DNA of 64,000 bases. Origin: Escherichia phage Es2. Positions 1 through 64,000 of the stretch are shown in pieces. The notes under the pieces were generated by a model. The model was not told the DNA's origin, searched no databases, and saw nothing but the letters and a program-made list of their open reading frames with translations. Every line of letters begins with the position of its first letter. Within the stretch, counting starts at the first letter, position 1. The stretch lies in the sequence record OR515477.1; one strand, 5' to 3'. The position numbers and the translations under genes are program-made.

Positions 1-719
1 CCATCATAGTCCTTAGCAACCAGACCACGACGAGACAGCATAGATTTAACACCGCGCTCAGATTTACCAGTTTTCTCAGCGATCTCAGCAACAGTCATGT
101 TAACCAGATCCAGACCTTCTAACAGATCTTCACGAGTTTTAGCACTTGAAGTTTCCTGTACCGGCATAGCAGCGATACGACCTTCACGAAGCAGGCTCAG
201 AGCTTTACCACGGATCTGTTTGATATTACGACCGAAGTGAGCAGCGATAGCTTCAATAGTAGCACCAGCAACAACCTGATTAACAAAATCAGTTTCTTCA
301 TCCGGAGTGAAGGAACGAACAGCGGCAGCTTTTTCAGTTGGTTTAACAGAAGCGGTCATTTCCAGACTCAGGATCTTACCCTGTACCTGTTTAGCACCGA
401 ACTGACCACCAGCTACAGCAGCAGCGATCTCAGCATAGGTATACTGACCAGCATGAGCGTTCAGGAAATCAACCAGTTCAGCTTCCTGCTCAGGAGTCCA
501 CGGGGATTTCTGTACTTCGTTAGCTTTCTGTACTTCAAAACCTTCTTTACGCAGTTTAGAGCCAACGGAGCGAGCAGTAACATCTTTGCCAGTTTCAGCA
601 GCCAGTTCAGCAGCGATAGCAGCTACTTGTTCTTGAGAGATTACAGCAACACCCAGAGCAGTGGCTTTTGCTTTCAGAGACTCGGTTACACCTTCTACGT
701 TCCAGTTCAGTTTAGACAT
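1..719 (-). CDS. hypothetical protein, partial (C-terminus beyond window edge); three internal repeats, strong codon bias
   Basis: Minus frame open from ATG (plus-strand cat at 717-719) to position 1; translation MSKLNWNVEGVTESLKAKATALGVAV... with three similar segments (AEIAAAV / IEAIAAHFGRNIKQIRGKALSL / VAEIAEKTGKSERGVKSMLSRRGL); the + ORF 237-746 is its Ser-rich antisense. Confidence 0.55.
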   Translation of the reverse strand, partial: MSKLNWNVEGVTESLKAKATALGVAVISQEQVAAIAAELAAETGKDVTARSVGSKLRKEGFEVQKANEVQKSPWTPEQEAELVDFLNAHAGQYTYAEIAAAVAGGQFGAKQVQGKILSLEMTASVKPTEKAAAVRSFTPDEETDFVNQVVAGATIEAIAAHFGRNIKQIRGKALSLLREGRIAAMPVQETSSAKTREDLLEGLDLVNMTVAEIAEKTGKSERGVKSMLSRRGLVAKDYD

Positions 720-1494
720 TATTATTTTTCTCCAATAGTTCTTTAATCGACAGGATTTCTATCCCATTCGTTTCGGCTTTCTTATAAGATGAGGAAGAAC
801 GCTTTGATTCATCCTCACAGATTAGGTATTTGACGTCTTTAGTAACGGATTTCTTAACCGTATACCCTAGACTTTCTAAATAGTTTGTTGCATCCGTTCT
901 ATTTGCAAAATCTTGCAAAGATCCGGTAATACATACCGCGATTCCATTTGGTTGGGCTACTAGACCATCAGTGATGATAACCTCAGCTTTAGCACCCTTA
1001 ATACCATTTGAGAATTTCCACGGTAATTCAATAACATCCTTGCCTTGTGGGGAATTTAGCCAGGCTTTATAGTTTTCTCCAGCTTTGCCGTCAGCCTTCA
1101 CATCACGGAAGCTAGTGCAATTTTGGGATAATTTCTTTGCTGCAACCTCTCCAATTAGGGGGATTCCTAAAGAACCGAGAACTGAACCAAAGTCAATGTC
1201 TCCGCGAACTTTAGTATTTAATTCGCTAATTAACTTAGCGGCAACCTTGCTACCCACGGCTCTAACCAAATCTTCTTCGGTTAGGTAAAATAGTTCTGAA
1301 ATCTTCGTCAGCCCCAGCTTCTCAATAGTTTTTGGGCCAAAACCCTTTAACTTCATTTTTGAACAGAAGTTCTCAATTAACTTACTTGATTGCGCTGGAC
1401 AGTTGGACTTATTCCGACAGAATAATTGTCCGTTGACAAGATCTAGCTTAGAACCACAAGAGGGACATTGTGTTGGAATTTCGATTTTCATCAA
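712..1494 (-). CDS. lig: NAD-dependent DNA ligase, C-terminal module (Zn-finger, HhH, BRCT-like)
   Basis: CPSCGSKL..C..C zinc-finger-like N-terminus, GFGPKTIEKL helix-hairpin-helix, C-terminal BRCT-like region; adjacent to the adenylation module. Confidence 0.75.
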   Translation of the reverse strand: MMKIEIPTQCPSCGSKLDLVNGQLFCRNKSNCPAQSSKLIENFCSKMKLKGFGPKTIEKLGLTKISELFYLTEEDLVRAVGSKVAAKLISELNTKVRGDIDFGSVLGSLGIPLIGEVAAKKLSQNCTSFRDVKADGKAGENYKAWLNSPQGKDVIELPWKFSNGIKGAKAEVIITDGLVAQPNGIAVCITGSLQDFANRTDATNYLESLGYTVKKSVTKDVKYLICEDESKRSSSSYKKAETNGIEILSIKELLEKNNNV

Positions 1495-1521
1495 ATTTCT
1501 TCCTTATCAATTTATATAAAT

Positions 1522-1550
1522 ATTATAGCAAGTATTTAAGCATTTAGCAA
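1522..1550 (-). promoter_or_regulatory. early-type sigma70 promoter (minus strand)
   Basis: Reverse complement reads TTGCTA, 17 bp, TATAAT, then TTTATATAAATTGATAAGG. Confidence 0.6.
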
Positions 1551-1693
1551 CTACAATTTTAATTAACTTTGCTTACCCTCGCCATAACTTTCTATCCCTC
1601 AACTGAATGATAATAGTATATACCTAAGCGGCGAAAATGTCAATAACCACTTTATAATTCCGATATGGTAGATGGGTAGCAAAGGGTTATGTA

Positions 1694-2665
1694 TTAATCG
1701 TATACTCGCTCTACTATGCACGGTATTACACCACCAGCACGAATCACTCGAATCTGGCAACCGATCTCTAGATCAAGAGAGTTAATATAATCAACGTTAT
1801 TAAGAGTCGCTTTAACAATTGTAGCGTCATCAATAATTACCGGTTCGAAATATCCAACAGGAGTTACTTTACCAGAAGCCCCTACCTGCCACTCAACTTT
1901 GAGAAGAGTTGTAATTTCGCCTTCTTCATCTTGTTTAATTGCATAAGCACCGCGAGGATGTTTATTCGTCCAACCTTCTCGGAAGAATTTGTTGTTGTCA
2001 TTAATACGAACAACTTTACCGTCCGTAGGAATCCATTTAAAGAAGGAACGCACATTAACAACTGTTAAGAAGTTCTCATTCTCCAGCCAGAGCATATCTT
2101 TTAAATATGCTTCTGTAACACCTACAGATTCAGCAGAACACTGGATACCATATGCAACGAAGATTAAACCACCCTCCCCGATACGTTGTACGAAATCATC
2201 GCTATCTTTGAGGTTAATAGCACCAGAGGCAAAGTTACGTTTATTTTCTACTTCTTTTGTAATTAGAACTTCGCCAGTGATTTGAGTAGGTACTTTTTGA
2301 GAAATCTTTTTAGGAATGTTCAGCAATCTTACGTTGCTTGTGACATCATTTCCCAGAATACCATTACCACGAGTTAATGCTTGAACAAACTCACCGTTAA
2401 TATATAGCAGAGAAATTGCACAACCATCTAACTTATCAGTTTCTACCTGACCTAACGGGTTAAATGGGGGTTTATCTCCACGATTATAATAAACTTTCTG
2501 TAAAGAATACATACGATACAGATGTGGAATATCACCCTTAGGCCCGATCTCTTCTTCTAGTGGGAAGCGTTTTACTAAGCAATCATATTCTTCATCAGAG
2601 ATTAAAGACATGCCTTGATAGTATGCTTCTTGACAGCGTTTAATAAATTCTTTTACATTAGTCAT
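1694..2665 (-). CDS. lig: NAD-dependent DNA ligase, N-terminal adenylation/OB module
   Basis: KLDG adenylation motif (ETDKLDGCAISLLY), LigA-like domain order; promoter-like sequence in the 199 bp gap to the C-terminal module. Confidence 0.75.
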   Translation of the reverse strand: MTNVKEFIKRCQEAYYQGMSLISDEEYDCLVKRFPLEEEIGPKGDIPHLYRMYSLQKVYYNRGDKPPFNPLGQVETDKLDGCAISLLYINGEFVQALTRGNGILGNDVTSNVRLLNIPKKISQKVPTQITGEVLITKEVENKRNFASGAINLKDSDDFVQRIGEGGLIFVAYGIQCSAESVGVTEAYLKDMLWLENENFLTVVNVRSFFKWIPTDGKVVRINDNNKFFREGWTNKHPRGAYAIKQDEEGEITTLLKVEWQVGASGKVTPVGYFEPVIIDDATIVKATLNNVDYINSLDLEIGCQIRVIRAGGVIPCIVERVYD

Positions 2666-2697
2666 TTATTTGTATCTCTCATTAATTTATATAAATA

Positions 2698-2725
2698 TTA
2701 TATAACAGAACTGAGTTGAAAGCAA
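2698..2725 (-). promoter_or_regulatory. early-type sigma70 promoter (minus strand)
   Basis: Reverse complement TTGCTT, 16 bp, TATAAT; drives the ligase N-terminal module. Confidence 0.6.
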
Positions 2726-2752
2726 ATACATTTATAAAGAAAAAGCCAAGAA

Positions 2753-3061
2753 CTAGGCATTCTTGGCTTTGAGTTCTTCAGCTCGTTTCTGTACTTCATG
2801 TAAAACCTCAGATTCGCTAAGAATCTGTGTAAACGCATAGAAAAGCTGTGATGTTGTTTCTAGAGTGTAAGGAAAAGAGAAGCCAGATTTCGTTGGAAAC
2901 CATTCATCATTAATATCAAGAAGCCAGTAACGAATACCCATGTATAGATTCCCACGAAATTCAGATACTGTTAATCTTACTTGTTCCCCCTCCTTCTCCC
3001 AAAGTATGATGGACTGGTCATCAACGTGTCCTTCATAGTTTTGATTTACCTGTTCGCTCAT
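2753..3061 (-). CDS. hypothetical protein
   Basis: Six-frame ORF, 102 aa, preceded by early-type promoter on minus strand. Confidence 0.5.
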   Translation of the reverse strand: MSEQVNQNYEGHVDDQSIILWEKEGEQVRLTVSEFRGNLYMGIRYWLLDINDEWFPTKSGFSFPYTLETTSQLFYAFTQILSESEVLHEVQKRAEELKAKNA

Positions 3062-3080
3062 TTACATATCCCAAATACAC

Positions 3081-3101
3081 AAAAAGCCCCATATAGGGGC
3101 T
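3081..3101 (-). terminator. rho-independent terminator (minus strand)
   Basis: Reverse complement AGCCCCTATATGGGGCT followed by TTTTT. Confidence 0.55.
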
Positions 3102-3111
3102 AATTGGTTTC

Positions 3112-3408
3112 TTATCGGCCTACTGGAGAAGCACGATCTAACTCTGATTGGAGGCTAGTCACACGACGGACTTTCTCGACAGGAATAAAACGGAAGCTAT
3201 CATTAGTACGAGAGAAGACAAGGATCTCATCATCTTTCGCTTTACGAATACGTTCACGTTTAATACGCTCAGCTAGATATTTATCCTGGGCTGGATCAAA
3301 TTCCATAGTACCCTGAAGGTACGTGGTTCCTTTCTGACGAAGTTTCTCGTAATGAAGATAAAACTCACCAAATTTTTCACATTGTGCAATAATTTCAGCT
3401 TTGGTCAT
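3112..3408 (-). CDS. hypothetical protein
   Basis: Six-frame ORF, 98 aa; followed by minus-strand hairpin terminator. Confidence 0.5.
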   Translation of the reverse strand: MTKAEIIAQCEKFGEFYLHYEKLRQKGTTYLQGTMEFDPAQDKYLAERIKRERIRKAKDDEILVFSRTNDSFRFIPVEKVRRVTSLQSELDRASPVGR

Positions 3409-3444
3409 AACTGTGTTCCTTTTGTTGGTGGATTTATCTAAAAA

Positions 3445-3855
3445 TTACTTAGTGATAGCTCGGATTGCTTCTGCCAGATGAGCAGCCGCTTTACCGGTCA
3501 GTTTGTCGATAATTGCATCATCCAGAAAATCTGGTGCTAGGCCAGCATCAGAGAATGCTGAACGAAGGTCGGCATGAGCTTGGGCTTTAGAAGTACGAGA
3601 GCCACCAGAAGCTTTTTCTCCAGTAGATGCGCTAGATTTAGAAGTAGAACCAGCAGCTTTCTTGATGTACAAACCTGCTTTAGTCAGCTTCATACGAAAA
3701 CCGTTCGGGGTTACACCATTTTCCTGGGCAATTTCGCTAACAATTTCCATGCTAACACCCGGACGTTCATCCTCTGGGAATTGCTCCATACGAGCAACAT
3801 ATTCGGAAGACATTTTTTCGAACAGTTCATCAGTCCACTGAGTTGGAGTAGTCAT
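3445..3855 (-). CDS. hypothetical protein
   Basis: Six-frame ORF, 136 aa, promoter upstream at 3913-3941. Confidence 0.5.
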   Translation of the reverse strand: MTTPTQWTDELFEKMSSEYVARMEQFPEDERPGVSMEIVSEIAQENGVTPNGFRMKLTKAGLYIKKAAGSTSKSSASTGEKASGGSRTSKAQAHADLRSAFSDAGLAPDFLDDAIIDKLTGKAAAHLAEAIRAITK

Positions 3856-3912
3856 ATTTTATATTTCCTTAATTAAGAATTAAACAGAATAGTTCTTTCA
3901 AACTATGAGAAT

Positions 3913-3941
3913 ATTATATCAAGAATTGTAGGATTAAGCAA
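3913..3941 (-). promoter_or_regulatory. early-type sigma70 promoter (minus strand)
   Basis: Reverse complement TTGCTT, 17 bp, TATAAT. Confidence 0.55.
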
Positions 3942-3961
3942 TTGAAATTTTTCGGTAATTG

Positions 3962-4222
3962 CTACACATCTAGCTCAACAATCCCCCAATCATCCGCTAG
4001 AGCTTCGTCTAGGGTTAATTCAACCTCTTCATCACTAGGCAGCAGCGTAGTATCTGGAGGCATCCACACGTATTGACGTACAGTATTGCTGTCTACGTCA
4101 AATTTCAATAGTACAGTATATTCTTTATTATTTTCCCAGCTATCCCGCTGGAGATATTTTACGTCTCCAGCTTTAAGTAAATCAGTTAGTTTACTCACGG
4201 CGTTTTCCTTTTTCTTTATCAA
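3962..4222 (-). CDS. hypothetical acidic protein
   Basis: Six-frame ORF, 86 aa. Confidence 0.45.
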   Translation of the reverse strand: MIKKKENAVSKLTDLLKAGDVKYLQRDSWENNKEYTVLLKFDVDSNTVRQYVWMPPDTTLLPSDEEVELTLDEALADDWGIVELDV

Positions 4223-4895
4223 GTTTCAGGGCAGCCTTAACAGCTTCGTTAATCAACGTAATAACTTCTTCACGAGTCCACTTGTACCCCAGTGATTTTA
4301 CGTCAACTCCTAACTTTTCCAGGTGTTTAACAGAAGCCAGCTCATAATTCATATAATGAACGTTCTGTTGTTTGCCTTCCGATAGAAGCCATACGCGGTA
4401 ACAACCAACAGGGTTATCCATTGCTTTTTTGATTTCACCGATACACTGGTATCCAGGAACCCAGACAAGTTCTCCAACCTCAAATTCTTCTGCTACAGCA
4501 TCATCAGGAATAATTGGTGGATTCAATGGATCTACAATATCATTCAAACGAAGCAGAGCGCCATAGCGCTCCAGAACAGATTTAACCATTGCTACAGAGC
4601 GATAATTACGATCAGCAATCTCCTCAAAGGAATCACCAGATAGATACTGTTCAATAACGTTGGCTAACTCGATGCCTTCAATGAGTGTGCCACGTTTCTT
4701 TTTCTTCATTTCGGCAACTTGAATCTGGCGGTCTTGCCATTCCTCAATCATCCTTTCCATAGTTGGATTGGATGATACGCCGAGCATTTCACATGCTGCT
4801 TTCTTAGTACCACCGTTCTCCAGGTGCTCTATAACCTTTTTAAAGACTTCATCTGGGATTTCATGAATGTGTTTCTTTCTGCGAGAACCAGCCAT
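4191..4895 (-). CDS. putative HTH DNA-binding protein
   Basis: 234 aa; N-terminal HTH-like segment (GGTKKAACEMLGVSSNPTMERMIEEW); sits directly downstream of a PN25-like promoter. Confidence 0.5.
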   Translation of the reverse strand: MAGSRRKKHIHEIPDEVFKKVIEHLENGGTKKAACEMLGVSSNPTMERMIEEWQDRQIQVAEMKKKKRGTLIEGIELANVIEQYLSGDSFEEIADRNYRSVAMVKSVLERYGALLRLNDIVDPLNPPIIPDDAVAEEFEVGELVWVPGYQCIGEIKKAMDNPVGCYRVWLLSEGKQQNVHYMNYELASVKHLEKLGVDVKSLGYKWTREEVITLINEAVKAALKLDKEKGKRRE

Positions 4896-4926
4896 ATTTA
4901 AACTCCTCTCTCAAATTTATGAATCT

Positions 4927-4955
4927 ATTATACAGAAATTTTTTGCACTATGCAA
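4927..4955 (-). promoter_or_regulatory. PN25-like strong early promoter (minus strand)
   Basis: Reverse complement AAAAATTTATTTGCAT...TTTCTGTATAATAGATTCATAAATTTGAGAGAGGAGTTT; the -10 and downstream segment match the classic T5 N25 promoter as recalled. Confidence 0.7.
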
Positions 4956-4963
4956 ATAAATTT

Positions 4964-5206
4964 TTACGATTCCTTGAGCAAAGAAGCAAGTTCAGCATAG
5001 ACTTTATCTAACTCAAAGCCTACGCGAAGAGACACGTTAGTTTTCCGTTGTTTAAGTAACCACTCGGATATGTTAGGGATGCCAGCTAGTCTATGCGGTA
5101 CCACCCTACATAGCTTTTCCGAAGTGTCGTAAACAGGAACTTTACGTTCTTTTACTGGAAACTTCCTTGTTTCCCATTTTTTATTCTTCACTGTCATTTC
5201 TAGCAC
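4964..5206 (-). CDS. hypothetical protein
   Basis: Six-frame ORF, 80 aa. Confidence 0.4.
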   Translation of the reverse strand: MLEMTVKNKKWETRKFPVKERKVPVYDTSEKLCRVVPHRLAGIPNISEWLLKQRKTNVSLRVGFELDKVYAELASLLKES

Positions 5207-7970
5207 CTAGCTCTGCCATTGCTTCATCATGCATATGTTTTTCCTCGTCAGTCATGAATTTATAAGGAATTGGCATACACTCGATTTTACAATAAGTTCT
5301 GTACCAGTCTACGATATTTTCAGTGTTCATATCTTTGCCAATACCCATCATACCAAGATACATTCTGGCATATTTTGGGTTAGCACTCTGACCTGTTTTA
5401 AGGAAGAAATCTTTCTTCTTACCTTTCAGAGCTTCTATGAATGGTTTGATAGTGACATTTGAACACTTCTTAATATCTTCCCAGAACATCTCATGCATCT
5501 TATGGAAGAACGCAGCTCGATCATTAGGTTTATCCTTGATATATTGTTCAACATGCTCAACTGTTACATCTTTAATAGACTCAAGATGATAATAGCGAAC
5601 AAGAAGTAGTTTAGCTTCATACGCATCTGCATGGCGTGGAGCACAATAGTCCGGAGTTGAGTGCAGAATAGCTTTGATTCGCTCTTCTGTATACTCTTTT
5701 CCTGCACCTTCGATAGTTCCCCAGCTTTCACTGAAAATATCAATAGTTGCTCCCTGATCAAGCAAGTAATAGCGTAAAGTACTAGTGTAGTTCCTAGATT
5801 CCAGCTCCCTACGACGTGCGTATAATTGCTGTGCTAACTCCAGCCAACCTTCATCAATGTTATATTGTTCAGAACCTGCTGAGAATCCACTCGTAGATTT
5901 ATCAATAAAATAATAAATGTTCTGAGCGCCACGGTCGCGCCTGATTGCTTGGAAACGCATGTTTGGCGCTTGATTACTGGTTCTAGTAATAACGAATACG
6001 TTATCAAAATAGTTAAAGTCAACGCCACTCGTTACGGATGGACTACATAATAAGCAATCAATTTGTTGATCAATTAGCTCATTAGTTGTGTAATCCAGAA
6101 TACGTCTAATATCTACATCAGACGTAGAATTTGAGTGAATTTCCTTAACTAACGCACCCGTATTACGACGCAGTGCCATACCCTTCTCATTCAGCTCATC
6201 AGGGCCACAGTCAGATACTAGAATAGACTTCTCCCCCATCTCTAGTGATGTTTGGAGTGCAACCCAAATACTAGATTCATCAGGAAACTCATAAGCATGG
6301 GCTTTTGACAGCATCTTACGGTGATGATTATAAAATGCGACCGGTTTATCAAACTCAATTAAAGAACCATATGCTTCAATTGTTTCTGCACTAATGTCCC
6401 CATCAGATAATATAATGATTTTTGCAGTTGCAAGAATATCCCGAAGAACCTGAATACATTCACGACGTTGCTTAACAACCGGGGCGAATAACAGGTCATT
6501 CATTACAGCATCACATTCATCGATAAAGATTGCATCTATTTGACCAATAAAACTCTTGAATTTATGCAAAGAGTGAATAGTTGTGGACATACGGTCAATA
6601 GCACCACGCTTAAAATTAAGCATATCTACAGACTTATCGTATTGTCCTGCACTAAATTTCTTAGCATTTGAGGATACCAGTGCTCGAGTATTGGTAATTG
6701 CTAAGAAATTACCTTTAATAACTCCCGAATCTAACCAACGCACAACCGCCGTAGTTTTACCTGTACCTAGACTTGCTTTTACAAAAGTCATATAGCCTTC
6801 TGGTGGTACAGTATTTAATTTCAAGAAGTTATCAGTCTCTAAAGAGTTAGTTTCTAGCTTTTTAAGTGGAATACCTTTTAAAACATCAGGTATATCACGT
6901 TTAGAATTATTAACAAACGCTTTCAGAGCCTGTTTTCTACCATTATTAAAGTAATCTTGAATATTACGACTATTATCTTTAGTTGCAATATATTCTGATA
7001 AGGCTGGGCGGATTTCTTTTTCTAGCCATGCAAAGTCAACACCATCCTCTAAAGCTCTGTGATAGAGTTTAGGTATGATACGTAGATACACTCCATCCTC
7101 AGCTTCTTCTAGTTCGCTGATAGTTTCCTCTACTTTATCAGAGGCAGCTTTTTTACCCTTAATTTGGTCGAGTAAAGAGTAGAACTCTTCTTTAAACTCA
7201 CCTCTAGTTGTTTCATAGTCAACCAGATTATTGGGTAAATTTACTTTAGAACCCTTAACAAATACCAGACGTGAAGCACCCTCCGCTTTAAACGGATCTA
7301 CTATACCATCAGTAAATAAAGGATCTGCAAAATAATGGAGCTGTACGGAAGAGTAATAAGCTAAGTCGGCAATATCAAAGCCATACTTTTGTCTACTACT
7401 TTCGTTGATAGATGTAAATAAGAATTTGATTTGACCCTGAGTTACTTTAACATTAGATTCTAGTATTAAGTGCATTCGGATACCTGGTTTTAGCCCAGCC
7501 GAAGACGATGCGTGAGCGATAAACCCTGCATCAAGAGGAAACATATCCTCACTAATACTATTTAACATTCTAATAATATGTCGAGCCATGCCAACAAGAT
7601 CAAACTTGTTACAACCACCTGTATCTACAATACCATCCACGTCCATTGCAATTATATGACTTGGATTAGATACATTAAAGTTGCCCTTCTTACGTCGCAC
7701 ATTATTTTTAGGTGCAAGACATCGACCTCGTACCGCAACGATATGAGGGTCAGACGTTAAACGTCTCATAAGAGGAAGCATTTCTACTAGGGTTTGAGGA
7801 TCAACTTCATCAATTACATCAAACTTGAAGGGCATTGAAGCTGGTTTACCTTCAGGATGCTTTGAGGAAAATCTTTTAGCAAAAAGATAGTCTTCTGCTT
7901 TAACTTCTCGCCAAATGCCTGTGGCTAAATCGCGATGAAATCCTGCATGACCTTGTAGGATTGAGAACAC
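5181..7970 (-). CDS. SF2-like helicase/ATPase (Walker A GTGKTT, DECD box)
   Basis: Walker A LGTGKTT and Walker B-like IFIDECDAV; track ORF begins at a TTG (8048) but a GTG about 7 nt after an AGGAG at ~7970 is the better start (position +/-1). Confidence 0.6.
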   Translation of the reverse strand: MFSILQGHAGFHRDLATGIWREVKAEDYLFAKRFSSKHPEGKPASMPFKFDVIDEVDPQTLVEMLPLMRRLTSDPHIVAVRGRCLAPKNNVRRKKGNFNVSNPSHIIAMDVDGIVDTGGCNKFDLVGMARHIIRMLNSISEDMFPLDAGFIAHASSSAGLKPGIRMHLILESNVKVTQGQIKFLFTSINESSRQKYGFDIADLAYYSSVQLHYFADPLFTDGIVDPFKAEGASRLVFVKGSKVNLPNNLVDYETTRGEFKEEFYSLLDQIKGKKAASDKVEETISELEEAEDGVYLRIIPKLYHRALEDGVDFAWLEKEIRPALSEYIATKDNSRNIQDYFNNGRKQALKAFVNNSKRDIPDVLKGIPLKKLETNSLETDNFLKLNTVPPEGYMTFVKASLGTGKTTAVVRWLDSGVIKGNFLAITNTRALVSSNAKKFSAGQYDKSVDMLNFKRGAIDRMSTTIHSLHKFKSFIGQIDAIFIDECDAVMNDLLFAPVVKQRRECIQVLRDILATAKIIILSDGDISAETIEAYGSLIEFDKPVAFYNHHRKMLSKAHAYEFPDESSIWVALQTSLEMGEKSILVSDCGPDELNEKGMALRRNTGALVKEIHSNSTSDVDIRRILDYTTNELIDQQIDCLLCSPSVTSGVDFNYFDNVFVITRTSNQAPNMRFQAIRRDRGAQNIYYFIDKSTSGFSAGSEQYNIDEGWLELAQQLYARRRELESRNYTSTLRYYLLDQGATIDIFSESWGTIEGAGKEYTEERIKAILHSTPDYCAPRHADAYEAKLLLVRYYHLESIKDVTVEHVEQYIKDKPNDRAAFFHKMHEMFWEDIKKCSNVTIKPFIEALKGKKKDFFLKTGQSANPKYARMYLGMMGIGKDMNTENIVDWYRTYCKIECMPIPYKFMTDEEKHMHDEAMAELGARNDSEE

Positions 7971-8469
7971 AACAATACTCCTGTGTTGGAAATAAAATAA
8001 GTTTTCTTTAGGACTATTCAGAAAGAATAGAACAACTGTTACTGTCAATTTCTCAACAAATTAATCGCAAATACTGAAGGGGGGTGGCAACTTCCCCTTT
8101 CACGCTACACTGCCGCTTCACTATACCGCACAAATCCTTGAGGATGGCCGCTAAGCCAGATTTGCTCACCTAATGCTTCATGTACTAGCTCATACTAGGT
8201 GCAGTATACCTTACGTCATCACTTCTCAGAGTTTTTCACTCTTCCCGTCTCACTTCACAACCACCTCACACTAGGTTGCTTCGAGGCCTTACCAGGGTTC
8301 CTACGGGATGTAGATCGCTAAGTATTCTATTAACTATTTGTTTAAAAACTAACACGTAACAGTTAAAACAACCCTTAATGGGGCAGCCTAACTGTTCCGT
8401 ATCGCGGATTGTAAACAAGAAAAATTAGTAAAATCAATTTTTACTAATGTCTCTCAATTCAATATAAAT

Positions 8470-8498
8470 ATTATATCAAGATTTTGGGCATCCTGCAA
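8470..8498 (-). promoter_or_regulatory. early-type sigma70 promoter (minus strand) upstream of helicase leader
   Basis: Reverse complement TTGCAG, 17 bp, TATAAT, then TTTATATTGAATTGAGAG. Confidence 0.55.
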
Positions 8499-8589
8499 GT
8501 AAAATTTTCCAGATGGTGCTATCATTGGTCTTGGGTACGGATAAAACCGAGCCAAAATGACTCGGTAATCGGGGTTCAGCTAATAAAAA

Positions 8590-8982
8590 TCATTCATCAT
8601 TTAATCCCGGAACATAGATCCCAACACGGCTTAATTGTTCTTTAGCTTCTGCGAGAATATCTGGAGTGTACTCCCAAATATCATCTTCCACCCGTAAAAG
8701 ATGGGGTGAACAACCATCATCCGGCACACGACATATGGCCAGACCACGTGGATGGAACAAAGAGAAATTTAGGGCAACAATCAAGCCCATAGCAGACAAT
8801 TCATTCCAATCCAATTCCCGTTCCCCGGCATATCCAGACAGGAAAACACCAATGCAGGGGTCATCTATTTGCTGCTCCGGAAAAGTGAAGGAGGCTTGTC
8901 TTACCCCCAACCAACGTTGTAGTAGCTTCTCCGCACGTCTCACCAAACTAGGGTCAATCTGACGCCAATATACTTGTTCCAT
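8590..8982 (-). CDS. hypothetical protein, paralog of 8992-9420
   Basis: Shares PCIG, W.EL..MGL..ALN..LF.P and G..VPGL blocks with the adjacent ORF. Confidence 0.55.
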   Translation of the reverse strand: MEQVYWRQIDPSLVRRAEKLLQRWLGVRQASFTFPEQQIDDPCIGVFLSGYAGERELDWNELSAMGLIVALNFSLFHPRGLAICRVPDDGCSPHLLRVEDDIWEYTPDILAEAKEQLSRVGIYVPGLNDE

Positions 8983-8991
8983 TCTGCCTCC

Positions 8992-9420
8992 TTAAGCAGT
9001 TAAACCTGGGATCATATACCCGAAACGTCGAAGTTTCTGAATCCCCTCATTTACTTCTTCCGGTGAGTAAGACCAACCATAACGTTCATTAACCTGAAAA
9101 CCAGGAGATTCACTAGTCTTATAGTTAACAACGAGGCGATGCTTAGCAGGCATAAACAGCTTATAGTTTAACGCAAAAACTAAGCCCATTTCATCTAGCT
9201 CTTTCCAGCCCACAATCTCTTCAAGACCATCCTCTACCTGCACAATTAAACCAATACATGGGGCCTCATCAATATCATCTTTAAAAGCAAAGGAGATTTC
9301 GTTATTCTCACACCATATTTTCAAAAAGTTAATAGCCTCATTATACAGGCTAGCCGGGAGAGTACGCCAAAAGTTAACCAAAATTGGGTTAGCTTCTTTA
9401 GAGAATACATTATTGAACAT
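8992..9420 (-). CDS. hypothetical protein, paralog of 8590-8982
   Basis: Tandem paralog; same conserved blocks. Confidence 0.55.
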   Translation of the reverse strand: MFNNVFSKEANPILVNFWRTLPASLYNEAINFLKIWCENNEISFAFKDDIDEAPCIGLIVQVEDGLEEIVGWKELDEMGLVFALNYKLFMPAKHRLVVNYKTSESPGFQVNERYGWSYSPEEVNEGIQKLRRFGYMIPGLTA

Positions 9421-9422
9421 AC

Positions 9423-9929
9423 TTACACCTTAAATTGTTGTAAGGATTTACACATTTCAAGATCTGGGCTAAATTCTAGCATATAGCTAACAGCTTTTAA
9501 ATCTTGAAGATTTACCCCAGTCCTACCATTGACTATAACCGTTGGATACTGGTACATCATAGCACCAGCATCATCCAGCACACACCAATGTTTGAGCTTA
9601 TGCTTTTCAACGAAGCGAAGAACAGAATTACCCCTAGATAATCCACCCCCGGTAAAATCCGTTGTACCAAGAAAACGATCGATAAGACCTAATCCGGTCA
9701 TAATCTGAACGTTCTCCATCTCATTTCTGACAGAGAACCAAGATGATACCCCAACAATCATTATTGAAGAGGGACGAATAAAATCCTGAAAAGCCTTGAG
9801 AAGTGGCTTAAAAACCCAATCACTTCCGAAGAAGATCTTTTCATCATCCGGCGCATGGTGGTGCGAGATGCTCGAATTGAGCACCCCATCAATATCTAGA
9901 AAAATAACTGGAGTATTACTTATTTCCAT
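9423..9929 (-). CDS. HAD-superfamily phosphatase-like protein
   Basis: N-terminal FLDIDGVLN (DxDG[TV] HAD motif I). Confidence 0.55.
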   Translation of the reverse strand: MEISNTPVIFLDIDGVLNSSISHHHAPDDEKIFFGSDWVFKPLLKAFQDFIRPSSIMIVGVSSWFSVRNEMENVQIMTGLGLIDRFLGTTDFTGGGLSRGNSVLRFVEKHKLKHWCVLDDAGAMMYQYPTVIVNGRTGVNLQDLKAVSYMLEFSPDLEMCKSLQQFKV

Positions 9930-10098
9930 TTTTGTTCCTTTCTAAGAACGTATCATACTCAACCGTATCAACATATATGACACCATAGTCATCGGATTTA
10001 TAGTCCATTTCCCACAGCTCACAGCGATAACACCAACTACCATCCGCCCATACAAATATATCATCGGGATGTGTATATACAGATTTAACTATAGACAT
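9916..10098 (-). CDS. hypothetical protein
   Basis: 60 aa ORF overlapping neighbours by a few nt (coupled). Confidence 0.4.
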   Translation of the reverse strand: MSIVKSVYTHPDDIFVWADGSWCYRCELWEMDYKSDDYGVIYVDTVEYDTFLERNKNGNK

Positions 10099-10913
10099 AT
10101 TTGTTTCCCTGGCATATAAGGTCTACCCTCTAAATGAGCTTCCACACGAGCAATAAAATCAGGATCACTGAAAGCATCTACCGCACCTTTACTCCAGTAA
10201 GGGATACCACGTTCTTCCAACTGGTACATCTCACTACGAGTCATACCTTGATAGCCGGGCTCCGCTGCTAGAGCACTATCATAGTAGTTAACAACCATAA
10301 GTTTCGCAGCAGTCAAATTAAGAACAGGAAATAATTCCCAGTAGAAGTTAATTACTTGGTTAGAACAACCAACTACAATAATCATATCTTGACTGGTAAT
10401 ACTGTCAAAAACATTATACATTTCTGTGTATGCAGGAGCATGCTCTCCAAAGAAGATTACATTAGGTTTAACCCATTTATAATCATCTGGATCAATAGAA
10501 TTGTATCCTACGTCAATAATCCGTTTATTGCTACTATTATAGCTATCAGCTACAATAATCTCTTTTAAATATCCGTGAATGTGCAGAATGTCACTATGTG
10601 GAACGCCAGCACGTTCAATAAGGTCATCAACGTTAGTAGTCAAGTTTACTACTTGACCTGGATATTGTTTATACCATTCACCAATACGCAAATGCGCAAG
10701 ATTGGGTTCAACAGTTTTTAGCTCTTCACGACGTTTATTGTAAAATGCGTGAGTTTTATGATAAAAGTTACCACGAAAGGCATGAATATTACATACCTCT
10801 TCTAGATCATAATCATCCCACAATGCCTTACCGCTAGCAGTATCCGTACGGAAGGCTCGTACACCACTTTCAACGCTCAAACCTGCACCACTAATAATAA
10901 TTAATCTACGCAT
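10089..10913 (-). CDS. Sir2-family (sirtuin-like) NAD-dependent protein
   Basis: ISGAGLSVESGVRAFR (GAGIS..SGIP.FR-like), TNVDDLIERAG (TQNID.LH..AG-like) and HIHG motifs. Confidence 0.7.
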   Translation of the reverse strand: MRRLIIISGAGLSVESGVRAFRTDTASGKALWDDYDLEEVCNIHAFRGNFYHKTHAFYNKRREELKTVEPNLAHLRIGEWYKQYPGQVVNLTTNVDDLIERAGVPHSDILHIHGYLKEIIVADSYNSSNKRIIDVGYNSIDPDDYKWVKPNVIFFGEHAPAYTEMYNVFDSITSQDMIIVVGCSNQVINFYWELFPVLNLTAAKLMVVNYYDSALAAEPGYQGMTRSEMYQLEERGIPYWSKGAVDAFSDPDFIARVEAHLEGRPYMPGKQICL

Positions 10914-11127
10914 TTTTCACCTGTTCTCTGAAGTTTTGCCCAATACTGTCTAACAGCTCAGCTAACTCTTTATTGCCTTTCTCCATTAAGGTATTAGCAA
11001 TAACTTCTAGCATAGTAGCGCAGGATTCAACACCATCCTTATAGCCAGTTTCCCAGTGCTGCATTAATGCGTTTTCCAAAGCGGTGTTTAAATCATTATC
11101 GGGTAGCATCGGCTTCGAGAATGCCAT
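10906..11127 (-). CDS. hypothetical protein
   Basis: Six-frame ORF, 73 aa. Confidence 0.4.
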   Translation of the reverse strand: MAFSKPMLPDNDLNTALENALMQHWETGYKDGVESCATMLEVIANTLMEKGNKELAELLDSIGQNFREQVKNA

Positions 11128-11320
11128 AAAGTTTCTCCTCTAGTTCCATGATACGATTTTCATAAGAGGCACGCAACTTTTCAATTGCCAGCGCACGCAC
11201 TGTAACTTCATTAGAATTAATAGCTAATTGGGCCAGGTCTTCTGTTTCCATACGTCCGTTGTAAATTAAGCGATATTTAAGATGTTTCACATTCTTAGTC
11301 ATTATTAAACTCCACTGCAA
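11096..11320 (-). CDS. hypothetical protein
   Basis: Six-frame ORF, 74 aa. Confidence 0.4.
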   Translation of the reverse strand: MQWSLIMTKNVKHLKYRLIYNGRMETEDLAQLAINSNEVTVRALAIEKLRASYENRIMELEEKLYGILEADATR

Positions 11321-11675
11321 CTGTTTCTAGGTCTTCATCAGAAAAATTAGAGTATACATCTTTAAGGTATTGTTTAATGTCTTCAGTAATATCTTCGTAT
11401 CCCTCAGGACTACGTTGGTATACTTTTAGTACTCTATTATAAACAAATTCAATATCATACTTTATTTCACCCTCATCCTCGTCAAACAAGCAATCTGAGT
11501 TATACGGTGATACATCTAGATTTGTTTCTACCCAATCACCAATAATTGATGAATATCCAATACCCTCTAGATGGGAGTAATCTCCAGTAGATGCAAAAAT
11601 AGCTTCTCTAAGATCGTCTACGCCAAGATGGAAACCACCACATGTAGACTCAACTATATATGGTTTTAGATTCAT
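11295..11675 (-). CDS. hypothetical acidic protein
   Basis: 126 aa ORF downstream of promoter 11706-11734. Confidence 0.5.
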   Translation of the reverse strand: MNLKPYIVESTCGGFHLGVDDLREAIFASTGDYSHLEGIGYSSIIGDWVETNLDVSPYNSDCLFDEDEGEIKYDIEFVYNRVLKVYQRSPEGYEDITEDIKQYLKDVYSNFSDEDLETVAVEFNND

Positions 11676-11705
11676 AATTCATACCTCTCTCAAATTTATA
11701 AATCT

Positions 11706-11734
11706 ATTATATATAAATTTTTGGCTGAAAGCAA
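11706..11734 (-). promoter_or_regulatory. early-type sigma70 promoter (minus strand)
   Basis: Reverse complement TTGCTT, 17 bp, TATAAT, then ATTTATAAATTTGAGAGAGG. Confidence 0.6.
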
Positions 11735-11770
11735 ATAAAATAAAAGCCAGGTCGACTAGCAACCCGGCTG
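11733..11770 (-). terminator. rho-independent terminator after nrdD (minus strand)
   Basis: Reverse complement AGCCGGGTTGCTAGTCGACCTGGCT followed by TTTATTTTATTT. Confidence 0.6.
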
Positions 11771-11776
11771 ATTAGC

Positions 11777-13651
11777 TTATTTAGCTCGAATATCCTGATG
11801 TTTCACTCTGCCCATAACCTCGTGCTGTTTGCCAGGGTTAAATGGACGAGCACCTGGATTTCCAAGATACCCACAAACTCGACGAGTTACTTCAAGAGTT
11901 TCGGGGTCATGATTACCACAGATAGGGCACTTAAATCCATCTTCGGATGCTACTGTTTCACCTAAGAATCCACATTTACCACAAGAATCCACTGGAGTAT
12001 TAATACCGAAGTAATGAACTTTACTAGCAGCATAATTAATAACCCATTCCAGTGCATCTGGGAATCGTTTCATATCTGGTAGTTCTACATAGGAAATGCA
12101 CCCACCAGAAGCAATCGGAGTAAAATTAGATTCATAATCAAATTTCACATTGGGAGCAACTTTGCGTTCTACATCAAGGTGGTGCGAGTTAGTGTAGTAA
12201 CCTTTACTAAGAATATCTTCATGCTCCGGGAAATATTCACGATCTAAACGGCAGAAACGATCACATAAGGATTCAGATGGTGTAGCATACAGGCTATAAC
12301 CTAACTTAGTTTCTTCCTTCTTCTGATCGACTCTATCCCGCATGTACTGCAATACACGCTGAACAAACTTGATGCAGGTATCGGACATTGTGTCTACATC
12401 TTTGCCAAACATGAACTGTAGCATTTCATGGCAACCAATATACCCTAGAGATACAGAAGCACGGTTATAGAAATGATCGAATACATATTCATCAGGCTCC
12501 AAGCGTAACCCAAAGGCTCCTGACATATAGAGGATGGGTGCAGCTTTAGCTTGGATGTATTTTAAGCGATCAACTCTCCACTCCAATGCTTTTAGCGCTG
12601 TATCCACACGTAGCTCAAGCAAATCAAAGAATAGATCAATATTTCCTTCAGCTTCGATAGCAATTCTAGGCAAGTTTACAGAAACAACACCTAAGTTATT
12701 ACGACCGGCAGTTTCACCATCTTCTGCAGCAGCTAGGAATGAACGACAGCCCATAGAAACTTTGTAGTCTCCAGTAACTTCTACAACCTTGTCATAGCTG
12801 ATATAATCTGGATACATACGTTCAGACGTACATTTCATAGCTAACTTCTTGATGTCATAATTAACATCCCCTGGTTTCATGTTAACGCCATCACGGAGTA
12901 CAAATACCAGTTTAGGGAAGATAGCTGTACGCTTATTGATACCTAAACCATCCATGCGTACTTTCAGTATTGCTTTCTGTACTAGACGTGCTTCCCAAGA
13001 AGTTCCTAGACCAAAACCAAAGGTAATAAATGGACTCTGACCATTAGAGTTGAACATGGTATTGATTTCATATTCTAAACCCTGACAAGCGTCATAGACT
13101 TCTTTTTCAGTCATCTCCGTAGCCATTACGGATGCTTTAGCTTCATCCTTAGTCCAACGTTTTGCAAACGCATGATTTTTGTCATAGGATTTACGAACAT
13201 AAGGGGCTAATACTTCATCAAGGCGATCTACAGAAGTACCACCATACTGATGGGAGCTAACCTGAGTGATAATCTGAGCAGTAATAGCCGCCGCAGTAGT
13301 GATAGAGTTTGGAGTGCTAATTTCAGCATTACCAACCTTCATACCATTCTTCAACATATCTTCCAGAGCTACCAGGCAACAGTTAGTCATGCCTAATGCA
13401 GCATAATCAGCATCATGGAAATGAATATCCCCAATCATATGAGCATTTCGAATCTGAATTGGCATTTCTTCTAGAATCAGATACTTACTCAATTCACCTG
13501 CAAGCATATCCCTTTGTGTAGGGAAACGTTCTGAGGGTTTATTGGCATTATTAAACAGCAGCTCTTCATCTGCTGACCCTTCGATAATCTCTTTGCAGTT
13601 TCTAATTAACGCCTGCATTTCTTTATACTTTAGTTCTTCATTGCGATTCAT
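11777..13651 (-). CDS. nrdD: anaerobic ribonucleoside-triphosphate reductase (class III RNR)
   Basis: C-terminal glycyl-radical motif TRRVCGYLG, Cys-rich CGKCGF..CPICG zinc site, 624 aa. Confidence 0.8.
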   Translation of the reverse strand: MNRNEELKYKEMQALIRNCKEIIEGSADEELLFNNANKPSERFPTQRDMLAGELSKYLILEEMPIQIRNAHMIGDIHFHDADYAALGMTNCCLVALEDMLKNGMKVGNAEISTPNSITTAAAITAQIITQVSSHQYGGTSVDRLDEVLAPYVRKSYDKNHAFAKRWTKDEAKASVMATEMTEKEVYDACQGLEYEINTMFNSNGQSPFITFGFGLGTSWEARLVQKAILKVRMDGLGINKRTAIFPKLVFVLRDGVNMKPGDVNYDIKKLAMKCTSERMYPDYISYDKVVEVTGDYKVSMGCRSFLAAAEDGETAGRNNLGVVSVNLPRIAIEAEGNIDLFFDLLELRVDTALKALEWRVDRLKYIQAKAAPILYMSGAFGLRLEPDEYVFDHFYNRASVSLGYIGCHEMLQFMFGKDVDTMSDTCIKFVQRVLQYMRDRVDQKKEETKLGYSLYATPSESLCDRFCRLDREYFPEHEDILSKGYYTNSHHLDVERKVAPNVKFDYESNFTPIASGGCISYVELPDMKRFPDALEWVINYAASKVHYFGINTPVDSCGKCGFLGETVASEDGFKCPICGNHDPETLEVTRRVCGYLGNPGARPFNPGKQHEVMGRVKHQDIRAK

Positions 13652-13680
13652 TATACTCTCCTTCTCTAACTAAGACTACT

Positions 13681-13709
13681 ATTATAACTCATTCGAGGGC
13701 GGATGTCAA
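13681..13709 (-). promoter_or_regulatory. sigma70 promoter for nrdD (minus strand)
   Basis: Reverse complement TTGACA, 17 bp, TATAAT. Confidence 0.55.
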
Positions 13710-13760
13710 CAATATTTTACTATAAAGTTCTGTAACATGATCTGAGTCAAAAAATTTTAT

Positions 13761-13789
13761 TTGCCAATCTCTATTAAAAATTGTATAAT
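13761..13789 (+). promoter_or_regulatory. sigma70-like promoter (TTGCCA, 17 bp, TATAAT)
   Basis: Part of the divergent control region; followed by CACGCACTCGTGCACGC partial dyad. Confidence 0.5.
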
Positions 13790-13901
13790 CACGCACTCGT
13801 GCACGCAATATAAAATGATTATCTAGTATCACACATCTCACGTTAAAAGCAAGCAAATTTTTTATTTAAATGCAATATCATAGGCTTATTTAAAATTGTA
13901 G

Positions 13902-13930
13902 TTGCTTTTTACTGTATATATTGGTATAAT
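13902..13930 (+). promoter_or_regulatory. early-type sigma70 promoter for phoH operon
   Basis: TTGCTT, 17 bp (TG-extended), TATAAT. Confidence 0.6.
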
Positions 13931-14003
13931 ATATTTGTAAGTTGATAAACAAGATCTTTTTGTTGATCCTCTGTTAGCGAAATACACTATAGGAGTGTTA
14001 TTT

Positions 14004-14756
14004 ATGGGAAAAGCACGTCAAAAAAGAGAGAACCGCAATGGTTCAAGAAAGCGTGGCAACAAGTATGAGAATAACGTAATTCAGGCTGATTTTTCTAATG
14101 ATTACGCTAACCCAGTTGCTAAATCCCTAGTAGGTAAAAACCGCGAGCAAAAATCATATATCAATATGATCAAGAACAACACAGTGACTGTGGGTATCGG
14201 TGAGCCAGGTACTGGTAAAACCTTTATTCCGTCCGTTCTTGCAGCTCAGGAACTCGTAGACATTCACTCAGATATTGAGCAAGTGATTCTCGTCCGTCCT
14301 AATGAACCTCTAGGTAAGTCTCTTGGTATGCTTCCTGGTGATCTAGCGGAAAAGCTAGAGCCTTGGTTGGAGCCAATAGCTGATGGTATGAAATGGGCCA
14401 TCGGCGATCATGCATATAAAGGATATGTCGAACGTCAGAAAATTAAATTTTTGGCTATCGAACATGCTCGTGGCAGAACTTTCAACAACTCCTATGTAAT
14501 TGTCGATGAAGCTCAGAATATTTCCGTTGAGGCAATGATTTGTCTCCTAACTCGTGTAGGACAAGACTGCCGTTTAATTATCTGCGGAGATATAGCTCAG
14601 AAAGACATTAAAGGTGATTCAGGTCTAGCACTCCTTATGGAAGTCTATGAGAAATACGAAAATGCCCCCTTCTCAATGATCGAATTGATTGATAACGTTC
14701 GTTCTGTTGAGTCTAAAGCATTCTATGACATTTTTAAAGACATGGGGAAGGTGTAA
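14004..14756 (+). CDS. phoH: PhoH-like ATPase
   Basis: Walker A GEPGTGKTF, Walker B-like VIVDEAQN; ATG 14004 with AGGAG upstream. Confidence 0.75.
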   Translation: MGKARQKRENRNGSRKRGNKYENNVIQADFSNDYANPVAKSLVGKNREQKSYINMIKNNTVTVGIGEPGTGKTFIPSVLAAQELVDIHSDIEQVILVRPNEPLGKSLGMLPGDLAEKLEPWLEPIADGMKWAIGDHAYKGYVERQKIKFLAIEHARGRTFNNSYVIVDEAQNISVEAMICLLTRVGQDCRLIICGDIAQKDIKGDSGLALLMEVYEKYENAPFSMIELIDNVRSVESKAFYDIFKDMGKV

Positions 14757-14757
14757 T

Positions 14758-14979
14758 ATGGGAAACGTCGTTCATCTGAGCCGTAAAACTAAAATACATC
14801 GTACTTCACTGAGTGCTGCTAATATGATTACACGTAAGGAAGGGGAAGAAAGTCCTAAGACAACCCTAGCATGGAAAATTGTAACCTCAAATCCAAATAA
14901 ACCATTCAATTATAACGAGCTGAGCACCTCCATAGATATTCTATTAAAAGAAGTAGCTAGAGCTAAAGTAATTGAATAA
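14758..14979 (+). CDS. hypothetical protein
   Basis: ATG immediately after phoH stop; 73 aa. Confidence 0.45.
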   Translation: MGNVVHLSRKTKIHRTSLSAANMITRKEGEESPKTTLAWKIVTSNPNKPFNYNELSTSIDILLKEVARAKVIE

Positions 14980-15121
14980 GCTAAAAAGCTAGACTGACAA
15001 CACAGAAGGCCTGGGTATGAAAATACTCGGGCCTTTTCTATCAGAAAATTTTATTTGCCTAATGACCGATAATAAAGTAGAATATTTCCTAAATCCTGAT
15101 AACTATAAAAAGGAAAACCAA

Positions 15122-17452
15122 ATGAGCCATCGTATTGAAAAAGTAATTAAACGTGACGGTACTGTAGAAGACTTTGCTCCTGGAAAAATCAATGGTTGGG
15201 CAGAGTATGGTTGCAAAACAGTTGATGTAAGTTGGTCAGCCATTACTATGGCTGCTCAAAAAACTCTACCTAAAGGGGTTGTAGATTCCGATACTCTGAT
15301 GGACGCATTAATTAAGGCTGCTGAAAGTCTTATCAAAGATAACCCAGCATATGATGTGCCGGCAAAGGAATTACGTCTTGCGCAAATGCGTAAACGTCTT
15401 TATGACTCTTTCGAACCGCCTTCTCTGCGCTTCTTCCACGACCATATGGTTAGCGTAGGTGCATGGGAAGATATGAGTGCATGGATTACCGATGAGCAAT
15501 TTGAAGCTCTGAATCAGGTTATCGACCATGATCGTGACCGTCTTTTTACTAGTGGTGGGCTGAAGCAGTTCTTTGATAAATATTCCCGTCGTAACATAGC
15601 CACTGGTGAAATTTACGAAACCCCGCAGTTTGCCTACATGGGTATGGCAATGGCGATGCTATCTCAACCTAACTGGACAATTCTAGATGCAATCGATCTC
15701 TACAATGCAATGTCGCTCCACAAAATCAACGTTCCTACGCCGCCACTGGTTGGTCTGCGCTCTAGTGACCGTGGATTTGCTAGTTGCTGCCTCGTGGATT
15801 CCACTGACACGTTGGATTCAATCGACACCGCCGAGCACATCGTCTTCAAGATGGTCGCAGCCAGAGCGGGAATCGGGTATCATCTTGAAAGCCGATCAAT
15901 TGCTGATCCGGTGCGAAATGGGGCATTCCCGCATTCCGGAAAACTGCCATATTATCGACACATTGACCGCTCAGTAAAGGCCAATACTCAGCAAACTCGT
16001 GGTGGTTCTGCTACAGTGTCTTATCCATACTTCGACCCTGAAATCATTCAGTTGATGCAGGTTAAGCAACAACGTGCTACAGACGAGAATAAAATCGACA
16101 AGATGGATTATTCTCTGAATTTCAATAATCTTTTGTTAAAACGTTATCTTAAAAACGAAGATATTACGCTAATGTCATACTTCTATGCTCCAGAAGTTCA
16201 TGAAGCGTTTTATAGTGATGACGAGGCTAAATTTGAAGAAATCTACGTGGCAGCGGAGAAACGTGTGGCATCTCTTACAAAGATCGACCACGAAGGAAAA
16301 ACAGTTCCAGCAGCTCCTAAAGTCTCTGCAAAAGAAATCCTAGATACTTGGCTACGTATCCGAATGGAAACAGGACGTATGTATGCTCATCACATCGGGG
16401 AATCTAATCGTCACGGTAACTTCCTTGATCCGATCCGTATGACAAACCTTTGTGTTGAAATTACTCAGCCTACACGCCCGTTCCATCATATTACAGAGCT
16501 GTACAAGACAAAAGAGCAGCTTGATCAAATGAAGCCGGAGGATATTGGTGAAGTATCCCTGTGTAACTTAGGTGGTGTTGTACTTGGACGCATGGAATCT
16601 CTGGCTGAGTGGGAAAAAACTTGCTATATTCTTCTGAAATTCGTTGATACCATCATTGAAATTCAGGATTATCCGTTCCCAACTATGGAATATACGGCTA
16701 AGAAACGTCGTAACGTTGGTATTGGTCTGATGAACGCAGCGGGTGCAATGGCAGCGGAAGGTTTGGCTTACGAAGGTATTGAAGCTCGTAACTGGATCCA
16801 CCGTGAGGCTGAAAAACTATCTTACTTCCTGCATAAAGCCTCTGTACGCCTGGCTAAGGAACAGGGTGCATGTGAGTGGTTTGATCGTACTAAACCATCT
16901 AAAGGAATTCTAGTAATCGATACGTACAAGAAAACTGTTGATGAACTGGTATCCGTAGGTCTAGAAATGGATTGGGAGTCTCTGCGTGCAGATATTCTGA
17001 AATACGGTATGCGTAACTCTGTTCTGACTGCTCAGATGCCAGGAGAAAGTTCTTCTGTTCTGTTAGGTGTTACTAACTCTATTGAACCGCCTCGTAAGAT
17101 TGTATCTATCAAAGGTAGTGCAGTGAATAAAGTAATTGCAATTGCCCCGGGTGCAACCGATTGGGAAACGTTAATGAGCTATAAACTGGCTTATGATGTA
17201 GATCGTATCGAGTGGATCAAATGGGTAGCAACTATGCAGAAATTCTTCAGTCAGTCTATCAGTACGAATATGTACTATGACTACACCAAGTTTGAGAATG
17301 AAATCATTCCTGGCCCAGTAGTAGTTCGTGATTTCATGACTGCTGTTAAGTATGGGTGGAAAACTTGGTATTATGCTAACTTCAACACTGCAAATGGTGG
17401 AGGTGCAGGAGAAGAAGCAGCAGGTTGTGCATCCGGTGGTTGTACTATTTAA
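15122..17452 (+). CDS. nrdA: ribonucleoside-diphosphate reductase alpha subunit (class Ia)
   Basis: N-terminal ATP-cone-like region, active-site TNLCVEI, C-terminal CASGGC tail; start at MSHRIEK with RBS. Confidence 0.8.
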   Translation: MSHRIEKVIKRDGTVEDFAPGKINGWAEYGCKTVDVSWSAITMAAQKTLPKGVVDSDTLMDALIKAAESLIKDNPAYDVPAKELRLAQMRKRLYDSFEPPSLRFFHDHMVSVGAWEDMSAWITDEQFEALNQVIDHDRDRLFTSGGLKQFFDKYSRRNIATGEIYETPQFAYMGMAMAMLSQPNWTILDAIDLYNAMSLHKINVPTPPLVGLRSSDRGFASCCLVDSTDTLDSIDTAEHIVFKMVAARAGIGYHLESRSIADPVRNGAFPHSGKLPYYRHIDRSVKANTQQTRGGSATVSYPYFDPEIIQLMQVKQQRATDENKIDKMDYSLNFNNLLLKRYLKNEDITLMSYFYAPEVHEAFYSDDEAKFEEIYVAAEKRVASLTKIDHEGKTVPAAPKVSAKEILDTWLRIRMETGRMYAHHIGESNRHGNFLDPIRMTNLCVEITQPTRPFHHITELYKTKEQLDQMKPEDIGEVSLCNLGGVVLGRMESLAEWEKTCYILLKFVDTIIEIQDYPFPTMEYTAKKRRNVGIGLMNAAGAMAAEGLAYEGIEARNWIHREAEKLSYFLHKASVRLAKEQGACEWFDRTKPSKGILVIDTYKKTVDELVSVGLEMDWESLRADILKYGMRNSVLTAQMPGESSSVLLGVTNSIEPPRKIVSIKGSAVNKVIAIAPGATDWETLMSYKLAYDVDRIEWIKWVATMQKFFSQSISTNMYYDYTKFENEIIPGPVVVRDFMTAVKYGWKTWYYANFNTANGGGAGEEAAGCASGGCTI

Positions 17453-17459
17453 TAAAAAT

Positions 17460-17487
17460 AAGGAGATCTTCGGGTCTCCTTTTTCTT
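17460..17487 (+). terminator. rho-independent terminator after nrdA
   Basis: AGGAGATC-TTCG-GGTCTCCT followed by TTTTCTTT. Confidence 0.65.
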
Positions 17488-17553
17488 TGAAATTTTACTT
17501 GCTAATCGCTACCAGATTTGCTATAATATCTCCATTAGTTAAGGAGATTAGTT

Positions 17554-18078
17554 TTGATAACACAAGATGAATTAAAAAGGGTTCTGGAATATAATCCAGA
17601 TGAAGGAACATTTACTTGGTTAGATAATCAAGAAGTACATAATAAAGTAAGAGGGCTACCTGCCGGTTGCTTAAAACCGCACTCAGTAGATCCTAACCGA
17701 AAAGATTTAGTAATACAAATCAACGGTAAGAAGTATCCTGCACAAAATATTGCTTTCCTGTATATGACAGGAAATTTACCCAAAATTATGGTTGATCATG
17801 TAGATGGAGATCCACTAAATTATAGGTGGAATAATCTAAGGGAAGCAGACTGGCAGTTAAATAGTCAAAATAGAAAAACCAGCAAAAACAATATATTGGG
17901 TACTAAGAATATTAGGAAGAAAGGGTCTGGGTTCCAAGTTAGAAAATCCATTAACGGAAAAGAATATGTGAAAACTCTTCCTACGCTAGAAGAAGCGATA
18001 GAATATCGAGATTCTTTAATCCTCTCTATAACCAAAGACCCAACACTACTTAGAAACACAGATAAACAGGAGAACTAA
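17554..18078 (+). CDS. HNH homing endonuclease-like protein
   Basis: DHVDGDPLNYRWNNLREA HNH motif; TTG start 7 nt after AAGGAGA; inserted between nrdA and nrdB. Confidence 0.6.
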   Translation: MITQDELKRVLEYNPDEGTFTWLDNQEVHNKVRGLPAGCLKPHSVDPNRKDLVIQINGKKYPAQNIAFLYMTGNLPKIMVDHVDGDPLNYRWNNLREADWQLNSQNRKTSKNNILGTKNIRKKGSGFQVRKSINGKEYVKTLPTLEEAIEYRDSLILSITKDPTLLRNTDKQEN

Positions 18079-19223
18079 TGACAACTTTACTTAACTTAAA
18101 CTGGGACCATACCAATAAAGATCTATTTCTTGGTGATTCTCTTGGTATTGCAGATTATGTACGAGTAGCCCATCCAGAGCTAGAAAGGCTGGCGTTATTA
18201 GCTCGCTCTCAATTTTGGACTGAAACTGAAATCAGTCTGGAAGCAGATAAGAAACAATGGCCTAATCTCCCACGTGAAATTCAGGAAATTACACTCCTGA
18301 ACTTAGCATGGCAAACCCAAACCGACTCCTTTATCAGTCGTGCCCCTGAAGCAGCTATTATGCCGCTTGTAAGTCGTCCAGAATTGGAAGGTATGCTCAA
18401 GCAGTGGAGCTACTTCGAAGATCTGCATAGTCGTGCTTATAGTAATATTATTCGTAATGTGCTGACTGATCCAGCAGAATTTATTGATTCTGTAACCAAA
18501 AACCAGGAAGCATTCGCACGTATCGCTGATTCTGTTGAACTATTCGATGAACTGTACCAGTTAGGTCAGTATTTCATCGCAGTACGCGATCATCGTGGCG
18601 ACAATACATACCCAGAAACTGAGTTCCCTGAAGTTAAACGTGAAACTCAGTCTAAACTATTAGACGCTTACTTTGCGATCTATGGTCTGGAAGCAATGCA
18701 GTTTTACGCATCCTTTGCATGTACCTTTGCATTAGCAGAGAACGATATTCTGCAAGGTATTGCTAAAAATCTGCAATTAATCGCTAAAGATGAAGCTCTG
18801 CACACTCAGATGTCCAAAGCAATCATCCAGATTATGTTTCAGCAATTTGACAAAGATCTGGTAGATGAAGCAGTGGCTAAAGCACCAGCACAGCTCCTGA
18901 AAACTCTGAAAACTGAAATTGAATGGGGTCATTTCATTTTCAAAGGTCGTAGTCTGATTGGCTTGAATGCAGAACTTCTAGAAGAATATCTGTACTTTGT
19001 GGGGCGTAATGCATTTATGCACATTGGTGTAGAATGGCCTAGTCATTTACCAGTAATCACCAAAAACCCTATTCCGTGGATCATGAACTGGTTGGATACC
19101 ACTTCTTTACAGCCTGCTCCACAAGAAATCCAGATTGGTGCAGCTTACCGTGTAGGTCAGGTAACTGAGACCTCTACTGATACTCTGAAAGATTTGGGCA
19201 ATGAATTTGGAGATTTCCTATGA
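18078..19223 (+). CDS. nrdB: ribonucleoside-diphosphate reductase beta subunit
   Basis: Di-iron ligand pattern (EDLHSRAY, DEALHTQM), size 381 aa, follows nrdA. Confidence 0.75.
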   Translation: MTTLLNLNWDHTNKDLFLGDSLGIADYVRVAHPELERLALLARSQFWTETEISLEADKKQWPNLPREIQEITLLNLAWQTQTDSFISRAPEAAIMPLVSRPELEGMLKQWSYFEDLHSRAYSNIIRNVLTDPAEFIDSVTKNQEAFARIADSVELFDELYQLGQYFIAVRDHRGDNTYPETEFPEVKRETQSKLLDAYFAIYGLEAMQFYASFACTFALAENDILQGIAKNLQLIAKDEALHTQMSKAIIQIMFQQFDKDLVDEAVAKAPAQLLKTLKTEIEWGHFIFKGRSLIGLNAELLEEYLYFVGRNAFMHIGVEWPSHLPVITKNPIPWIMNWLDTTSLQPAPQEIQIGAAYRVGQVTETSTDTLKDLGNEFGDFL

Positions 19224-19753
19224 TTACAGCAATGTATGCAGTTGGGCCGAATGGGGAGTTCGGCCTCCGAGGTAAGCTACCATGGGGTTCTTTCAAAGAA
19301 GAATTGAATGCTTTTTATTCCCAACTGGATGTATTGAATCCCGATAACATCATTATTGGTGCGGGTACTTATTTAGCTCTTCCACACGCCGTTAGGGAAC
19401 GTATGATTGGAGCTTCTGACCTATTTATTCGTGCTGATCGTCCACTACCAGACGATATTACACATGATATTTACACTCCAATTTCTAAGATTGGGGATAC
19501 ATTACCTACATTCTTAAAAGATCAACAGACAGTGGTGTTAGGTGGTGCAACATTACTGTACGAAATGTATATTCATGGACATATTGAAAGTGCTTTTGTA
19601 TCCACGATCTTTAGTACTCAAAAACTAGAGGCAGATGTACATCTGGATAATACGATTCTAGATTACAACTATGAATCTACTCGTTTAGTTTACGCAACTG
19701 GCGCAAACAGTGATAACAGCCTGCGATTTGTACAGGAATTGGTTACTTATTAA
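19220..19753 (+). CDS. frd: dihydrofolate reductase
   Basis: [24 protein letters not shown]-terminal DHFR signature; ATGA overlap with nrdB. Confidence 0.7.
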
Positions 19754-20607
19754 TGGATCAGTATATCGAAGTTGGAAAACGTATTCTATCAGAAGGTCAG
19801 TGGGTAACGAATCCTAGAACAGGGGTTCGTTGCCTCACCATTATTGACGCAGATTTTACTTTTAACGTAGGTGCAGGTGAATTTCCACTTATTACTACCC
19901 GTAAGGCGTTTGCAAAACAAGCAATAATGGAAATGATTGGGTATCTACGTGGGTATGATTCAGCAGCACAATTCCGCGCTATTGGTGTTAACACATGGAA
20001 TGCTAATGCAAATGAAAATTTAGCTTGGCTAGACAATCCATACCGTAAAGGTGAGGATGATATGGGACGAGTCTATGGTGTTCAAGGACGTCAGTGGACT
20101 AATTCCGATGGTCTTATGTTTGACCAGCTAGCCAAGATTTACCATAACCTGAAGAAGGGCATTGATGATCGTGGGGAAATTCTAACGTTCTGGAATCCGG
20201 GGGAGTTCTCAAAGGGTTGCTTACGTCCATGTATGCACACTCATCAGTTCTCTATTTTGGGAGATACATTATACCTGAACTCTTTCCAGAGATCTAATGA
20301 CTTCCTGCTAGGCCAAGTATTTAACATGGTTCAGTGCTATACGCTTCTAGCATTAATGGCACAGATTACAGGCCTTAAACCAGGAATTGCACGCCAGAAG
20401 ATTATCAATCTTCATATCTATGAGGATCAGTATAATGTTTTGATGGAGCATAAGCAATTCGATCGTGAACCTTTTGCACCTCCTACTCTAGAAATCAATC
20501 CAAATATCCGAACTCTGGAGGATGTATTGACCTGGGTAAATAAGGATGATTTTACTGTTCGTGGTTATGAACACCATCCTGCTATTGCATACCCCTTTAC
20601 GGTATAA
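19753..20607 (+). CDS. thyA: thymidylate synthase
   Basis: Active-site region [11 protein letters not shown] and conserved DFLLGQVFN-like block; 284 aa. Confidence 0.8.
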
Positions 20608-20610
20608 TAT

Positions 20611-20964
20611 ATGCTTACAATATTATTATTTGTTATATTCTTCCTGAAACATTTTATGGCTGATTATCCCCTCCAAACTCCATACATGTTAAGAAAGACT
20701 CACAAAATAGGATGGAAACTTCCATTACTAACCCATTCTCTAGCACATGCTGGGCTAACCTTTATAATTCTTACTATGTTCACATCACTAGGGATGGCTA
20801 TAACTTTAGCTATAATGGAATTAATCCTACACTTTATCATAGATTACTGGAAAGCACAACGCTGTAAATACGATATAAGTGATTCCAAGTTTTGGATAGC
20901 TTTAGGATTTGATCAGTTACTTCATTACTTAACCTACGCTCTCATAATCTTGATTATAATTTAG
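20611..20964 (+). CDS. small integral membrane protein
   Basis: 117 aa, multiple hydrophobic segments; hairpin terminator follows. Confidence 0.5.
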   Translation: MLTILLFVIFFLKHFMADYPLQTPYMLRKTHKIGWKLPLLTHSLAHAGLTFIILTMFTSLGMAITLAIMELILHFIIDYWKAQRCKYDISDSKFWIALGFDQLLHYLTYALIILIII

Positions 20965-20968
20965 CTCA

Positions 20969-20995
20969 AATAGCCCTTCGGGGCTATTATATTTA
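20969..20995 (+). terminator. rho-independent terminator
   Basis: TAGCCC-TTCG-GGGCTA followed by TTATATTT. Confidence 0.6.
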
Positions 20996-21003
20996 AATTT
21001 CAT

Positions 21004-21032
21004 TTGCTTATTTAGTGAAATTTAAATATAAT
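21004..21032 (+). promoter_or_regulatory. early-type sigma70 promoter
   Basis: TTGCTT, 17 bp, TATAAT, then TTTTATAAATTGG. Confidence 0.6.
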
Positions 21033-21058
21033 ATATTTTATAAATTGGAGGTACACAT

Positions 21059-21322
21059 ATGGGACTCTTTAGAAAGAAAATTTATCTAACAGAAAGGCAA
21101 GAACACAAACTTCTTACTCTATCAGAATACTATCATTTACCTTATGACTACTTTGTAGATAGAGCAATAGAGGAATTCTTGGATAGGGAATTAGAGGCTA
21201 TAAAACCTAAGCCTCCTGAGCCGTCTTTAGCATCAAATGGTCCACAAAGAGAGTACCCAAGAGTTCCACCAATGCCTCCTACTCCGCCAAAAACTAGAGT
21301 TGTAACAGAAGGTGAAAAATAA
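21059..21322 (+). CDS. hypothetical protein
   Basis: 87 aa ORF after promoter 21004-21032, GGAGG RBS. Confidence 0.5.
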   Translation: MGLFRKKIYLTERQEHKLLTLSEYYHLPYDYFVDRAIEEFLDRELEAIKPKPPEPSLASNGPQREYPRVPPMPPTPPKTRVVTEGEK

Positions 21323-21798
21323 TGTCGGTTTTCCACATTTACACAGATGGTGCTTGTAAGTCTAATCCAGGTCCAGGTGCTTGGGGTTTTATTGTCTATG
21401 ATGATAACGACGATCGTTTAGGTTCTAAATCTGGTTATAATCCTAAAACTACAAATAATGAGATGGAACTCACAGCTATCGTAGAAGCCCTACGTTGGTC
21501 TGTTAAAAAAGATAATAGACCAATTGCTATATATACTGACTCTGCTTATTGCAAAAATGGTATGGAAAGTTGGATGTTTTCTTGGCAAAGGAAAGGTTGG
21601 AAGAAAGCAGATGGTGAAGTCCCTCTTAATCTAGAACTTTGGCAGGAAGCATTTAAATTAACACAGCAGTATATCAACTTTCATAATACTAACCCTACCT
21701 TTATTAAGGTTAAAGGACATTCTGGTATCAGTGGTAATGAAGCTGCAGATGCATTGTGTAACACAGTTATTACTGAAGCTGAAATGGCTGAGATGTGA
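21322..21798 (+). CDS. rnhA: ribonuclease H
   Basis: YTDGACKSNPGPGAWG and TNNEMEL RNase HI motifs. Confidence 0.8.
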   Translation: MSVFHIYTDGACKSNPGPGAWGFIVYDDNDDRLGSKSGYNPKTTNNEMELTAIVEALRWSVKKDNRPIAIYTDSAYCKNGMESWMFSWQRKGWKKADGEVPLNLELWQEAFKLTQQYINFHNTNPTFIKVKGHSGISGNEAADALCNTVITEAEMAEM

Positions 21799-21818
21799 TA
21801 AATAAATTAAAAATTTTC

Positions 21819-21847
21819 TTGCTTAAAGCCCTCTAATTTAGTATAAT
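21819..21847 (+). promoter_or_regulatory. early-type sigma70 promoter
   Basis: TTGCTT, 17 bp, TATAAT. Confidence 0.6.
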
Positions 21848-21874
21848 ATTCGTATTGAAAGTGAGGAGGGCTTT

Positions 21875-22153
21875 ATGCGAATTTATAACTCAAATTCACT
21901 AGGATTTAAACCATTGAGAAAACGTGCACAATCACCTCGTCAAATAAGAAAGGCTAATATTGGTGAGCCAGAAACACGTCTTCCACCCCCTCCAGAACAA
22001 CGTTTAGTTTATCTGGACGAAGAATTAGCTGAACGCGAAAGAAAAGCTCAAGAAGAGATTGAGCGTAAGAAAATGTGTACTGCTCCGGCGTATAATAAAG
22101 GAGCGTATCAATATGTCTCAGATGCTGAACAAGCTAAGATGGTTGGTAGATAA
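21875..22153 (+). CDS. hypothetical protein
   Basis: 92 aa ORF with GAGGAGGG RBS after promoter 21819-21847. Confidence 0.5.
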   Translation: MRIYNSNSLGFKPLRKRAQSPRQIRKANIGEPETRLPPPPEQRLVYLDEELAERERKAQEEIERKKMCTAPAYNKGAYQYVSDAEQAKMVGR

Positions 22154-22169
22154 TTTTTAAAAAATTCAT

Positions 22170-22198
22170 TTGCTAAACGTTTCAAATTCTCGTATAAT
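22170..22198 (+). promoter_or_regulatory. early-type sigma70 promoter
   Basis: AAAAATTCATTTGCTA, 17 bp, TATAAT, then TTCATAAATTGAT. Confidence 0.65.
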
Positions 22199-22236
22199 AT
22201 ATTTCATAAATTGATAAACAAAAAGGAAAATAAATA

Positions 22237-22752
22237 ATGGCTAAGCAGAAAAACGCAAAAACTCAAGCAGCTCCGGCAGTTAAAACTTTCCCGCAGACCG
22301 AGGCTAATCGCAAAGCTCGTCTGGAACGTCACCTGCGTAAGCATCCTACCGATGCTCAGGCTGCGCAAGCACTGAATAATCCGGCTCCGATTCGTAAGAA
22401 GCCTAAAGCTAAAAATGCCGCCCGTAAATCCTACAAAATGGTTATGTATGTAGAAAATTACGGCCACAAATCTGTCCCAGTTTCCCTGAGCTTCAACGCT
22501 GGGGCTGAATTGTTCCCTCGTAATGGTATGTCTATGAAAGACTATGAGAAGGCAGTTAACCAGAAGCGTAAACCAACAGCAGATGTATTGCGTGATACTC
22601 GTGGACAGTTTGGTTCTGTTAAGCCAAATATCTTTGGCGTAGAGTATAGTAAAGATAATGTTCGTGCTCTGTGTTACGGTGTAGGCATTAAGTTCACGGG
22701 TGATTCTGCTCGTAAATCTGCTAAACCAGCGCGCAAGCGTAAAGCGAAGTAA
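22237..22752 (+). CDS. hypothetical basic protein (possible nucleic-acid binding)
   Basis: 171 aa, Lys/Arg-rich, host-like codon bias; terminator 22762-22784 follows. Confidence 0.5.
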   Translation: MAKQKNAKTQAAPAVKTFPQTEANRKARLERHLRKHPTDAQAAQALNNPAPIRKKPKAKNAARKSYKMVMYVENYGHKSVPVSLSFNAGAELFPRNGMSMKDYEKAVNQKRKPTADVLRDTRGQFGSVKPNIFGVEYSKDNVRALCYGVGIKFTGDSARKSAKPARKRKAK

Positions 22753-22761
22753 TAGATAAAT

Positions 22762-22784
22762 AGGGGCGAAAGCCCCTCTTATTT
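22762..22784 (+). terminator. rho-independent terminator
   Basis: AGGGGC-GAAA-GCCCCT followed by CTTATTT. Confidence 0.65.
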
Positions 22785-22793
22785 GGAGAAACT

Positions 22794-23030
22794 ATGCGTA
22801 ATTTTGTAGCAAAGAATGACTTTAATCGTGCTAGCACTCATAAGTCCGCTAGAGATTATACACGACTTTCTAGTCATGAGGTAATGGATACCTGTTATGA
22901 AGAGCTGGAAGGTAGCTGGAATGAGTGGCCCGACTTCTCTATGGAAGAGAACTGGGATGTCAGTGAGGATATGCTTCCTGGTTTTAAAGACCCCAAGAAG
23001 TGGGAGTCTATTAAAGAGACAGCTCTTTAA
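22794..23030 (+). CDS. hypothetical acidic protein
   Basis: 78 aa ORF. Confidence 0.45.
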   Translation: MRNFVAKNDFNRASTHKSARDYTRLSSHEVMDTCYEELEGSWNEWPDFSMEENWDVSEDMLPGFKDPKKWESIKETAL

Positions 23031-23058
23031 TAGTTTTCTACACAATAAAGGATAAGTT

Positions 23059-23760
23059 ATGAAAGTAAAACCATTTGGTATGCTAGATATTGAATCTCTG
23101 GGAACTCCAGGAGATTGTGGTACTACTCATATCGCAATGCCTTCTTTCGCTTTTGTGGCTATGCATGGAATTGATAAAGACCCTGATCTAATATTTGTTA
23201 CTTTGGATGTGCAGGATCAGCTTAATTCTGGTGCCAAAGTTACAGCATCTACTCTAGCATTCTGGATGGATCAAGCTAAACATAGCCCGTCTGCTATCCA
23301 CATTATGGAAGCCATGAAGGAACGTAATCCAAAACTGATTGTCTTCCAAAATGGTAAACATCATTGCACTAATAAATTAGGCTCAAACTATGCTGCCTTC
23401 TCTATGGCTCAAAATATTATGGAGTTGGCTCTAGGTGAAAATGCTTTGTATTATGGCAACGGTCCAGAGTTTGATATGACTATCTACTCTGCAAACACGT
23501 TCCATGCTGGAACCAATGAAGAGGTAGTTCCGTGGAAATTCTGGAATTTGGGTAATGTTCGATCTCTTCGTAACCTCTGGATGCAAGCTGGATACAGTTA
23601 TAAAGCTCTAGAGACCGAAGGTATTAGCTGGGCAATAGCTAAAATGGAGAAGATGGACACCATTCGTTATGGGATCTATCCGGTTAAGCACGACCCTGCA
23701 TTTGATGCCTTAGTTGAAAGCTATTGTGTTGCAGCTATGATCGAAAAAATGAAAATTTGA
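23059..23760 (+). CDS. putative DEDDh-type 3'-5' exonuclease-like protein
   Basis: N-terminal MLDIESLG (D-x-E) and C-terminal KHDPAFDA (H-x-A-x-x-DA) resemble DnaQ/RNase T exonuclease motifs. Confidence 0.4.
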   Translation: MKVKPFGMLDIESLGTPGDCGTTHIAMPSFAFVAMHGIDKDPDLIFVTLDVQDQLNSGAKVTASTLAFWMDQAKHSPSAIHIMEAMKERNPKLIVFQNGKHHCTNKLGSNYAAFSMAQNIMELALGENALYYGNGPEFDMTIYSANTFHAGTNEEVVPWKFWNLGNVRSLRNLWMQAGYSYKALETEGISWAIAKMEKMDTIRYGIYPVKHDPAFDALVESYCVAAMIEKMKI

Positions 23761-23761
23761 T

Positions 23762-23790
23762 TTGCTTCCGGCTCCAAAATTCTGTATAAT
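23762..23790 (+). promoter_or_regulatory. early-type sigma70 promoter
   Basis: TTGCTT, 17 bp, TGTATAAT. Confidence 0.6.
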
Positions 23791-23830
23791 ATATTCATAA
23801 ATTTGAGAAAACAATAAAAGGAAAACAAAT

Positions 23831-24013
23831 ATGCCAGTATCTAAAAATGTTCGTAAAAATGGTAAGAAAGCTACTCGTAATCTGGGTATCCGTCGTATGG
23901 CTGAACGTCAATCAGGTATCCAGAAAATCTTTGATCTGCTAAATCGTGCTAATCCTAAAATTGATAACAGTAATGATACTGTTCTGCGCACTCTGCTGGC
24001 AATTGGTCTGTAA
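23831..24013 (+). CDS. hypothetical basic protein
   Basis: 60 aa ORF after promoter 23762-23790. Confidence 0.45.
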   Translation: MPVSKNVRKNGKKATRNLGIRRMAERQSGIQKIFDLLNRANPKIDNSNDTVLRTLLAIGL

Positions 24014-24066
24014 TAGGCCAACTTTAAACAAATTCAAATCTCAAACTTCATATAAGGAAGCAAATA

Positions 24067-24705
24067 ATGACTACTCGTATTTCTAAAACTCGCGCTCTGG
24101 CAACTATCAAATCTCTGGAAGCTAAAATCCGTAAAGCTACTGAACAACATCTTCTGATTGCTGTTGGTGAAGGTAAGGATAAAAACCAGGTTGTAGTTGG
24201 CGCTGCAATCGAAGTAGCTGATCTGTCTACTCGTATTAAGACTGATTTCCAATCTCTGCTGGATATGATGTCTCGGCGTGATCGTATTAAATCTGCTCTG
24301 ATTAAGAGCAATGCAGAAACAATCGTTGAGATCGGTTCTCGTAAGATGACTGTTGCGGAAGCAATTGAAGCTAAGCGTTCTATGGAACTTAAAGCTCAAC
24401 TGCTGGCTAACATGCGTAAGCAGTTCCATGCCGCTACGGTTAAGTTTAATACGCAGAAAGCACAGTTTGATGCTAAATACGAGCGTTTGCAGGACAGCAT
24501 GGCTACCCGCGATAAGAAAACTTCCGAAGATGAAGTTAAAATGCAGCTCAACCTGCTGGAACTCAAGAATACTCCATTCTTGATTGATCCGCTGGAACTG
24601 GAGAAGCTGATTAAGCAGCATGACGAGGAATACCAGGACTTTGCAACAAATGTTGACTTTGTTCTGTCCGAGTCTAACGCCTCTACCTTTATTGAAGTAG
24701 AGTAA
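24067..24705 (+). CDS. hypothetical protein
   Basis: 212 aa ORF, strong codon bias, coiled-coil-like. Confidence 0.55.
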   Translation: MTTRISKTRALATIKSLEAKIRKATEQHLLIAVGEGKDKNQVVVGAAIEVADLSTRIKTDFQSLLDMMSRRDRIKSALIKSNAETIVEIGSRKMTVAEAIEAKRSMELKAQLLANMRKQFHAATVKFNTQKAQFDAKYERLQDSMATRDKKTSEDEVKMQLNLLELKNTPFLIDPLELEKLIKQHDEEYQDFATNVDFVLSESNASTFIEVE

Positions 24706-25088
24706 TAATTTAAAAGCTAGTAAATCGGTAGACGAAAGCCCAAGCATCTTACCTCGCAGCAGCGGTTGAAATACGAGGTTAAATAAGACCGCTGACCATA
24801 CTATAAAGTATAATCTATTGGAGATTATGTTTATTACACCAGCCTTTTAAGCTGACACGTAAGAACAAAGCGTCGTTGATATTACCGACACAACTTCAAA
24901 GATCAACATTTAAGTATGAAAGCTGAAAAGTTCAAAGAACTCAAACTTCTAAACTTCTAAAGCTAAAAGATGCAAAGTATTCGTTGATGATTCAAACCCT
25001 AGATCAAAGGTACATGGCTCATAAGATATGGCCTGTGGCGCCTCTAGGCTGTTTATCGGTTTACTAGTTTCACAATTTAAAAATGTAT

Positions 25089-25117
25089 TTGCTAATCTAC
25101 TAAATTATATGTATAAT
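25089..25117 (+). promoter_or_regulatory. early-type sigma70 promoter
   Basis: TTGCTA, 17 bp, TGTATAAT. Confidence 0.6.
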
Positions 25118-25147
25118 ATATTTTTAAATTGATGAAACGAGGCTATT

Positions 25148-25465
25148 ATGACTTTTCATATTTTGATTGATGATGTGCGTAATCTTCACGGAATGGACAT
25201 TATCATTCGAACCCCAGAAGCCGCTGTAGAGTTTCTGAATAAAACTGATACCACAGGCCATTTCGTTTATATGGATAATGACTTGGCTGTAGATGGTATG
25301 GAAGGTTATCAAATTCTTCGTTTACTCTTAGAATTTGGGCAGAGACCAAAGAAAGTGGTACTAGTAACCTCGAACCCAGTAGCTAAGCAAAATATGCGTA
25401 ATGATTTGCTTGACTTAGGGTATAAAGAAAATCCCAATCGTGTTGAATATGATTGGCAGGAGTAA
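25148..25465 (+). CDS. hypothetical protein
   Basis: 105 aa ORF after promoter 25089-25117. Confidence 0.5.
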   Translation: MTFHILIDDVRNLHGMDIIIRTPEAAVEFLNKTDTTGHFVYMDNDLAVDGMEGYQILRLLLEFGQRPKKVVLVTSNPVAKQNMRNDLLDLGYKENPNRVEYDWQE

Positions 25466-25470
25466 AAAGA

Positions 25471-25920
25471 ATGAAGGCAGCTTTGCTTTTAGTAGCTGCC
25501 CTTACCTTCAGCTTTAGTAGTCAGGCATCGCACGATGCAAAAGAAATAGATTGCATTGCTAAAAATATCTATTTCGAAAGTCGTGGTGAGGGCATAAAGG
25601 GAATGACGGCGATTGCACATGTTACTAAAAACCGTGTAAACTCCGGTAAATTCCCAGATTCCTACTGTAAAGTAGTATATCAGTCTAACCAGTTCTCTTG
25701 GGTATCTAAGAGACCAAAAGTTGATAAAACTGATGAGGCTTGGCAAACCGCTAAGAATTTAGCTAGAGTGATATACTACGTTGATTTACCACAAGATCCT
25801 ACACATGGAGCATTATACTTCCATAGTGGTAAAGATAAACCTTACTGGACAAAGAAATTTAAGAAAACAACTAAGATTAAGGGGCATACATTCTATAAAC
25901 CTGTTGTCACTAAAACTTAA
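25471..25920 (+). CDS. secreted SleB-like cell-wall hydrolase
   Basis: Signal peptide MKAALLLVAALTFSFSSQA then CIAKNIYFESRGE...AHVTKNRV...YCKVVYQSNQFSW (cell-wall hydrolase family signature). Confidence 0.6.
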   Translation: MKAALLLVAALTFSFSSQASHDAKEIDCIAKNIYFESRGEGIKGMTAIAHVTKNRVNSGKFPDSYCKVVYQSNQFSWVSKRPKVDKTDEAWQTAKNLARVIYYVDLPQDPTHGALYFHSGKDKPYWTKKFKKTTKIKGHTFYKPVVTKT

Positions 25921-25928
25921 AAATTTAC

Positions 25929-25957
25929 TTGCTTAAATACTTAAATTTCTGTATAAT
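25929..25957 (+). promoter_or_regulatory. early-type sigma70 promoter
   Basis: TTGCTT, 17 bp, TGTATAAT. Confidence 0.6.
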
Positions 25958-25988
25958 ACTTCCATAAATTAATGAGAGGAAGCGAAAT

Positions 25989-26159
25989 ATGAAATCAGTT
26001 GTAATTATTGGTGTTAACACTCGCGGTATTCGTACTACGAAAACTGTTAAAACTTCTAACGTTGCTGAAATCACTACGAACCCTAAAAAGTTTGATTTCG
26101 CCAAAGTCTCAGCAGTTATGACAGAGCAATCTTTTAACCAAGCATTGGGGATGAAATAA
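25989..26159 (+). CDS. hypothetical small protein
   Basis: 56 aa ORF (MKSVVIIGVNTRGIR...) with AGGAAG RBS after promoter 25929-25957; below track cutoff. Confidence 0.4.
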   Translation: MKSVVIIGVNTRGIRTTKTVKTSNVAEITTNPKKFDFAKVSAVMTEQSFNQALGMK

Positions 26160-26593
26160 TGGGTACGAATATGATTCGTGTGCTGCGAGAATTAATTGAA
26201 AAAGCTCGCAAACACGGTGATACTGTGTCAGTCAAGCACCTTAGTACGATTTTAGGTGACTTACAACGAATTGATAAAGATTGCGTATCTAGACTAGAGT
26301 TTACTAACTGGATTAAATCACAGTTCAAAGCAATTGAGAATACAATGACTTCTGCTGCAAAAGCAAATATCGAGTATACTCCAGATGCTGAATATCTCGA
26401 CTTGTTAGCAGGTCTAGAGTATGAATATGCTCTAGAGCAGTTAACTGAAGTTCAGATTCGTGAGTATTTTGCAGAACTGGTTAAATTAAACCCAGGTATT
26501 ACCAAAGCTCTATTAATGAAAACTATTAAGGCAGAATTTCCTGGACGTTATGACGGTAAAACAACTGCTTTGATTGCTAGTGAATTTTTCTAA
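26159..26593 (+). CDS. hypothetical protein
   Basis: 144 aa ORF, ATGA coupling. Confidence 0.5.
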   Translation: MGTNMIRVLRELIEKARKHGDTVSVKHLSTILGDLQRIDKDCVSRLEFTNWIKSQFKAIENTMTSAAKANIEYTPDAEYLDLLAGLEYEYALEQLTEVQIREYFAELVKLNPGITKALLMKTIKAEFPGRYDGKTTALIASEFF

Positions 26594-26601
26594 AAATTCA
26601 T

Positions 26602-26630
26602 TTGCTAAATGCTTATAAATTCTGTATAAT
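26602..26630 (+). promoter_or_regulatory. early-type sigma70 promoter heading the tRNA/ncRNA cluster
   Basis: AAAAATTCATTTGCTA, 17 bp, TGTATAAT. Confidence 0.6.
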
Positions 26631-26853
26631 ATATTCATAAATTAGGGAACAGCGAGCCGATTACGCTGAGTGCAGAATCCCAACCGGAGCGCATTGAATA
26701 GAGTCGGTGGGTTAGTTGTAAAACTAGTACACAGGGGGCGGCAATCCCGGTTAGTGGCTAGAACGTGTAAAATGAGGCGTCTGAAACCTCTCCCTTAAAC
26801 TCTTCTCTAATTTATAAATAGTGGGGTGTGGAAATCACTTATGTAGTAACACT

Positions 26854-26925
26854 GCCGTCCTAGTATAATTGGTATTATCAAGCCGTAACTGGTGGAAGAT
26901 GTAGGTTCGAATCCTACGGTCGGTA
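26854..26925 (+). tRNA. tRNA-like (isotype undetermined)
   Basis: T-arm GTAGG-TTCGAAT-CCTAC and acceptor GCCGTCC/GGTCGGT, but no clean anticodon arm. Confidence 0.35.
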
Positions 26926-27427
26926 AGAACTGGATAACTGATGCTTTTAACGTAAAAGCTTCCGAGGTTAGTTGCGCACTGCCTAAACCACGCGGTAGTT
27001 GGTTCCAGACTAACCAACCAGTCTGCTGAATAGTTTTATTACGATTTAACTATGTCCAGGCTAAAGAAGAACTTTAGAAAGTATTCTAGGATAGTGAAGT
27101 TCTTTCTCCATATCGGAGTAGTTTTTCAAGCTATCCATAAAGTGGGAAATGCTGGCATGAGAGATGCCACTAATGGTGCACAATAGCACAGGTAATTCGC
27201 GATAACTCCTGTTGAGTAGCAGCAAAAGGCGGGAAGTCATGACCCCAAGCCTAACCGAGTCCTCAATATACCGCAGGACATAACCACTAAGTCACCCTGA
27301 CTTAAACTGGAAAATAATAGACGTTACTGTATTTTGTCTTGAAATACTTAATGAGTGAGACTTATGACTCTCCCGGTATCGTCTGTATTTTTAAGAGTTT
27401 TTACGAGAGTTCTTAAAAATACTTAAA

Positions 27428-27499
27428 CGGGGTGTAGTCTAAGGGAGAGGCAGGAGTCTTCTAAATTCCTTTATGCAGGTTCGAATCCTGTCACCTCGG
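27428..27499 (+). tRNA. tRNA-Arg (anticodon TCT)
   Basis: Acceptor CGGGGTG/CACCTCG, anticodon loop CTTCTAA, T-arm GCAGG-TTCGAAT-CCTGT, CCA encoded. Confidence 0.7.
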
Positions 27500-27536
27500 C
27501 CAATTTTATTAACTGTAGCTAAAACAAAGGAAATAT

Positions 27537-28484
27537 ATGTTTAATACTAAAAATATGAAAGAACTGACTTCTGAGCAAAAAGTAATTCGCACTATTAAAC
27601 GTTGGGGTATTGGTGCTGTAGTTGGTTTAGCAGGTTTAGTTCTAGCTCTTAACTCCTATACCGTTGTTCAAGACGGTACTGTTAAGACCCAGACTTTCTT
27701 GGGTAAAGTTGATCCTAACCCTGTATTGCCGGGCTTTCATATTGTAAATCCTTTTGCTTCTTTTGATACTTTTAGTACTAAAGATATTGCTCTGAAATTA
27801 GATAAACTTCAGGTTCCTAGTCAGGATAAGTTTAAATCCACTGTTGACCTGACTGTTATGTTGCAGTTTGATGGTTCTAAAGCACCGATTAACCGTATTA
27901 ATGCAGGTACTCAGGATCAAGCATTAGACAAATATGTAACTGAAAAATTACTGTCTACTATTCGTGAGTTTGGTAAGTCTGTACCTAAAGCACAAGATTT
28001 ATTTGATGCTAAAATTCAGGCTCAATTGCAAACTGCAATTCAACAGGAAGTTGAAGAGTATGCACGCCCATATGGTTACACAGTTAAGCAGGTGTTTCTT
28101 CAGGATATTACTTTGCCACCGGTAATCATGGAACAGGTACAGAATACCAAAGTTCGTGAAGAACAGGTTAATGCTGCTAAAGCTGAATTAGCTCGTGTTG
28201 AACAGGAAGCACAGCAAAAAGTTAAACAAGCAGAAGCAGATCGTGAAGCTCGCAACAACCAAGCTATTGCTAACGAACGTGACGCAGATGCTAAGCTGTA
28301 TGCAGCTAAGAAAGAAGCTGAAGCTAACGCCGCATTGCAACGTACCATTACTCCTGAGATGATTCACTGGAAGCAACTGGAAGTTGAAATGATTCGTGCT
28401 CAGAAGTATCAGGGTGGTGTACCGCAGACTGTGGTTGGCACTGGCTATGATGGCCAAATGATTATGGATATGCGTAATAAATAA
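27537..28484 (+). CDS. SPFH/band-7 (prohibitin/HflKC-like) membrane protein
   Basis: N-terminal TM (WGIGAVVGLAGLVLAL), SPFH-like core, Ala/Gln/Glu-rich coiled-coil C-terminus. Confidence 0.6.
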   Translation: MFNTKNMKELTSEQKVIRTIKRWGIGAVVGLAGLVLALNSYTVVQDGTVKTQTFLGKVDPNPVLPGFHIVNPFASFDTFSTKDIALKLDKLQVPSQDKFKSTVDLTVMLQFDGSKAPINRINAGTQDQALDKYVTEKLLSTIREFGKSVPKAQDLFDAKIQAQLQTAIQQEVEEYARPYGYTVKQVFLQDITLPPVIMEQVQNTKVREEQVNAAKAELARVEQEAQQKVKQAEADREARNNQAIANERDADAKLYAAKKEAEANAALQRTITPEMIHWKQLEVEMIRAQKYQGGVPQTVVGTGYDGQMIMDMRNK

Positions 28485-28509
28485 TACCCGCATGTAACAT
28501 CTGAAGTAA

Positions 28510-28545
28510 GCCCTGCGTTTCCTGGAGAGCGCAGGGCTTTTCTAT
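28510..28545 (+). terminator. rho-independent terminator
   Basis: GCCCTGCG...CGCAGGGC hairpin followed by TTTTC. Confidence 0.6.
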
Positions 28546-28580
28546 ATAATGTATTTGTAAATCTAACTAGGAGATCAAAT

Positions 28581-29099
28581 ATGAATGTTGATGAGCTAAC
28601 ACAGCACCTCTTATCTAGAGGATTTGATACAGATAAATATCATTGCTGGTTAAGTCCAGCAGGGTGGCTAACAGTCCCGTTGTATGATTTCTCTGGGATG
28701 TTGAGGGGCTATCAAACTTATAATCCTTCTGCTCCAAAAGGTCATGGTAAGTGTCCCTTTGAAGCTAAATATTTTACCTATTCTACTACCCAGTGTGTAT
28801 GGGGATTAGAAACTCTCAATGGAGATGAAAAAGTAGTATTGGTCGCTGAATCTGTATTTAAGGCAGTTGCGTTACATAATGCTGGTTATCCAGCCCTAGC
28901 AATGTTGGGTTCTTCTCCAGGAAAAGCGTTATTAAAGCAACTGAAATTATTACCTTTTAAATTGGTAGCTGTCGGGGATAACGATCCTGCGGGTGAAAAA
29001 TTTGCTAGAAAATTAAACGGCTTTGTTTCTCCTGTAGATGTGGATGAGATGTCTACCGAAAACTTGAAAAATTTTCTTGCTATGAAGCTAAATTTCTAA
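28581..29099 (+). CDS. hypothetical protein
   Basis: 172 aa ORF with AGGAG RBS. Confidence 0.5.
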   Translation: MNVDELTQHLLSRGFDTDKYHCWLSPAGWLTVPLYDFSGMLRGYQTYNPSAPKGHGKCPFEAKYFTYSTTQCVWGLETLNGDEKVVLVAESVFKAVALHNAGYPALAMLGSSPGKALLKQLKLLPFKLVAVGDNDPAGEKFARKLNGFVSPVDVDEMSTENLKNFLAMKLNF

Positions 29100-29120
29100 T
29101 ATAATATATCTTATAAATTC

Positions 29121-29206
29121 GGAAGAATAGCATAATGGTATTGCAGCAGATTGCTAATCTGTCGGTTTGAAATATAGCCTTGTGGGTTCGATTCCCACTT
29201 CTTCCG
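29121..29206 (+). tRNA. tRNA-Ser (anticodon GCT)
   Basis: Acceptor GGAAGAA/TTCTTCC, anticodon loop TTGCTAA, long variable arm, T-arm GTGGG-TTCGATT-CCCAC, CCA encoded. Confidence 0.75.
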
Positions 29207-29215
29207 CCAGATTTT

Positions 29216-29290
29216 GGTTCTCAAGCTCATATGGTATGAGCACCCGGCTCATAACCGGAAGGTACGTAGGTTCGAATCCTCGGGGAGCCA
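29216..29290 (+). tRNA. tRNA-Met/Ile2 (anticodon CAT)
   Basis: Acceptor GGTTCTC/GGGAGCC, anticodon loop CTCATAA, TTCGAAT T-loop (T-stem imperfect), CCA encoded. Confidence 0.6.
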
Positions 29291-29312
29291 CCAACTTATT
29301 TAGGAGCTACAA

Positions 29313-29501
29313 GTGGAACTATACATAGTTTATGTTGTGTTTATTCAAGATAGAGAATATCCGGATGAGTATAAACAAGGGTATAGGTTAGCCAGGGCTA
29401 CCTCTGAAGCACAAGCTATGGATAAAGTAGCTGAGTATATGATTATGGTAGAAAATGTACACTATATCGACTCACTTGAAGCCTCAAAAGTAATTGAATA
29501 A
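29313..29501 (+). CDS. hypothetical protein
   Basis: 62 aa ORF. Confidence 0.4.
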   Translation: MELYIVYVVFIQDREYPDEYKQGYRLARATSEAQAMDKVAEYMIMVENVHYIDSLEASKVIE

Positions 29502-29510
29502 GGAGACTGT

Positions 29511-29696
29511 ATGTCCAAGTTTCAAGAACTCAAGCAAGAGCTAGAAGAATGTGCCTGCCCTGAGTGTAGGGGAATTGGTGAAAGTTCTGATGCAGAAGCA
29601 GGAGATACTTTTTGCAATATCTGGGTTTGCCCAAATTGCAATGGTACAGGTATTAATCCTAACTGTGGTATTTCTCTAGATATTGAAAGGGGATAA
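29511..29696 (+). CDS. small zinc-ribbon protein
   Basis: CACPECRG...CPNCNG paired CxxC motifs, AAGGAG RBS. Confidence 0.5.
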   Translation: MSKFQELKQELEECACPECRGIGESSDAEAGDTFCNIWVCPNCNGTGINPNCGISLDIERG

Positions 29697-29797
29697 TATC
29701 TGTGAAACTAAAAGATTATTATATTGGTTGGTTTGTGGGACTAGTAGTAGGATTTTCACTAGGCTATAATATGTATCAACTAATAAACTGATTACAC

Positions 29798-29871
29798 GGG
29801 GGTGTAATCGAATTGGCATAGGTACTGGACTTAAAATTCAGGTTTTGTGGGTTCGAATCCCACCACCCCTA
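29798..29871 (+). tRNA. tRNA with anticodon TAA (Leu-decoding; class I architecture)
   Basis: Acceptor GGGGGTG/CACCCCT, anticodon loop CTTAAAA, short variable arm, T-arm GTGGG-TTCGAAT-CCCAC, CCA encoded. Confidence 0.55.
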
Positions 29872-30049
29872 CCAAATTAAGGAAATAAGATGTATAGACA
29901 TCCACCTCCGCCAACACGTCGTTCTAGAGAAGTTATCCTCATGGAATTGACTAAAAACTTCAAGGCAACTCTTGAAGATAGAGATTTAGGCACGGATGAA
30001 GACATTGATTTTATTTGTAGACTATTAAAGATGAAATTGGAGAAACAAC

Positions 30050-30256
30050 ATGGCTAATCCTGAAATTACCGCACAACGTTTCATGCTTAAAGGCATGATT
30101 GCTGAAGCAGGTATGACTCAAGAGGTTGCAGACTTTCATAAGCAATTTCTTGATATTATAACTCTAGCTAAGGAGACTGGAGAAAAAGAGCACGCAGCAG
30201 CAATTATGGCTATATCTCTTATTAGTCTAGACTTGGCTGAAGAATCTGGAGTTTAG
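30050..30256 (+). CDS. hypothetical protein
   Basis: 68 aa ORF. Confidence 0.45.
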   Translation: MANPEITAQRFMLKGMIAEAGMTQEVADFHKQFLDIITLAKETGEKEHAAAIMAISLISLDLAEESGV

Positions 30257-30285
30257 CTCCTCCAAACAGAATTTTTAAAAATGTA

Positions 30286-30315
30286 CTTGCCTTTTGCTTT
30301 AAATTTCTGATATAA
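30286..30315 (+). promoter_or_regulatory. early-type sigma70 promoter
   Basis: TTGCCT, 18 bp, TATAAT. Confidence 0.5.
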
Positions 30316-30346
30316 TAGTTATATAAATTAATGAAGGAGTTAACAA

Positions 30347-30622
30347 ATGCAAAATCGTGTTATAGCAACTGGTATTGAAAGTGCAATCTGTAAATCCTGG
30401 GAAGGCTGGGAAGGTGAGATTGAATGGCTTTATTTCTACGATGTAGAACTTCTGCCGGAAGTTAAAGCTAAATGTGTTGAAGCTGGCATGGCTCCAGATG
30501 CAAAAGCTGATATTGATATTTCAATGTCTGAACTTAAAGGCCGTGTAATTACTGTTAGTGATGAGGGCGAAGAAGTTTTCGAACTTCCGTTCTCCTTAAC
30601 TGTCACTCCTAAGTTCGACTAA
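30347..30622 (+). CDS. hypothetical acidic protein
   Basis: 91 aa ORF, AAGGAG RBS after promoter 30286-30315. Confidence 0.5.
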   Translation: MQNRVIATGIESAICKSWEGWEGEIEWLYFYDVELLPEVKAKCVEAGMAPDAKADIDISMSELKGRVITVSDEGEEVFELPFSLTVTPKFD

Positions 30623-30658
30623 CTAATACAGCACTGAGCAAGTTCTTTAAAATTTGAC

Positions 30659-30687
30659 TTGCTCAGTGCCTTAAAACTTGGTATAAT
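30659..30687 (+). promoter_or_regulatory. early-type sigma70 promoter overlapping a 12 bp-stem hairpin
   Basis: TTGCTC, 17 bp, TGGTATAAT; -35 lies inside the inverted repeat GCACTGAGCAAG...CTTGCTCAGTGC (30631-30669). Confidence 0.55.
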
Positions 30688-30705
30688 AGTTATCTAATTT
30701 GGAAA

Positions 30706-30812
30706 CATATTTGAATGAGAAGTAACTAAGCGAGTTGCTTTGAGGGGTAAAGTCAGGATAGCCTGAAATATTCCACCTTGAGTTTAACCGACTTACTTTT
30801 CATTCAAATATG
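30706..30812 (+). ncRNA. long hairpin element (20 bp stem enclosing 67 nt) at start of tRNA-Tyr transcript
   Basis: CATATTTGAATGAGAAGTAA (30706-30725) pairs with TTACTTTTCATTCAAATATG (30793-30812); lies between promoter -10 (30682-30687) and tRNA-Tyr. Confidence 0.4.
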
Positions 30813-30890
30813 GGGGGGTTGGCTCAGAGGCGACGGCGCCTGGCTGTAGACCGGGTATACCACGCGGAGGTTCGAGTCCTCCATCCCCCA
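30813..30890 (+). tRNA. tRNA-Tyr (anticodon GTA)
   Basis: Acceptor GGGGGGT/ATCCCCC, anticodon loop CTGTAGA, extended variable region, T-arm GGAGG-TTCGAGT-CCTCC, CCA encoded. Confidence 0.6.
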
Positions 30891-30911
30891 CCAAATTACT
30901 AAGGAAATAAT

Positions 30912-31457
30912 ATGCACAATAAGTTAATAAATGAACTTCAAAAAAGACAAATAATAACAAAAACTAAGGAGTTTGATATAACTCCGGATTTAATAGTTGA
31001 ATGTTCGAAAGTTTACTTAGAGTTAAGTAACACAAAGGCTAAGAAAGTCTCTTTAGGAGATCTTAGATATAATGTTAAACTATTGTGCCTATCCTTAATT
31101 AAATTTAAGCAAGAAAATAAACTTCTCATAAAAGAAGGTTTCATATATTTTATAGCAAATAAGGCGTGGCCCAATTATTTTAAGATTGGTATGTCAGCTA
31201 ACCCAAAGAAACGTCTGGCTAACTATCAAACATATAGTCCTTTTAGGGATTATACAATGCTACACTGGTCTTTCTGGTTTGACAGAAAGGAAGGTGAAAA
31301 ATTTGTACATAGTCTCTACCAAGACAGAGATCATGAATGGGTTAGGCTGCCACAAAGAAAACTAAATAAAATATTTGAGCAAATAAATAAACTTTCTGGC
31401 CTAGAACACTTGGTACAGAAAGTTAATAGAGAAATAGTTAATGCACCTATCGTCTAA
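30912..31457 (+). CDS. GIY-YIG-like (T5orf172-type) domain protein
   Basis: FIYFIANKAWPNYFKIGMSANPKKRLANYQTYSP resembles the GIY-YIG/T5orf172 fold; 3' end overlaps tRNA-Glu. Confidence 0.5.
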   Translation: MHNKLINELQKRQIITKTKEFDITPDLIVECSKVYLELSNTKAKKVSLGDLRYNVKLLCLSLIKFKQENKLLIKEGFIYFIANKAWPNYFKIGMSANPKKRLANYQTYSPFRDYTMLHWSFWFDRKEGEKFVHSLYQDRDHEWVRLPQRKLNKIFEQINKLSGLEHLVQKVNREIVNAPIV

Positions 31458-31514
31458 TGGTTAGGACATCAGGATTTCAATCTGAGAATCGGAGTTCAAT
31501 TCTCCGTGGGTGTA
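31443..31514 (+). tRNA. tRNA-Glu (anticodon TTC)
   Basis: Acceptor GCACCTA/TGGGTGT, anticodon loop ATTTCAA, T-arm CGGAG-TTCAATT-CTCCG, CCA encoded. Confidence 0.7.
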
Positions 31515-31523
31515 CCAAATTCT

Positions 31524-31599
31524 GCATTCCTAGAGTGTTACTGGACAGCATGTCGGTCTCCAAAACCGTACGGTCTAGGTTCGAGTCCTAGTAGGTTTG
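31524..31599 (+). tRNA. tRNA-like, possible tRNA-Trp (anticodon CCA)
   Basis: Good T-arm CTAGG-TTCGAGT-CCTAG and anticodon loop CTCCAAA, but acceptor stem pairing is poor; ends approximate. Confidence 0.35.
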
Positions 31600-31608
31600 C
31601 CAAAATTT

Positions 31609-31680
31609 GCACCTTTAGCTGAGATGGATTAGCGCTTGCCTGAAGAGCTTGAGAGGTTCGTTCGATTCGAACAGGGTGCA
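31609..31680 (+). tRNA. tRNA, possible tRNA-Phe (anticodon GAA)
   Basis: Acceptor GCACCTT/AGGGTGC, T-arm GTTCG-TTCGATT-CGAAC, CCA encoded; anticodon stem weak (loop CTGAAGA). Confidence 0.5.
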
Positions 31681-31685
31681 CCAAT

Positions 31686-31973
31686 TTGAGGGAGCTGCTG
31701 ATGCATCCTGAAAACTTCTTTATTTACTGCGCTGATAAGTCGCTGAAACGTAGAATTAACAAAGTCTATCATTATAGTGCTAGTCAACAGCCTTATGTAT
31801 ACGCTTTTGACGGTGATCACATTCCACTAGAACAATTATCTTGTGATTACATGATATTGAAGAACTTTGATGAGACGAAGATCTCGAGCGTTCATAATCG
31901 ACAGAATCCATTGACGTGGAAATATAAGAAGAAAAAGAAAGGCATCAAATTCTTAAAAAATGTAGTTGCTTAG
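31686..31973 (+). CDS. hypothetical protein
   Basis: 95 aa ORF; a promoter overlaps its 3' end. Confidence 0.45.
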   Translation: MRELLMHPENFFIYCADKSLKRRINKVYHYSASQQPYVYAFDGDHIPLEQLSCDYMILKNFDETKISSVHNRQNPLTWKYKKKKKGIKFLKNVVA

Positions 31974-31994
31974 TTTCCAAAAGTTCTGTATAAT
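31966..31994 (+). promoter_or_regulatory. early-type sigma70 promoter
   Basis: TTGCTT, 17 bp, TGTATAAT. Confidence 0.6.
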
Positions 31995-32005
31995 AATTAC
32001 ATAAA

Positions 32006-32248
32006 TTGAACTGGAGAAGCAACATGACAGAACAAGAATTGAATGAACGTAAGCTGGTAATGCTTCGCTTACTAAATATTTTCTCTGGTATGGACGGTGG
32101 AATTGACTTTGTTCATCTACGTTCTTTCGTAGAAGAAGCTGAAGGCGAATCTATCACTAAAATCCTTAAACACATGGGATTACTTTTAGATGCTGCTAAT
32201 GTGGCTACTGAATATAAAATAGAAGATCTACCGGAGCGTGTTAAATGA
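32006..32248 (+). CDS. hypothetical protein
   Basis: 80 aa ORF after promoter 31966-31994. Confidence 0.5.
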   Translation: MNWRSNMTEQELNERKLVMLRLLNIFSGMDGGIDFVHLRSFVEEAEGESITKILKHMGLLLDAANVATEYKIEDLPERVK

Positions 32249-32436
32249 AACGATTAGTTAGATTTAAGTGTTGTGGTTCCGAGCACATTTTCACACATCT
32301 TCGTGAATTTAAAATGTGTGATTGTGGTAAATCAGGCTATGACTCAGGAGATGGGTTCTACACCCGTACTCTAGGGAACTTCAATGATCTAGAATTTGAA
32401 GATCTCGAAAAACAAGATAAACCGACCGTTGGCTGA
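32245..32436 (+). CDS. small Cys-rich protein
   Basis: 63 aa, CCGSEH...CDCG motif; 3' end overlaps tRNA-Cys. Confidence 0.45.
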   Translation: MKRLVRFKCCGSEHIFTHLREFKMCDCGKSGYDSGDGFYTRTLGNFNDLEFEDLEKQDKPTVG

Positions 32437-32495
32437 ATGGCTTAGGCGAAGGATTGCAAATCCTTTTTATGTGAGTTCAAATCTCATGCGGTCGT
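32423..32495 (+). tRNA. tRNA-Cys (anticodon GCA)
   Basis: Acceptor CGACCGT/GCGGTCG, anticodon stem-loop AAGGA-TTGCAAA-TCCTT, T-arm GTGAG-TTCAAAT-CTCAT, CCA encoded. Confidence 0.7.
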
Positions 32496-32501
32496 CCAAT
32501 T

Positions 32502-32640
32502 TGCTGAAAGAATTGTTAAATCAATTCAGGCACGCGTAGGAACACTGTCTCCGTAATTGAAAGATGAGGCACGGTTTGGAGAGGTATGCCGCTACACGCT
32601 ACGGTGCTAACTCCGTCTAGGTGAAAATCCTAGTCAGCAA
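32502..32640 (+). ncRNA. long tRNA-like element (~139 nt)
   Basis: 7 bp acceptor-like pairing TTGCTGA/TCAGCAA, D-arm-like hairpin GAATTG-TTAAAT-CAATTC, T-arm-like CTAGG-TGAAAAT-CCTAG; no ORF. Confidence 0.35.
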
Positions 32641-32650
32641 TATAAATTTA

Positions 32651-32730
32651 GGGTCGTTAGCCAAGCGGTTTGGCGGTGGACTGTTAATCCATGTCGAAAG
32701 ACAACGTAGGTTCGAATCCTACACGGCCCG
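32651..32730 (+). tRNA. tRNA-Asn (anticodon GTT)
   Basis: Acceptor GGGTCGT/ACGGCCC, anticodon loop CTGTTAA, extended variable region, T-arm GTAGG-TTCGAAT-CCTAC, CCA encoded. Confidence 0.65.
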
Positions 32731-32835
32731 CCAAATTCTGTGTAGAGTTAAGTAAACCGGTAGCCAACCAGCTATCATTGCTGATATCGAATTCAGCCAC
32801 AGATACCATTTTCATTAATAACTGAGGAAACAAGC

Positions 32836-33021
32836 ATGTCCAAGAATGTAATTGCACAGCTAGAAGTTCATCGTGATAACACAGCTAATAACATTAAGTG
32901 CCGACAAAAAGATATTGAAGCTCGAAAGGCTGATCTTTTAATGAGTATTCGAGAGCTTAATGTACGGAAAGAGTTTCTTAAAGAACTTAATGCAGCTATT
33001 GAAAAACTCAAAGTTGAGTAA
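32836..33021 (+). CDS. hypothetical protein
   Basis: 61 aa ORF, coiled-coil-like. Confidence 0.4.
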   Translation: MSKNVIAQLEVHRDNTANNIKCRQKDIEARKADLLMSIRELNVRKEFLKELNAAIEKLKVE

Positions 33022-33030
33022 ATAAATTAT

Positions 33031-33104
33031 GCGACCGGGGCTGGCTTGGTAATGGTACTCCCCTGTCACGGGAGGGAATGTGGGTTCAAATCCCATCGGT
33101 CGCG
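33031..33104 (+). tRNA. tRNA-Asp (anticodon GTC)
   Basis: Acceptor GCGACCG/CGGTCGC, anticodon stem-loop CTCCC-CTGTCAC-GGGAG, T-arm GTGGG-TTCAAAT-CCCAT, CCA encoded. Confidence 0.75.
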
Positions 33105-33132
33105 CCAAATTAATTTAGTATGAGAATATACT

Positions 33133-33480
33133 ATGCGTAATGCTAAAGAAGAGTTGTTACTTGCCTTAAAAAATACTAATTCTGAAGTTAAATGTATTAA
33201 AATAGAATTCGGGTATTATGGGGATAAAAAAGTTTGGGTATTACCTTTAGGTTATACAGAAAAAGATATTGAGGATTTTCTTAATAATCTAGACTTTAAG
33301 TACGATTCTGGGTATGGTGGGCAATTACTTTATGGTAATGTATGGTTTGCCGACGGAACTTGGCTAGAACGTGGGGAATACGATGGTGCTGAGTGGTGGG
33401 AGTACAAAGCTACCCCGGAAATTCCAGAGGAATGCCGAACAATTAATGGTGAAGTAGATAATACTTTACTATTAAACTAA
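33133..33480 (+). CDS. hypothetical protein
   Basis: 115 aa ORF. Confidence 0.5.
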   Translation: MRNAKEELLLALKNTNSEVKCIKIEFGYYGDKKVWVLPLGYTEKDIEDFLNNLDFKYDSGYGGQLLYGNVWFADGTWLERGEYDGAEWWEYKATPEIPEECRTINGEVDNTLLLN

Positions 33481-33602
33481 AAGAATTTCAGTGCAGAACA
33501 CGGAGCTAGCAATTCGGAAGTGCTGACTCATGATAAGCTGCCTATGTACTTGCTAAGCGGTCGTGTCCAAGACTCGGACTCTTGCACTGAAAACAATCAA
33601 AC

Positions 33603-33723
33603 ATTCTAGCGTGGTTGATGGGGAAACCAGCTTGGCTAGGGCAGAAGCTCGTTCGATTCGAGTGAAAGAATGGTTCTCGTAAGTCCGCACAAGTGATAGC
33701 AGGTTCGAGTCCTGTCTAGAATG
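33603..33723 (+). ncRNA. long tRNA-like element (~121 nt)
   Basis: Perfect 7 bp acceptor pairing ATTCTAG/CTAGAAT, T-arm GCAGG-TTCGAGT-CCTGT, internal second T-arm-like GCTCG-TTCGATT-CGAGT; too long for a canonical tRNA. Confidence 0.4.
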
Positions 33724-33731
33724 ACACTATA

Positions 33732-33859
33732 AAGTTTACTTATTATGTAGGTTCCGATAGATCGGCGGGTCTATTCTGGCATTTAAGAGAAGTCTCGCAA
33801 ACTTCTTTGTCAGCCGTGGGGTTGGTAGCCTCCAGGTGGCCTACACAATAAGTAAATTT
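33732..33859 (+). ncRNA. long hairpin element (20 bp stem enclosing ~88 nt)
   Basis: AAGTTTACTTATTATGTAGG (33732-33751) pairs with CCTACACAATAAGTAAATTT (33840-33859); sub-hairpins inside; no ORF. Confidence 0.4.
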
Positions 33860-33872
33860 ATTAAAAATTCAT

Positions 33873-33901
33873 TTGCTATTTTTCTTAATTATCTGTATAA
33901 T
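33873..33901 (+). promoter_or_regulatory. early-type sigma70 promoter
   Basis: AAAAATTCATTTGCTA, 17 bp, TGTATAAT. Confidence 0.6.
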
Positions 33902-33933
33902 ATATTTTATAAAGTGAAGAGAAGGAAAGCAAA

Positions 33934-34092
33934 ATGAAACACAAGATAGCCCAAGTTTTTATGGCATTATGGTGTATGCCAATAGCTATAACAGCATTTA
34001 ATCTAGATACTTTTACTATAGAAGAAAAATGTATCGGATTAGTTAGCGGCTTTAGTATGCTTGGCTTATCTTTGTTGTGGTTGAAGAAATAA
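33934..34092 (+). CDS. small hydrophobic protein
   Basis: 52 aa ORF MKHKIAQVFMALWCMPIAITAF... after promoter 33873-33901; below track cutoff. Confidence 0.4.
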   Translation: MKHKIAQVFMALWCMPIAITAFNLDTFTIEEKCIGLVSGFSMLGLSLLWLKK

Positions 34093-34096
34093 TATT

Positions 34097-34171
34097 CTCC
34101 GTGTAGCTCAGTTTGGCCAGAGCGTTTCGTTTGGGGCGATAGGGTCGGGGGTTCAAATCCTCCCACGGAGA
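34097..34171 (+). tRNA. tRNA-Pro (anticodon TGG)
   Basis: Acceptor CTCCGTG/CACGGAG, D-arm GCTC..GAGC, anticodon loop TTTGGGG, T-arm GGGGG-TTCAAAT-CCTCC, CCA encoded. Confidence 0.7.
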
Positions 34172-34180
34172 CCAAACAAT

Positions 34181-34255
34181 TGCGGGTTAGATCTCTGGTA
34201 GAGATCGCTAGTCTCATAAGCTAGAAAGAGGTAGGTTCGATTCCTGCACCCGCTT
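34181..34255 (+). tRNA. tRNA-Met/Ile2 (anticodon CAT)
   Basis: Acceptor TGCGGGT/ACCCGCT (1-72 mismatch), anticodon stem-loop CTAGT-CTCATAA-GCTAG, T-arm GTAGG-TTCGATT-CCTGC, CCA encoded. Confidence 0.65.
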
Positions 34256-34278
34256 CCATTTTAATAGAGGATTTCGAA

Positions 34279-34446
34279 ATGAAAGTATTTCGATTAGTAG
34301 TAAGTGACAAACGGTTAGGTAAGAATACATCAAAATCCCTACTCGCTCATTACGGTAAAAATTGGGATGAAGTAATGGCAGAGTTTAGTACTAATCACCC
34401 TTACTTGAAAGTTCACTCTATTAAAGAAGTATATAATGGTTACTAA
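34279..34446 (+). CDS. hypothetical small protein
   Basis: 55 aa ORF with GAGGA RBS between tRNAs; below track cutoff. Confidence 0.4.
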   Translation: MKVFRLVVSDKRLGKNTSKSLLAHYGKNWDEVMAEFSTNHPYLKVHSIKEVYNGY

Positions 34447-34447
34447 T

Positions 34448-34523
34448 AGATCGCTAGCTCAATAGGTTTAGTAGCATCCGACTTTTAATCGGAAGGTTCT
34501 GGGTTCGAGTCCCAGGCGATCTA
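34448..34523 (+). tRNA. tRNA-Lys (anticodon TTT)
   Basis: Acceptor AGATCGC/GCGATCT, anticodon stem-loop TCCGA-CTTTTAA-TCGGA, T-arm CTGGG-TTCGAGT-CCCAG, CCA encoded. Confidence 0.75.
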
Positions 34524-34530
34524 CCAAATT

Positions 34531-34601
34531 GCTCGGTTAGTTTAATGGGAGAACCCCGTCTTTACACGGCGGTTGAGATAGTTCAATTCTATCACCGAGT
34601 A
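34531..34601 (+). tRNA. tRNA-Val (anticodon TAC)
   Basis: Acceptor GCTCGGT/ACCGAGT, anticodon loop TTTACAC, T-arm GATAG-TTCAATT-CTATC, CCA encoded. Confidence 0.7.
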
Positions 34602-34623
34602 CCAATTAACTCAAAATAAGGAA

Positions 34624-34983
34624 TTGCAAATGCAATTATCAAGCAAGATTCAAGGTTATTTCGGTCATGTAACAATGGAGTTCGCTATCTCTAAAGGTTG
34701 GGACTTCGAACAAGATTTAGCTGAGTTCTACAAAGATATTGATCTGAACGTACCGTACATGGGACTTTCTACTGGTCAGGAGATCACAGAAGCCGATGTA
34801 TTCAAGGCAAGTCAAGGTGAGGTAACACCTAGTTTTGCCGAGTTCTGGTTAGGCATTACGTTAAAAGAAGATGCACCAGATAGTGGTGTACTAATGTCTA
34901 GTATGCACTCTGGAAGTTCCGATTACCTTTTCATTAGCGATGTTAAGGAAATACAAGAAGTCTGCAAAAATGTACTTGCTTGA
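34624..34983 (+). CDS. hypothetical protein
   Basis: 119 aa ORF with AAGGA RBS. Confidence 0.5.
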   Translation: MQMQLSSKIQGYFGHVTMEFAISKGWDFEQDLAEFYKDIDLNVPYMGLSTGQEITEADVFKASQGEVTPSFAEFWLGITLKEDAPDSGVLMSSMHSGSSDYLFISDVKEIQEVCKNVLA

Positions 34984-35004
34984 TGCTTAATTTCTTGTTA
35001 TAAT
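34976..35004 (+). promoter_or_regulatory. early-type sigma70 promoter
   Basis: TTGCTT, 17 bp, TATAAT; followed by hairpin GATGAGGA-GAAA-TCCTCATC. Confidence 0.55.
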
Positions 35005-35242
35005 ATTTATATAAATTGATGAGGAGAAATCCTCATCATAGTTCACTAAGGTATTAGCTCGACCTAGGACTGGCTGCCAAAAAGCACGATCCCTACGATT
35101 CGGGAAAAGTTCTAGATTGGTCCACTAGATTCAGCGGCAACTGAATAGTGTATTGGGTTTGCGAGATGACGTAGTTCCTTCCGCTCTAAGCGAAGGTGCT
35201 GTAGTTACGCCGAGCTAATAGCCTTAGTAAACTAAAGAATTT

Positions 35243-35318
35243 GGGGAATGGGTCTGCATGGAGTGGACACCTCGCTTGCACCGAGGACATCAGAACGGTT
35301 CGATTCCGTTATTCTCCA
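35243..35318 (+). tRNA. tRNA-Ala (anticodon TGC)
   Basis: Acceptor GGGGAAT/ATTCTCC, anticodon stem-loop CCTCG-CTTGCAC-CGAGG, T-arm AACGG-TTCGATT-CCGTT, CCA encoded. Confidence 0.7.
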
Positions 35319-35326
35319 CCAAATAC

Positions 35327-35400
35327 GCGTGATTGATGGAATGGGCATACATACCGTCCTTAGAAGTCGGGTTTTGAGGGTTCGAATCCCTTGTCACGCA
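35327..35400 (+). tRNA. tRNA with anticodon TAG (Leu-decoding; class I architecture)
   Basis: Acceptor GCGTGAT/GTCACGC, anticodon loop CTTAGAA, short variable arm, T-arm GAGGG-TTCGAAT-CCCTT, CCA encoded. Confidence 0.55.
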
Positions 35401-35515
35401 CCAAATTTGATGGTCAGAGTAAATTAAACCTACTATCTCGGTTGAGCTGTTTTAATGGGTTCGAATCCCAGCGGGGCGTAACTGCCTGGTGTGATAGAGG
35501 CATCATCTTATTATT

Positions 35516-35603
35516 GGAAGAGCAAATCGAATTGGCGACGAAAACCGCTTGGAAAGTGGCTGACTGGTAAAACGGCTTGAGAGTTCAAATCTCTCCTCTT
35601 CCG
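35516..35603 (+). tRNA. tRNA-Ser (anticodon GGA)
   Basis: Acceptor GGAAGAG/CTCTTCC, anticodon loop TTGGAAA, 18 nt variable arm, T-arm GAGAG-TTCAAAT-CTCTC, CCA encoded. Confidence 0.7.
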
Positions 35604-35618
35604 CCAAACAATTTATAT

Positions 35619-35710
35619 GGTAGGTCAATCCAATGGCTGGCGCTGGACTCCGACTTGAAATCGGTTGATCGTAGTGATACGGTGTAAGGGTTCGATCCCC
35701 TTACCTACCT
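35619..35710 (+). tRNA. tRNA-Ser (anticodon TGA)
   Basis: Acceptor GGTAGGT/ACCTACC, anticodon loop CTTGAAA, 20 nt variable arm, T-arm AAGGG-TTCGATC-CCCTT, CCA encoded. Confidence 0.7.
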
Positions 35711-35716
35711 CCAAAT

Positions 35717-35850
35717 CTTGAAGTATGCCGGAATCGGTAGACGGGGCTGCCTAAAAGGTTTATAGGGAACATCCACTCCCTGCAACATACCTCATAAAGC
35801 GGCTGAGATAAATGGTCTATCTCGTGAAGGTTCAAGTCCTTCTGCTTCTT
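35717..35850 (+). ncRNA. long tRNA-like element (~134 nt)
   Basis: Acceptor-like pairing TGAAGTA/TGCTTCT (6 of 7), T-arm GAAGG-TTCAAGT-CCTTC, internal D-arm-like hairpins; no CCA, no ORF. Confidence 0.35.
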
Positions 35851-35964
35851 GATACATCTATGGCTCAAAGTGTAACGGTGCTATTTGATGCTCTTGGTAA
35901 GACTTCCCCGACATGCGTTCGGGAGTAAGCTGCTAAGACTAGAGTAGAAGAGTTTCTGAGAGCC

Positions 35965-36084
35965 GCCACAATTGAAAATTCGTACTCGTCTTGAGCTGCG
36001 CGCAATAGGAGATAACTTGATTAGTATTCTAGAACATGCTAATTGAGGAAGGTTTCGCTAACCCTGCGAGTTTTCAATTGTGGC
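35965..36084 (+). ncRNA. long hairpin element (18 bp stem enclosing ~85 nt) abutting tRNA-His
   Basis: GCCACAATTGAAAATTCG (35965-35982) pairs with CGAGTTTTCAATTGTGGC (36067-36084); the 3' arm overlaps the tRNA-His acceptor. Confidence 0.4.
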
Positions 36085-36153
36085 TATATCATAATTGGTT
36101 AATGATCCTGATTGTGAATCAGGCCTATGTGGATTCGAATTCCACTAGCCACC
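36080..36153 (+). tRNA. tRNA-His (anticodon GTG)
   Basis: Acceptor GTGGCTA/TAGCCAC, D-arm TCAT..ATGA, anticodon stem-loop CCTGA-TTGTGAA-TCAGG, T-arm GTGGA-TTCGAAT-TCCAC, CCA encoded. Confidence 0.7.
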
Positions 36154-36180
36154 CCAAATTAACTTAAATAGGAAATAAAT

Positions 36181-36387
36181 ATGGCTGATTTCTGCAAACA
36201 ATGCTCCATTGATATGTGGGGTAAAGATACTGGTGATCTTTCTGGTTTGATTACAGAAGCTGAAGTTAAAGAAGGCTACGGTGCTGCTGTGATCTGCGAA
36301 GGATGCGGAGTTATTCGAGTAGATCATGAAGGCAAACGTTTAGAAGATCCAAAAAGTATTAAGAAGAAGGTTAGCCAAGTAGGTTAA
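36181..36387 (+). CDS. small zinc-ribbon protein
   Basis: CKQCS...CEGCG motifs, 68 aa; 3' end overlaps tRNA-Gln. Confidence 0.5.
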   Translation: MADFCKQCSIDMWGKDTGDLSGLITEAEVKEGYGAAVICEGCGVIRVDHEGKRLEDPKSIKKKVSQVG

Positions 36388-36437
36388 GGCTGGGGTCTCT
36401 GAAATCCTGATCAGTGGTTCGAATCCACTACCTTCTG
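36365..36437 (+). tRNA. tRNA-Gln (anticodon CTG)
   Basis: Acceptor AGAAGGT/ACCTTCT, anticodon loop CTCTGAA, T-arm AGTGG-TTCGAAT-CCACT, CCA encoded. Confidence 0.6.
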
Positions 36438-36446
36438 CCAAACAAT

Positions 36447-36521
36447 TGGGGATTAGCTTAGCTTGGCCTAAAGCTTCGGCCTTTGAAGTCGAGATCATTG
36501 GTTCAAATCCAATATCCCCTG
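36447..36521 (+). tRNA. tRNA-Gln (anticodon TTG)
   Basis: Acceptor TGGGGAT/ATCCCCT, D-arm GCTT..AAGC, anticodon stem-loop TCGGC-CTTTGAA-GTCGA, T-arm ATTGG-TTCAAAT-CCAAT, CCA encoded. Confidence 0.65.
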
Positions 36522-36534
36522 CCAGCTAAATTAA

Positions 36535-36607
36535 TGCGTGATTAGTTCAGTGGCTAGAATAACTGGCTTCCAACCAGTAGACACGAGTTCGACTCTCGTA
36601 TCCCGCA
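36535..36607 (+). tRNA. tRNA-Gly (anticodon TCC)
   Basis: Acceptor GCGTGAT/ATCCCGC, anticodon stem-loop ACTGG-CTTCCAA-CCAGT, T-arm ACGAG-TTCGACT-CTCGT, CCA encoded. Confidence 0.7.
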
Positions 36608-36624
36608 CCAAATAAGGAAACGTT

Positions 36625-36846
36625 ATGCACGTTTTTGAGTTTCGTAATAAAAATACTGATAAGCGAGTTATCATTATTGGAGAAACATACCGAGCATATG
36701 AACAAACTGACGGCTCTGTTATCTTGAATGATGAGAAAGGAGGTTTTAGCTTTTATCCAGAAGAACCTTATGAAGAGTTTCGTACTAAGTTTCTTTTACC
36801 AGACTGGCTAGCAGTAGCCGAGCAACGAGAATCCGAAGATGGCTGA
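36625..36846 (+). CDS. hypothetical protein
   Basis: 73 aa ORF, AAGGAAAC RBS. Confidence 0.5.
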   Translation: MHVFEFRNKNTDKRVIIIGETYRAYEQTDGSVILNDEKGGFSFYPEEPYEEFRTKFLLPDWLAVAEQRESEDG

Positions 36847-37001
36847 TAACCTAAAATTAAGGGTCGACAAACAAAAGAAATACATTGAGGTTGAATTAGG
36901 CGAAGAACGATTAAAGCTAACTTTCGAGTTTCTTCAGCAGTTGGCTATGACAGTTATGACTGATAAGTCTCCTGTTATTGAAAAAGAAATCCCGTTGAAA
37001 T
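36840..37001 (+). CDS. hypothetical small protein
   Basis: About 53 aa ORF (MADNLKLRVDKQKKYIEV...) overlapping the previous stop; coordinates +/-2. Confidence 0.35.
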
Positions 37002-37012
37002 AACGGGATCAT

Positions 37013-37085
37013 CGCTCCTAAAGCATTGCTGGCGATGCAGTTGCCTTGTAAGCATCTGAACCGGGTTCGATTCCTGGTGGGAGCA
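37013..37085 (+). tRNA. tRNA-Thr (anticodon TGT)
   Basis: Acceptor GCTCCTA/TGGGAGC, D-arm GCAT..ATGC, anticodon loop CTTGTAA, T-arm CCGGG-TTCGATT-CCTGG, CCA encoded. Confidence 0.65.
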
Positions 37086-37103
37086 CCAAATTTAAAAATT
37101 CAT

Positions 37104-37132
37104 TTGCTTTCTCTCTTATTTATTGTTATAAT
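37104..37132 (+). promoter_or_regulatory. early-type sigma70 promoter
   Basis: AAAAATTCATTTGCTT, 17 bp, TATAAT. Confidence 0.6.
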
Positions 37133-37162
37133 ATTCATATAAATTAATGAGAGGGAAGCCAA

Positions 37163-37456
37163 ATGAAACGTTATCTTTCTGTTGTGTTCCAAACTGGTGG
37201 TCAACGCTATACTTACGAATTTCCTGGCTCTTGGAAGATCAAAGAAGGTGATCAAGTAGTAGTGTTAACACCGCGTGAGGGTTTTAAGGTAGTAACGGTT
37301 AAGCAAGTATTTCCAAAAGAGCGTGAACCAGCTAAAGGCATTCGCTATAAGATGATTCATGGTGTAGTTCGTCAAGTACCACGAGCGGAAGTCGAAATCA
37401 AAGTAGATAAAGATGGTAAACTTAAATATACCTCTTGCTTAGACGAGTTGCTATAA
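37163..37456 (+). CDS. hypothetical protein
   Basis: 97 aa ORF after promoter 37104-37132. Confidence 0.5.
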   Translation: MKRYLSVVFQTGGQRYTYEFPGSWKIKEGDQVVVLTPREGFKVVTVKQVFPKEREPAKGIRYKMIHGVVRQVPRAEVEIKVDKDGKLKYTSCLDELL

Positions 37457-37662
37457 TGAGGATTACTTTTACAGAAAAGATCATGAGTAATGGTGTTATG
37501 ATCATTACCGCATGGGATGGTAATCAGTGGTGTAGTGTTTCAGGTATTAAGCCTGAAGAACAAACACTAGATAATATCTCAAAGATTAAGCGAAGAATGA
37601 CAGAACGTGCACGACTTCCAGGTGCACCTAGAAATGGCAAACGTTCTGCTGCAAAATGTTAA
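37456..37662 (+). CDS. hypothetical protein
   Basis: 68 aa ORF starting at overlapping TAATG. Confidence 0.45.
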   Translation: MRITFTEKIMSNGVMIITAWDGNQWCSVSGIKPEEQTLDNISKIKRRMTERARLPGAPRNGKRSAAKC

Positions 37663-37663
37663 T

Positions 37664-37737
37664 GCTTCGGTAGCTTAGCGATCTAAAGCACTCGGCTGAT
37701 AACCGAGAGATCGGGGGTTTAAATCCCTCCCGGAGTA
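37664..37737 (+). tRNA. tRNA-Ile (anticodon GAT)
   Basis: Acceptor GCTTCGG/CCGGAGT, D-arm GCTT..AAGC, anticodon stem-loop CTCGG-CTGATAA-CCGAG, unusual T-loop TTTAAAT, CCA encoded. Confidence 0.7.
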
Positions 37738-37836
37738 CCAAATTTAGGAATTAAGACTATGCGTCCAGGAAAGTTTAAAAAAGCTAATTGGTCTAAAGAG
37801 TATAAAGAATACTTACTTAGTCTAGTAAAACATAAT

Positions 37837-37909
37837 AGTTAGTTGGCAGAGTGGTTATGCACCTCCTTCATACGGAGCGACTACAGTGGTTCAAATCCAC
37901 TACTAACTA
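37837..37909 (+). tRNA. tRNA-Met/Ile2 (anticodon CAT)
   Basis: Acceptor AGTTAGT/ACTAACT, anticodon loop TTCATAC, T-arm AGTGG-TTCAAAT-CCACT, CCA encoded. Confidence 0.65.
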
Positions 37910-37949
37910 CCATTAAAAGAGCTAGAGATAGCTAACTTTAGGAGCAGCT

Positions 37950-38144
37950 ATGTTAACAATTAAAATAATGTCAGCCAAGAATGGGGAACAGATTCATACA
38001 GGCAAAAGTGTAAGCTTTAATCCTAGAAATAAAAGACTGGCTATAGTTGGAGTAGACCAAGCCATCTTTTTAAAAGAAGATGAAGTAGCATATGTCATGA
38101 ACCAAACTGGTAAGACAGTTTCCGTATACTATGGAAAAGTATAA
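37950..38144 (+). CDS. hypothetical protein
   Basis: 64 aa ORF, AGGAG RBS. Confidence 0.45.
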   Translation: MLTIKIMSAKNGEQIHTGKSVSFNPRNKRLAIVGVDQAIFLKEDEVAYVMNQTGKTVSVYYGKV

Positions 38145-38186
38145 AGAATAAATAGCTGAGCCAAATTCTAACATCGGGGAGATCTA

Positions 38187-38555
38187 ATGAAAGCATATCA
38201 AAACCTTAAATCTGGCGTAATTAATATTGTTCATAATAATCAGATCATTCAGCTATATTCCGATAATGGTGAACTTAAACAGAAAGTTCTAGTTGAAGAT
38301 CTAGAAGGTATCACACCTCACTTTGACCCTGAGGCCTTTCGCATTGTAGATGTGGAAGTGGTTCCTCAAATCGAAGGTGGTCAGCACCTAAATGTCAATG
38401 TATTAAGCCGTGATCAGCTTTTGGATGCGCAGAAACATCCTGAAAAATACCCTCAATTAACTATCCGTGTTTCAGGGTACGCTGTTCGATTTAATGCACT
38501 GACTCGTGAACAACAGAACGACGTTATTAGTCGTACATTTACTCAGGCGATGTAA
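38187..38555 (+). CDS. grcA: autonomous glycyl-radical cofactor-like protein (GrcA/YfiD-like)
   Basis: C-terminal [11 protein letters not shown]...[37 protein letters not shown] closely matches the GrcA/PFL glycyl-radical domain as recalled from memory (RVSGY motif). Confidence 0.7.
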
Positions 38556-38636
38556 TGGGGTTTGGGTACGATTTCTCCCAGCTACGCAAGGTAGTCGAGC
38601 AAACTCCGTTTATCTCCCAAGTTTTAGGAGAAATGT

Positions 38637-38951
38637 GTGGATCGAGCATTAAGACGTCATCACAGGCAACGTGTAAAGAACAACCGCAAGAAGTACTGGA
38701 CAGTCTTTCCACATGAAGAAAGCCCTAAGCGGTTAGGTATTATCACTACTACTCCTTGCATCTGTTCTTGTTGGATGTGTGGGAACCCTCGCAAGTACTA
38801 TAAGAATAGTAAAGCAGGCATGAAAACCTCGGAGATCAGGAAAATGGAAGCGATGATTATGGGCATCTCAAATGATGAATTTGATGGCTTTGTAGGATTC
38901 GGAGAAGGAATCAGCTCAGGCTGTTTAGAAGATGAACGCCCCGACCTGTAA
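38637..38951 (+). CDS. hypothetical Cys-rich basic protein
   Basis: 104 aa ORF, CICSCWMC motif; start codon uncertain. Confidence 0.4.
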   Translation: MDRALRRHHRQRVKNNRKKYWTVFPHEESPKRLGIITTTPCICSCWMCGNPRKYYKNSKAGMKTSEIRKMEAMIMGISNDEFDGFVGFGEGISSGCLEDERPDL

Positions 38952-38962
38952 TTAATAACAAA

Positions 38963-38997
38963 CCCCAGCTATTGAATAAGTAGTCTGGGGTTTTTCT
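38963..38997 (+). terminator. rho-independent terminator
   Basis: CCCCAG...CTGGGG hairpin followed by TTTTTCT. Confidence 0.6.
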
Positions 38998-39072
38998 GTA
39001 TAAAGGTACATAATATATGTATAATAAAATTCATCCACATTAGGTTAATTTAAAAGACTTAATGGAGGTAAT

Positions 39073-39420
39073 ATGAGCCGTACTTATCGTAGACAATCTG
39101 GTGATCAGTGGTGGAAGTCTAAAGAACAATTCTCTCAAGAATATTCTTTCCTCAAAGAAAATGGCTACTGGATTCGTGTTATTTATGCCAAATCCTGGGA
39201 CGACATCAAAAAAGAAATGAAGGAAGCAACCATTCGTAATGAGAAAAAGGATGGTTATAACTGGAATTCCATTAGTAAGAATGTTAAGTGGCATTCTAAT
39301 AAAATGGTTCGTCAAGGGAATCGTCAAGAACTCCACCGCGTGATGAAAGATCCAGAAAATTACGACTATAATCGCGACCATGACATGCGTAAGCGTGGAT
39401 TATGGTGGTGCTATGACTAA
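39073..39420 (+). CDS. hypothetical protein
   Basis: 115 aa, Trp/Lys-rich, GGAGG RBS. Confidence 0.5.
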   Translation: MSRTYRRQSGDQWWKSKEQFSQEYSFLKENGYWIRVIYAKSWDDIKKEMKEATIRNEKKDGYNWNSISKNVKWHSNKMVRQGNRQELHRVMKDPENYDYNRDHDMRKRGLWWCYD

Positions 39421-39437
39421 ATTCTGAAATAATTCAT

Positions 39438-39466
39438 TTGCTAAACCTCTCTTTTCTTGCTATAAT
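39438..39466 (+). promoter_or_regulatory. early-type sigma70 promoter
   Basis: TTGCTA, 17 bp, TATAAT. Confidence 0.6.
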
Positions 39467-39496
39467 ATATTTATAAATTGATAAGAGAGGTTTGAA

Positions 39497-39778
39497 ATGA
39501 AAAATCGCCTAGACTGTGCCATTCATGTTCTTGAACATGATGTTACGGGAACCTGTATGTCTTACCACGAAGCAGGTCGTTTAATTAAAGAACGCGTGGC
39601 AGATGTGTGCGGATTGAAGATTACTGCTGAGGAAGCTGATGATCTTTTAGGTCAAGCACTGGAGAAAACCGAAATGTTCCTCTGCGATTCTTGTTCTTGG
39701 TGGTGTGAAGCTCACGAACGTTCTTTCAACGATTATGATGTATGTCGTGATTGTAGTGGGGAGGATAAAGATGAATAA
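39497..39778 (+). CDS. hypothetical Cys-rich protein
   Basis: 93 aa ORF after promoter 39438-39466; CDSCSWWC...CRDC motifs. Confidence 0.5.
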   Translation: MKNRLDCAIHVLEHDVTGTCMSYHEAGRLIKERVADVCGLKITAEEADDLLGQALEKTEMFLCDSCSWWCEAHERSFNDYDVCRDCSGEDKDE

Positions 39779-40067
39779 GTTTATTATTGCACTGATGATC
39801 TCCGCAGTTAGTTTCGGTTCTCTGGCGTCTACCAAAGTTTCTATGAAAAATGGTAATGTTAAAGTCCAACAGAACGGTATTATTACTGAGTATGGTAAAG
39901 TTCGTGATGTTAAAGAACGTAATGGTAAGGTAGAAATCTATACTAATAAAAACTTCTCTACTCCAGCCGTTACTATTAGCAAACGCGGTGAAATAACCAC
40001 TCAACGTACTAATAGCTCCAGTTCTTTTACTTGTCGTTATGATTGCGACTTTGAAGGGGAAGAGTAA
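39771..40067 (+). CDS. secreted small protein (signal peptide)
   Basis: MNKFIIALMISAVSFGSLAS signal-like N-terminus; ATGAATAA overlap with upstream stop. Confidence 0.5.
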   Translation: MNKFIIALMISAVSFGSLASTKVSMKNGNVKVQQNGIITEYGKVRDVKERNGKVEIYTNKNFSTPAVTISKRGEITTQRTNSSSSFTCRYDCDFEGEE

Positions 40068-40068
40068 C

Positions 40069-40377
40069 ATGGAAAAGAACGTGAAAAAACTAAACATCAA
40101 CAGCACAGTGCAGATTCCAGCAACTAAGGATGTTTTAACATTCCTACGGAGTGAAAACGCTCAGTTTTGGCATGATCATGTTGTAAAGAACGGTAGTACT
40201 CCAGATGTAGTTTACTTTGCTAAAAAACGTATCGAAGAATATAAAGATCCAGAGATTAAAGATGGGATGATAACTATGCAATTGTGGGTAGCCATGAATA
40301 CGTTTGGACCTACTATGAGTCTAGGAGTTACTCCACTGTTTACTAATATTCTAATTAATGAAAAGGATCTGAAATGA
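40069..40377 (+). CDS. hypothetical protein
   Basis: 102 aa ORF starting MEKNVKKLN with GAAGGGGAAGAG RBS. Confidence 0.5.
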   Translation: MEKNVKKLNINSTVQIPATKDVLTFLRSENAQFWHDHVVKNGSTPDVVYFAKKRIEEYKDPEIKDGMITMQLWVAMNTFGPTMSLGVTPLFTNILINEKDLK

Positions 40378-40658
40378 TTATCTCTCCATTTGCTCTTTGG
40401 TTCGTCATCGGATCTATAGTAGCTATTTACAGCTTGGTTGATGATCTGTATATTTCTAAGAATAAAGATGTAATATTATACATTATACATAAAACTCGAC
40501 CGTTAGATCTGCCTCCTCTTGATGATAAAACATTACTGAGATGTGCTAGATCTATGATATTTATTGTGGATATTCTTCTAGGCCCAACATCTGTGTTTTT
40601 CTTTTATAGAAAGACTCGTAATATGAAAAAATTTAAAGCTGAAATGCAGAATACCTAA
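40374..40658 (+). CDS. small membrane protein
   Basis: 94 aa with two hydrophobic segments; ATGA coupling. Confidence 0.5.
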   Translation: MIISPFALWFVIGSIVAIYSLVDDLYISKNKDVILYIIHKTRPLDLPPLDDKTLLRCARSMIFIVDILLGPTSVFFFYRKTRNMKKFKAEMQNT

Positions 40659-40768
40659 AGAACTCGCGTAGGACCGAGTTGCGTCACCTGCAACTGTTAC
40701 GGATAAGGGAGTCGTGCCCCTTAGTGCGGTAAGTGGTGAGGTGGCTGCTAGCCCTAACTGGAGATAAT

Positions 40769-41113
40769 ATGACTATATTACTAATTCTTGTTACAACTTG
40801 GTTTTTAATCGGTGCTGGATATGCGATAGCTATTATTAGACATTTGGATGAACATTCTGCTGAATGGTTTGTTAAGTATCTACGTATTGATGGTCAAGAA
40901 CAGAAGTTTAAAGACGAAAAGCAGAAAAAAGCAGTAAATAATATGACAGCCAAAGAATGCTTGTTCTACATGCGTATTGTAGGGTTCTTTGGACTATTAG
41001 TTGCTGGCCCAATTGGTTCTACCATTGCCCCATATAAAGAAACAGTTGCTGACATCAAATTGTGGAGAAATGCAGGGGTACTGCACAAAGCTAGAAAAAC
41101 TAATATTACATAA
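40769..41113 (+). CDS. membrane protein
   Basis: Start MTILLILVTTWFLIGAGYAIAII with GGAGA RBS; hydrophobic segments; terminator follows. Confidence 0.5.
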   Translation: MTILLILVTTWFLIGAGYAIAIIRHLDEHSAEWFVKYLRIDGQEQKFKDEKQKKAVNNMTAKECLFYMRIVGFFGLLVAGPIGSTIAPYKETVADIKLWRNAGVLHKARKTNIT

Positions 41114-41158
41114 GATTGACACTAAGTCAGCTTACTAGCAAAAGCAAATAATGACAAA

Positions 41159-41193
41159 GCCCAGCCTGCACTTTTGCGACTGGGCTATTTTTA
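41159..41193 (+). terminator. rho-independent terminator
   Basis: GCCCAG...CTGGGC hairpin followed by TATTTTTAT. Confidence 0.6.
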
Positions 41194-41207
41194 TAATAAA
41201 ATTTTAG

Positions 41208-41236
41208 TTGCTTAGATGCCCAAACTTTTGTATAAT
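41208..41236 (+). promoter_or_regulatory. early-type sigma70 promoter
   Basis: TTGCTT, 17 bp, TGTATAAT. Confidence 0.6.
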
Positions 41237-41267
41237 ATGTTTATAGATTGAGGCAAGAGGATTAAAT

Positions 41268-41966
41268 ATGAGGATTATTTCTAAGTTCGCCGATGTGTAT
41301 GATTTGCAGAACAGTTTGTTTGACCCAGATCGTGTGTGGGAACGTAAAACTGAGGAGTTACTGGTTAAAGTAACCGATGATGCAGAAAAGAACATTGTGC
41401 ATACTCGCCAGGTATTTCGTGATGGTTCGCTATCTTTCCGTGGTGATTTCGAATACTTTGTAAACCCACTATTTGTTGCAGGTGAAGTTTACTGGTTACA
41501 CGAGCTGTACTGCTGGCATCCAGCATTTAGCTTCAAAACGTTCAACCTCGACACTATGTTCGATAAAATGGAAGAGATGGGATTGCATGCTCGCTCTTAC
41601 TTAATGGATAAGAGTCGCGGAGATGTTCGTGAAACAATGCGTGATTTGCTCGCTGAAGCAAAACCTAAAGCAGAACGTATCTTATCCGAACTGCGTGTAC
41701 CGATTGCATATGTGAAAGGTATTAAGAAGAACGATAACGATGATGTTCGTAACTTCGTGATTCAGACTAACATTCGTTTCCATCAGTCAGGTATTCCGTG
41801 GCAGGAAATTGAAAGTAACTTATACCGTTTACACCAAGTTCTCGAACAGTATATCTTCGGTGTACTAGGAACTGGTGAGCCTGATATGATTAAAGTATCA
41901 GATAAAGACAGGTTAGCAGCGCATGGATTTGATACAAAAACTTCTTTCAGGAATATGGCAAGGTAA
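41268..41966 (+). CDS. hypothetical protein
   Basis: 232 aa ORF after promoter 41208-41236. Confidence 0.55.
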   Translation: MRIISKFADVYDLQNSLFDPDRVWERKTEELLVKVTDDAEKNIVHTRQVFRDGSLSFRGDFEYFVNPLFVAGEVYWLHELYCWHPAFSFKTFNLDTMFDKMEEMGLHARSYLMDKSRGDVRETMRDLLAEAKPKAERILSELRVPIAYVKGIKKNDNDDVRNFVIQTNIRFHQSGIPWQEIESNLYRLHQVLEQYIFGVLGTGEPDMIKVSDKDRLAAHGFDTKTSFRNMAR

Positions 41967-42372
41967 GTGGTATATCCTGGGAGCAGGTCTAGCGATAGGC
42001 ATCGGGTTCGGTGCTTATCACTTAGTAGATAAAGTGGAGACTTTAGCGGGAGATCTTGCGGTAGCTACTAAAAAGATCTCTTCTCTAGAAACTTCCCTTA
42101 ATAAGGTGAAAGCTGAGAGCGAACTTCGGGAGACTCGAATGAACCAGTATTTCACAATGAATAATATTTCGCAAGCAGATCTAGACAAAAAGATTAAGCA
42201 GCTAGATAAAGCTCTTAGTCGTCAAGATATTATAGCTGCAAAGCCTGGATTGGTAACATTAATAGCTAAAAAGCAGAGTAGAGAGTTCGAGGAAAGATTA
42301 GCATGTTTAACTGGAAACTTGGAATACTGCTCGCAGCCGCAATCACAATCACAGGCTGTGCAGAAGAAATAA
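41923..42372 (+). CDS. putative i-spanin-like protein (TM plus coiled coil)
   Basis: N-terminal TM (WYILGAGLAIGIGFGAYHLV) followed by coiled-coil; downstream lipoprotein gene starts inside its 3' end. Confidence 0.45.
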   Translation: MDLIQKLLSGIWQGKWYILGAGLAIGIGFGAYHLVDKVETLAGDLAVATKKISSLETSLNKVKAESELRETRMNQYFTMNNISQADLDKKIKQLDKALSRQDIIAAKPGLVTLIAKKQSREFEERLACLTGNLEYCSQPQSQSQAVQKK

Positions 42373-42656
42373 AACCAGAGCCTTCTCATGAGTTAAAGCA
42401 AGCTCATGTAGACTGGCCTAAAGGACTTCAACCTTGTAGCTTTGACTTTAAGTTTGAAAAGAAATTAGCTACAAATGGGGAAGATGGCGTAGTAGTTGTT
42501 GTACCATATAAAGATTGGAATGCAAAAGCAAAATGTGAGGAAGCAGTTTACTCTTACATTTCACGACTGACTGGTATGGTTTGCTTCTATCGCCAAGATT
42601 TACAAGAAAAACGTTGCTTAGTTTACTATCCACCAATTAACAATAGGAAAGATTAA
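42303..42656 (+). CDS. putative o-spanin-like lipoprotein
   Basis: Lipoprotein signal MFNWKLGILLAAAITITGC (lipobox ITGC); overlaps the upstream gene in another frame (Rz/Rz1-like arrangement). Confidence 0.45.
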   Translation: MFNWKLGILLAAAITITGCAEEIKPEPSHELKQAHVDWPKGLQPCSFDFKFEKKLATNGEDGVVVVVPYKDWNAKAKCEEAVYSYISRLTGMVCFYRQDLQEKRCLVYYPPINNRKD

Positions 42657-43408
42657 TGTCAGTATTAGTCGGTTTACATGGTGAAGCTGGTTCGGGAAAA
42701 GATACCGTTGCAAAATTAATTATCGATTGGTGTAATGACACGTATCCAACGTGTTTATCCCGTCGTTATAGTTTTGCTAAGCCCGTTTATGAACTTGCAT
42801 CCGTAATCCTCGGTGTAACTCCAGAGTTTCTAGGAGAGCGCAGAGGAAAAGAGATTGCTCAATGGTTTACGGTCACACAATCTCAATTGGAGCGAGCTAG
42901 AGATGTGTGGTTTAAATACGGTATCGATAAGTTTGAAGACTTCTCGTACGTTTGGCCTATTTTTGAGGAAAAATATCTTAATCCTCAACAACTTATCTCA
43001 GAGAATAAAGAAGACGGACTTTATAGTTTATTTATTTCTCCGAGAAAAATGTTACAGCTCGTAGGGACAGAGCTAGGAAGGCAGCTGGTGCATGAACGCA
43101 TTTGGCTCATAATTCTGGAGCAATCCATCGCTAAAGACGACCCAGACGTCGCCGTAATAACAGATGTTAGATTCCCCAATGAAGGAGAGCTACTCAGAGA
43201 AACAAACCATTTAGATATGGATTCTTTGATAGTAAATGTAGTACCCGCTGAGCAGAAGTTTACTATTAAATCAGATCATCCATCTGAAAGTGGTATTCCT
43301 GCAAAATATATTACTCACGAATTAGTTAATAAATTCGATGGTATCAATAACCTTAAACTAGAAGTTTATAACTTCTGTGACTTAGAGCTAGAACCACTAG
43401 TTGGATAA
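42656..43408 (+). CDS. deoxynucleoside monophosphate kinase-like P-loop kinase
   Basis: Walker A LHGEAGSGKDT resembles phage dNMP kinases. Confidence 0.55.
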   Translation: MSVLVGLHGEAGSGKDTVAKLIIDWCNDTYPTCLSRRYSFAKPVYELASVILGVTPEFLGERRGKEIAQWFTVTQSQLERARDVWFKYGIDKFEDFSYVWPIFEEKYLNPQQLISENKEDGLYSLFISPRKMLQLVGTELGRQLVHERIWLIILEQSIAKDDPDVAVITDVRFPNEGELLRETNHLDMDSLIVNVVPAEQKFTIKSDHPSESGIPAKYITHELVNKFDGINNLKLEVYNFCDLELEPLVG

Positions 43409-43420
43409 TCAAGGATCGCT

Positions 43421-44020
43421 ATGACTAATAAAAAAGAAGAAAAGACTAACCTGTTTCACTCCATTCGCCAATCTAACGAGTATACCTTTTTCTTTGATGA
43501 AGAATTAGGCCCACCAGATGAATACCGTGATTTATCAATGGTACTTATGCAGGCAAATGAGGACGACGAAATTAATCTGATGATTAATGGTCCGGGTGGT
43601 TATGTTGATACTGCTGCACAGTTATCTAACTTAATTGCTAATTGCCGTGGAACAGTTATAGGGCATCTGATTGGTCCTAGTGCTTCTGCTTACTGCACAA
43701 TTTTCCTATCCTGTCATGGGTGGGTAGTACATCCACATGCTACGCTAATGGGGCACACGTTCTCTGGCGGATTCTGTGAGAAGGGTCAAGAAATTAAGAA
43801 AGCCTATGAATCTTACAACAAGTTCGTAGAAGATATGATGCTAGATGTCTACTATCCGTTCTTCTCAATAGACGAAATCGACGAGATGGTAAAAGACAAC
43901 AAAAATATCTATCTAGATAGCAAAGAAATCCATAAGCGTATTGAAATCTTGGCAAAATATCGATCTGAGCAATATAATAAAGCCCAGTTACCTCAATTAG
44001 AGGAGCACAGTGAAGAGTAA
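43421..44020 (+). CDS. ClpP-like serine peptidase
   Basis: INGPGGYVDTAAQL (ClpP INSPGG-like), GPSASAY serine region, downstream His residues. Confidence 0.55.
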   Translation: MTNKKEEKTNLFHSIRQSNEYTFFFDEELGPPDEYRDLSMVLMQANEDDEINLMINGPGGYVDTAAQLSNLIANCRGTVIGHLIGPSASAYCTIFLSCHGWVVHPHATLMGHTFSGGFCEKGQEIKKAYESYNKFVEDMMLDVYYPFFSIDEIDEMVKDNKNIYLDSKEIHKRIEILAKYRSEQYNKAQLPQLEEHSEE

Positions 44021-44029
44021 GTAGTTTTA

Positions 44030-44060
44030 AGCCAGGGTTTAACGACCCTGGCTTTTCTTT
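44030..44060 (+). terminator. rho-independent terminator
   Basis: GCCAGGG...CCCTGGC hairpin followed by TTTTCTTTT. Confidence 0.65.
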
Positions 44061-44176
44061 TATCTAAAATTCTTCTTGACAACGACAAAATTTTATGCTC
44101 CAGAAGTGATCTTTAAAAACACATTGTAATTTTCCTCCAAAATTAGTATAATGGTACTGGTTAGAGGAGGTTACAA

Positions 44177-44833
44177 TTGGAAAAGTTCTTACAATTATTA
44201 ACGGTACTGCTCCAAGAAGCGAAAGATCCAGCATCGCTTCTTAAACGTCTGCTAACTATCTTAGTTGCTGTCATTATTTTCTTATTTGTTAGTAATACTA
44301 GCGAGGTGATGTCATTCTTAAAGACTTTCTCCACGTCTGCGGTTCTACAGGATGTTCAAACTCAAAGGATAGATAACTTTCCTAATGTAGCTAGAGAAAA
44401 AAGCATGGTACTCTTTTCTCAAACGGGTGCGGATGCTGTTTTTGTCGTCAAGTATAAACCCGATGCCATTAATGATTATTCTAACATTATTGCATGGGAA
44501 AGCAATGCGCAATTAGATAGGGCTGACTTGGCCGATAAAGCGGTAAATAAAACGTCTGAGCTATATAGACGTCACTTGGAAGGCTTTAACTACGCATCGG
44601 ATTTAAGTGTAAAAGTAAATAAATACATGGGGTTAGATATACCTGCGTTTAAGAACGTTACTTTTAATTACATATACACTTGTCCATATTTCAATCTAAA
44701 CAATATCTATGCTGGATATATTGGTATTGCTTGGAAAGATAATCCTGTAGATGCAGCCGATTCTGAGAAATTTAACGAGTATTTAACAAAGCTCTGTTCC
44801 CCACAACAGAGATCTTTAGGTAGATCAATATGA
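44177..44833 (+). CDS. putative holin
   Basis: 218 aa with N-terminal TM (LTILVAVIIFLFV), directly upstream of and overlapping the endolysin gene. Confidence 0.6.
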   Translation: MEKFLQLLTVLLQEAKDPASLLKRLLTILVAVIIFLFVSNTSEVMSFLKTFSTSAVLQDVQTQRIDNFPNVAREKSMVLFSQTGADAVFVVKYKPDAINDYSNIIAWESNAQLDRADLADKAVNKTSELYRRHLEGFNYASDLSVKVNKYMGLDIPAFKNVTFNYIYTCPYFNLNNIYAGYIGIAWKDNPVDAADSEKFNEYLTKLCSPQQRSLGRSI

Positions 44834-45243
44834 GTTTTAAATTTGGTAAAAATAGTGAAAAACAATTAGCTACCGTTAAGCCAGAGCTACAAAAAGTAGC
44901 TCGTAGAGCTTTAGAATTATCTCCATATGATTTCACGATCGTACAGGGTATTCGTACAGTAGCACAAAGTGCCCAGAATATTGCTAATGGTACTTCATTT
45001 TTAAAAGATCCTAGTAAAAGCAAGCATATTACTGGGGATGCCCTTGATTTTGCTCCATATATTAATGGCAAAATTGATTGGAATGATTTAGAAGCATTTT
45101 GGGCAGTTAAAAAGGCTTTTGAACAAGCAGGTAAAGAACTAGGCATTAAACTTCGTTTTGGTGCTGATTGGAATGCTTCGGGAGACTATCACGATGAAAT
45201 AAAACGTGGTACCTATGATGGCGGTCATGTCGAACTAGTTTAA
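44830..45243 (+). CDS. lys: endolysin, L-alanyl-D-glutamate peptidase type
   Basis: 137 aa; H..D...H metal-site pattern (KHITGDALD ... DGGHVELV); matches the T5 endolysin as recalled from memory. Confidence 0.75.
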   Translation: MSFKFGKNSEKQLATVKPELQKVARRALELSPYDFTIVQGIRTVAQSAQNIANGTSFLKDPSKSKHITGDALDFAPYINGKIDWNDLEAFWAVKKAFEQAGKELGIKLRFGADWNASGDYHDEIKRGTYDGGHVELV

Positions 45244-45252
45244 TTGATAACT

Positions 45253-45278
45253 GAGGCGGGAATATTCCCGCCTTTTTA
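45253..45278 (+). terminator. rho-independent terminator
   Basis: GGCGGG-AATATT-CCCGCC hairpin followed by TTTTT. Confidence 0.7.
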
Positions 45279-45320
45279 GGCAAAGGGGGCTTTAATAATT
45301 TTTGAAGATAGGAGAAAGCC

Positions 45321-45737
45321 ATGTTTGCAGAACTATTCACTATGATGCTGCTAGGTATCTGGAAAATAAGTCTAGTAGTATTCGTTTTAATGATAGTTTT
45401 TACTATCCTTGCATTAACTACCCGAAATAGCTTACTAATAAAGGTTATTCACGGACTAGAGTATATAATTATGGGTTCATTCGGCGTTTGTAAATGCAAT
45501 TGCCATAGAGATACGAAATATTGTTGGTTATGGATGGAACTAGAGAATCCTATATCCATAGCTTTGGCTGTTTCATTCGGCATGATTCTTATGGCCCTTA
45601 CTCTAGCATTAATTCCTTTGATGTTAGCTGGGGGAGTTACAGCGTATTTCACCCTTTTCTCCCCGATACTTATGTACTCAATTTACCCAATAACTATGTA
45701 TCTAGTTAGGAAAAGATTTATACATGCAGTAGATTAA
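45321..45737 (+). CDS. integral membrane protein
   Basis: 138 aa with 3-4 hydrophobic segments. Confidence 0.5.
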   Translation: MFAELFTMMLLGIWKISLVVFVLMIVFTILALTTRNSLLIKVIHGLEYIIMGSFGVCKCNCHRDTKYCWLWMELENPISIALAVSFGMILMALTLALIPLMLAGGVTAYFTLFSPILMYSIYPITMYLVRKRFIHAVD

Positions 45738-45750
45738 GATAAAAAAGTAG

Positions 45751-45779
45751 TTGACTTTTAGCCCTAGTTATTATATAAT
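45751..45779 (+). promoter_or_regulatory. sigma70 promoter
   Basis: TTGACT, 17 bp, TATAAT. Confidence 0.6.
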
Positions 45780-45812
45780 ATATACATAAATTAGTTAAGA
45801 GAGGTATATATT

Positions 45813-46244
45813 ATGTCTGATCGTTTCTATACTCAAATGGCGGAACATTTTCGTATACCACATTACGAGCTAAACATTGCACTCCGTGATCATGACTCTC
45901 CTGAGTACAAAAAGCTCGAAAAGAAAGCGGAAAAATCTATTGATACAAAGGTAGGTGCATCTATGTCTAAGGGCAAAAAGTTAACTCGTCTTGATCTTAA
46001 TAAAATTTTAACTGAACTTTTGGGTACTGATATTGAAGGTGCTAAATTACCGCTTCTTGTACTAGAGACTATGATTAAAAAGGTCAAAAATAAAGAGTAT
46101 AAAAAGGTAGAAGTCCCAGAAGGCAGATTAAAGGCTCCTTATCAGGAAGCATTAACCGAGTGTTTGGGTGTAAATCTTGATCTGAGCACCGCAACCGTAA
46201 AAACTATGAAAAACTTCTTAGAGGCCATTAATAACTATGAGTAA
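45813..46244 (+). CDS. hypothetical protein
   Basis: 143 aa ORF after promoter 45751-45779, GAGAGG RBS. Confidence 0.5.
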   Translation: MSDRFYTQMAEHFRIPHYELNIALRDHDSPEYKKLEKKAEKSIDTKVGASMSKGKKLTRLDLNKILTELLGTDIEGAKLPLLVLETMIKKVKNKEYKKVEVPEGRLKAPYQEALTECLGVNLDLSTATVKTMKNFLEAINNYE

Positions 46245-46527
46245 ATTAGTATATCTATTGAAAGGTTCTACTTGCAACCCTTGCAAAATGTTTGAGCCAG
46301 TATTTGATAAAGTAGTCAATGAATATAATTTGGAAGTCCATAAAGAGACTGATAATACAGAATTAATGCAGAAATTTGGCGTACGCCAAGTTCCTGTAGT
46401 AGTTCTGGCAGATCGCTTACCTAATGGTCGAGTAGAAGCTAATCATATTTTGATTGGACGTCAGCTTCGTAAAGAAACTATGCACGAAGCTATTAAAAAT
46501 TTCCTGGATGATAATCCAGAGGATTAA
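46237..46527 (+). CDS. thioredoxin-fold protein (CxxC)
   Basis: N-terminal STCNPCKMFEP CxxC motif, 96 aa. Confidence 0.5.
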   Translation: MSKLVYLLKGSTCNPCKMFEPVFDKVVNEYNLEVHKETDNTELMQKFGVRQVPVVVLADRLPNGRVEANHILIGRQLRKETMHEAIKNFLDDNPED

Positions 46528-46533
46528 TAAACC

Positions 46534-46566
46534 AAGCCTGATCTTAGCGGATCAGGCTTTTATTTT
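46534..46566 (+). terminator. rho-independent terminator
   Basis: AAGCCTGAT...ATCAGGCTT hairpin followed by TTTATTTT. Confidence 0.7.
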
Positions 46567-46568
46567 AC

Positions 46569-46597
46569 TTGCTTTCAGCTAAAAATTTTGGTATAAT
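46569..46597 (+). promoter_or_regulatory. early-type sigma70 promoter
   Basis: TTGCTT, 17 bp, TGGTATAAT. Confidence 0.6.
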
Positions 46598-46624
46598 ACT
46601 TATATAAATTGATTGGAGGATTAA

Positions 46625-46870
46625 ATGTTAGCGGAACAAGCAAAACGTTTAGCTAGGATAAATAGAGCTGCTCTTCTCAAGAGCAGAAAGAAGCCGTATA
46701 GATACGTTAAAAGACGGATTCTAGCTTCTGTAGAGGCTGGGGGTTCTTTTATACAATTTAATCGTGATGAAATTAGTTATGAAGCTATAAAAGCCCTCTA
46801 TAAAGATGGTTATACTCTAAAACTATCAAATAATTATGGTACAACTATTTTAAATGTTATTTGGGAATAA
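46625..46870 (+). CDS. hypothetical protein
   Basis: 81 aa ORF after promoter 46569-46597. Confidence 0.5.
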   Translation: MLAEQAKRLARINRAALLKSRKKPYRYVKRRILASVEAGGSFIQFNRDEISYEAIKALYKDGYTLKLSNNYGTTILNVIWE

Positions 46871-46872
46871 TT

Positions 46873-47736
46873 ATGAAAAAAGAATTTAATGTACATAAAA
46901 CACTAGTAGTACCTGATGATGTTAACTTATTCTTTGTTGGTGATATTCATGGATGCAACGATTTACTAGAAGATGCACTACAATTAGCTGGATATAACGG
47001 CAAGAAAGATTGCGTTGTATGCGTGGGAGATTTAATTGATCGAGGCACGCAGAACCTACAAGTTTTAGCTAAATTCCTGTATAATCCACGCTTTATCAGT
47101 GTCCGTGGTAATCATGACCAATTTATGATTGTGGGAGATTGGGCTAACTGGATGTATAACGGTGGTATGTGGGCTATGAATGAACTAGATGCAGATACCA
47201 TTAAAAATATTGCCGAAGACATGGCTGAAAAAATGCCAGTATTCCTAACTGTTAAACATCGCGGCAAGAAGTATGGTGTTGTTCATGGTGGTGTACCTTT
47301 TACATACAAAGAATGTGGTAATGAAGTAGAAACCCCAGTATGGGATAATCTTATTGCACAAGTAGAAGCAGCTAAGGAAGACCCACACGACCATCCTGGA
47401 TACCATGTTGAGCCATACTTATGGGATCGAGATGTAATCCAAGAAATAGGTTTTCACTTAGCTAAAAATGGTGAAGAACACTCATATTTCCAGCGTTATG
47501 CAGGGTTTAAAGAGAAATACATGGTAGAAGTACCTCCAGTTAATGGGGTAGACTTTGTATTTCATGGACATACCGGAGTACCTTACCCGATTTTATACCA
47601 GAACCGTGTTTATCTTGATACTGGCGGTGTTTTCAACGGGCAGTTGACGGTTGCGCAAGTTAATGATGAAACTGGGAAAATCACAACATTTACCACGCTT
47701 CGAGAAGATAGCTGTGGTGTACAGAGGATTCTTTAA
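46873..47736 (+). CDS. Ser/Thr protein phosphatase (calcineurin-like metallophosphoesterase)
   Basis: GDIHGC, GDLIDRG and RGNHD motifs. Confidence 0.75.
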   Translation: MKKEFNVHKTLVVPDDVNLFFVGDIHGCNDLLEDALQLAGYNGKKDCVVCVGDLIDRGTQNLQVLAKFLYNPRFISVRGNHDQFMIVGDWANWMYNGGMWAMNELDADTIKNIAEDMAEKMPVFLTVKHRGKKYGVVHGGVPFTYKECGNEVETPVWDNLIAQVEAAKEDPHDHPGYHVEPYLWDRDVIQEIGFHLAKNGEEHSYFQRYAGFKEKYMVEVPPVNGVDFVFHGHTGVPYPILYQNRVYLDTGGVFNGQLTVAQVNDETGKITTFTTLREDSCGVQRIL

Positions 47737-48023
47737 TGAATGATAGAATGAAAGAAGTACAAGAAGAATTACGAGCAATGCGTATTGATGCCCTTCGTTG
47801 GAGAGCATTAGTTAATGCTTTCGTCAAAGGAGATACCGGAGTAATATATTCTGGAATAGCAGTCAATTTTTGTTTTAATTCTCCTGCTGAAATAGAGATA
47901 GAAACAAGGCTTACTACCTACCTTAATGAGGTAGACCTTAAGGAAGGAGAGACTCCCGGGGAGTTTAAAACTAGAGTATTAACTACCTGGGTTGATAATT
48001 TAATACAAAAAAGGAGTAAGTGA
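47736..48023 (+). CDS. hypothetical protein
   Basis: 95 aa ORF, ATGA coupling. Confidence 0.45.
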   Translation: MNDRMKEVQEELRAMRIDALRWRALVNAFVKGDTGVIYSGIAVNFCFNSPAEIEIETRLTTYLNEVDLKEGETPGEFKTRVLTTWVDNLIQKRSK

Positions 48024-48613
48024 TGAAGGTTAAATTCTGGTCAGACTTGCACTTAGACCACCCTGGAGCACTACGTTTCCGTCCGTGGTTTAAGAACATG
48101 AAAGAGCACGATGAGTATATTCTAGATACTTTATCCAAGCATATTGGTAAACGAACAAAACTTATTTTGCTAGGAGATATTGCAGTAGGTCGTGAAGGTC
48201 TGGCCAAATTAAAGTCGGTTATCCACAATGTCCCTAATCAACTCATTATGGGTAATCATGATGCGGAGCGTCAAGGACTGAGTATTAGGGACTTAGCGGA
48301 AGTTTATGACGATATTCAAGCTCTAGGCAAACAGACTGGAGGTGGCAAAAAGTTTTGGCTATCTCACTGCCCTTTGCACCCTAATGAACTTCGTGGCAAA
48401 CTAAATATTCACGGACATGTACATACTACTTCTTTACGTGATCCACGTTATATTAATGTCTCATTTGAAATGAGTAGAACTCCAATTCCACTAGAGGATA
48501 TTGTGTCTGGTAAGTTTACTAGTTACGATAGAGTGGTTAATTGTACTACCGGCGAGGTATTACAAATAGGAGAAGACGTAGCTGCTGTATTGCGTGGCGA
48601 TATAAATGTCTAA
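48020..48613 (+). CDS. calcineurin-like metallophosphoesterase (second copy)
   Basis: LGDIAVGREG, GNHD and HGHVH motifs. Confidence 0.6.
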   Translation: MMKVKFWSDLHLDHPGALRFRPWFKNMKEHDEYILDTLSKHIGKRTKLILLGDIAVGREGLAKLKSVIHNVPNQLIMGNHDAERQGLSIRDLAEVYDDIQALGKQTGGGKKFWLSHCPLHPNELRGKLNIHGHVHTTSLRDPRYINVSFEMSRTPIPLEDIVSGKFTSYDRVVNCTTGEVLQIGEDVAAVLRGDINV

Positions 48614-48721
48614 GTATATAGCTAGGGCTATTATTAAACGAATTATACAAGTGATAGCAATACTTATAGTTATTTGTATTGCCATTGGCACAGGACTAGG
48701 CATTTTAATTAAAAGTTTTAT

Positions 48722-48750
48722 TTGCTAAAATGCCTAAATTTCTGTATAAT
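48722..48750 (+). promoter_or_regulatory. early-type sigma70 promoter
   Basis: TTGCTA, 17 bp, TGTATAAT. Confidence 0.6.
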
Positions 48751-48780
48751 TACTTTATAAATTGATGAGAAGGAATAAAA

Positions 48781-49212
48781 ATGAACAAAGTCGATAAAGC
48801 CTTAGTTTTCGCAGCAGCAGATAAGTTTGAACAAGTCAAGGCAACTTTCCGAACCTTGTTCCAGTCTTACGTTCAAGATAAGTCTAATCCTATTTCTGAA
48901 CGCTTAATGGTTTGGGAATGTCATGCTTGCAATGCCCTGCTAATTGCGGATTATCGTAGTGATATAGATAAAGATCTCTGTGAAATCCTCATCCCTGAGG
49001 AAGCAGAACGTTATCAGCTAATCTCTTTTCAAGATTTGGCAGAGCACATAATCCCTGATGATCTTTGGGATAAATACTATGGTGATCCTGAAGATGAGGG
49101 GATGACTCCAGAAGCATGTATTGAGTTAATCTGTAAGGATCATCCTGAAATTGCAGAAAAATTTGAAAAAGTTTTTGCTTCTGAGTTCTCTGGTGTTGTT
49201 AACGATTGGTAA
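48781..49212 (+). CDS. hypothetical protein
   Basis: 143 aa ORF after promoter 48722-48750. Confidence 0.5.
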   Translation: MNKVDKALVFAAADKFEQVKATFRTLFQSYVQDKSNPISERLMVWECHACNALLIADYRSDIDKDLCEILIPEEAERYQLISFQDLAEHIIPDDLWDKYYGDPEDEGMTPEACIELICKDHPEIAEKFEKVFASEFSGVVNDW

Positions 49213-49229
49213 GTAATTAAAAAATTCAG

Positions 49230-49258
49230 TTGCTTTAAGCCTTAAAATTCTGTATAAT
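49230..49258 (+). promoter_or_regulatory. early-type sigma70 promoter
   Basis: TTGCTT, 17 bp, TGTATAAT. Confidence 0.6.
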
Positions 49259-49290
49259 AAGTTCATAAATTAATGAGAGAGGAAATTCTA

Positions 49291-49542
49291 ATGGAAAACA
49301 TGACTAAAAATGAAATGGCTAACGTTCTGGCAATTCTCCTCGACATGCAGGGTTTTGAGGGTCAGCTCATGAAGATGTCTATTCCGGCAATGAAAAAGAT
49401 GTATGATTCTCTGAATAAGAATGCTATGGCATTCAACCTTGCAAAACAGGAAGCACGTTTTGCTAAAGAGCATCAAGCGACTGCCGAACGTCGTGCAGCA
49501 TCTTTTGAGCGTGAAGTTAAGCAACTGAAAGGTAAGAAATAA
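49291..49542 (+). CDS. hypothetical protein
   Basis: ATG 49291 with GAGAGG RBS after promoter 49230-49258. Confidence 0.5.
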   Translation: MENMTKNEMANVLAILLDMQGFEGQLMKMSIPAMKKMYDSLNKNAMAFNLAKQEARFAKEHQATAERRAASFEREVKQLKGKK

Positions 49543-49564
49543 GGACTAAGGGAGTATATAATTA

Positions 49565-49846
49565 ATGTTGATTGAAATTCTTATTGGGTTACTAGTTCTT
49601 ACTACCCTAGTAGCGATTGGCGGAGTTATTGGGATTGTGAATGCACGAAAAAGCATGGAAAATATGCTTATTACTAATGATGGACTACACCACCGTTTGC
49701 TAGAGCAAGAGCAGGATATTGAATTAGCACAAAGACGCTCGGATATTCTTAAGGAAAAATTAAATAATATAGAAGCAATAGTTGGGAATAATAAATTACC
49801 TGCTAAAGTAATGCGTACACAGATAATCACGGAGATTAAAAAATGA
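49565..49846 (+). CDS. membrane-anchored protein
   Basis: N-terminal TM (ILIGLLVLTTLVAIGGVIGIV), 93 aa. Confidence 0.5.
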   Translation: MLIEILIGLLVLTTLVAIGGVIGIVNARKSMENMLITNDGLHHRLLEQEQDIELAQRRSDILKEKLNNIEAIVGNNKLPAKVMRTQIITEIKK

Positions 49847-50088
49847 TGATGTTTATTCTAGCGTTTTATCTAATTGTGGTTGGTGTACTGGTTACTAAGT
49901 ATCACACATGGACACCAAAGAATGTAGGTAAGGTAGCACTGTTTGTTATCCCAGTTCCACTTATTATCTTTTCTATGTTACTGGTGATGTTAATTGGTAA
50001 AGTAACAAAAACTGATATTAAACGTATTGCTGATGAATTGCAACAGTCTTGTGATATGGTAGAGGATATTATTAAAGATGAAGCTTAA
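49843..50088 (+). CDS. small membrane protein
   Basis: 81 aa, two hydrophobic segments. Confidence 0.5.
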   Translation: MMMFILAFYLIVVGVLVTKYHTWTPKNVGKVALFVIPVPLIIFSMLLVMLIGKVTKTDIKRIADELQQSCDMVEDIIKDEA

Positions 50089-50404
50089 TTTTAATGAATT
50101 AAATACCTTACATGAGATATTACAGTTTGTGAATAATAATATTAGTATTCCAGATGATACTCTAGAAGTTCTCATGTTAATCGAGAAAAAGGTAGGAATT
50201 GAAATTGAGGATTCTTGGAAACCACTTTCTGTATTAACACCACTTAATATAAAAGTGATAGTTAAAAATATTGATACTGGTGAAGAGTGTGAAATGATTC
50301 GTAAAGAACTAGCTGATAGTTATTCACCAAAGTCTGTAGTAATGTACCATGATGATACTCCTAAGGTTCTACAGACAGCTAATTACGTATGGCGTCTACC
50401 ATGA
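50078..50404 (+). CDS. hypothetical protein
   Basis: 108 aa ORF. Confidence 0.5.
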   Translation: MKLNFNELNTLHEILQFVNNNISIPDDTLEVLMLIEKKVGIEIEDSWKPLSVLTPLNIKVIVKNIDTGEECEMIRKELADSYSPKSVVMYHDDTPKVLQTANYVWRLP

Positions 50405-50503
50405 TTGATCTAGTACCAGTTACTGCGGGGCTAATAGCATTGCTAGTATTAGCAGTATTCATTATTGTGGAGCAGGCCAAAGTAATAAGGAGACTTAAAA
50501 ACA

Positions 50504-50704
50504 ATGATAAAACGTCTTGTTTATCAGGCACCAAAGATTGTAACTGAGTATTTTGTATTACTGCCTCAGATTGTATTTCTAACAGCATTATTTAATATAC
50601 TTTTTCGACATCTAGGAATAACGGAAAATATCTTCTACACTTCTGAACTACTTCCCTTTATGTACGAAGGCATCATCGTGGCAATTAACGGAGTTCGTAA
50701 ATGA
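50504..50704 (+). CDS. hypothetical protein
   Basis: 66 aa ORF. Confidence 0.4.
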   Translation: MIKRLVYQAPKIVTEYFVLLPQIVFLTALFNILFRHLGITENIFYTSELLPFMYEGIIVAINGVRK

Positions 50705-51162
50705 CAGCACTACAACAACTACAGAATTACTGGTTTGATAACCAATTTAACGATCTCTTTATCCAGTTGTTTGTCGAAACGAACGGACGCTTCAACTACC
50801 GATTCTTTAATAAGTTTCACGAAACAAAATTCTCCCATACAGAAATTAACGCAGCAATTCAGGACTTAACAGGTTCTAAGGTAATTCAGTATCGTGAAGT
50901 AGACTTTACACCAGATTGTTTTGGATTTGAATTGTTTAAGAAAGCGTATAAATTTGGCAAGTTTGAGGATGCTCGTCAATGGGTTCATGATTTCTGGTAT
51001 AATACCGATATTGTTCCTAGTCGTGTGCTGATTCTTAACTGGATTGCTAAACAACACCCACCTAAAGCTCAATCGTCCTTCTTACCAACTGACACAGGAA
51101 ACCTTTACCATGACAGAAAAGAAAAATCCATTGCTGGAGCAGATGAAGGAATGGGAGAGTAA
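50701..51162 (+). CDS. hypothetical protein
   Basis: 153 aa ORF, ATGA coupling. Confidence 0.5.
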   Translation: MTALQQLQNYWFDNQFNDLFIQLFVETNGRFNYRFFNKFHETKFSHTEINAAIQDLTGSKVIQYREVDFTPDCFGFELFKKAYKFGKFEDARQWVHDFWYNTDIVPSRVLILNWIAKQHPPKAQSSFLPTDTGNLYHDRKEKSIAGADEGMGE

Positions 51163-51481
51163 TATTGAAACTGGTCTAGTAGACGGAGAAGATATTGTTA
51201 ACTCTATGCTAGAAGTAACAGTGGATAATATTAACCCTATTTTGGCCGGGGAAACCTCAGATCTTATAGGACTTTCTAGTACATTCGATTCTTTGGCTAA
51301 ATTAGCCTTAGATAACGAAGAGATAACCAAAGAAGATCTCGCTACAGCTATGAATATGGCTATTAACGCCTATATTGGTAAACGTACTGATGAACTCGAT
51401 AAACAAATCAAAAAGCGTGATACAACGTTAGATCTTATGGAAATGGCCACTATGTTAAGAAGTGGTAAACAACTTCATTAA
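51110..51481 (+). CDS. hypothetical protein
   Basis: Start MTEKKNPLLEQ (ACAGGAAACC upstream); terminator follows. Confidence 0.45.
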   Translation: MTEKKNPLLEQMKEWESNIETGLVDGEDIVNSMLEVTVDNINPILAGETSDLIGLSSTFDSLAKLALDNEEITKEDLATAMNMAINAYIGKRTDELDKQIKKRDTTLDLMEMATMLRSGKQLH

Positions 51482-51487
51482 TTTTAG

Positions 51488-51518
51488 GGGCCAGGACTTA
51501 ATTGTTCTGGCCTTTTGT
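51488..51518 (+). terminator. rho-independent terminator
   Basis: GGCCAGG...CTGGCC hairpin followed by TTTTGTG. Confidence 0.6.
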
Positions 51519-51535
51519 GTTTCAAGGAACTCCAA

Positions 51536-51739
51536 ATGCAAGTATACGTCCTTACTAGAGACATAAATGAGTATAATCAGGATGGTGAGTATTTTGTAAA
51601 AGTGTTCGCTGAAAAGCCAAGTAAACAACAACTATTAGACGCTGGAGTACCAGAAGACCAGGCTAAGTATATACTACAAGATAAAGAATTTACTGGAGAT
51701 GCTTACGAATGCTTCCATCTTAGTTGTGAGAATATCTAA
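51536..51739 (+). CDS. hypothetical protein
   Basis: 67 aa ORF. Confidence 0.45.
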   Translation: MQVYVLTRDINEYNQDGEYFVKVFAEKPSKQQLLDAGVPEDQAKYILQDKEFTGDAYECFHLSCENI

Positions 51740-51740
51740 T

Positions 51741-52187
51741 ATGAGAGAAAAAGTAAATGAATTATTAATCGAGGAAGCGAACAACTTCCCAATAAATAGG
51801 TTTATCAAATCGGATGGATCTATTAATAGAACTAAGATTAAGCAGTTACACCCCGACTTTCAACAAGAAGCGCTAAATCTTATATTTGTCAAGAAAGCTG
51901 TTGCAGCTCATGGGGTTTTCTTCGGGTATGAGCGTGTAAATTATAAGACAATGCAACAGCAGGTTGAGATATATTGTCCAGACCACAAGGGTTATTACTG
52001 GCAAACTGCTAGATCTCATTTAGAAGGGCATGGTTGTCGACTGTGCGCACACAAGGTTGTGCAGCGTATCACGGATTATGGAACTTATACCGTACCAGCA
52101 TGTTATCATAAATTTGTAATTGACGATAACCATATAGTTTGGTATAATAAGTTTTCAAAGTTAAGAATGGAGATAAATAGTGAGTAG
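51741..52187 (+). CDS. hypothetical Cys/His-containing protein
   Basis: 148 aa; CPDHKGYYW...HGCRLCAHK motif. Confidence 0.45.
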   Translation: MREKVNELLIEEANNFPINRFIKSDGSINRTKIKQLHPDFQQEALNLIFVKKAVAAHGVFFGYERVNYKTMQQQVEIYCPDHKGYYWQTARSHLEGHGCRLCAHKVVQRITDYGTYTVPACYHKFVIDDNHIVWYNKFSKLRMEINSE

Positions 52188-52470
52188 CTACATTGTATGG
52201 TCAAATCCATTAGCAGCACTTAGTAATAAATTATTTAAAACAGAATGGGGTAAAAACGAAATAGACTTAGGTAGTCGCCCAATACCAAATAAGCACCCAT
52301 TAGTACCCGAGCTATATAGGGTAGTTATAAATGGCACAGAGTATTTGGTCGATAAATTTGACAGAAAACGTTTACTAGAGGGTATCTACGATAATTCTAT
52401 ATCAATAAATGAATTAGTGGAACATGCCCAAATATATGATAAAAGCTGGATGTTAATATGGAAATCATAG
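52180..52470 (+). CDS. hypothetical protein
   Basis: 96 aa ORF. Confidence 0.45.
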   Translation: MSSYIVWSNPLAALSNKLFKTEWGKNEIDLGSRPIPNKHPLVPELYRVVINGTEYLVDKFDRKRLLEGIYDNSISINELVEHAQIYDKSWMLIWKS

Positions 52471-52691
52471 CAATTATTTTAGTAGTTATGTTATTCATCG
52501 TAGTACTTGTATCTTTTGCTATTATGAGCAGAGCTAGAGAACTAGCAGAAGATCTAACAAAATTACGTGGTGAAGTGGCCGCCCTTAAACTACAGCGTGA
52601 GGCTTTAAAGTTGTTTGTAGTTCAGGGTAGCGTAGCTCATACACCAGAAGACTTCATCATATACCTCAAACGCTATATGGGGATTAAATAA
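52458..52691 (+). CDS. small membrane protein
   Basis: 77 aa with N-terminal TM. Confidence 0.45.
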   Translation: MEIIAIILVVMLFIVVLVSFAIMSRARELAEDLTKLRGEVAALKLQREALKLFVVQGSVAHTPEDFIIYLKRYMGIK

Positions 52692-52876
52692 TGGAAACAC
52701 TTTTTCTTTTAATGCTCGTAGGTTCGTTAGTAGTTATATTAGCACTCCTATTAATCTGTAATATTCTTAATAATAAGAATTTAGGACTAAAGTGTGAGAA
52801 CCAAATCCTTAATCGTGAACTTGAGCAATATAACCTAGCAGCCCATAAACTATTAGACAAACTGGAGAATAAATAA
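52691..52876 (+). CDS. small membrane protein
   Basis: 61 aa with N-terminal TM. Confidence 0.45.
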   Translation: METLFLLMLVGSLVVILALLLICNILNNKNLGLKCENQILNRELEQYNLAAHKLLDKLENK

Positions 52877-53475
52877 TGTTCACACAACAACCTATTCAAG
52901 TAGTACCAGACCATGAACTGAACACATGGGATTATAGCTTTAAAGATTTAACTGCTACTGTACAATTCAAATCTATGAAGCTAACATTTGCACACACTGA
53001 CCTTAGAGCATGTAAAGATCTTGAAGGTAAGCTAGAAGATGCTCGTAAGATTTTTGGCAAGGCTCGCATCCCGGCTGATAACCTGATTAATGCACTGATC
53101 GATGCAGGATACAAACTCGTGAAGGCTGAGGTTAACCGTCCTAGTACTCCAGTGACTATTAGAGATCCGTGGCAATCAGGGCCAATCGCAATGCTAAATA
53201 AATCATCGGATTTGCACAATGTTCCATGTGGCGGTACGCTGTCGTCTAATCAATCCTATCGAGTTGGGGAAGATTATGGGCCTTCTATACAGTTGAAACA
53301 TACTCAAGAAGCTCTTGAGTCTGACATGAAAAGCGTAGCACCGGGGAACTCTGGAGTTTCTAGGAATTCTGTCTATACTGTTCATTTAAACAATCCTGGT
53401 AATCATGGAAGTTTAGAGGATGCTATTATGGAGGCGTTGGGAGCTGTCATTAATGAAGATAAGAGAGGTAATTAA
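52876..53475 (+). CDS. hypothetical protein
   Basis: 199 aa ORF. Confidence 0.5.
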   Translation: MFTQQPIQVVPDHELNTWDYSFKDLTATVQFKSMKLTFAHTDLRACKDLEGKLEDARKIFGKARIPADNLINALIDAGYKLVKAEVNRPSTPVTIRDPWQSGPIAMLNKSSDLHNVPCGGTLSSNQSYRVGEDYGPSIQLKHTQEALESDMKSVAPGNSGVSRNSVYTVHLNNPGNHGSLEDAIMEALGAVINEDKRGN

Positions 53476-53822
53476 TGATATTTGGTAAAACAAAAATAGC
53501 CCCTGCTGGGGAAAATTTAATTACTCTTAGCCTCTACTATAAGGATGAAAATGTAGAAATAGAAACATTAGAGTATGTTCTTATAAATACTAATAAGCCT
53601 AAAATAGGAGAGTTACTTGGTATAATCTCTAATATCTCTGATAGGGAAGATATTCCAAGTATAACACCAAAGAATATAGCTCACTTAGCACAACAATTAG
53701 GAATCTTGTGGTATAAAGTAGATCTTCCAGCTAAAGAAAGAACCAAAGGAACCTTTGCAGAGATCGCAAGAAAACCTAAGTCAGAAAAGAAAGAAACAGG
53801 GGAGCAAGCGTCTGATATATGA
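53475..53822 (+). CDS. hypothetical protein
   Basis: 115 aa ORF. Confidence 0.5.
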   Translation: MIFGKTKIAPAGENLITLSLYYKDENVEIETLEYVLINTNKPKIGELLGIISNISDREDIPSITPKNIAHLAQQLGILWYKVDLPAKERTKGTFAEIARKPKSEKKETGEQASDI

Positions 53823-54532
53823 TTAAAGAAGCCGAAAAATTAAAACGTCTCATCCAGCTAGCGCGGGGTGCTACACAAAAGAGTCTTTCCCAGCTAACTA
53901 ATGAAGAAAAATATGCAGTAATGTTTTTAGGAGATCATTATCCTGCTAGGTGGGATAAAGGTAAGATCAAGTATGATCGTGATGCAAAACAAGTTGTTTG
54001 GTCAGGCTCATATGTAGAAGTGAATAAAGCATTAAAGGCTTTAGATCCTGAAGCAAAAGGTTTCTCTTCTAATGCTATTCATATTCTAATTGATGAAGAT
54101 CTCCCAAGATTTAAGGAAGCATCATTTAAAGAAGCATTAGCTAGTGAAGATCTTATTCCTTTTAAACACGGTAAGTATGCACATCTTCCACCACTAGAAA
54201 AAGAGAAACCTACTCTAGTTAAAGATGAAGTTTATCGTGGGATTGGCACAATGCTAGCGAGTTTGACTGTAGCTCTCCATAAAGATCTAGAGTTAACGCC
54301 CCTAGAAAACGCTGTGCATTTCATGTGCCATAAGTACGAGGATACATTTAAAGAGCTATGTAAGTCGCTAGGAATGCCAAGTTACACGATATTAAACTAT
54401 GCTCCTGAATATACTAGAGCAGCTCGTGGAACTATGGATTACGATGATACAGGATCCACTGCTTCCTATTTAGCAACTTATATCTACTTCGCATCCTTAG
54501 GTATCAAACTCAAATCCAAGAAGGAGGAATAA
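53819..54532 (+). CDS. hypothetical protein
   Basis: 237 aa ORF; last gene before the repeat region. Confidence 0.5.
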   Translation: MIKEAEKLKRLIQLARGATQKSLSQLTNEEKYAVMFLGDHYPARWDKGKIKYDRDAKQVVWSGSYVEVNKALKALDPEAKGFSSNAIHILIDEDLPRFKEASFKEALASEDLIPFKHGKYAHLPPLEKEKPTLVKDEVYRGIGTMLASLTVALHKDLELTPLENAVHFMCHKYEDTFKELCKSLGMPSYTILNYAPEYTRAARGTMDYDDTGSTASYLATYIYFASLGIKLKSKKEE

Positions 54533-54547
54533 AAGTTAACAAAAAGT

Positions 54548-54576
54548 TCTTGCATTCTCATACCCAAACATGTTAT
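54548..54576 (+). promoter_or_regulatory. sigma70-like promoter (TTGCAT, 17 bp, TATAAT)
   Basis: ttcTTGCATtctcatacccaaacatgtTATAATaatc. Confidence 0.5.
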
Positions 54577-54582
54577 AATAAT

Positions 54583-54750
54583 CTCATAGATTAACAACTA
54601 CTCTAGTTGATTAACTCTAGGGGCGATGATTATTACACGAATGTCTCGTATAGCTTGCGGCCTAGCAACAGCGGTATGACGGCATGAGTACTCACGTAAT
54701 TAATCACGCGCCCACAGGAGAGACTCTCATGAAATTGGGGGTCTCTTTTT
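54583..54750 (+). ncRNA. candidate small RNA unit (promoter to terminator, no ORF)
   Basis: Bounded by promoter 54548-54576 and hairpin AGAGAC...GTCTCT plus TTTTTCTTT (~54713-54750); internal inverted repeat TTAACAACT...AGTTGATTAA. Confidence 0.35.
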
Positions 54751-55042
54751 CTTTATATTATTTAAATATTTTTAATGGCAATATCTGTGTTCAAGATGAT
54801 ACACCTGTTGCCGCTCATCTGCTAGGATGGCACAACACTTTCTTCTAGACTCCTAAGTTTCTAGGAATAGTTGAGCACTAACTCTAGAGTTTACATTAAA
54901 CTTTAAATCTGTTTCTCTAGTCAACTCAGGCGGTTTTCATATTCCTAGAAACTCTAGCAATAGGCGGTTAATACAGGGCGGTTTTAGGGAGGGCGGTTAT
55001 TTCTAGAAGACATTTTTTGAAAACACATTTCTAGAAATTACT

Positions 55043-55643
55043 GTCGTATTTGCACACTGCATTTCTAGAAATTTATGGTCGGATTTGCACAAACGCCTAA
55101 GTTTTTAGGAACATATAATCTCTTGAAAATGGCAGCATTATTTCGGGCCGAAGGCCCGTGATTGCCTGAGTTTTTAGAGCCACAAGAATTTTCACTTGTC
55201 AAGCTATTTTGCCCCATTTAGCAAATAAAATTTTACTTTATCTCCTCTAATCTCAAATTAACCCAAATCTTCTCAACTCTTCCCCAAAATACCCGCAAAT
55301 CAGGTGCTCCGCACCAAACATGCGCCTCTCCCACAGTTCCCCCAAAATTTCTCTCGCTCTCTCAACTTCTCCCCAAACATACACAATCACACACCCTCCA
55401 ATCGAAGCCACAAAAATCTTGTCGGATTCGCACATCTTAATCCTAGAAAAACCGTGTCGGATTTGCACATACCCCACAGGATTCGAACGCAGTTCGAGAT
55501 TGCTGGAGTTTTTAGGAAAATTCATTGTCGGATTCGCACACTATAAAAATTTTTCGGGTCGGATTTGCACACTACCAAAAATTGTCGGATTCGCACATAC
55601 ACGCCCGCACGTAACACCCGTGGAGCAATGTCGGATTTGCACA
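55043..55643 (+). repeat. eight dispersed copies of a 14 bp motif GTCGGATT(T/C)GCACA
   Basis: Copies at about 55043, 55078, 55421, 55456, 55527, 55558, 55584 and 55630; interspersed TTCTAGAA palindromes and GGCGGTT repeats. Confidence 0.7.
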
Positions 55644-55646
55644 AAA

Positions 55647-55668
55647 GCGCAGGGCAATTGCCCTGCGC
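55647..55668 (+). repeat. perfect palindrome GCGCAGGGC-AATT-GCCCTGCGC
   Basis: 9 bp arms with 4 nt centre; read directly. Confidence 0.8.
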
Positions 55669-55669
55669 T

Positions 55670-55900
55670 AAATGAGAATAAAAATAAGAATCATTCTCAT
55701 TTAGAAAGCGGAATGAGAATGATAATAATTCGCATTTAGAAAGCGAAATGAGAATCAATCTCATTTAAGAACGGAAACGAAAATTATTCAGGAAGTGAAA
55801 CGATTCTCATTTAGAAAGTGGAATGATTCTCATTTAGAAAGTGGAATGCAAATGATAATGATTCGCATTTAAGAATGGAAGTGAGAAACACTGTTATTTA
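55670..55900 (+). repeat. tandem ~28-30 bp direct repeats (CTCATTTAGAAAG[CT]GGAATGA-like), about 6 units
   Basis: Repeated ATTCTCATTTAGAAAGCGGAATGAGAATGA-like units with variants; no ORF. Confidence 0.7.
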
Positions 55901-56010
55901 AGTTATCCACAGACTTATCAACAGCACGATTTGACTTGACAAAATTCTAGCCATTTTGAGGCGTTATCAACAGACTTATCAACAGCTTATCCTACTGTAT
56001 AAATATACAG
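55881..56010 (+). repeat. left composite inverted repeat (IR-A and IR-B) with DnaA-box-like TTATCCACA
   Basis: IR-A 55881-55918 is 37/38 identical to the reverse complement of 59205-59242; IR-B 55971-56010 is 38/40 identical to the reverse complement of 59113-59152. Confidence 0.75.
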
Positions 56011-56207
56011 TATTCCTATGCAGTGAATAATTCTAATATACAGCTAAAACGCTCTCAAACGCATTCTAACGCGTTTAATTTTGGTGGGGATACTAAAACA
56101 CGGGCAAAATTGGAGGAGGCTTAGAAATTAGTTAGCTCGCTAACGATCACACAAGGCGACACGTAACATCCTAACCATTAGCAGGCTAACCATCGCGGGC
56201 GCGGTCA

Positions 56208-56228
56208 AATGAGAATGATTCTCATTTG
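56208..56228 (+). repeat. palindrome AAATGAGAAT-G-ATTCTCATTT
   Basis: 10 bp perfect arms; same half-site as the 55670-55900 repeats. Confidence 0.75.
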
Positions 56229-56378
56229 AGAATTGGGGGCACTTCCTGATAGTTGCGCCCCGTGATTATTACAGTAGTGGGCAACCTTTACGCTTTGCCC
56301 ATTCCCGCCACTCATCTTGATGTCTAGACTTGCGACGGCGTACTAAAAACCATTTATACCAGTGATTAAACCATCGTT

Positions 56379-56582
56379 TCATAAATCCTCCTCCGGTAGT
56401 CGGTGCGTGATTTTTTCCTCCTCTCCGTAGGAATCCACTAAATGCTGATAATAACCATCGTGATCATAAATCACTTTATCATATTCGCCACGCTCGACCG
56501 CTTGTCGGTTTTCCGGCGTATCTGGCACGTAAAAAACATCAACCATTGTACTGATTTTGGTTACAACAATTTTATTGCTCAT
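56379..56582 (-). CDS. hypothetical protein
   Basis: 67 aa; last gene of the inverted-repeat-bounded block; GGAG RBS. Confidence 0.45.
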   Translation of the reverse strand: MSNKIVVTKISTMVDVFYVPDTPENRQAVERGEYDKVIYDHDGYYQHLVDSYGEEEKITHRLPEEDL

Positions 56583-56607
56583 AATAACGCTCCGTTATTA
56601 TATAATC

Positions 56608-56952
56608 TCATTGTGCCACCTTTCGAAACGCTGTTTCAATACTTTCCGCAGTTGACTGAATATACGCGCCTTTCATGATCAGGCGCTCAGTGCATACCTT
56701 ACGGAAGATATTAATAAAATCATCTTCATTTTCTGCAATTAACGCTTCACCCATAACCTGAACGTCACAAGATGCAAAGGTCAAAAATTGAAACGCTAGT
56801 TCACGGGCAACGACCTCATTGATTTTATAATGCGCCTTGCCCTCATAAATATTAATAACGCCCTTATATGTTGGGGAAAGCTGATTTAAATAATTTGCTA
56901 ATAATGCTGGGCGGCAATTAGCAATAAAACGATTGCCTTCATAAATAACCAT
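56608..56952 (-). CDS. hypothetical protein
   Basis: Start MVIYEGNRF after GGGAGG; 114 aa. Confidence 0.5.
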   Translation of the reverse strand: MVIYEGNRFIANCRPALLANYLNQLSPTYKGVINIYEGKAHYKINEVVARELAFQFLTFASCDVQVMGEALIAENEDDFINIFRKVCTERLIMKGAYIQSTAESIETAFRKVAQ

Positions 56953-57079
56953 TTGACAGCCTCCCAATTAGATAGCCAGATAATAACATAAAGATCCCCA
57001 ATGAAAGGGGGTCATTTTTAAATAGGGTGGCGGTAAAACCGCCAGCCATTGCAAGGATGATAACAATAACGCTTTTCAT
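56942..57079 (-). CDS. small hydrophobic peptide
   Basis: 45 aa (MKSVIVIILAMAGGFTATLF...), ATGA coupling to the upstream gene; below track cutoff. Confidence 0.35.
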
Positions 57080-57288
57080 AGTACCCCACGAAACGCAGCG
57101 TAAAAGGTGGCAAAATGTTTAACTGTTTCAGCTATCACGTTGCCGCGCTTGTCAAATTTCTTTTCTGTAACACGAAAGGCATTCTTATTACGTGCTACAT
57201 ATTCAATTTTACAATCTTCCCGCTCGAACGTGTTAACATCCACCAGCTTAAAGCCTTTCGAACGTGCAAGAGAAACATTGCGGATCAT
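57076..57288 (-). CDS. hypothetical protein
   Basis: 70 aa; AGGAGAATAA RBS. Confidence 0.5.
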   Translation of the reverse strand: MIRNVSLARSKGFKLVDVNTFEREDCKIEYVARNKNAFRVTEKKFDKRGNVIAETVKHFATFYAAFRGVL

Positions 57289-57290
57289 TT

Positions 57291-57446
57291 TTATTCTCCT
57301 TTACTAGTCATGCAGCCCAGCAGATAAGAAAATGCAGCGATACCCGCGCCAATAATAACCGCGTGAACACCGAAAGCTATTGCAAAAAGGGATAAAATAG
57401 CGCCCAAGATACCTGCTAGAATAGCTCGAAAAATAACCATTTTCAT
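57291..57446 (-). CDS. small hydrophobic peptide
   Basis: 51 aa (MKMVIFRAILAGILGAILSLFAIAFGVHAVIIGAGIAAF...), GGAGA RBS; below track cutoff. Confidence 0.35.
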   Translation of the reverse strand: MKMVIFRAILAGILGAILSLFAIAFGVHAVIIGAGIAAFSYLLGCMTSKGE

Positions 57447-57486
57447 TCTCCTAGTTTGCGGGGCGAAAGTAACGCCCCGTTATTAC

Positions 57487-57717
57487 TTACATTAAAACAA
57501 TTTTTGCCGCTTGTTTTTTAGTACAGTGTTCCGCTTTCAGGGTATCCAGCAAAAAGCCGGCCGTTTGCTGATCGATTTTATCGGCGTTGTATAGTTCTTG
57601 GATGGTGTTATAAGTTTTAGCAATGCCGAACTCCTGCACCATTTCATGAATGATGGCGCGATTAGATACCCAGCCTTGCGCGGTGAACAGATGACTAGCA
57701 GAAGAATAAGCAACCAT
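57487..57717 (-). CDS. hypothetical protein
   Basis: Start MVAYSSASH after GGAGGT; 76 aa. Confidence 0.5.
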   Translation of the reverse strand: MVAYSSASHLFTAQGWVSNRAIIHEMVQEFGIAKTYNTIQELYNADKIDQQTAGFLLDTLKAEHCTKKQAAKIVLM

Positions 57718-57781
57718 TTTAAACCTCCAAATTTTTGGGAAAATTTTCAACCGTCCTCAAACGGTGTAAAGGCATTATAAC

Positions 57782-57810
57782 AAAAAAGGTCGCCATAAAA
57801 GGCGACCTTT
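57782..57810 (-). terminator. rho-independent terminator (hairpin usable on both strands)
   Basis: AAAGGTCGCC-ATAAAA-GGCGACCTTT with A/T runs on both sides. Confidence 0.65.
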
Positions 57811-57835
57811 ACAAAACTTTACATTAGATTATTTA

Positions 57836-58846
57836 TTACTCGTTTTCGGTGTTAGTGGTAAAAGTAGAAATATCGATACCTTTTACCATTTCATCAATCA
57901 TTTCAGCGATGTTAAAACTTTGCACCATTTCCAACATTGCCGCTTCCATAGCTGCCCCTGCTACCGCTTTCGCTTTCTGGTTGCTTGGGGCATACTGGTC
58001 AACCGCTACGCTCAGCAGGTTGGCAATTACTACTCGACCGATAGGCGTATCAATATAACCTTTAATCATGAACGGTGCTTTTTTAGCCGCTACTTTCGTA
58101 ATTTGAGTCAGTGCAATTTTACCCGCTTCCAGTTTTGCAGCGTTTACAACGGCGGATTTATTAGCGGCAACGATGTTAGCAATCTTGGTCATGGTATTTT
58201 TTCCTTTATTTTCAGTGATTTGAGTATTAACGCTTTGAGTGTTAGAATTTACAGCATGGTTTTCTACGCTGTCAATAATCTGATCTTCATCTTTCCAGAA
58301 AGAAAAACCAGCGCTTTCTATATCCCCATCATAAATATACGGGTATAGCTCCCGTGGTAACAAAAAATTACCGTCGCCATCAAAAGCCATTATACCGGTA
58401 TATTGAGATCCGTCGTTATCCGGCTTATACCATCCAGCGGGTAAATACTTCCAGATAACATCTAAAAATCCCTCAATGCTAGAAAGTCCATTTATCAGAT
58501 CAAGCCCAATAAGCTCAAAACCATTTATATTAAATGATTGACGGCCTGAATTGCTATGATACGCAACAATAGTATTGCCCTGCGCAACAATAAAATCGGT
58601 ATCCGGCCCCGCTCCCCTGCCCGTAAAGATATGGCAATCCCGATTATGTAAAACTAGCGTTGCCCCTTGCTTATATAAGGGTAGAAAACTATCCATATCA
58701 TAGGCGTCATATTCATCAAAAAAGTTTTGATGAATAGTTTCAACCTTGTTAATAAAATGTTTAATGCTGGTTGACTTGCTACCGTCCAGCAGGTTACGCA
58801 ATGCACCTTTTAAGACGGTTGCGTTATCTGGTTTATAAAGCCTCAT
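57836..58846 (-). CDS. hypothetical protein (336 aa)
   Basis: AGGAGG RBS; GC-richer codon usage than the surrounding phage genes; no recognisable motif. Confidence 0.55.
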   Translation of the reverse strand: MRLYKPDNATVLKGALRNLLDGSKSTSIKHFINKVETIHQNFFDEYDAYDMDSFLPLYKQGATLVLHNRDCHIFTGRGAGPDTDFIVAQGNTIVAYHSNSGRQSFNINGFELIGLDLINGLSSIEGFLDVIWKYLPAGWYKPDNDGSQYTGIMAFDGDGNFLLPRELYPYIYDGDIESAGFSFWKDEDQIIDSVENHAVNSNTQSVNTQITENKGKNTMTKIANIVAANKSAVVNAAKLEAGKIALTQITKVAAKKAPFMIKGYIDTPIGRVVIANLLSVAVDQYAPSNQKAKAVAGAAMEAAMLEMVQSFNIAEMIDEMVKGIDISTFTTNTENE

Positions 58847-59112
58847 TTGTTCGGCCTCCTCGTTAATCGGTGAGTGAATGATAAAGGTATTTTCTTTCTA
58901 GGGGCAAATATTATTTTACCTTTTTATTTTCTTTGCCTAACTCCTAGTTTTATGCTAATCGCGCAGCGGTACAGTAAAGAGCAAAACACGGCGAAGCCAC
59001 CAGGGCGACGGGTGAAGGCTTTACTTTAATATTACCCCACTGCATTTAGCTCGTTAGAAAGCGATTTAGGCCGCTTAAAATTGATTGCAGTTGTTAACAC
59101 TACCTTTTTACC

Positions 59113-59242
59113 CTGTATATTTATACAGTAGGATAACCTGTGGATAAGTCTGTGTAAAAGTCCTTATATCGCCGCCTATCATGTCAAGTTATTTTACAAA
59201 ATGTATAAGTCTGTGGATAACTTAAATAATAGTGTTTCTCAC
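59113..59242 (+). repeat. right composite inverted repeat (IR-B' and IR-A') with two TGTGGATAA DnaA-box-like sites
   Basis: Reverse-complement match to 55881-56010. Confidence 0.75.
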
Positions 59243-59410
59243 TAACTAATTTATGCAGTTATTATATCGTAAAATATAGTTAGTTGGCTAATAGGATTTT
59301 AAAGTGATTATGAGTCCGCTAATTAAACCTGAAAAACTCATTAGCTAGTCTGCTAATCATTTTGATATAATATAATAGAGATTAAATTAATAACATAAGG
59401 AAACAATTAG

Positions 59411-59929
59411 ATGCCTAAATATAAACATATAGATTATGACCTTTTTAATAGTTACTTTTATTATGATGAAACATCGTTATCATTTTTACGCTGGCGAGAA
59501 GATCATGCCATCGCTGGTGGTTTAAATGGTAATTATTGGCAAGTTGAATTATTAGATAAAGGACAATTCAAAGTACATAGAATTATTTTTTGTATAATGA
59601 ATGGTGGTATAGATAGCGAGCTAATGATTGATCATATTGATCGTAACCCCCGTAATAATAACATTTGGAATCTTCGCGCGGTTGATAGTTCCCAGAATAA
59701 CTATAATAAGACTCCTAGTGAGTATGAAAACTATAAGCGTGCTAATGGTATCCCTAGAAACATTTACGTTAATAAAATTCGCCCCCGTGATAGTTTCGGG
59801 CGTGATTATTTAACTGCTCAAATTAAGAATCCTATTACTAACAAGCGTGTTAGTAAGTCTGGTTATGATTTACAAGAGTTATTATTATGGCTTGAAGCTA
59901 AAAAAGCTGAATTCGGAATTGTCAATTAA
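59411..59929 (+). CDS. HNH endonuclease
   Basis: DHIDRNPRNNNIWNLRAV HNH motif; AAGGAAAC RBS. Confidence 0.65.
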   Translation: MPKYKHIDYDLFNSYFYYDETSLSFLRWREDHAIAGGLNGNYWQVELLDKGQFKVHRIIFCIMNGGIDSELMIDHIDRNPRNNNIWNLRAVDSSQNNYNKTPSEYENYKRANGIPRNIYVNKIRPRDSFGRDYLTAQIKNPITNKRVSKSGYDLQELLLWLEAKKAEFGIVN

Positions 59930-60875
59930 TTTATTTTATAAATTAACTCGTTTAGTCTTGATTTTTAAAAGTCAAGACCTTTTTCAACTATTTTTCAATT
60001 TTGCGGTTGTTAAATATTTGTTAAACCGAAAATAAGCCGCCTAAAACGCCCCAGAACGCGATGAAAGTTTTAGTCATGCCATTGCATTGCCTACCCTCGT
60101 TTATCGCTACCACGAGCTTTTTAGATTTTGTCAAGTAGGGGAAAGCAAATATAAATGAAAAAATTACTTGCCTATCTGCTATGTTTTGTGGTATTCACGC
60201 GCCCGTTTCTTTTAATTTTAGTGTGCCGCGCCCTAGTCGCCGCACGCCGTCCGGTGAATCGTGTCTTTACGTTTCTTTACAAAAATAAGGTTGCGCCATT
60301 TTCGGGAATCCCCTATTATTTATCACGTAGGGCGGCAATGACGAACTACACGGCGGGAAGTTTACCGCCACGCTCTTTAAAAATTGGGTATATCTTAAAG
60401 CCTATCGGCGGTAAACTTATTCATTATAAGGAATCGACGATATGAAACAAACGCTTTTGATAACTGGTAAACCAGCTAAAAAATTAGATGGTACTACTAA
60501 AAAATTGTTGACAGTAGCGCAAAGATCCATAAGATATAGATTCACGCAGTACAAGAAAGGCCGCCAGCAAGGTTTAGAAATGATCTGGCGAAATATTATG
60601 ATTGACCTGAAAGAAAATCATAAAAAACTGCAAAAAATTGTTTGACACCCTAGCCGATAGGCTTTAAGATGTACCCAGTTCGATGAGAGCGATAACTTGA
60701 TACAATTTGACGGTCGGTGCTTACCATAATGCATCCCGCCCCCTAACTGGGATATAGCGGCCTGAGTGGAGTTCTTTAAATTGATTATAATGGCGAGCGG
60801 ATTGTTACTTATTACCTGCTACTATTTTCTAGTAGGTAATGCGAAACAATCCCCTAAATAACTGGAGTTTATACT

Positions 60876-61127
60876 ATGCAAAACGTTACTAATGCGCCGA
60901 AAATTGGTCAATCCGTTTTTATCCCTTTCGTTACCAAAACGGATGAATTAACCGGAAAAGCCGAACGTATTAAAGGTGCGGCGCTTATGCCGTTCGATAC
61001 AATCGACGCGGTATACGCTGAAAATGAACGCAGTAACAACGGCAAGCCGATTTATAACGTTCGCGTTAAATCCGGCGACGTTGTAAAGGTTGTTCAACGC
61101 AACGAAAAATGGGAAGCTGTACTGTAA
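60876..61127 (+). CDS. hypothetical protein
   Basis: 83 aa ORF with TGGAG RBS. Confidence 0.5.
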   Translation: MQNVTNAPKIGQSVFIPFVTKTDELTGKAERIKGAALMPFDTIDAVYAENERSNNGKPIYNVRVKSGDVVKVVQRNEKWEAVL

Positions 61128-61225
61128 TCTAGTGTTAACTTTATATTCCCCTGAAATATGGGGAATATAACGATTAACATTAGTTAATCATAATCCCTTA
61201 AATTAAACTAATAGGAGTTTATATC

Positions 61226-61633
61226 ATGACTAACGCAAAAACCGCAAAATTCGCATGGAATGAAGAAAACACCCAAAAAGCTGTTACCATGTACCAGCAG
61301 TTAATCAACGAAAACGGTTTAGATTTCGCAAATAGTGACGGGCTGAAAGAGATTGCAAAAGCAGTAGGCGCGGCTTCTCCCGTATCCGTTCGCTCAAAAT
61401 TGACCAGTGCAAAAGCCTACCAGAAAAGCGATAAGCCGCGTAAAGTTGGCGGCGGCAGTTCTGTACGCAAAGCGCATTATGTGCGTGTTATTGCTAAACA
61501 TGCCATTGATTCCGGCATTATCAAAGACGCTGACGATCTGGCATCACTGGAAAGTGCAAAACTTGAAACGCTGGACGCGGTAGCGCAATTGCTAGGCGTT
61601 GCCGATGAAGTGAAACAAGCCGCAGGCGAATAA
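61226..61633 (+). CDS. hypothetical protein
   Basis: 135 aa ORF with AGGAG RBS. Confidence 0.5.
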   Translation: MTNAKTAKFAWNEENTQKAVTMYQQLINENGLDFANSDGLKEIAKAVGAASPVSVRSKLTSAKAYQKSDKPRKVGGGSSVRKAHYVRVIAKHAIDSGIIKDADDLASLESAKLETLDAVAQLLGVADEVKQAAGE

Positions 61634-61722
61634 TAGTTATACATTGCCCTTCCTAGTGGGAGGGCAATAATATAACTGTTTAGCGATAGTTATTTTCTTC
61701 CCTTAAATCAGGAGTTTTAAAA

Positions 61723-61920
61723 ATGATTTTCTTTCCTACTGAATCATTAATTTTAGGCTTGTTTATTATGGCGGCCTCATTATTGTTCGCTTATTTTCAA
61801 AATGATTTAGATTCATATTATTTTAAACGTAAATCTAAGTTAGCAAAGCGTTTAGGTCTGATTTGTTTTATTGCCGCCGTTGCTTGTGGTGTTAGTTCTA
61901 GCCTTATGCCTTTAAATTAA
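61723..61920 (+). CDS. small membrane protein
   Basis: 65 aa, two hydrophobic segments. Confidence 0.45.
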   Translation: MIFFPTESLILGLFIMAASLLFAYFQNDLDSYYFKRKSKLAKRLGLICFIAAVACGVSSSLMPLN

Positions 61921-62016
61921 TGTTGCAAATTATAACGCCTATTATTCAAGGCGTTATATTTGGCAATATTTGCCAATAACAAACGTTTTTTAATCCCTTT
62001 AATGGAGTTTATTACT

Positions 62017-63681
62017 ATGATTATTTCCGCAGAAAAACAAACCGTTATCCTGAAAATGGCCGCTGACTTTAATTTCTATGGTAAACGTCTGCGCGCCACT
62101 AAACTGGAGGTCTGCGACGATATATCAAAAGCGGTCTACGATACAACAAAACACTCGACCGCCATTTGTGATTGGCTGGAAGCAAATAAACCAGTTAAAC
62201 CAAAAGCTGCAAAAGTAGCAAAAGCTATTAAAAACGATGAGCGCCCCGAAGCGGCTGGGATCGTTTCTAGCACGGTTGAACAGTGGGAAGTAAAACAAGG
62301 CAAACGCTTTATTATTACGTCGATTCAGAATAATACTTTCCCGCATAAAAACTTTTTGGCCTCGCTTGAACAGTATGCTAAATACATCGGCGCTGATTTG
62401 CTTGTTTCTAAGTATATTTATAATAAAAACGGCTTCCAAAATGGTGAAGGTGCGGATGGAATCAAATATGATTCCGCGTTCGATAAGTATATTTGCAGCA
62501 AAAACGTGTTTTTAAACAACCGCCGTTTTGCTTTCATGGCTGAAATTAACGTTTTGCCTACCGCAGATTATCCGCTTTCTGGATTCGCTGAAACTGCAAC
62601 GGCGCTTAATCTTGAAGGTCTGGCAATTGGTCACGCTAAAATCACCGCCGAAAGCGTGCCAGCTTTAAAAGGTGAAGTAGTACGCCGCATGTACTCAACC
62701 GGAACGGCAACGCTAAAAAACTACATTCAGCAGAAAGCAGGGCAAAAAGCGGAAGCGCTGCATAACTTCGGTGCGCTGATTGTTGAGTTCGACGAAGACG
62801 GTGAGTTTTTTGTACGCCAGCTTGAAACAATGGACGAAAGCGGGGTGTTTTATGATCTGAATGTTTGCGCTACTCCCGCAGGATGCTATGAAACATCGGG
62901 GCATGTTTTAGGTTTACAATATGGCGACATCCACGCAGAAAAATTAGATGATGATTGTGCCGTTGCGTCATGGGCTGGCGAAAATAGCTTGCTTGATATT
63001 CTTAAACCAAAATATCAGTTTATCCATGACGTTCACGATTTTACATCTCGCAATCATCATAATCGTGCGTCCGGTGTATTCCTAGCGAAACAGTACGCCG
63101 CCGGACGTGATAAAGTTCTGGATGATCTTATCGATACGGGGCGCGTGCTGGAATCAATGGAACGTGATTTTAGTCAAACGATCATTGTTGAATCGAATCA
63201 CGATTTGGCGCTATCCCGTTGGCTGGATGATCGTAATGCTAACATTAAAGACGATCCAGCAAACGCCGAACTATATCACCGCCTGAATGCTGCAATTTAC
63301 GCGGCAATCGGTGAACACGACGAAACGTTTAACGTGTTAGATTATGCGCTGCGCAAGGTTGCAGGTTGCGAGTTTAACGCCATTTTCCTAACAACTGACC
63401 AATCATTTAAAATTGCAGGCATCGAGTGTGGCGTACACGGTCACAACGGCATTAACGGAAGCCGTGGCAATCCTAAACAGTTTAAGAAATTGGGCAAACT
63501 GAACACGGGGCATACGCATACGGCAAGCATTTACGGCGGGGTATACACCGCTGGCGTGGCTGGTAGTCTGGACATGGGTTACAACGTTGGCGCGTCAAGC
63601 TGGACGCAAACGCATTTAATTACCTATGCAAACGGTCAGCGCACTTTGATTGACTTTAAAAACGGTAAATTCTTTGCGTAA
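62017..63681 (+). CDS. A1: A1-like pre-early protein with calcineurin-like phosphoesterase motifs
   Basis: GDIHAE, ESNHD, GHNG and GHTHT metallophosphoesterase motifs; size ~554 aa; gene symbol assigned by analogy to T5 A1 from memory. Confidence 0.5.
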   Translation: MIISAEKQTVILKMAADFNFYGKRLRATKLEVCDDISKAVYDTTKHSTAICDWLEANKPVKPKAAKVAKAIKNDERPEAAGIVSSTVEQWEVKQGKRFIITSIQNNTFPHKNFLASLEQYAKYIGADLLVSKYIYNKNGFQNGEGADGIKYDSAFDKYICSKNVFLNNRRFAFMAEINVLPTADYPLSGFAETATALNLEGLAIGHAKITAESVPALKGEVVRRMYSTGTATLKNYIQQKAGQKAEALHNFGALIVEFDEDGEFFVRQLETMDESGVFYDLNVCATPAGCYETSGHVLGLQYGDIHAEKLDDDCAVASWAGENSLLDILKPKYQFIHDVHDFTSRNHHNRASGVFLAKQYAAGRDKVLDDLIDTGRVLESMERDFSQTIIVESNHDLALSRWLDDRNANIKDDPANAELYHRLNAAIYAAIGEHDETFNVLDYALRKVAGCEFNAIFLTTDQSFKIAGIECGVHGHNGINGSRGNPKQFKKLGKLNTGHTHTASIYGGVYTAGVAGSLDMGYNVGASSWTQTHLITYANGQRTLIDFKNGKFFA

Positions 63682-63735
63682 TTAAATTATTACCCTAGCG
63701 GCTTGAAATACAGCCGCTATTATAGGAGTCAAAAA

Positions 63736-63993
63736 ATGAAAGTTACATTACCCAAAACATTAGACGAAAAAGCGTTTATTTCCCCCGATGAAATGGAATC
63801 CGATAAAGTTTACAGCTTCGGGCCTATCCTAGCCGCCAAAACTAATACTGATGGAATTATTACAGTCGATTATCGTGATAATGATATTGTTCCCTTTGAC
63901 GATGATGACGCTTTTTACGAGTGGTTAAGCGATAATAATTTACCCGTAAGTGGTGAATTAACGCCGTATCAGATGCAAATCATTATCAAATAA
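63736..63993 (+). CDS. hypothetical acidic protein
   Basis: Start MKVTLPKT with AGGAG RBS; 85 aa. Confidence 0.45.
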   Translation: MKVTLPKTLDEKAFISPDEMESDKVYSFGPILAAKTNTDGIITVDYRDNDIVPFDDDDAFYEWLSDNNLPVSGELTPYQMQIIIK

Positions 63994-64000
63994 TTTAAAT

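What the first reader, a model, noticed from the sequence alone, without database searches (positions are those of the whole stretch)
56942..57446. Small hydrophobic peptide genes joined to neighbours by ATGA overlaps inside the IR-bounded block
Two ORFs of about 45-51 aa (56942-57079 and 57291-57446, minus strand), each essentially a single TM helix, are interleaved with 70-114 aa soluble-protein ORFs by overlapping stop and start codons. This resembles membrane-toxin/antitoxin or exclusion modules.
Basis: inference. Interest (0 to 1): 0.4.

Follow-up and report, generated by a model that had tools for sequence, protein, structure and literature searches.

The report
Small membrane-protein genes in T5-like phage
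The two small hydrophobic ORFs are real, conserved genes for two-helix membrane mini-proteins in the pre-early (first-injected) operon of a T5-like phage; one is the ortholog of T5 gene 013, already reported to lyse E. coli when over-expressed, and they are optional accessory genes, not toxin-antitoxin pairs.

Summary
The window is a T5-like phage (Tequintavirus). The finding lies in its terminal repeat, in the pre-early operon orthologous to T5.011-T5.017.

Both ORFs exist and are under purifying selection (median dN/dS 0.14 and 0.23).
- The upstream peptide (57291-57446; conserved start 57440, 49 aa) is the ortholog of T5 gene 013. That gene is dispensable, and one of two published studies found it toxic and lytic on induction.
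- The downstream peptide (56939-57079, 46 aa; phrog_19184) is absent from T5. tblastn finds it in 159 phage records; the neighbouring 70-aa gene is in 436.

- Each peptide is predicted as a two-helix hairpin, not a single TM helix.
- Only one of the three junctions is an ATGA overlap. The others are a 2-nt gap and a 14-nt overlap.

The toxin-antitoxin reading is not supported. The peptides and their soluble neighbours do not co-occur obligately. The site between the 70-aa and 114-aa genes holds zero, one or two small membrane-peptide genes from three families that share no evident sequence similarity.

Most likely they are accessory inner-membrane host-takeover or exclusion factors. Function was not shown here.

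Side result: the "Ung-dependent endonuclease" label on the 70-aa gene looks like an off-by-one transfer. The published nickase is the 114-aa gene.

Interest is low to moderate.

The parts
57291..57446 (-). Upstream peptide ('pepA'), the ortholog of T5 gene 013. It is 51 codons from the first ATG. The conserved start is the second ATG at 57440, giving 49 aa: MVIFRAILAGILGAILSLFAIAFGVHAVIIGAGIAAFSYLLGCMTSKGE. Its last codons (AAA GGA GAA TAA) form the Shine-Dalgarno sequence of the next gene.
   Evidence: ORF and sequence. phrog_5607 at E 1.2e-31, matching residues 3-51. Aligned with T5.013 (59 aa, with a longer loop). Found in 367 phage records. dN/dS 0.14. AF2 two-helix model, pLDDT 77.
56939..57079 (-). 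Downstream peptide ('pepB'), 46 aa: MKSVIVIILAMAGGFTATLFKNDPLSLGIFMLLSGYLIGRLSNGYL. It is an optional cassette that T5 itself lacks. The conserved core ends at GRL (41 aa), and the GGG AGG codons act as the Shine-Dalgarno sequence for the 114-aa gene.
   Evidence: ORF. phrog_19184 at E 1.6e-29. Found in 159 phage records. Only two 50%-identity clusters among 1.84 billion representatives, both resembling the variants seen in T5-like loci. dN/dS 0.23. AF2 hairpin, pLDDT 90. Absent from T5.
57076..57288 (-). 70-aa soluble, basic protein, 100% identical to T5.014 (called 'ORF015' in another T5 record). Function unknown. RefSeq and PHROG label it 'Ung-dependent endonuclease', probably in error.
   Evidence: Found in 436 phage records. 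dN/dS 0.07.
56608..56952 (-). 114-aa protein, the ortholog (93% identity) of T5.015. T5.015 is the published Ung-dependent AP-site nickase and is toxic to E. coli. Its start overlaps the end of pepB by 14 nt.
   Evidence: Numbering in Mahata 2021 and Annor 2026 follows NC_005859. The UniRef name for this sequence is 'DNA-(apurinic or apyrimidinic site) endonuclease'.
57487..57717 (-). T5.012 ortholog (76 aa from the ATG), the first gene of the sub-operon after the terminator.
57458..57480 (-). Conserved G+C-rich stem-loop (ACGGGGCG ttacttt CGCCCCGC) between the T5.012 ortholog and pepA. It has no U-tract. Relatives show compensatory stem changes (GGGGCG/CGCCCC versus GGGGGAT/ATCCCCC).
   Evidence: The compensatory changes were read from the sequences, not tested statistically.
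57774..57782 (-). Extended -10 promoter-like element TGTTATAAT, immediately after the terminator. It is a candidate promoter for the T5.012-to-T5.017 sub-operon.
   Evidence: Read from the sequence. The BF23 record annotates a predicted pre-early promoter at the equivalent place. Not tested.
57785..57810 (-). Intrinsic-terminator-like hairpin with a T-run, after the T5.011 ortholog. T5 annotates a terminator at the equivalent place.
57836..58846 (-). T5.011 ortholog (336 aa), the first gene of the right-arm pre-early transcription unit. Reported toxic in T5.
   Evidence: Literature.
56379..56582 (-). T5.017 ortholog (67 aa), 25 nt downstream of the 114-aa gene. In relatives this gap holds further small genes.
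56269..56382 (-). 37-aa basic, aromatic ORF (MKRWFNHWYKWFLVRRRK...) joined to the T5.017 ortholog by an ATGA overlap.
   Evidence: Annotated in two relatives. tblastn finds it in T5 and 6 other loci.
55880..56010 (.). Left arm of the ~131-bp inverted repeat with DnaA boxes (T5 IRD'-spacer-IRC' equivalent), at the edge of the injection-stop region.
   Evidence: I1, I2, I11. Described for T5-like phages in the Davison preprint.
59113..59243 (.). Right arm of the same inverted repeat (T5 IRC-spacer-IRD equivalent). Together with the left arm it bounds the 3.1-kb block that contains the operon.

Best explanation
WHAT IT IS
- Both ORFs are genuine, separately translated cistrons of the right-arm pre-early operon of a T5-like phage. 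This operon lies in the first ~8% of the genome, which enters the cell first.
- Each encodes a 41-49-residue inner-membrane protein made of two hydrophobic helices joined by a tight turn.
- The upstream one is the ortholog of T5 gene 013.
- The downstream one belongs to a small family confined to T5-like phages. It is one of at least three interchangeable peptide-gene families found at the site between the T5.014-type and T5.015-type genes. It carries the ribosome-binding site of the next gene in its own last codons, and the two alternative cassette families have a similar purine-rich stretch there. That would keep translational coupling whichever cassette is present.

HOW IT MOST LIKELY WORKS (inferred)
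- The peptides are made within minutes of first-step DNA transfer and insert into the host inner membrane.
- Through their glycine/alanine-rich helix faces they self-associate or bind host membrane proteins.
- This perturbs membrane integrity or a membrane-bound host function, as a non-essential, strain-dependent host-takeover or exclusion activity.
- At high dose this is lethal or lytic.
- They are not toxin-antitoxin modules.

SHOWN HERE
Gene reality, orthology, predicted two-helix architecture, junction anatomy, optional and interchangeable distribution, purifying selection.

TAKEN FROM PAPERS
Pre-early expression, dispensability, and toxic/lytic phenotype of T5 013.

INFERRED
Membrane insertion, oligomerisation or target binding, and the biological role.
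For: - Location: the window matches 530 phage records, mostly T5-like (Salmonella, Escherichia and Klebsiella phages), and the locus falls in their terminal repeat.
- Gene order matches T5.011-T5.017.
- Family matches: phrog_5607 and phrog_19184.
- Purifying selection: dN/dS 0.14 and 0.23.
- Invariant motifs: FKxDP and GYLxGRL-like in pepB, GAGIA and FSYLLG in pepA.
- AF2 hairpin models.
- Shine-Dalgarno sequences embedded in the peptide C-termini, and coupled junctions in every cassette type.
- Nine architectures in 34 distinct operons, with 0-2 cassettes from three families and both B-C and C-B orders.
- Counts of phage records: 436 (70-aa gene), 367 (pepA), 159 (pepB), 48 (pepC), 37 (pepD).
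- A second variable site downstream in relatives holds more small hydrophobic genes.
- pepB diverges 7-9 times faster than its flanks at non-synonymous sites between genera.
- Literature on T5 013: two predicted TM domains, toxic and lytic on induction, and dispensable.
- Pre-early genes of the relative Bas33, including the 013 and 014 homologues, are highly transcribed.
Against: - No experiment addresses the 46-aa family.
- Mahata et al. 2021 did not see toxicity for T5.013, so the lytic phenotype may be an over-expression artefact of a hydrophobic peptide.
- In the Bas33 RNA-seq table, the 41-codon ORF at the same site has an expression value of 1.6, against about 540-590 for its neighbours. 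This is probably a read-assignment artefact for a 126-nt gene but is unexplained.
- Membrane insertion and topology are predictions only.
- Conservation of the C-terminal residues may reflect the embedded ribosome-binding sites rather than protein function.
- The loci compared are related to one another, so counts of architectures are not independent events.
Confidence: 0.6

Rival explanations
1. Specific exclusion or anti-defence factors. Each mini-protein binds a particular host or defence-system membrane component, for example a DNA-entry channel used by competing phages or a transmembrane abortive-infection effector. It blocks that component during the pause after first-step transfer. Toxicity on over-expression would be a side effect. 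This overlaps with the main explanation and differs in claiming a specific protein target rather than general membrane perturbation.
For: - Presence/absence polymorphism and swapping among families with no evident sequence similarity at fixed sites.
- Fast amino-acid divergence of pepB relative to its flanks.
- Pre-early timing and dispensability in a laboratory strain.
- From general knowledge: small early inner-membrane proteins such as T4 Imm act this way.
Against: - No sequence or fold similarity to any known exclusion or anti-defence protein.
- No target is known.
- Hydrophobic helices tolerate many substitutions, so fast divergence need not mean an arms race.
Confidence: 0.27
2. Toxin-antitoxin-like pairs. 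Each hydrophobic peptide is a membrane toxin neutralised by the adjacent soluble protein, or the reverse. The pairs would be kept together by overlapping genes.
For: - Small hydrophobic peptides next to small soluble proteins, with coupled translation.
- T5 013 is toxic in one study and T5 015 is toxic in two.
- The ghost-cell phenotype of 013 recalls the GhoT toxin (general knowledge).
Against: - Partners do not co-occur. The 70-aa and 114-aa genes persist without pepB in T5 and in at least 14 of 34 operons, and without pepA in 4 of 34.
- Peptide families with no evident similarity substitute for one another.
- T5.015 toxicity is explained by Ung-dependent nicking and needs no membrane partner.
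- T5.014 was not toxic in either study.
- No match to Hok, TisB, Ldr, GhoT, GhoS or antitoxin families.
- No known antisense RNA family at gathering score.
- The host is a virulent phage, where addiction has no obvious role.
Confidence: 0.03
3. Mainly translational linkers. The ORFs persist because their translation delivers ribosomes and a Shine-Dalgarno sequence to the downstream gene, notably the toxic nickase gene. The peptide products themselves would have little function.
For: - The last codons of each peptide form the next gene's Shine-Dalgarno sequence.
- Junctions are overlapping or nearly so in every variant.
- The pepB tail beyond GRL varies freely with junction type.
Against: - Purifying selection acts along the whole peptide, including invariant FKxDP turn and glycine positions far from the junctions.
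- T5-type genomes couple the 70-aa and 114-aa genes directly, without any linker.
- All alternative cassettes are hydrophobic helices, which a pure linker would not require.
Confidence: 0.07

Closest known systems
Bacteriophage T5 pre-early gene 013 (T5.013, YP_006841; phrog_5607)
   Same: The upstream peptide is its ortholog.
- It occupies the same position between the T5.012 and T5.014 orthologs.
- It has the same N- and C-terminal helices, with 65-67% identity in tblastn alignments that count the 10-11-residue loop gap.
- It shows the same coupling to the next gene.

T5 013 is predicted to have two TM domains, is dispensable, and is toxic and lytic on induction in one study.
   Different: The window's version lacks the 10-11-residue inter-helix loop (IQDSYCGLVNTKP in T5 versus GVH here). 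Among the homologues aligned the short form is the commoner one. Toxicity of the short-loop form has not been tested.
phrog_19184, annotated as 'hypothetical protein' in phages such as BF23 (BF23_00015), SPC35, SP76 and EC148 (present but unannotated in DT57C)
   Same: The downstream peptide matches over its full length (E 1.6e-29) and sits at the same site, between the T5.014 and T5.015 orthologs.
   Different: Nothing is known about this family. It is absent from T5, so none of the T5 genetic or toxicity screens covered it.
Small membrane toxins of bacterial toxin-antitoxin systems (type I Hok, TisB, Ldr; type V GhoT)
   Same: Similar size (about 30-60 aa) and hydrophobic helices. They kill or lyse cells when over-produced. 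GhoT also has two TM segments and gives ghost cells, like the published 013 phenotype. The comparison rests on general knowledge.
   Different: - No sequence-family match.
- No antisense RNA or dedicated antitoxin found.
- Not a stand-alone locus; it sits inside a phage operon.
- No obligate partner.
Class II holins and pinholins (for example phage 21 S68)
   Same: Two transmembrane helices with small-residue faces, a short charged C-terminus, and lytic or depolarising action when expressed. This is a resemblance drawn from general knowledge.
   Different: - Shorter than typical class II holins.
- Expressed pre-early, not late.
- Not next to an endolysin.
- Dispensable for plaque formation.
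- No holin-family match.
Early-expressed phage inner-membrane exclusion proteins (for example T4 Imm)
   Same: Small, early-expressed, membrane-embedded and non-essential. This is a resemblance drawn from general knowledge.
   Different: No sequence or fold similarity was detected. Exclusion activity is untested. The known T5 exclusion factor is the lipoprotein Llp, which is encoded elsewhere.

Membership tests
T5 gene 013 family (phrog_5607) | Full-length sequence match to the family profile | tested here: met
   E 1.2e-31, residues 3-51 against profile positions 1-49 of 49. Aligned with T5.013 and 26 database homologues.
T5 gene 013 family (phrog_5607) | Position between the T5.012 and T5.014 orthologs in the terminal-repeat pre-early operon | tested here: met
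T5 gene 013 family (phrog_5607) | Two transmembrane segments | tested here: met
   Hydropathy profile. AF2 helices 2-23 and 27-47. This is a prediction only.
T5 gene 013 family (phrog_5607) | Toxic or lytic on ectopic expression; dispensable for infection | not testable with these tools
   Reported for T5 013 by Annor et al.. Not seen by Mahata et al..
phrog_19184 (46-aa peptide family) | Full-length sequence match to the family profile, and position between the T5.014 and T5.015 orthologs | tested here: met
   E 1.6e-29, residues 1-46 against 1-46 of 46. Synteny in 19 further distinct operons.
Type II toxin-antitoxin module | Two adjacent genes that are inherited together as an obligate pair | tested here: not met
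   Either peptide can be absent, or replaced by a family with no evident similarity, while the soluble neighbours persist.
Type II toxin-antitoxin module | Recognisable toxin or antitoxin domain | tested here: not met
   No Pfam or NCBIfam match for the peptides or for the 70-aa and 114-aa proteins, even at E <= 10.
Type I toxin-antitoxin (Hok/Sok, TisB/IstR, Ldr/Rdl) | Small hydrophobic toxin belonging to a known family | tested here: not met
   The peptides are hydrophobic and small, but match no such family.
Type I toxin-antitoxin (Hok/Sok, TisB/IstR, Ldr/Rdl) | Antisense or overlapping regulatory RNA with its own promoter | tested here: inconclusive
   No Rfam family near gathering score in 54000-64000. 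No plus-strand promoter-like site within the peptide genes in the simple scan. A novel antisense RNA cannot be excluded.
Type V GhoT/GhoS | GhoT-family peptide with an adjacent GhoS RNase antitoxin | tested here: not met
   No match to either family. The resemblance is limited to size, two TM segments, and the published ghost-cell phenotype of T5 013.
Class II holin / pinholin | Two TM domains | tested here: met
   (prediction).
Class II holin / pinholin | Late expression within a lysis cassette next to an endolysin; required for lysis | tested here: not met
   The genes lie in the pre-early terminal repeat, between genes with no lysis-related annotation or family match. T5 mutants lacking 011-017 are viable. 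No holin-family match.
Phage superinfection-exclusion membrane proteins (T4 Imm type) | Sequence or fold membership | tested here: not met
   No Pfam match. BFVD fold search gave only E > 1 matches to uncharacterised hairpins.
Phage superinfection-exclusion membrane proteins (T4 Imm type) | Blocks DNA entry of a superinfecting phage | not testable with these tools
   Requires infection assays.
Bacterial lipoprotein (considered for the upstream peptide because of the conserved LLGC) | N-terminal signal peptide ending in a lipobox with an invariant Cys, followed by a mature domain | tested here: not met
   The LLGC lies 6-7 residues from the C-terminus, after two hydrophobic helices. The Cys is Tyr in 2 of 27 homologues.

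The most novel reading that the evidence does not exclude
The junctions around the T5.014/T5.015 genes, and the next junction downstream, may be dedicated cassette sites. At these sites T5-like phages would exchange mini-membrane proteins from families with no evident mutual similarity. At least three such families occupy the first site, and further small hydrophobic ORFs sit in the upstream slot and at the second site. Each family at the first site supplies a purine-rich ribosome-binding stretch for the next gene. Together they would form a rapidly evolving, strain-specific set of inner-membrane effectors deployed during the first-step-transfer pause. They would neutralise membrane-based defences or shut out competing phages, making them a membrane counterpart of anti-defence gene islands.
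Probability: 0.18. Interest if true: 0.6.

Novelty: new member of a known kind. Interest (0 to 1): 0.25.

Why it matters
T5 injects 8% of its genome, pauses, and uses about 17 pre-early genes to take over the cell. Most of those genes still have no known function. This locus shows that the right-arm pre-early operon carries a variable set of tiny two-helix membrane proteins.

One of them (013) already has a published lytic phenotype. The others are untested because the model phage T5 lacks them.

This gives a concrete, cheap set of candidates for membrane-directed host takeover, exclusion or anti-defence in a phage group widely used for biocontrol. The candidates are pepB, pepC, pepD and the small hydrophobic ORFs at the downstream site.

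The side observation matters for annotation quality. The 'Ung-dependent endonuclease' label is being propagated onto the wrong (70-aa) protein across these phage records, via phrog_4227 and RefSeq.

The finding itself is ordinary for a compact phage operon. It is not a toxin-antitoxin system.

Tried and rejected
- **tblastn with the 49-aa peptide and with the 40-aa pepC peptide** returned nothing, presumably because BLAST's low-complexity filter masks these hydrophobic queries. I replaced these with blastn on the DNA.
I rebuilt the alignments from database hits.
- **Paralogy between the two peptides** is not supported. hhalign gave probability 10% over 26 columns.
- **Pfam and NCBIfam at E <= 10** gave only chance-level hits.
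- **Rfam at E <= 1** gave nothing near gathering scores.
- **Foldseek against BFVD** gave only E > 1 matches to uncharacterised viral hairpins. It is uninformative for peptides this small.
- **Lipoprotein idea for the conserved LLGC** was rejected.
- **A hairpin inside pepB** that scores as a plus-strand terminator (56993-57013) is a by-product of the D-P...L-G-I codons. It is not conserved in the divergent pepB type.
- **Davison's 2015 review** and the **supplement of Mahata 2021** are not held. I settled the 014/015 numbering from the gene lists in the two papers and from UniRef names.
- **Per-protein proteomics for Bas33** could not be read from the stored text.
- **'Every genome keeps at least one peptide next to the 70-aa gene'** holds in all 34 operons. 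It is not significant given only four pepA-less cases and related genomes.
Full report
**Where the finding lies.** Megablast of 55500-59500 hits 530 phage records at 80-95% identity. Most are T5-like phages of Escherichia and Salmonella. The locus falls inside the annotated long terminal repeat, which is the first-step-transfer DNA that enters the cell first. The window is in reverse orientation relative to T5 NC_005859, and 23 tRNA genes lie at 27-38 kb.

On the minus strand the gene order is as follows:

| Feature | Window coordinates | Size |
|---|---|---|
| T5.011 ortholog | 57836-58846 | 336 aa |
| Terminator-like hairpin | 57785-57810 | |
| T5.012 ortholog | 57487-57717 | 76 aa |
| Stem-loop | 57458-57480 | |
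| Peptide A (pepA) | 57291-57446 | 51 codons |
| T5.014 ortholog | 57076-57288 | 70 aa, 100% identical |
| Peptide B (pepB) | 56939-57079 | 46 aa |
| T5.015 ortholog | 56608-56952 | 114 aa, 93% identical |
| T5.017 ortholog | 56379-56582 | 67 aa |
| Small basic ORF | 56269-56382 | 37 aa |

The 'IR-bounded block' is real, with arms at 55880-56010 and 59113-59243 carrying TTATCCACA boxes. It corresponds to the 131-bp IRC-spacer-IRD / IRD'-spacer-IRC' repeats already described for T5-like phages.

**Checking the observation.** The two ORFs are there and are very hydrophobic, with GRAVY 1.58 and 1.10.

First, neither is a single helix.
- Peptide B has two hydrophobic stretches separated by FKNDP. 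AlphaFold2 on a 28-sequence alignment gives helices 2-19 and 24-42 at mean pLDDT 90.
- Peptide A has about 42 consecutive apolar residues broken at GVH. AlphaFold2 gives helices 2-23 and 27-47 at pLDDT 77.
- T5.013 is annotated with two transmembrane domains.

Second, only one junction is an ATGA overlap, namely 70-aa stop / peptide B start.
- Peptide A ends TAA, followed by 2 nt before the next ATG.
- Peptide B overlaps the 114-aa gene by 14 nt.
- A further ATGA joins the 67-aa and 37-aa ORFs.

Third, the conserved start of peptide A is the second ATG (57440, MVIF...). An AGGAG lies 7 nt upstream of it. Only some relatives have the MKM extension, and the PHROG profile begins at residue 3.

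**Are they genes?** Hydrophobic ORFs of this size arise by chance in this 39% GC genome. There are 99 ATG-ORFs of 40-65 aa across six frames, and 7 have GRAVY >= 1. Composition therefore proves little. Comparative evidence does.
- Each peptide has its own PHROG family: phrog_5607 at E 1e-31 and phrog_19184 at E 2e-29.
- Peptide A DNA is found in 367 phage records. Peptide B is found in 159. The 70-aa gene is found in 436.
- I used 36 loci from IMG/VR plus eight annotated GenBank loci. Across these, median pairwise dN/dS is 0.14 for peptide A and 0.23 for peptide B. The four neighbouring genes give 0.06-0.13.
- Invariant positions include the FKxDP turn, several glycines and GYLxGRL in peptide B. 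In peptide A they include ILGAIL, GAGIA and FSYLLG.

Both are therefore real protein-coding genes.

**Identity.** Peptide A is the ortholog of T5 gene 013. T5.013 is 59 aa, with the same two helices and a longer loop (IQDSYCGLVNTKP). Among the 26 database homologues aligned, the short-loop form seen here is the commoner one.

Peptide B has no counterpart in T5. There the 70-aa stop and the 114-aa start are separated by 2 nt. Its homologues, by word-indexed search of 5.8 billion proteins, carry only phage names where a source names them. An exhaustive profile search of 1.84 billion cluster representatives found just two clusters. Both sequences closely resemble variants seen in the T5-like loci: one is the Tequintavirus type, and the other resembles the roughly 50%-identical Epseptimavirus type.

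Neither peptide matches any Pfam or NCBIfam family. They are not detectably related to each other (hhalign probability 10%). Fold searches are uninformative.

**What the relatives show.** The site between the 70-aa and 114-aa genes is variable. It can be empty, as in T5, or hold one or two of these small genes:

| Cassette | Size and sequence | Predicted form | Phage records |
|---|---|---|---|
| Peptide B | 41-47 aa | two-helix hairpin | 159 |
| 'pepC' | 40-41 aa, MIQQIKTAFRFWGVLPSIGF... | one hydrophobic stretch | 48 |
| 'pepD' | 35 aa, MERAIVKMLTFVCGV... | one hydrophobic stretch | 37 |

- Two cassettes can occur together, in either order (B-C or C-B).
- The peptide A slot can be empty, or in one locus hold a different 31-aa hydrophobic ORF.
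- Among 34 distinct operon sequences there are nine architectures.
- Every cassette begins on or next to the upstream stop codon. Every cassette ends with a purine-rich stretch (GGGAGG, GGGAG or GAGGA) placed as the Shine-Dalgarno sequence of the next gene. Translational coupling is therefore preserved whatever is inserted.
- For the same reason, the KGE tail of peptide A (AAA GGA GAA) and the GRL of peptide B (GGG AGG YTR) are dual-use sequence.
- A second variable site, between the 114-aa and 67-aa genes, is empty (25 nt) in this window. In relatives it holds further small genes. Several are hydrophobic: 52-aa MKKFLIAGMF..., 53-aa MAVYIALLGY..., 45-aa MNSWWRK...LIIIILILGAMAL, and T5.016.
- Between this window and Epseptimavirus loci, peptide B has dN 0.36-0.38, while peptide A and the two flanking genes have 0.04-0.06.

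**What is published.**
- Mahata et al. [quoted passage not shown] They found 008, 011 and 015 toxic, but not 013.
- Annor et al. (bioRxiv 2026, using NC_005859 numbering) found seven toxic genes, including 013. Its induction gave a mixed population with shrunken, non-refractile, DAPI-negative cells. They attributed this to its two predicted TM domains.
- The same group showed that 011-017 are dispensable for infection in the laboratory.
- In the Tequintavirus Bas33, RNA-seq shows the pre-early genes are strongly transcribed. The 013 and 014 homologues score about 540-590, while the 41-codon ORF in the cassette site scores only 1.6. I cannot explain that value beyond a likely read-assignment artefact for a 126-nt gene.
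- No paper in the library mentions the peptide B family.

**Interpretation.** The toxin-antitoxin reading fails its main test. The supposed partners are not inherited together, and families with no evident similarity substitute for one another. No TA family, antitoxin domain or known antisense RNA is present. The neighbouring toxic gene already has a self-contained mechanism.

- I infer that they insert as hairpins.
- I infer that they use their small-residue helix faces to self-associate or to bind host membrane proteins.
- I infer that they thereby disturb membrane integrity or a membrane-bound function. At high dose this kills, as reported for 013.
- Whether the natural role is general perturbation, exclusion of other phages, or neutralising membrane-based defences cannot be decided here.
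- The cassette-like, fast-evolving distribution leans towards a strain-specific role.

**Side result.** RefSeq, PHROG phrog_4227 and many pharokka-style annotations call the 70-aa protein 'endonuclease nicking abasic sites generated by host uracil glycosylase Ung'.
- The papers' gene lists match the NC_005859 locus tags, in which T5.015 is the 114-aa protein.
- UniRef names the 114-aa sequence 'DNA-(apurinic or apyrimidinic site) endonuclease'. It names the 70-aa sequence 'ORF015', which is its name in another T5 record.
- The label has most likely slipped by one gene.

**Verdict.** This is an ordinary feature of a known phage operon. It carries a modestly interesting, apparently undescribed pattern of interchangeable mini-membrane-protein cassettes.

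Noticed in passing
window 57076-57288 (70 aa) versus 56608-56952 (114 aa): RefSeq NC_005859, phrog_4227 and many GenBank records attach the 'Ung-dependent AP endonuclease' label to the 70-aa T5.014-type protein. The papers' numbering and UniRef place that activity on the 114-aa T5.015 protein. The 70-aa protein is called 'ORF015' in another T5 record, so an off-by-one transfer is likely.
   Followed up: partly
window 57458-57480, minus strand: A conserved G+C-rich stem-loop without a U-tract lies between the T5.012 ortholog and the next gene. Relatives show compensatory stem changes (GGGGCG/CGCCCC, GGGGGAT/ATCCCCC, GGGGAT/ATCCCC). It stays in place even when peptide A is absent. It may be an RNA processing, stability or attenuation element.
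   Followed up: partly
window 56269-56382, minus strand: A 37-aa very basic, tryptophan-rich ORF (MKRWFNHWYKWFLVRRRKSRHQDEWREWAKRKGCPLL) is joined to the T5.017 ortholog by an ATGA overlap. It is annotated in two relatives. tblastn detects it in T5, where NC_005859 has no CDS and the stretch is counted as part of the injection-stop region.
   Followed up: partly
related loci, between the 114-aa and 67-aa genes (e.g. L004 about 3060-3230, L002 about 4390-4660, L027, L041); window 56583-56607 is the empty equivalent: This is a second variable site. It holds further small genes, several of them hydrophobic two-helix or tail-anchored peptides (52-aa MKKFLIAGMF..., 53-aa MAVYIALLGY..., 45-aa MNSWWRK...). 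It also holds small soluble ORFs of 31, 66 and 71 aa.
   Followed up: partly
Bas33 RNA-seq table (PMC13250531, Dataset S1), gene bas33_0173: The 41-codon ORF at the cassette site has an expression value of 1.6. Adjacent genes in the same operon have about 325-594. This is probably an artefact of assigning reads to a 126-nt overlapping gene, but it was not verified.
   Followed up: no
window 48560-48728, both strands: Another pair of small, very hydrophobic ATG-ORFs lies in the early region: 40 aa on the plus strand (GRAVY 1.77, MSKYIARAIIKRIIQVIAILIVICIAIGTGLGILIKSFIC) and 47 aa on the minus strand. The plus-strand one looks like a single-pass membrane peptide.
   Followed up: no
GenBank records ECOP18 (NC_105825) and STG2 (NC_048089), at the pepC cassette: The 40-aa pepC-type peptide, or its neighbour, is annotated 'iron ABC transporter permease' in some records. 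This is almost certainly a spurious name for a short hydrophobic ORF.
   Followed up: no
window 59411-59929, plus strand: An HNH homing-endonuclease gene (hegG / T5.010 type) sits just outside the right inverted-repeat arm, as in T5. According to the literature, most T5-like phages lack this insert.
   Followed up: no
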